DNA of 17,064 nt, from contig CBFGJN010000043.1 of assembly GCA_965649115.1 (NCBI GenBank), positions 1 through 17,064 on the forward strand. The letters are read 5' to 3'. The position numbers were made by a program, and so were the translations under genes. Each line of letters starts with the position of its first letter. Position 1 is the first letter of the stretch. Source of the DNA: a candidate division WOR-3 bacterium (GTDB taxonomy: Bacteria; Hydrothermota; Hydrothermia; LBFQ01; DSFT01). The notes below the pieces were generated by a model. That model was given only the letters and a program-made list of their open reading frames with translations. It did no database searches and was not told where the DNA came from. Below, piece by piece: positions 1 through 17,064 of this stretch.

Positions 1-126
1 TGATAATGAATAGTTTTTATAGTTATAGTAATTTGGCTGATTGAGGGGTTGATATGGGAGGGGATGAGTTAAAATATAGTGGGGGTATCCATAGGGAAGG
101 TAGAGGGGGAATTATTGGACAAGGCA
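1..126 (+). mobile_element. Right end of an IS or MITE truncated by the window edge, sharing its terminal inverted repeat with the 136-339 element
   Basis: Ends in AATTATTGGACAAGGCA (110-126), identical to the right end of the 136-339 element (323-339), and is followed by the same TCTCTTTTT. The interior (1-108) differs from that element and is G-run rich. Confidence 0.5.
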
Positions 127-349
127 TCTCTTTTTTGCTTTGTCCAGTAATTATTGCTAAATGCTTGATTATCAATGACTTACGAAAATTTCAATAAAAC
201 TATTGATTTCATGGGGGGATTTTAGGGGGGCGAAGCCCCCCATAGCCGAAAAATGGGCATTTTAAAGCCGAAGGCTTAAATATAGGGTGGGTGGGAAAAT
301 AAAGAAAAATAAATAATTCCAGAATTATTGGACAAGGCATCTCTTTTTT
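109..349 (+). repeat. 28-bp exact direct repeat GAATTATTGGACAAGGCATCTCTTTTTT at 109-136 and 322-349
   Basis: Read directly from the sequence; corresponds to element right end plus flanking target sequence. Confidence 0.95.
136..339 (+). mobile_element. MITE-like element, copy 1 (complete, 204 bp)
   Basis: 17-bp imperfect TIRs TGCTTTGTCCAGTAATT (136-152) and AATTATTGGACAAGGCA (323-339), 15/17 match. Flanked by TCTCTTTTT at 127-135 and 340-348. No credible ORF. Homologous copies at 6368-6456 and 16767-16912. Confidence 0.75.
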
Positions 350-358
350 AAACTTTAC

Positions 359-368
359 CTTTAAAATT
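359..368 (+). promoter_or_regulatory. Putative -10 region (CTTTAAAATT) of the speE-pdaD-speE-deoC operon
   Basis: TAAAAT at 362-367, 9 nt before ATG 377. The same 10-mer precedes all six predicted transcription starts. Confidence 0.6.
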
Positions 369-376
369 TTCATTCT

Positions 377-1288
377 ATGCTTGGAGGAATTTGGTTTGTG
401 GAGAGGCATACTGATAGTTTATTATTTTACTATAAGGTAAAAAAAATTATATATTCGGGAAAAACGAAATATCAAAAAGTAGATATTCTTGATATTGAAC
501 CTTTTGGAAAAACCTTATTTCTTGATGATAAAATCCAATCTGCACAAGTAGATGAATATATTTATCATGAAGCATTAGTTCATATTGCTATGTTTTCTCA
601 TCCAAATCCCAAAAGGGTTTTAATTATGGGTGGAGGGGAAGGTGCTACACTAAGAGAGGTTTTAAAGCATCCATCTGTTAAAGAGGCAATCATGGTTGAT
701 ATTGACGAGGAATTAGTTAATTTATGTAAAGAATATATGCCTGAATGGAATGATGGTGCTTTTGAAGATTCAAGAAGTAAAATTTATTATACTGATGCTC
801 GTAGATTTGTAGAAGAGACAAATAGTGTTTATGATATTATTATATCTGATTTAACGGAACCTATTGAAAGTGGTCCATCGGTTAAGTTATTTACAAAAGA
901 ATTTTATAGTGTATTATATAATAAACTTTCTAATGATGGAATTTTTGTCGCCCAAGCTGGAAGTGCTGATCCTTTATATCCTAATTTTGTGGCAAGTTTA
1001 TATAAGACACTAAAAACAATTTTTCCTATTGTTAAGGTTTATTGGACATTTATGTTTTCATTCCAATTGCCTTGGTCATTTGTAATTGCAAGTAAATCAA
1101 TTGATCCAGAAAATGTTAAATTAACCTTAATTTTTGAGAAAATAAATCAGATAGGTAGAGAAAAATTTAAATTTTATTATCCTAATATGCACTTTGCTAT
1201 GTTTTCCATTCCAAATTATTTAAAATTAGCTCTTGAAGAAAAAGGTATTGTTATAAAGGATGATGTCCCCTTTATTTGGAGAGCTTAA
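377..1288 (+). CDS. speE: Polyamine aminopropyltransferase (spermidine synthase family), GGGEG-type, resembling Thermus SpeE and thermospermine synthases
   Basis: Motifs TKYQKVDI, LDDKIQSAQVDEYIYHEALVH, VLIMGGGEGATLRE, VDID and YDIIISDLTEP; 303 aa. Confidence 0.9.
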   Translation: MLGGIWFVERHTDSLLFYYKVKKIIYSGKTKYQKVDILDIEPFGKTLFLDDKIQSAQVDEYIYHEALVHIAMFSHPNPKRVLIMGGGEGATLREVLKHPSVKEAIMVDIDEELVNLCKEYMPEWNDGAFEDSRSKIYYTDARRFVEETNSVYDIIISDLTEPIESGPSVKLFTKEFYSVLYNKLSNDGIFVAQAGSADPLYPNFVASLYKTLKTIFPIVKVYWTFMFSFQLPWSFVIASKSIDPENVKLTLIFEKINQIGREKFKFYYPNMHFAMFSIPNYLKLALEEKGIVIKDDVPFIWRA

Positions 1289-1733
1289 AAGAATATATTT
1301 ATGTTCAGGTATAGGGAAGGGAACAACGTCCTTAAATGCCTTTGATAATGCTTTAATTTCTGCAGGTGTAGGTAATTATAATCTTTTAAAAGTTTCAAGT
1401 ATTGTTCCACCTAATGTTGAAATTGTAAATAAAATAGAATTAAAACCTGGTTCATTACTTCCAATTGCTTATGGATACCTAATTTCAAATGAAGATGGAA
1501 AGGTTATATCATCTGCGGTTTCCATTGCTATACCAAAGAATAAAAATAACATTGGTGTTATAATGGAGGTTAGTGGATATTTTGAAGAAAATAAAATAAG
1601 AGAAATTGCATATAATATGGCTTTTGAAGCTATGAATTTAAGAAATATAGAAATTGATTTTATTGAAGTTAAGTCAATAAGCGCTATTGTTGAAGGTTGG
1701 ACTTGTGTATTTTCAGGTGTAGCTATATTTTAA
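1260..1733 (+). CDS. pdaD: Pyruvoyl-dependent arginine decarboxylase
   Basis: Signature LNAFDNALISAGVGNYNLLKVSSIVPP with the Ser-Ser autocleavage site, plus GVIME; 157 aa; sits between two aminopropyltransferases. Start may be ATG 1260 or 1263. Confidence 0.9.
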   Translation: MMSPLFGELKRIYLCSGIGKGTTSLNAFDNALISAGVGNYNLLKVSSIVPPNVEIVNKIELKPGSLLPIAYGYLISNEDGKVISSAVSIAIPKNKNNIGVIMEVSGYFEENKIREIAYNMAFEAMNLRNIEIDFIEVKSISAIVEGWTCVFSGVAIF

Positions 1734-2561
1734 ATGGAAAGCTTTATTGAATTTCATTCAAAAAGTAGCGGAATTTATTTAAGTGTTAAGAATGTCCTAT
1801 ATAGAAAAAGAACAAAATATCAGGAAATTTTAGTCTTTGAAAATGATTTCTTTGGAAGAGTTTTAGCACTTGATAATCTAATAATGACAACTACCAAGGA
1901 TGAATTCATTTATCATGAAATGATTTCTCACATTCCTATGAAATCTCACCCTAATCCAAAAAGTGTTTTAATAATTGGAGGAGGTGATGGAGGAACATTA
2001 AGAGAAGTTTTAAAATATCCAATTGAAAAAGCATTTTTAGTTGAAATTGATGAAGAAGTTATAAATGTTTCAAAAATTTTTTTTCCTGAACTTTCAAAAT
2101 CATTTGATGATGAAAGGGTTAAAGTTATAATAATGGATGCTATTGAATGGGTTAAGAAAAGTGATGAAAAATTTGATGTTATTTTAATAGATTCTACCGA
2201 CCCTGTTGGAATAGCAGAAGGTCTGATAAGTGAAAGTTTTTTAAAAAATGTTAAAAAATTGATGAATGATATTTCAATTATATGTATTCAAAGTGAATCT
2301 CCATTTTATCATTTGGAGATTTTGGAAAGAATTTACAAAACATTTAAAAATATCTTTTCAAATGCTCACATTTATACAGCTCCTATTCCTACTTATCCAG
2401 GGGGATATTGGTCATTTACAATGAGCTTTTTAGGTTTAAATGCTCCTGAAATTAGAAATAGTTTCGTAGTTGAACATTTAAAATTTTATAACGATGAAAT
2501 TTACAAAAGTTGTTTTTCATTACCTCAATTTTTAAAGGAGAGAATTTATGGAGTTGATTGA
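1734..2561 (+). CDS. speE: Spermidine synthase / polyamine aminopropyltransferase, canonical GGGDG-type
   Basis: Motifs TKYQEI, DEFIYHEMISH, IIGGGDGGTLRE, VEID, FDVILIDSTDP and IPTYPGGYW; 275 aa. Confidence 0.92.
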   Translation: MESFIEFHSKSSGIYLSVKNVLYRKRTKYQEILVFENDFFGRVLALDNLIMTTTKDEFIYHEMISHIPMKSHPNPKSVLIIGGGDGGTLREVLKYPIEKAFLVEIDEEVINVSKIFFPELSKSFDDERVKVIIMDAIEWVKKSDEKFDVILIDSTDPVGIAEGLISESFLKNVKKLMNDISIICIQSESPFYHLEILERIYKTFKNIFSNAHIYTAPIPTYPGGYWSFTMSFLGLNAPEIRNSFVVEHLKFYNDEIYKSCFSLPQFLKERIYGVD

Positions 2562-3234
2562 AAAGGCTTATAAAAAGGCTAATGAAATTGAAAAATTGAC
2601 TAATTTGCCAGATATTCAAATAAATCATCTAATTGATTATACCCTTTTAAAACCTGATGCAACATATGAAGATTTACAAAATTTCATAAATAATGCTATT
2701 AATAAAAATTATTATTCAGTTTGTATAAATCCATTTTTTGTTCCAAGGGTTAAAGAATTATTAGAGGGAAAAAATATAAAAATTTGTTCAGTTGTTGGTT
2801 TTCCTCTTGGTGCATTACCTCTAAAATTAAAACTATCAGAAGTTGATTGGTTATTAAATGAAAGTGTTAATGAAATTGATATGGTTATGAATTTATCTGC
2901 TTTTAAAAGTAAAGATTATAAATTGGTTGAATACGAAATAAAAGAAATTTCTAAAATTTTTCCTAATTTAAAAGTTATTATTGAAACATGTTTATTAACT
3001 GATGAAGAAAAAATAATAGCTTGTAAAATTGCAAAAGATAATGGAGCAATGTTTGTTAAAACTTCTACTGGATTTTCAAAACATGGTGCAACATTATTTG
3101 ATGTTGCTTTATTAAGAGAAGTTGTTGGAAAAGATTTTGGTGTTAAAGCTTCTGGTGGAATAAGAGATAAAGAAACTGCAATAAAAATGATTTTAGTAGG
3201 AGCCAATAGAATAGGAACTTCAACTGCTATATAA
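2548..3234 (+). CDS. deoC: Deoxyribose-phosphate aldolase
   Basis: IDYTLLKP, VVGFPLG, EIDMVMN, LKVIIET, FVKTSTGF (Schiff-base Lys), VKASGGIR and RIGTS; AAGGAG RBS upstream. Confidence 0.95.
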   Translation: MELIEKAYKKANEIEKLTNLPDIQINHLIDYTLLKPDATYEDLQNFINNAINKNYYSVCINPFFVPRVKELLEGKNIKICSVVGFPLGALPLKLKLSEVDWLLNESVNEIDMVMNLSAFKSKDYKLVEYEIKEISKIFPNLKVIIETCLLTDEEKIIACKIAKDNGAMFVKTSTGFSKHGATLFDVALLREVVGKDFGVKASGGIRDKETAIKMILVGANRIGTSTAI

Positions 3235-3879
3235 ATCTTCCATACTATACAAACCAACTGATTTATCCTTTATAAATTCTATTGCTTTGATAACACCAAT
3301 TGCAAATACCCTCCTACTTAAAGCTTTATGTTTAATTTCTATAACCTCACCTTCATTTGCAAAAATAATAACATGTTCTCCAAAAATACCACCTAATCTA
3401 AAACTTTCCACTGTTAAATCTAAATTTTTATTAACCTCCTTTAGTTTGCTTAATATCATTTTTGATGTTCCACTTGGTTTATCTTTCTTAAATTTATGAT
3501 GAATTTCATAAATTGCTAAATCGTAGTCAATTAGGTGTTTATATAAATTTGGCAAGAATTTAAGAATTGAGTTTAAACCATAAGAAAAATTATAAGATAG
3601 GAAAACAGCAGTTTTCTCTGAGAGCTTTTTTATAAGTTCTAAGTCCTCATCATTAAATCCCGTTGTCCCAATAATATATTTTCTTGGTTCATTTAAAACA
3701 ATTTTAATATGTTCAATGTTCGCTTCTCTATTTGTAAATTCTATTAAAATATCTGCTTTTTTGTAAATTTCAAAATTGTCTTCTCTTGTAATTCCAAAAA
3801 AATCATAATTCTTTTCATTTAAGATATTAGCCAATTCTTTACCCATCTTTCCATTTATTCCGATTATTGCAATTTTCAT
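3220..3879 (-). CDS. dapB: 4-hydroxy-tetrahydrodipicolinate reductase
   Basis: GINGKMG Rossmann motif, IIGTTG, NFSYG, EIHHKFKKDKPSGT catalytic loop and GEH...H...SRRVFAIG; compact 219 aa. Confidence 0.92.
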   Translation of the reverse strand: MKIAIIGINGKMGKELANILNEKNYDFFGITREDNFEIYKKADILIEFTNREANIEHIKIVLNEPRKYIIGTTGFNDEDLELIKKLSEKTAVFLSYNFSYGLNSILKFLPNLYKHLIDYDLAIYEIHHKFKKDKPSGTSKMILSKLKEVNKNLDLTVESFRLGGIFGEHVIIFANEGEVIEIKHKALSRRVFAIGVIKAIEFIKDKSVGLYSMEDLYSS

Positions 3880-4823
3880 ATAAATAAACTACTTACAGAT
3901 TGTGAATTATGTATTCTTTTTATTGCCTCTCCAAGTAAAGGAGCAATGCTTATAACTTTTGTGTTTTTTGGTATTCTTGAACTATTTCCCTCAATTGTAT
4001 TTGTAATTATTATTTCTTCAATATCAGAATTTTCTAATAGTTCTTTTGAATTTGAAGAAAATAATCCATGTGTAGCACATACAATTACTTTTTTTGCTCC
4101 TTTTTCTAATAATGCCTTACTGGCATAAGTTATTGTTTTTCCCGTGTCTATAATATCATCTACAATAATTGCAACTTTATTTTTGACATCTCCTATTACA
4201 TTCATTATTTCTGCTTGATTAGGTGATGGTCTTCTTTTATCTATTAAAGCTATTGGTAATTCTCCAAATTTTTTAGCAAATAATCTTGCTCTTCTTGTTC
4301 CACCAGCATCAGGTGAAACAATAACAAAATCATCACTATTTAAATCTCCAAATTTTTCAATGATATAATCTCTAAATATAGGAATAGCATATAGATTATC
4401 AACTGGTATGTTAAAGAAACCTTGAATTTGTTCAGCATGTAAATCAACTGTTAAAACTCTTGTAGCACCTGCAGTTTGAATTAAATCACTAACAAGTTTA
4501 GCACTTATTGGGACTCTTGGAGCATCTTTTCTATCTTGTCTTGCATATCCAAAATATGGTATTACTGCTATTATCTCATTGGCAGAAGCTCTTTTAACTG
4601 CATCTATTATTAATAAAAGTTCCATTAAATTATCAGAGGGTGGATTAGTAGATTGAATTATAAATACATTATCACCTCTTATACTTTCAAGAATTTGAAC
4701 TCTAATCTCACCATCTGAAAATTTATCAACAATACTACTAACATTTTCTACTGAAAGATAATTACATATTTCTTTCAATAGATTTTTTGAAGAATTTCCA
4801 CCTAGAATTTTAATTTCTCTCAA
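3876..4823 (-). CDS. prs: Ribose-phosphate pyrophosphokinase (class I PRPP synthase), TTG start
   Basis: FSDGE, PYFGYARQDRK, DLHAEQIQGFF, VSPDAGG and VDDIIDTGKT. Confidence 0.97.
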   Translation of the reverse strand: MREIKILGGNSSKNLLKEICNYLSVENVSSIVDKFSDGEIRVQILESIRGDNVFIIQSTNPPSDNLMELLLIIDAVKRASANEIIAVIPYFGYARQDRKDAPRVPISAKLVSDLIQTAGATRVLTVDLHAEQIQGFFNIPVDNLYAIPIFRDYIIEKFGDLNSDDFVIVSPDAGGTRRARLFAKKFGELPIALIDKRRPSPNQAEIMNVIGDVKNKVAIIVDDIIDTGKTITYASKALLEKGAKKVIVCATHGLFSSNSKELLENSDIEEIIITNTIEGNSSRIPKNTKVISIAPLLGEAIKRIHNSQSVSSLFI

Positions 4824-4832
4824 ATTTTATTA

Positions 4833-4905
4833 TGGAGCCGACCGGACTTGAACCGGCGACCTCCTGGGTGCAAACCAGGCGCTCTCCCAACTGAGCTACG
4901 GCCCC
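4833..4905 (-). tRNA. tRNA-Ala (anticodon TGC), CCA not encoded
   Basis: GGGGCCGTAGCTCAGTTGGGAGAGCGCCTGGTTTGCACCCAGGAGGTCGCCGGTTCAAGTCCGGTCGGCTCCA. 7-bp acceptor stem with G3:U70 alanine identity pair, anticodon arm CCTGG-TTTGCAC-CCAGG, T-loop GTTCAAG, and discriminator A followed by TAA. Confidence 0.97.
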
Positions 4906-4920
4906 TTGTGAAGTTCCAAA

Positions 4921-4948
4921 ATTTTAAAGCATAGTAAATAGCTCTCAA
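4921..4948 (-). promoter_or_regulatory. Sigma70-type promoter for tRNA-Ala-prs-dapB
   Basis: Minus strand TTGAGA-N16-TAAAAT (TTGAGAGCTATTTACTATGCTTTAAAAT); the -10 ends 15 nt upstream of the mature tRNA 5' end. Confidence 0.7.
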
Positions 4949-4956
4949 TTATAATA

Positions 4957-5406
4957 CTACTTTATCTTTTTTAACTCTCTTTTCATTTCTCTTTCAATTA
5001 TCCTCTCTTTAATTTTTTCTTTCTTTTCATATTTCTTTAAGCCTTTTGCAAGAGCTATTTCTAATTTTATTAAGTGATTTTTTTGATAAATTTTTAATGG
5101 AATTATAGTTAGTCCTCTTTCCTTTGATTTGCCTATAATTCTATCAATTTCTCTTCTATGAAGTAATAATTTTCTGGGCCTTTCAGGGTCCAATCTATCA
5201 TAAGTTGAAAATTCATAAGGTGCAATAAACATATTTATAATATAAAGTTCGCCTCTTTTTGGAATTATAAAACTATCCTTAAATGAAACTTTACCCATTT
5301 TTATTGACTTTACTTCCGAGCCTTTTAATTCTATTCCCGCTTCGTAAGTTTCAATAATTTCGTAATTCGTTTTAGCTTTTTTATTTTCCAAAATAACCTT
5401 AATCAT
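4957..5406 (-). CDS. smpB: SsrA-binding protein SmpB
   Basis: NKKA..NYEIIETYEAGIELKGSEVKSI, RPRKLLLHRREI, GLTIIPL and basic C-terminal tail. Confidence 0.97.
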   Translation of the reverse strand: MIKVILENKKAKTNYEIIETYEAGIELKGSEVKSIKMGKVSFKDSFIIPKRGELYIINMFIAPYEFSTYDRLDPERPRKLLLHRREIDRIIGKSKERGLTIIPLKIYQKNHLIKLEIALAKGLKKYEKKEKIKERIIEREMKRELKKIK

Positions 5407-6326
5407 TATATAATTTCTTTTATAAGCTCATATGGACTTTTCTTATTTTTAAACCCCTCTTCAACCAATTTTTCCAAGTGATTCTTTTTCTTAAATTCTT
5501 CCCATAATTTCTCCTTTATTAATTCTTCAATTTCTTCATAATATCTTTTTTTTCTCATTTGAATAATTTTTTCGCTCTCTTTAATATAATCTCTATGCTT
5601 AATTATGGCTTGGAAAAGTTCATTTATACCAATATCTTTAAGAGCTGAAACTTTAATAATCGGAACTTTCCAGTTTTTATCTTTTGTATTAAAGCCCATA
5701 TCAAGAGCAGATTTTATATCCATATATAATCTATCCGCTCCTTCTCTATCTGATTTATTTATGACAAAAATATCCCCTATTTCCATTAGTCCCGCTTTCA
5801 TTGCTTGAATACTATCACCAGACTCAGGAACCAAAACAACAACAATCGTATCAGATGCCTTAATAATATCAAGTTCTATTTGTCCTACACCTACTGTCTC
5901 AATAAATATAGGGTCAAAACCAAAAGCATCCATAACATCTGCTACAAAAATTGTAGTTTTTGCTATACCTCCAAGACTACCTCTACTTGCCATACTTCTT
6001 ATATATATTCCTTCGTTTAAAGCTTCCATCATTCTAAATCTATCTCCAAGTAATGCTCCACCTGAAAATGGTGAAGATGGATCAACTGCTATAATTGATG
6101 GATTATAATTTTGTTTTTTAAAATATATTGCAATTTTATTTAAGAGTGTTGATTTTCCAGCACCCGGTGGTCCTGTTATTCCAATTCTATGAGCCTTACC
6201 AACGAACTTATAAATCTCTGAAAAGATAACTTCAATATCTGTGTTATTTTCAACCTTAGTAATAATTTTTGATAGTGCTAATCTATCCTTATTCTTAAAT
6301 TTCTCAATAAGGTCTTTCGTATTCAT
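5406..6326 (-). CDS. meaB: Methylmalonyl-CoA mutase-associated GTPase (MeaB/ArgK family)
   Basis: RIGITGPPGAGKST, AVDPSSPFSGGALLGDRFRM, IRSMASRGSLGG, IETVGVGQ, GDSIQAMKAGLMEIGD and NKSD. Confidence 0.93.
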   Translation of the reverse strand: MNTKDLIEKFKNKDRLALSKIITKVENNTDIEVIFSEIYKFVGKAHRIGITGPPGAGKSTLLNKIAIYFKKQNYNPSIIAVDPSSPFSGGALLGDRFRMMEALNEGIYIRSMASRGSLGGIAKTTIFVADVMDAFGFDPIFIETVGVGQIELDIIKASDTIVVVLVPESGDSIQAMKAGLMEIGDIFVINKSDREGADRLYMDIKSALDMGFNTKDKNWKVPIIKVSALKDIGINELFQAIIKHRDYIKESEKIIQMRKKRYYEEIEELIKEKLWEEFKKKNHLEKLVEEGFKNKKSPYELIKEII

Positions 6327-6338
6327 ATATTTGTTGAT

Positions 6339-6348
6339 AATTTTAAAG
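6339..6348 (-). promoter_or_regulatory. Putative -10 region (CTTTAAAATT) of meaB-smpB
   Basis: Same 10-mer on the minus strand; TAAAAT lies 13 nt before the meaB ATG and the motif directly abuts an element end at 6349. Confidence 0.55.
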
Positions 6349-6456
6349 TGCTTTGTCTAAATTTAATTGCTGTGTCTAATAACTCGGAAACTACCCACCC
6401 AAAAATTAAGCCTTCGGCTTTACCCTCCATAAAAACAAAAGTATTTGGACAAAGAA
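6349..6456 (-). mobile_element. MITE-like element, copy 2 (internally deleted, 6368-6456) plus an extra element end at 6349-6362
   Basis: Reverse complement reads TTCTTTGTCCAAATAC...TTTATGGAGGG-TAAAGCCGAAGGCTTAA-TTTTTGGGTGGGT...TTCCGAGTTATTAGACACAGCA, colinear with copy 1. 17-bp exact match of 6406-6422 with 263-279. An additional TGCTTTGTCTAAAT starts at 6349. Confidence 0.7.
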
Positions 6457-6473
6457 TAAGATATGTGCTTTTG

Positions 6474-6483
6474 CTTTAAAATT
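6474..6483 (+). promoter_or_regulatory. Putative -10 region (CTTTAAAATT) of the nuoJ-pheT-...-tldD operon
   Basis: TAAAAT at 6477-6482, 9 nt before ATG 6492; no Shine-Dalgarno sequence. Confidence 0.6.
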
Positions 6484-6491
6484 TCATAACT

Positions 6492-6977
6492 ATGCTTTTA
6501 GCCCTTATCGTATTTTCAATCTTTGGACTTTTGGGTGCATTAATTGTCCTTTTTCATAAGAAACCTATATATAATGCTCTTGGACTTTTATTAAACTTTA
6601 TTTCATTAGCTATCATTTATTTTCTATTGAATGCTCCATTTCTTGGCGTTATTCAGATTATTGTTTATTCAGGAGCTATCGTTGTATTCTTCTTATTTGT
6701 AATAATGCTTTTGAATTTAAGAGAACCTTTAATGGATTTTGATTTTTCTTTCAAAGGATTGCTTTCAATTATAGTAGTTTTTGCTCTGTTCATTGGTGTT
6801 GCGGTTTCACTATATATTACAAAATTACCCAAATTTGAACTTGGAGAAGAAGGAAAAGTTGATAAATTGGGTGAGTTATTACTTACAAAATACCTTGTTC
6901 CTTTTGAACTTGCTTCAATTTTACTATTAGTTGCTATTGTAATTGCAATAATAATTGGAAGAAAACAAGAAGAATGA
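6492..6977 (+). CDS. nuoJ: NADH-quinone oxidoreductase subunit J
   Basis: Five hydrophobic segments, LNAPFLGVIQIIVYSGAIVVFFLFVIMLL, and C-terminal LG..LLTKYLVPFELASILLLVAIV. Confidence 0.92.
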   Translation: MLLALIVFSIFGLLGALIVLFHKKPIYNALGLLLNFISLAIIYFLLNAPFLGVIQIIVYSGAIVVFFLFVIMLLNLREPLMDFDFSFKGLLSIIVVFALFIGVAVSLYITKLPKFELGEEGKVDKLGELLLTKYLVPFELASILLLVAIVIAIIIGRKQEE

Positions 6978-9274
6978 AGGTTTTATATAATACAATAAAA
7001 GAATTTATTCCTGATTTCAATTTAAGTCCAATTGAGCTTAAAAACTTTTTTGAAGACATTGGAATTGAAGTTGAAAATTTTTTAGATTTATCAGAAGGAT
7101 TAAAAGATAAAGTTTTTCCTGCAATAGTTGAAAGTATAAAGTACGATGGGAACTTAAAGATATTAAAAGTTAAGACAAATTTTGGAGAATTTCAAGTTAT
7201 AACTACTGCTGATATTAGTTTAAAAGATAAAGTTGTTTTAGCAATAGAAGGAGCAAGACTAAAAAATAATCAAGTTATTTCAAAGAGGTCTATAAAAAAT
7301 TATATTTCAGAAGGAATGTTATTATCTGAAAGTGAAATAGGAATTTCAGAGATTTCTGATAGAATTATAAAACTTCCTATTGACTTTGATTTAAATAGTA
7401 ATGTTTTAGATTATTTACAGCTTAACGATTATCTTTATGAACTTTATATATTCCCAAATAGGGGAGATTTAATGGGAATGTTAGGAATCTGTTATGAAAT
7501 TGCAAGCTATTTAAAAATGGATGTTATATTACCAAATTTAATTGATGAAGAATTAGAAAATTTTGAATTTCCAATAGAAATTGAAGAAAAAGATGGATGT
7601 TTAAGATATATCGGAACGATAATAAAAAATGTTAAAATTTCAGATAGCCCTGACGTTTTAAGATACAGATTACATCTTCTTGGATTTCGTTCAATAAATA
7701 ACATTGTAGATATAACAAATTATGTAATGTGGGAAATAGGACAACCACTACATGCATTTGATTTAAACAAAATAGACGAAAAAATTATTGTTAGAAGAGC
7801 AAAAAATAATGAAAGTATTTTATGTCTTGATGGCACATTAAGAAATTTAAACAATGATATTCTTGTAATAGCTGATAAATTTAAACCAATTGCTATTGCA
7901 GGTATAATAGGAGGTGAAGAGAGTTCAATAAATAACGAAACAAAAGATATTCTTCTTGAAAGTGCTTTCTTTAATAAAGAATTTATTTCAAAAGCAAGTA
8001 GGATATTAAAAATAAAAACCGAATCTTCAAAAAGATTTGAAAAAGGTTTGAATTGGGAATTTGTTGAAATTGCCTCAAAAAGAGCAAGTTATTTGATAAA
8101 AAAATATGCAAATGGAAAGATATATAAACCAATTGATGTTTATAAAGAAAAAATTGAAAAGAAAAAAGTTATCGTTAATGTTGAAAAAATTAATGAAATT
8201 TTGGGAACAAAATTAAGTGAAAATGAAATTGAGGAAATTTTAAAACATTTTGGAATTAAAAGAATTAGTGAAAAAACATTCTCTATTCCTTATCATAGAG
8301 ATGATATTGAAAATTATTATGATTTATCAGAGGAAATAATGAAGTTTTTGAAAATTGATAAAATTCCTTCAAATAAAGAATTTAAAATTTTTGATATTCC
8401 TAAATATAAAAAATCAATATATGAGATTGCTATAAATTTCTTATTTCCAAGAGGATATTATGAAGCAAAAACATTTAGTTTAATAAGCGAAGAAAAAGCG
8501 AAAATGTTTTCAAATGATTACCTAAGAGTCTTAAATCCTTTAAGTTCCGAAATGAATGTTTATAGAAATTTTATAATTTCAAGTTTAATGGATGCTTTAT
8601 CTTTAAATATAAGAAGAAATGGATATGGAGCAAAACTTTTAGAATTTGGAAAAGTTTATAGAAATAATAAGGAATTTTATAGTCTTGGGATTGTTGCGGG
8701 TGGAAAGAAAATTAAAAATTATTTTGAAAATGAAGAGTTTTATAGTCCTTATGAACTGAAAGGGGATATTGAAGCACTATTTGAATTTTTAAATTATCAT
8801 TATCGCTTTGAAATTGCCCAAAAACCATTTTTAAAAACTTGCCTTGAAATATATCTTGATGATGAAAATGTTGGATTTTTAGGAGAAGTTAAAAGGTCAG
8901 TTTTAAAATTTTATAATATAAAATATCCCGTTTATGTTTGTGAAGTGGTTCTAAAAGATATTAAATTATCAAAATATGAGGAAATTAGTAAATTCCCAAA
9001 AATTGAAAAAGATATTTCAATTCTAATAAAAAAAGAGGACTATTATTTAAATGTTGAAAAATTCATTAAAAGTCTAAAAATTCCATTTTTAGTTGATTTT
9101 TATTTAATTGATGTTTATGAAGGTCCTTCAATTGGTGAAAATTACAGAAGTTTAACATTTAGACTTGTTTTCAATGAAAAAAGCAGAACACTTAAAGATG
9201 AGGAAGTAAATGAAGTCCTTATGGAAATCATTCAAAAACTTGAAGGTAATGGTTATAAAGTAAGGAGGATTTAA
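6974..9274 (+). CDS. pheT: Phenylalanine--tRNA ligase beta subunit
   Basis: SEGMLLSESEIG, PNRGDLMG, INNIVDITNYVMWEIGQPLHAFD, LLESAFF, SKRFEKG, NPLS and C-terminal FDX-ACB domain (SKFPKIEKDIS...DVYEG...RSLTFRL). Confidence 0.96.
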   Translation: MKVLYNTIKEFIPDFNLSPIELKNFFEDIGIEVENFLDLSEGLKDKVFPAIVESIKYDGNLKILKVKTNFGEFQVITTADISLKDKVVLAIEGARLKNNQVISKRSIKNYISEGMLLSESEIGISEISDRIIKLPIDFDLNSNVLDYLQLNDYLYELYIFPNRGDLMGMLGICYEIASYLKMDVILPNLIDEELENFEFPIEIEEKDGCLRYIGTIIKNVKISDSPDVLRYRLHLLGFRSINNIVDITNYVMWEIGQPLHAFDLNKIDEKIIVRRAKNNESILCLDGTLRNLNNDILVIADKFKPIAIAGIIGGEESSINNETKDILLESAFFNKEFISKASRILKIKTESSKRFEKGLNWEFVEIASKRASYLIKKYANGKIYKPIDVYKEKIEKKKVIVNVEKINEILGTKLSENEIEEILKHFGIKRISEKTFSIPYHRDDIENYYDLSEEIMKFLKIDKIPSNKEFKIFDIPKYKKSIYEIAINFLFPRGYYEAKTFSLISEEKAKMFSNDYLRVLNPLSSEMNVYRNFIISSLMDALSLNIRRNGYGAKLLEFGKVYRNNKEFYSLGIVAGGKKIKNYFENEEFYSPYELKGDIEALFEFLNYHYRFEIAQKPFLKTCLEIYLDDENVGFLGEVKRSVLKFYNIKYPVYVCEVVLKDIKLSKYEEISKFPKIEKDISILIKKEDYYLNVEKFIKSLKIPFLVDFYLIDVYEGPSIGENYRSLTFRLVFNEKSRTLKDEEVNEVLMEIIQKLEGNGYKVRRI

Positions 9275-9275
9275 G

Positions 9276-9500
9276 ATGATGGAAGAAGAAAAAGATAGAC
9301 AATTAGAGGAAAAGCTTGAAAAAATCCAAACAAAGGCATTAGATACAATTATAAAATTAAGAGAAGAAAATAGAAGACTTAAAGAAGAAAATGAAAAATT
9401 AAAAGAAGAAAATGAAAAATTAAGAAGAGTTATAAAGCATCTTGAAGAAAAAATTACTTATATTCTTCAAAAATTAGATATCTTGGAGACTGAAAAATGA
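9276..9500 (+). CDS. Small coiled-coil protein, ZapB-like cell division protein
   Basis: 74 aa all-heptad sequence (LREENRRLKEENEKLKEENEKL); AAGGAGG RBS at 9262-9268; occupies the zapB position in the common pheT-zapB-zapA-rny order. Confidence 0.65.
   Translation: MMEEEKDRQLEEKLEKIQTKALDTIIKLREENRRLKEENEKLKEENEKLRRVIKHLEEKITYILQKLDILETEK
9381..9422 (+). repeat. 21-nt tandem repeat AAAGAAGAAAATGAAAAATTA x2 (one coiled-coil heptad)
   Basis: Exact copies at 9381-9401 and 9402-9422; degenerate third unit at 9360-9380. Confidence 0.9.
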
Positions 9501-9775
9501 ATATAGAATTTAATGTGTTTGGAACGAAATATAGCTTTAATATGAAAATTGAAAGCGAGGAAGATGTTAAGAGAATTGTTCAAATCATAAATGAGGTTTG
9601 TGATTGGATAGAAAAACGATATAAGAACTTAGCAAGAGACAAGAAAATTGCTCTTTTAGTTTTATTTTTAGCACATAAAGTCTTACAAAAAGAAAAAAGA
9701 ATAGAAAGATTAAACCAACTACTTAAAGATTATGAAACTGCTCTTACTTTTGTTGAAAAGATGGATGAAAGTTAA
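9497..9775 (+). CDS. zapA: Cell division protein ZapA-like
   Basis: N-terminal beta-hairpin IEFNVFGTKYSF, helix, IALLVLFLA helix and C-terminal coiled coil; directly upstream of rny. Confidence 0.7.
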   Translation: MNIEFNVFGTKYSFNMKIESEEDVKRIVQIINEVCDWIEKRYKNLARDKKIALLVLFLAHKVLQKEKRIERLNQLLKDYETALTFVEKMDES

Positions 9776-9792
9776 AAAGGAGGATGAAAGCT

Positions 9793-11355
9793 ATGTTAGA
9801 AATAACACTTTTAGGATTATCAATAATTACATTTATTTTGGGTTTTTATGTTGGAAGGAGGGAAATTAATAAAATTAAAAAAGAGCTTGAAGAATATAAG
9901 AACGGTTTTAAGAAAGCCGATGAAATAATAATTCAAGCACAAGAAAAAGCAAAGGATATTATAAATAATGCTCAAATGAAAGCAAATGAAATTATAAATA
10001 ATGAAAGAAAAAAATTTGAAAATGAAATATACAAGGAAAGAAAAGAGCTTGACAAAGAAAGAAGAAAACTTGAAGAACTTCAAATTCAAATTGAAAGGAG
10101 AGCTGAACAATTAGACCAATTAGAAAAAGAACTAAAAAATAAAGAAAGACAACTACAAGAAAAAGAAAAAATTCTTTCAATAAAAGAAAAATCCATAGAT
10201 GAAAAATTAAATGAGATTAGTAAAAGACTTGAAGAAGTTGCTAATATGACAAAAGAAGAGGCAAAAAAGGAATTGTTAAAAAGTGTAGAAATTCAAGCAA
10301 GATATGAAGCTGCTCAAATGGCATATAAAATAAGAGAAGAAACAAAAATTAAAGCAGAAAGAGAAGCAAAGGAGATTATAGCACAAGCAATTCAAAGATG
10401 TGCAAGTTCTCAAACTTCTGAAATGACAATAAGTATTGTTGAATTACCATCAGATGATATTAAAGGAAGGATTATTGGAAGAGAAGGAAGGAATATAAGA
10501 GCTTTTGAAAGTATAACTGGTGTTGAAGTAATTATTGATGATACACCAGAAGTTATTGTCCTATCATCGTTTGACCCTATAAGAAGAGAAAAAGCAAAGT
10601 TATGTATTGAAAGATTAATTGAGGATGGAAGAATTCACCCTTCTAGAATAGAAGAAATTTATAAGAAAGTTGATGAAGAATTTGAAAATCATATAAGAAG
10701 TGTGGGAGAAGAAGTTGTTTTAAATCTTGGTATAAACCCTATACATAGTGATATCGTCTATTACATCGGTAAGATGAAATATAGAACAAGTTATGGTCAA
10801 AACTTATTATTACATTCAATTGAAACTGCTAAAATTGCTTCAATTATAGCAAGTGAGCTTGGACTTGACAAAAATATAGCAAAAAGGGCAGGGCTATTAC
10901 ACGATATTGGTAAGGTTCTTGATGAAGAAGGACCACATGCTATCGTAGGAGGACAATTTTTAAAGAAGTATGGAGAAAATGAAATTGTTGTAAATGCAGT
11001 TATGGCACATCATGGAGATGTTGAACCAATTAGTCCCTATGCACCTATTGTAGCTGCTGCTGATGCTATAAGTGGTTCAAGACCTGGTGCAAGAAGAGAA
11101 AGTATTGAAAAGTACATTCAAAGAATACAAAGACTTGAAGAAATTGCTTATGAACACAAAGGTGTAGAAAAAGCATTTGCTATCCAAGCGGGAAGAGAAC
11201 TAAGAGTAATTGTTGATGCTAACAAAGTTTCTGATACTGAGGCATTTGAAATAGCAAGAAGCATATCTAAGAAAATTGAAGAAGAGCTACAATTTCCAGG
11301 TCAAATAAAAGTTGTTGTGATAAGAGAAACAAGAGCAATTGAGTACGCAAGATGA
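9793..11355 (+). CDS. rny: Ribonuclease Y
   Basis: N-terminal TM helix, long coiled coil, KH motif KGRIIGREGRNIRAFE and HD motif LLHDIGK. AGGAGG (9778-9783) abuts ATG 9784 but sits 9 nt before ATG 9793, so 9793 is the preferred start. Confidence 0.97.
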   Translation: MLEITLLGLSIITFILGFYVGRREINKIKKELEEYKNGFKKADEIIIQAQEKAKDIINNAQMKANEIINNERKKFENEIYKERKELDKERRKLEELQIQIERRAEQLDQLEKELKNKERQLQEKEKILSIKEKSIDEKLNEISKRLEEVANMTKEEAKKELLKSVEIQARYEAAQMAYKIREETKIKAEREAKEIIAQAIQRCASSQTSEMTISIVELPSDDIKGRIIGREGRNIRAFESITGVEVIIDDTPEVIVLSSFDPIRREKAKLCIERLIEDGRIHPSRIEEIYKKVDEEFENHIRSVGEEVVLNLGINPIHSDIVYYIGKMKYRTSYGQNLLLHSIETAKIASIIASELGLDKNIAKRAGLLHDIGKVLDEEGPHAIVGGQFLKKYGENEIVVNAVMAHHGDVEPISPYAPIVAAADAISGSRPGARRESIEKYIQRIQRLEEIAYEHKGVEKAFAIQAGRELRVIVDANKVSDTEAFEIARSISKKIEEELQFPGQIKVVVIRETRAIEYAR

Positions 11356-11543
11356 ACTTAGGATTTCAAGAGATATTACTTATTGCTTTAATTTTTATAA
11401 TACTATTTGGACCTGATAAAATTCCTGATGTTGTTAGAAGTTTTAAAAGAGCTTATAATGAATTTATAAAAGCTTATAATGAAGCAAAGGAGCAAATAAA
11501 GGAGGTTATAGAAAATGAAGGAAATAACAAAGATAGCAATTGA
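11352..11543 (+). CDS. tatA: Twin-arginine translocase TatA/TatB family subunit
   Basis: MNLGFQEILLIALIFIILFGPDKIP followed by an amphipathic helix; 63 aa. TatA versus TatB cannot be decided. Confidence 0.82.
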   Translation: MNLGFQEILLIALIFIILFGPDKIPDVVRSFKRAYNEFIKAYNEAKEQIKEVIENEGNNKDSN

Positions 11544-12951
11544 AATGCTAAAAGATGTGAAGGAAATAGATTATGGAGATGTTAGATTAGTCATAGAAGA
11601 AAGTGAAACTATTAATTATAAAAATGGTAAAATTGAAAATATAAATAGAACGATGGAATTTGGAATTGGTATCAGAGTTATGTACAAGGGATTTTGGGGA
11701 TTTAGTAGCACTAATGATTTAAGAACTGATAGTATTTATAAAGCTATTAAGAAAGCCGTAAATATAGCAAAATCAAGTTATATTCCAGGAAAAGGACTTG
11801 AATTAACAGAAGAAGAAATTTATGTTGATGAATTTTTTACAAAAATAGAAATTGACCCATTTAATGTTCATTTAGATGAAAAAGTCAAAATTATGGAAAA
11901 TGTTGATAAAATTTTAAGAAGTGATAGTAGAATAAAAATTGTAAATCAATATATGAATTTTATAAAAACTGAAAAATTCTTTGCTTCAACAGAAGGAGCA
12001 TTTATTCATCAAGTTATTTATCATAGTGGTGGTGGTTATACTGCATATGCTTTTAGTAATGAAGATGTTCAGTTTAGGTCTTATCCTTCTGCTCATGGAG
12101 GTAATATGTTAAGTGGTGGTTTTGAAATAATTTTAAATGAAAAATGGGAAGAAAATGCTTACATTTTAAAAGATGAATTATTGAGGCTATTATATGGGAA
12201 AAAAATTCCCGAAGGAGAATATGATATTATTATTGGAACAAATCAAATGGCTCTTCAAATTCATGAAAGTGTAGGACATGCTCTTGAACTTGATAGAGTA
12301 TTTGGATTTGAAGCAAGTTATGCGGGAACTTCTTGGGCTGATAAAATTGGAATTAAGTTTGGCTCTAAATATATGAATGTTGTTCAAGATGGAACTATTG
12401 AAAGAGGTCTTGGTTCATTTGGTTATGATGATGATGGTGTTAAAGCAAAAAGAGAATTTTTAATAAAAGATGGAATTTTAGTAAATTACTTATCTTCAAG
12501 AGATAGTGCCTGGCTTATAAATAAAAAATCAACAGGTGCAAGTAGAGCAAGTTCATATAATAGAATGCCTATTGTTAGAATGACAAATGTAAATCTTTTG
12601 CCTGGTGATAAGACTTTAGAAGAATTAATTGAGGATATAAAAGATGGATTTTATCTTGAAACGAATAAATCTTGGTCAATAGACCAAAAACGTCTTAACT
12701 TTCAATTTTCAACAGAAATAGCTTATAAAATTAAAAATGGAAAACTATTAAAAGATGAAGTTTATAAAAATCCCGTTTATTACGGTATATCCTATGTTTT
12801 TTGGAATAGTCTTGATGGTGTAGCAAATGAAAATTATTGGAAGTTATGGGGTGTTCCAAATTGTGGTAAAGGAGAACCTGGACAAACCGCAAGAGTTGGC
12901 CATGGTTCATCACCTTGTAGATTTAGAAAGGTTAAGGTTTTTTCAGTATAA
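11515..12951 (+). CDS. tldD: TldD/PmbA family metalloprotease, catalytic TldD type
   Basis: GIGIRV..G.WGF, IHESVGHALELDR (HExxxH), FGYDDDG, PIVRMTN and metal-ligand Cys in CGKGEPGQ. Confidence 0.92.
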   Translation: MKEITKIAIEMLKDVKEIDYGDVRLVIEESETINYKNGKIENINRTMEFGIGIRVMYKGFWGFSSTNDLRTDSIYKAIKKAVNIAKSSYIPGKGLELTEEEIYVDEFFTKIEIDPFNVHLDEKVKIMENVDKILRSDSRIKIVNQYMNFIKTEKFFASTEGAFIHQVIYHSGGGYTAYAFSNEDVQFRSYPSAHGGNMLSGGFEIILNEKWEENAYILKDELLRLLYGKKIPEGEYDIIIGTNQMALQIHESVGHALELDRVFGFEASYAGTSWADKIGIKFGSKYMNVVQDGTIERGLGSFGYDDDGVKAKREFLIKDGILVNYLSSRDSAWLINKKSTGASRASSYNRMPIVRMTNVNLLPGDKTLEELIEDIKDGFYLETNKSWSIDQKRLNFQFSTEIAYKIKNGKLLKDEVYKNPVYYGISYVFWNSLDGVANENYWKLWGVPNCGKGEPGQTARVGHGSSPCRFRKVKVFSV

Positions 12952-13768
12952 CTTCATAATATAATTTTTCTACAACTTTATATAGACTATCATTAGCACT
13001 AACAACTCCAAACCAACCATATTTTCTTAATTTACTAAAAACAACACTATCTTTTGGTAATTGTAGAAATGCAGATTTTAATTTTTCAACAATTTTTTCA
13101 TCTAAATAGGGTGAAACTACAAAACCATCGTTAGGTATAGGACCAATACTATCAATAACTCTTGTTTTCTCAAATATATCAGGATATTCATCTTTAAGTA
13201 AAATTCTACCATCAGAATAAATTGTTCCAAAATCAACTTCATTATTATAAACTGCTATAATAACATTCTCATGACTATTTAATTGAATTTTTTTAAAATC
13301 CTTTTGAGGGTCTAAACCAAGTTGCTTCATTCTTAAAATAGGAAATAAATAACCACTTGTTGATGCAATATCAGGAATACCCCATGTTTTACCCTTTAAA
13401 TCGTAAAGACTTTTATAAGGACTTTTTGAATTAACGATAAAATAAGTTTTATAGTAAATTGTTCCATCACTTCTTAATGAAGTTATAATAATTTTCGTTG
13501 AACATTTATGTTTTGAAATAACATATGGAAGTGCAGATAAGAAGCTTCCATGAACTTTACCTGAACATAATCCTTCAATTAAACCGCTGTAATCTGTTGC
13601 GATAAATGGTTTAACCTTCATATTTAATTTTTTTTCTAAATAAATTTGTAAGGGTTTTAAATCTTCTATAATTTTTTCACTTTCTGAACTTGGATAATAT
13701 CCTAAAACGAAAACCTTTTCTTTTTGACAAGATAGGATAAAGAAAACTAAAAAAATCATTTTTTTCAT
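12932..13768 (-). CDS. Phosphate/phosphite/phosphonate ABC transporter substrate-binding lipoprotein (PhnD/PtxB family)
   Basis: Lipoprotein signal MKKMIFLVFFILSC; TDYSGLIEGL, DLKGK, STSGYLFP, SHENVI.AV....VDFG and PIPND motifs. Confidence 0.85.
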   Translation of the reverse strand: MKKMIFLVFFILSCQKEKVFVLGYYPSSESEKIIEDLKPLQIYLEKKLNMKVKPFIATDYSGLIEGLCSGKVHGSFLSALPYVISKHKCSTKIIITSLRSDGTIYYKTYFIVNSKSPYKSLYDLKGKTWGIPDIASTSGYLFPILRMKQLGLDPQKDFKKIQLNSHENVIIAVYNNEVDFGTIYSDGRILLKDEYPDIFEKTRVIDSIGPIPNDGFVVSPYLDEKIVEKLKSAFLQLPKDSVVFSKLRKYGWFGVVSANDSLYKVVEKLYYEVILKKP

Positions 13769-15006
13769 TTTAATTTCAGAATTTTCTTTCCATTTGATAT
13801 GTAAATTCTAAAATTTTTTGAACAATTTGATATTGAACCATCTAAATTATAAAAATTTTTAAAATTTTTGATTTTTTCATTTTCAGAAACACTAACCTTA
13901 CAATAACTATTCTCATAAACTAAAAAATCTACTGATGAAATTGGATAATTAATAATTGAATAGTCATAATCATTTGAAAAAATTGAGATATTTTGAATTG
14001 GTTTAGTTGAGATATTATAAACACTTAAAGGTAAAATTGTATCTAAAAGACAACTTGAACCATCATCTAAATTAAAGTCAAAAATTGATAAGCTATCTTG
14101 ATTGTAAAATAAAATTGTGTTTTTGAAAATTTTGGGATTTTGTTCTAATGCTATATTCTTACTCCTTCTTGAAAATAATAAATTTCCAAGGGTATCTATG
14201 CTTATGAAAAATATATCGTTAAAATAATTTCCTGAAATAATGAACTTTCCATTAATAAATTCAACGCTTGAAACATACAGGTTTATATTATCAATTGTTT
14301 TATATACTTTGCTCCAAAAAACTTGATTTAAAGAAGTATCAAGTGAAGCTATAAAAATAAAGTACTTTTGGGAAATGTCAGTAAATTGTGAAAAAACATA
14401 AATTTTTTCATTTATTCTAAATAATTTTACTGGAAATGTTGAATTATATAATCCAAATGACTTTGATTTTAAAATGTTCCCATTTATATCAACTTTAATA
14501 ATTGCCAAATCTTGAAAATTGTATCTACAAAGAAGATAAAAGTCAATTGTTCCACTACAATAATCAACATTACTAAAAGACTTTGAAAAAATTATTTTTC
14601 CTAATTTATTTAATTTTATAATGATATTTCCACTTGTTAAATATAAGTTTCCAAAAACATCAGAAAAGAAAGTTTTATCAAAGGTTTCACTTGAATTGTA
14701 AGTTATTGAGGAAATTAAATTTCCATCACTATCAACTTTAACTATTGAAAAAAATGGATAACTTGAAAATAAAAAAATTGTATCGTTAATAATGATAGCA
14801 TCTGAAATACTTATGTTGTAAATTGCTTTTGACCAAATAGCAGTTCTATATTGATTTAATTTTATTATAAAAGCATTGCTTTGGACATTTCCAAAAATAT
14901 AATAACTATTTTGATAAACGATAAGTTTTATTCCAAGAGCATTGTTTGAAAAATATATTGTTTTAACAAAGCTAAATAGCGTTAAGGTAATAACCATTAT
15001 TTTCAA
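13765..15006 (-). CDS. Hypothetical secreted beta-propeller repeat protein with a degenerate T9SS-like C-terminal tail
   Basis: Six repeats of pattern IxKxDxxGNxx(W/F)SK; short hydrophobic N-terminus (likely ATG 14997); C-terminus VSVSE...FYNLDGS...IYISNGKKILKLK. Confidence 0.6.
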   Translation of the reverse strand: MKIMVITLTLFSFVKTIYFSNNALGIKLIVYQNSYYIFGNVQSNAFIIKLNQYRTAIWSKAIYNISISDAIIINDTIFLFSSYPFFSIVKVDSDGNLISSITYNSSETFDKTFFSDVFGNLYLTSGNIIIKLNKLGKIIFSKSFSNVDYCSGTIDFYLLCRYNFQDLAIIKVDINGNILKSKSFGLYNSTFPVKLFRINEKIYVFSQFTDISQKYFIFIASLDTSLNQVFWSKVYKTIDNINLYVSSVEFINGKFIISGNYFNDIFFISIDTLGNLLFSRRSKNIALEQNPKIFKNTILFYNQDSLSIFDFNLDDGSSCLLDTILPLSVYNISTKPIQNISIFSNDYDYSIINYPISSVDFLVYENSYCKVSVSENEKIKNFKNFYNLDGSISNCSKNFRIYISNGKKILKLK

Positions 15007-16747
15007 TTACTTTTTCTGCTATATCATTTACAAGTTTTGAATAATTTGGAAATTCGTACCATCTAACTAATTTCCTTAGTGTTGAAATAAACATTCTTTG
15101 TTCATCACCACTATAAAGCGATGATAGAACATTAATTGCTTTGTTTTCAATATCCCTAATTGCATGGTAAATATAAAACTCTAATAATTTTGCACAATCA
15201 TTTGCTCTTTTTTCATTACCCATATTTAATAACTTTAATGCCCTTAAATAGCCACTTTCCGCTAAAAATATATGCGAAACAATATCTGCTATACTTGAAG
15301 AAATAATTTGAGCATCTCTTATATTTTCACCATATTTTTGAACTGCTAATGCTGAAACCATTAAGAAAATTTTCTTAAATATATCAATTGCAAATTTTTC
15401 CCTTGATAAAAATCCATAGTTTGGCATTTCAGGAATATAACTAATTACTTCATTAGAAAATTTAAGAGCAATTGGAATTAATGGTAATTCACCTTTTAAA
15501 GCTTTTCTTAAAAGCATTCCCGTAATTACTTGTCTATTTATTTCATTTGTTCCTTCCCATATCCTATTTATTCTACTATCTCTATACGCCCTTGCAGCGG
15601 GATAGTCTTCAATATAACCATAACCTCCATAAGTTTGTAAAATTTCATCCACTGTAAAGTCTAAAACTTCTGAACCAAAAACTTTTATTATAGAATGTTC
15701 AATAGCATACTCTCCAATTCTTTCAATTGCTAAGGATGGTTCAATATCACTTGGTATAAATTTATCCATATATCCTGCTATTCTATAACTTGCACTTTCT
15801 CCAACATAAATATAACTGACAATTTTTGCAAATTTTTCTCTAATTAATTCAAATTCAGATATACTTTTACCAAATGCTGTTCTCTCCTTAGCATATTTTA
15901 CACCAAGGCTTAAAATATACTTTGATGAACCAATAGTACTTGCACCAAGTTTATACCTTCCTATATTTAAAATTCCAAAAGCTATTCTATGACCCTTTCC
16001 AATTTCATACAATTGATTTTCTTTTGGAATTCTTACATTATCAAAAAATAGTGGAACTGTTGAAGAACCAACCATTCCCATCTTATGATATTCATTACCA
16101 ATAGAAAATCCTTCTCTATTTCTTTCTACAATAAAAGCTGTTATTCCTTTATCTTCACCATTTATATAAGCTCTTGCAAAAACGATATAAAAATCAGCTA
16201 TTCCTCCATTTGTAATAAAAATTTTTTGTCCATTTATAACCCAATAATCTCCATCAAGAATAGCTTTTGTTTTTATATTCATAGCATCGGAACCACAACA
16301 AGGTTCAGTTAAGGCATAAGCTCCAATTAGTTCAGCTTTTGCAATTTTTGGTAGATATTTTTTCTTTTGCTCCTCATTTCCAAAATAAACAATAGGTAAT
16401 GAACCAATTCCAACTTGAACACCCCAAGTGATAGCAAATGAACTTTGAATTGAAAATTTCTCTGCTAATATCATAGAAGTTCTTTTATCTATTCCCATTC
16501 CTCCATACTTTTCTGATATTTCAGCACCTGTAAATCCATATTCAGATGATTTTTTAAGTAATTTTTTTAATAAATCTAAATTCTTTTTTTCAATTTCATT
16601 ATCATATGGAAGAACTTCTTTTTCCATAAAATCCTGAGCTGTTTTTGCTATAAGCTTATGTTCTTCGGTAAATTCTTCAGGAATAAAGGTTTCTTCAATC
16701 TTTCCATCTTCTACTAAAAATTGACCACCTTTTATAATTTCAGCCAT
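14972..16747 (-). CDS. Acyl-CoA dehydrogenase, long form (~590 aa, Bacillus FadE-like)
   Basis: KGGQFL N-terminus, AYALTEPCCGSDA, NGQKIFITNG, KMG...SST, ILNIGR, R.AFGK.I, GGYGYI and RINRIWEGTNEINR (catalytic Glu). ATG 16747 is preferred over TTG 16753. Confidence 0.93.
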   Translation of the reverse strand: MAEIIKGGQFLVEDGKIEETFIPEEFTEEHKLIAKTAQDFMEKEVLPYDNEIEKKNLDLLKKLLKKSSEYGFTGAEISEKYGGMGIDKRTSMILAEKFSIQSSFAITWGVQVGIGSLPIVYFGNEEQKKKYLPKIAKAELIGAYALTEPCCGSDAMNIKTKAILDGDYWVINGQKIFITNGGIADFYIVFARAYINGEDKGITAFIVERNREGFSIGNEYHKMGMVGSSTVPLFFDNVRIPKENQLYEIGKGHRIAFGILNIGRYKLGASTIGSSKYILSLGVKYAKERTAFGKSISEFELIREKFAKIVSYIYVGESASYRIAGYMDKFIPSDIEPSLAIERIGEYAIEHSIIKVFGSEVLDFTVDEILQTYGGYGYIEDYPAARAYRDSRINRIWEGTNEINRQVITGMLLRKALKGELPLIPIALKFSNEVISYIPEMPNYGFLSREKFAIDIFKKIFLMVSALAVQKYGENIRDAQIISSSIADIVSHIFLAESGYLRALKLLNMGNEKRANDCAKLLEFYIYHAIRDIENKAINVLSSLYSGDEQRMFISTLRKLVRWYEFPNYSKLVNDIAEKVIENNGYYLNAI

Positions 16748-16752
16748 AAGCA

Positions 16753-16762
16753 AATTTTAAAG
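16753..16762 (-). promoter_or_regulatory. Putative -10 region (CTTTAAAATT) giving a leaderless acyl-CoA dehydrogenase mRNA
   Basis: Minus strand GCTTTAAAATTTGCTTATG: TAAAAT lies 6 nt before the ATG, with no SD. Confidence 0.65.
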
Positions 16763-16766
16763 CTTA

Positions 16767-16912
16767 ACCCTGAAAATAATCCTTCCGCTTACAAAAACCC
16801 CAACTTTTGCCCTTGGAGGGGCATAGCTCCCCCCATTAAAGCAATAGTTCAAATAAGATTTTTAGTAAATTATTGATATTCAAGGAATTAACATTATTTA
16901 CTAGACAAAGCA
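16767..16912 (-). mobile_element. MITE-like element, copy 3 (diverged, right end missing)
   Basis: Minus strand from 16912 aligns ungapped to copy 1 from 136 at 39/48 identity. AACTATTGCTTTAATGGGGGGA matches 20/22, followed by decayed versions of both hairpins (GGGGAGCTATGCCCC, AAGCGGAAGGATT) and AGGGT. Confidence 0.75.
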
Positions 16913-16938
16913 AAAACTTTAATTATTTTTTTCATTAT

Positions 16939-16968
16939 GTTTCAATCCCTTATAGGGACGATAAAAAC
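16939..16968 (-). CRISPR. Solitary CRISPR repeat unit GTTTTTATCGTCCCTATAAGGGATTGAAAC (type I-B/III-like); no array
   Basis: 30 bp with GTTT start, ATTGAAAC 3' octamer (the typical Cas6-generated handle) and internal palindrome TCCCT-ATA-AGGGA. No second copy at the expected ~66-bp spacing on either side. Confidence 0.7.
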
Positions 16969-17030
16969 CCGTGCCTTGCCTTTTACCCCTTGACCACCTT
17001 ACGACGATGTATATAACAAGTCGTCCAGCA

Positions 17031-17064
17031 CCAAAATTTTAAAGCATAAGTTTTCAATTTTTCA
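17031..17064 (-). promoter_or_regulatory. Putative promoter firing towards the solitary CRISPR repeat
   Basis: TATGCTTTAAAATTTTGG (17048-17031) is an 18/18 match to the tRNA-Ala promoter region (4933-4916). A possible (T)TGAAA -35 with an 18-nt spacer is cut by the window edge. Confidence 0.6.

Follow-up and report, generated by a model that had tools for sequence, protein, structure and literature searches.

The 17,064-nucleotide stretch of DNA analysed here (the window) is the complete contig C43 of genome G000, a fragmented metagenome bin of 99 contigs and 1.85 Mb, and it most likely ends in an emptied or minimal CRISPR locus, that is, the canonical leader of the genome's main repeat family followed by one intact repeat, beside housekeeping genes. 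Judged from its sequence, we consider it probable, and well short of certain, that this is a spacer-less CRISPR locus which is still transcribed and cut by Cas6 and which could, in principle, acquire spacers. The initial annotation had favoured a dedicated, non-canonical crRNA with a spacer-like 5' segment, and had offered the leader and first repeat of a lost array as the alternative. The former proposal gives way, since the segment is the leader of the full arrays on contigs C4, C28, and C85; the latter fits the data.

The single repeat and its leader

The repeat is the sole match in the window at three or fewer mismatches, none of 200 shuffles gave one, and its Rfam CRISPR-DR2 score, 43.8 bits, exceeds the gathering score of 37; one intact 30-bp repeat on the minus strand, as annotated, is therefore what the window holds (Table 1). 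The annotation was also right that it has no neighbour. Within 600 nt downstream, not even a degenerate second repeat is present, the best match being 15 of 30 positions where the best matches in shuffles average 16.5, and upstream the best match is likewise 15 of 30 and at chance level. An array in the strict sense has at least two repeats with a spacer between them; with one repeat only, the unit is therefore filed here as a spacer-less locus and not as an array.

Table 1. Coordinates of the CRISPR unit, its surroundings and the other solitary units. Positions without a contig name refer to the window; all strands given are relative to it.
Feature	Position	Strand	Remarks
Promoter core TATGCTTTAAAATTTTGG	17031-17048	-	Putative function; -10 TAAAAT at 17036-17041
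Hairpin GACGA-CTTGTTATATACA-TCGTC	17003-17025	-	Predicted start (about 17029) lies a few nt before it
Purine-rich, repeat-proximal leader	16969-17002	-	Ends in GGCACGG (16969-16975); the same in C4 and C28; C85 has 1 mismatch
CRISPR repeat GTTTTTATCGTCCCTATAAGGGATTGAAAC	16939-16968	-	Intact, single copy
Expected Cas6 cut	16947/16946	-	Would leave the 8-nt tag ATTGAAAC, by analogy with known Cas6 products
A-rich flank ATAATGAAAAAAATAATTAAAG	16917-16938	-	Unique, 22 nt, directly after the repeat
Dispersed element, about 205 nt, inverted ends	16768-16920	-	Partial copy, between the repeat and the next gene
Promoter word GCTTTAAAATTT of the acyl-CoA dehydrogenase gene	16741-16763	-	6 nt before the ATG; kept in the G001-G004 orthologues
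Acyl-CoA dehydrogenase gene	14972-16747	-	ATG at 16747
Solitary unit	C71 3252-3281		Leader about 23 nt shorter; junction GGCTCAA
Solitary unit	C25 19361-19390		Right after cas1-cas2; leader about 41 nt shorter; repeat starts with T
Solitary unit	G002:C8 2134-2163		Same-genus (sister) genome; leader intact, repeat end changed to ATTTGAAC

It is important to settle the direction in which the repeat is read, as the Rfam match lies on the plus strand and our reading is on the minus strand. The promoter-bearing leader lies 5' of GTTTTT...ATTGAAAC in all three full arrays of this genome, the degenerate last repeat of the C28 array sits at the far end of that array, and the 3'-terminal ATTGAAAC is the usual origin of the 8-nt tag of crRNAs; for these reasons, we follow the minus strand. 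The strands of the Rfam CRISPR-DR families are not known to be curated for transcription direction.

Allowing up to six substitutions, the main repeat family has 22 copies on six contigs, and 19 of these lie in arrays with spacers of 36-39 nt, on C4 (four repeats), C28 (five) and C85 (10). The cognate arrays for which the initial annotation had proposed a search are thus present. The repeat in the window equals the consensus and is identical to 18 other copies in these arrays as well as to the solitary copy on C71. At the array ends, the last repeat of C28 is degenerate, and partial repeat copies follow the last repeats of C4 and C85. The repeat in the window is, unlike those terminal repeats, fully intact, so that a simple collapse onto a terminal repeat is not obviously its origin. 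The extra partial copy in the trailers reads GGGATTGAAAC; it stands directly after the last repeat in C4 (326-336) and 12 nt after it in C85 (about 845-855). Elsewhere, a search of genome_contigs for the exact repeat returned one match, at the end of a contig labelled “MAG: Candidatus Hydrothermia bacterium.”

The genome also has the Cas6 and the type I-B and type III genes that had been anticipated. Its two cas6 genes stand alone, amid housekeeping genes and distant from other cas genes: that at C11 7915-8649 has trmH-like and folD genes on its two sides, and that at C66 7416-8165 comes after rtcB. Type I-B cas1 is present twice, once within a row cas3-cas4-cas1, and the genome further has a cas7/DevR gene and cas10 genes of both the Csm1 and Cmr2 kinds (types III-A and III-B). 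A second repeat family, GTTTAAATTCCACTACGTTCAGATGAAAC, forms small arrays at C1:76770-76931, C32:1249-1477, and C35:2359-2526.

The comparison that bears most directly on the initial annotation is that of 16969-17064 with the leaders of full arrays, which the annotation itself had named beforehand as capable of telling against it. Over the 96 nt available, the identity is 96/96 to C4 and C28 and 95/96 to C85, the repeat side being the same, and all three contigs have an identical arrangement of promoter, hairpin, purine-rich stretch, and GGCACGG junction. Because of this identity (one base off in C85), we regard the GC-rich 5' segment as, by sequence, the canonical transcribed leader. Several elements of the original description stand. 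The segment has 50.8% GC (16969-17031) in a window of 27.6%, close to the 50% claimed. Similarly, the longest word common to the leader and the region upstream of tRNA-Ala is the 18-nt promoter core in Table 1, just as described; it also precedes two tRNA genes, the dnaK-like and groES-like starts, and all of the CRISPR leaders. The word CTTATGCTTTAAAATTTT occurs 12 times in the genome. Only the last five bases of the putative -35 box TTGAAA, which can be seen in the C28 copy, are present in the window (17060-17064); the first falls past the contig end, which is why the leader promoter escaped a simple sigma-70 scan.

The approximately 34-nt purine-rich stretch is present as described, and its comparison to a spacer is what does not hold: it belongs to the leader shared by the arrays. 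In addition, no repeat-like sequence that could give a 5' handle was found upstream of it, so that its excision as a spacer with such a handle is not possible. The stretch ends in GGCACGG, which stands directly before the repeat in all full leaders, and a GGCACGG or GGCACAG junction is kept before the first repeat in the leaders of genomes G001 and G002. By likeness to the junction requirements of Streptococcus thermophilus and Haloarcula hispanica, GGCACGG is the likeliest candidate for an integration signal.

Folding gave a mixed answer to the suggestion that the segment is structured. The hairpin GACGA/TCGTC is there and forms part of the minimum free energy (MFE) structure of leader plus repeat (91 nt, z -2.37); taken by itself, the 61-nt leader is no more stably folded than its shuffles (z -0.44). 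A closing stem, GTGCT/GGCAC, had also been proposed; it is missing from the 91-nt MFE structure, and only three of its pairs appear in that of the 61-nt leader. At the same columns as the hairpin, the G002 leader has GATAA/TTATC, with two pairs changed on both sides, and that of G001 has AACATC/GATGTT, offset by one base. A hairpin may thus be kept in three leader types from three lineages, a pattern that is suggestive only. RNAalifold on five leaders gave a weak consensus of -8.34 kcal/mol in which the hairpin was not recovered. The hairpin, whose stem differs between species on both of its sides, is a modest lead on leader function. The portions of the literature consulted offered nothing useful on leader-transcript structure or on CRISPR in this phylum.

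An anti-repeat role, in which the purine-rich leader would pair with the repeat, was also considered and rejected for G000, where 390 of 500 shuffles do equally well, and for G002, where 476 of 500 do. Pairing of the leader with the 5' half of the repeat is significant only in G001 (2 of 500). The G001 leaders (C14 about 1880-1925; C27) contain GGGGACGAAAAAA, a near reverse complement of that half, and the resulting duplex, which is absent in G000, has a predicted energy of -17.9 kcal/mol, matched by 2 of 500 shuffles.

The contig end and the assembly graph

Features at contig ends must be read against the assembly graph, and here only 96 nt lie between the repeat and the last base of the contig. 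The terminal 127 nt (96 nt of leader, the repeat, and 1 nt) equal C4:1-127 and C28:582-708, and differ from C85 at one position. Exact 127-nt overlaps account for 56 of the 112 oriented suffix-prefix overlaps of at least 40 nt in this assembly, 127 nt is also the length of 18 of its 34 shared contig starts, and 144 of 198 contig ends recur elsewhere. We take the dominance of this one length to be the signature of a de Bruijn assembler run at k=127, which means that 128-mers, each of them extending over leader, repeat, and flank, went into building the contig. In graph terms, C43 and C4 begin at a vertex through which C28 runs. The first 628 nt of C28 are 97% identical to the stretch after cas1-cas2 on C25, and its first bases are also reached by the ends of C59, C75 and, with one mismatch, C82. 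The simplest picture is one of several loci with a common long leader (about 580 nt), of which the assembler resolved only one path.

This k=127 assembly is the only evidence that joins leader, repeat, and flank. When the public contigs of four runs (assembled at k=31) are compared with 16500-17064, none bridges the junction at 16938/16939, and all break at the repeat. The run that covers the stretch best has no contig over 16852-16938; such a gap is not evidence either way. Of two metagenome scans, one looked for the repeat-flank junction and the other for a word of the leader, and both returned 0 matches, the records of the source sample possibly being outside the scan. The search for public runs containing the stretch gave 23, most of them labelled as hot-spring metagenomes and none of them an RNA run.

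Could the locus, then, be an artefact of assembly or of a mixed population, in which the true locus has an ordinary multi-spacer array, or the flank is part of the trailer of another array, and the contig follows a collapsed, minority, or chimeric path through the repeated leader and repeat? The unit stands exactly at the contig end, within a 127-nt overlap common to three contigs of a bin in 99 pieces; the C28 array has the repeat followed by ATAAT as well, at its fourth spacer, which opens with ATAATC; and the public contigs leave the junction unbridged. However, about 96 consecutive 128-mers would each need to contain leader, whole repeat, and flank, and from the way such assemblers behave, a 30-nt repeat should not be able to collapse a k=127 graph. 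All three arrays are, moreover, complete from leader to trailer, so that no orphan array fragment is left in the bin, and the solitary repeats of C25 and C71 are internal to their contigs; single-repeat loci therefore do exist in this genome. On balance, we judge an artefact of this kind to be unlikely and retain the spacer-less locus as the preferred reading.

Flank, neighbouring genes, and other solitary units

After the repeat, the sequence runs into the flank ATAATGAAAAAAATAATT and then toward the acyl-CoA dehydrogenase gene. The A-rich flank would form the 5' part of any RNA bearing the tag. A partial-target scan of the genome found 196 loose matches to it; shuffled versions averaged 108.5 and reached as many as 509, and the result is uninformative because the flank is A-rich. 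No terminator is predicted between the repeat and the gene, and read-through into the latter is therefore possible.

The copy of a dispersed element that lies in between matches (at about 145-298 of the query) many copies at 70-85% identity in G000 and G002. The full element, about 205 nt in length, has a G/C hairpin at its centre and the inverted ends TGCTTTGTCCAGTAATTATTG ... GAATTATTGGACAAGGCA, and is present in the window as one full copy (126-345) and as partial copies at 1-125 and 16768-16920. BLAST returned 546 HSPs for it in G000, 197 of at least 150 nt, and another genome of the genus has it too. The element is MITE-like in appearance and accounts for many of the contig breaks. As a further observation, the promoter word GCTTTAAAATTT has 186 copies in G000 (in the window at 16741-16763 and about 345-377), and its frequent position 6-9 nt before an ATG, as in the acyl-CoA dehydrogenase and dnaK-like genes, suggests that many mRNAs in this genome are leaderless or near-leaderless.

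The absence of cas genes from the window, as first annotated, was borne out by a Pfam scan of its 18 ORFs, which assigned housekeeping families to 17, no family to one, and a cas family to none. A weak match to Csm1 turned out to be the HD domain of RNase Y and was discarded. The 413-aa ORF at 13765-15006 (minus strand), between the genes for a phosphonate-binding protein and the acyl-CoA dehydrogenase, has no Pfam match at E<=1e-4.

This context bears on the possibility that the unit is an RNA anti-CRISPR, that is, a Racr-like solitary repeat unit on a mobile element. A solitary repeat directly downstream of a promoter is what has been described for viral solitary repeat units (in the parts consulted of PMC10651486), and the contig shows only 96 nt upstream of the repeat. 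All 17 annotated genes of the window are, however, housekeeping genes, with none from a phage or plasmid among them; the promoter and leader belong to the host arrays; and the exact repeat has 0 matches in viral_contigs. We therefore find this explanation scarcely credible.

The spacer-less locus in the window is not the only unit of its kind. The main repeat family has six leader-bearing loci in G000, three of which (C43, C71, and C25) have one repeat only, and the same-genus genome G002 adds a fourth solitary unit, on C8 (Table 1). Among the solitary units, the leader in the window is pristine. Compared by sequence, the four look like a decay series, and they have no flank sequence in common.

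At orthologous sites, the results were uniformly negative. The initial annotation had suggested checking conservation in related genomes: among seven relatives, none has the repeat (at up to seven substitutions) within about 1.5 kb of its acyl-CoA dehydrogenase orthologue. In four same-genus genomes, similarity starts at the promoter of this gene, and the gene upstream differs in each. The sequences on either side of the G002:C8 unit match G000:C50 at two positions that lie apart, and this contig has no repeat; nor does a repeat lie upstream of the G002 orthologue of the gene that follows the C25 unit. Thus, none of the three solitary units tested (C43, C25, and G002:C8) has a counterpart at the orthologous position in the sister genome or in relatives. 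Among genomes of the same genus, the repeat has 691 matches in G001 and, at three or fewer mismatches, 0 in G003 and G004. The picture that these sequences suggest is one of lineage-specific solitary units at different stages of decay, and not of a conserved RNA gene.

A dedicated crRNA-like regulator of the crlRNA, CreA, or CreR type, which would guide type I-B or III complexes or serve as a decoy for Cas6 or another Cas protein, has to be weighed against this picture. The strong promoter would, in that case, yield a single-repeat RNA in abundance, and either its tag-bearing 3' product would direct the complexes to a target in the host or the RNA would titrate Cas6. It would agree with a tRNA-type promoter before an intact repeat and with the presence of three solitary units in G000 and one in the sister genome, and single-repeat units that make crlRNAs are documented for type I-C (in the sections consulted of bioRxiv 10.1101/2024.12.27.630466). 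Against it, the 5' segment is the shared array leader; the flank is of low complexity and its loose matches, within the range of the shuffles given above, point to no specific target; the four units lack a common flank; the three that were tested are absent at orthologous sites; the unit in the window is not beside cas genes; and its paralogues are decaying. We consider a regulator decidedly improbable, and so return to the emptied or minimal locus.

A possible life cycle and comparison with known systems

How might such a locus arise and behave? All of its spacers may have been lost by recombination between repeats, or a leader-repeat unit may have been duplicated. Transcription would start near 17029, about 7 nt after the -10 box, and the RNA would run from the leader with its hairpin through the repeat into the flank. 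One or the other Cas6 protein would then cut at 16947/16946; this position and the start are those of the initial annotation, and both follow from the sequence. The products would be a leader fragment and a downstream RNA in which the tag ATTGAAAC is carried on the A-rich flank and, after it, the dispersed-element copy, a non-spacer sequence that would have no defined target. The DNA of the flank would itself be protected by the tag. Type III complexes can load such RNAs and trim them at the 3' end without a second repeat. Read-through from the leader promoter may, in addition, contribute to transcription of the acyl-CoA dehydrogenase gene.

With an intact repeat and an intact leader-repeat junction, the locus could in principle receive a first spacer from type I-B Cas1-Cas2(-Cas4), and it could be re-seeded in this way because a leader and one repeat suffice in types II-A, I-E, and I-B.

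A more far-reaching view is that the solitary, promoter-driven repeats of this lineage are functional single-repeat RNAs of the host, made from promoters of tRNA strength, and not debris. We think this very doubtful. If true, RNAs with a tag and a host flank would be loaded into type III or I-B complexes, or would buffer the supply of Cas6 and crRNA; the leader hairpin would set the stability of these RNAs; and the host would have a counterpart of Racr and crlRNA units outside any cas operon.

As we read it, the locus is of a known kind and matters little in itself. Its value lies in being a natural case of the state, leader plus one repeat, that is enough in laboratory work to start an array, and solitary units at different stages of decay could inform our understanding of how arrays are born and lost.

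Three known systems invite comparison. Like Racr units, as far as the consulted text of PMC10651486 describes them, the unit has a solitary, promoter-proximal repeat that matches the CRISPR subtype of the host. It differs in its chromosomal housekeeping context, in using the leader of the arrays themselves, and in that we found no viral copy.

Like the crlRNA, CreA, and CreR units, it has one repeat behind a promoter, and a cut of the Cas6 type would leave a 5' handle on the downstream sequence. In type I-C crlRNA units, the sections consulted of bioRxiv 10.1101/2024.12.27.630466 describe a spacer-like guide downstream of the repeat that matches a nearby promoter. From the portions of the literature consulted, the crlRNA, CreA, and CreR units have degenerate repeats, a PAM-flanked match to a promoter, and a 3' hairpin, and they are conserved beside cas or defence genes. 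In contrast, the unit in the window has a perfect repeat and lies outside any cas neighbourhood, and neither a specific target nor conservation was found for it.

The closest likeness is to engineered leader-repeat loci. In the parts consulted of PMC4330368 and PMC4872114, a leader with just one repeat is enough in cis for spacer acquisition in engineered S. thermophilus CRISPR1, Escherichia coli type I-E, and H. hispanica type I-B systems. The unit described here is composed in the same way: a conserved leader with a promoter is joined, at a junction that is conserved too, to a single repeat without any spacer. Unlike those constructs, it is natural; it belongs to a hot-spring bacterium that has not been cultivated, and its neighbours are housekeeping genes, with the cas genes far away.
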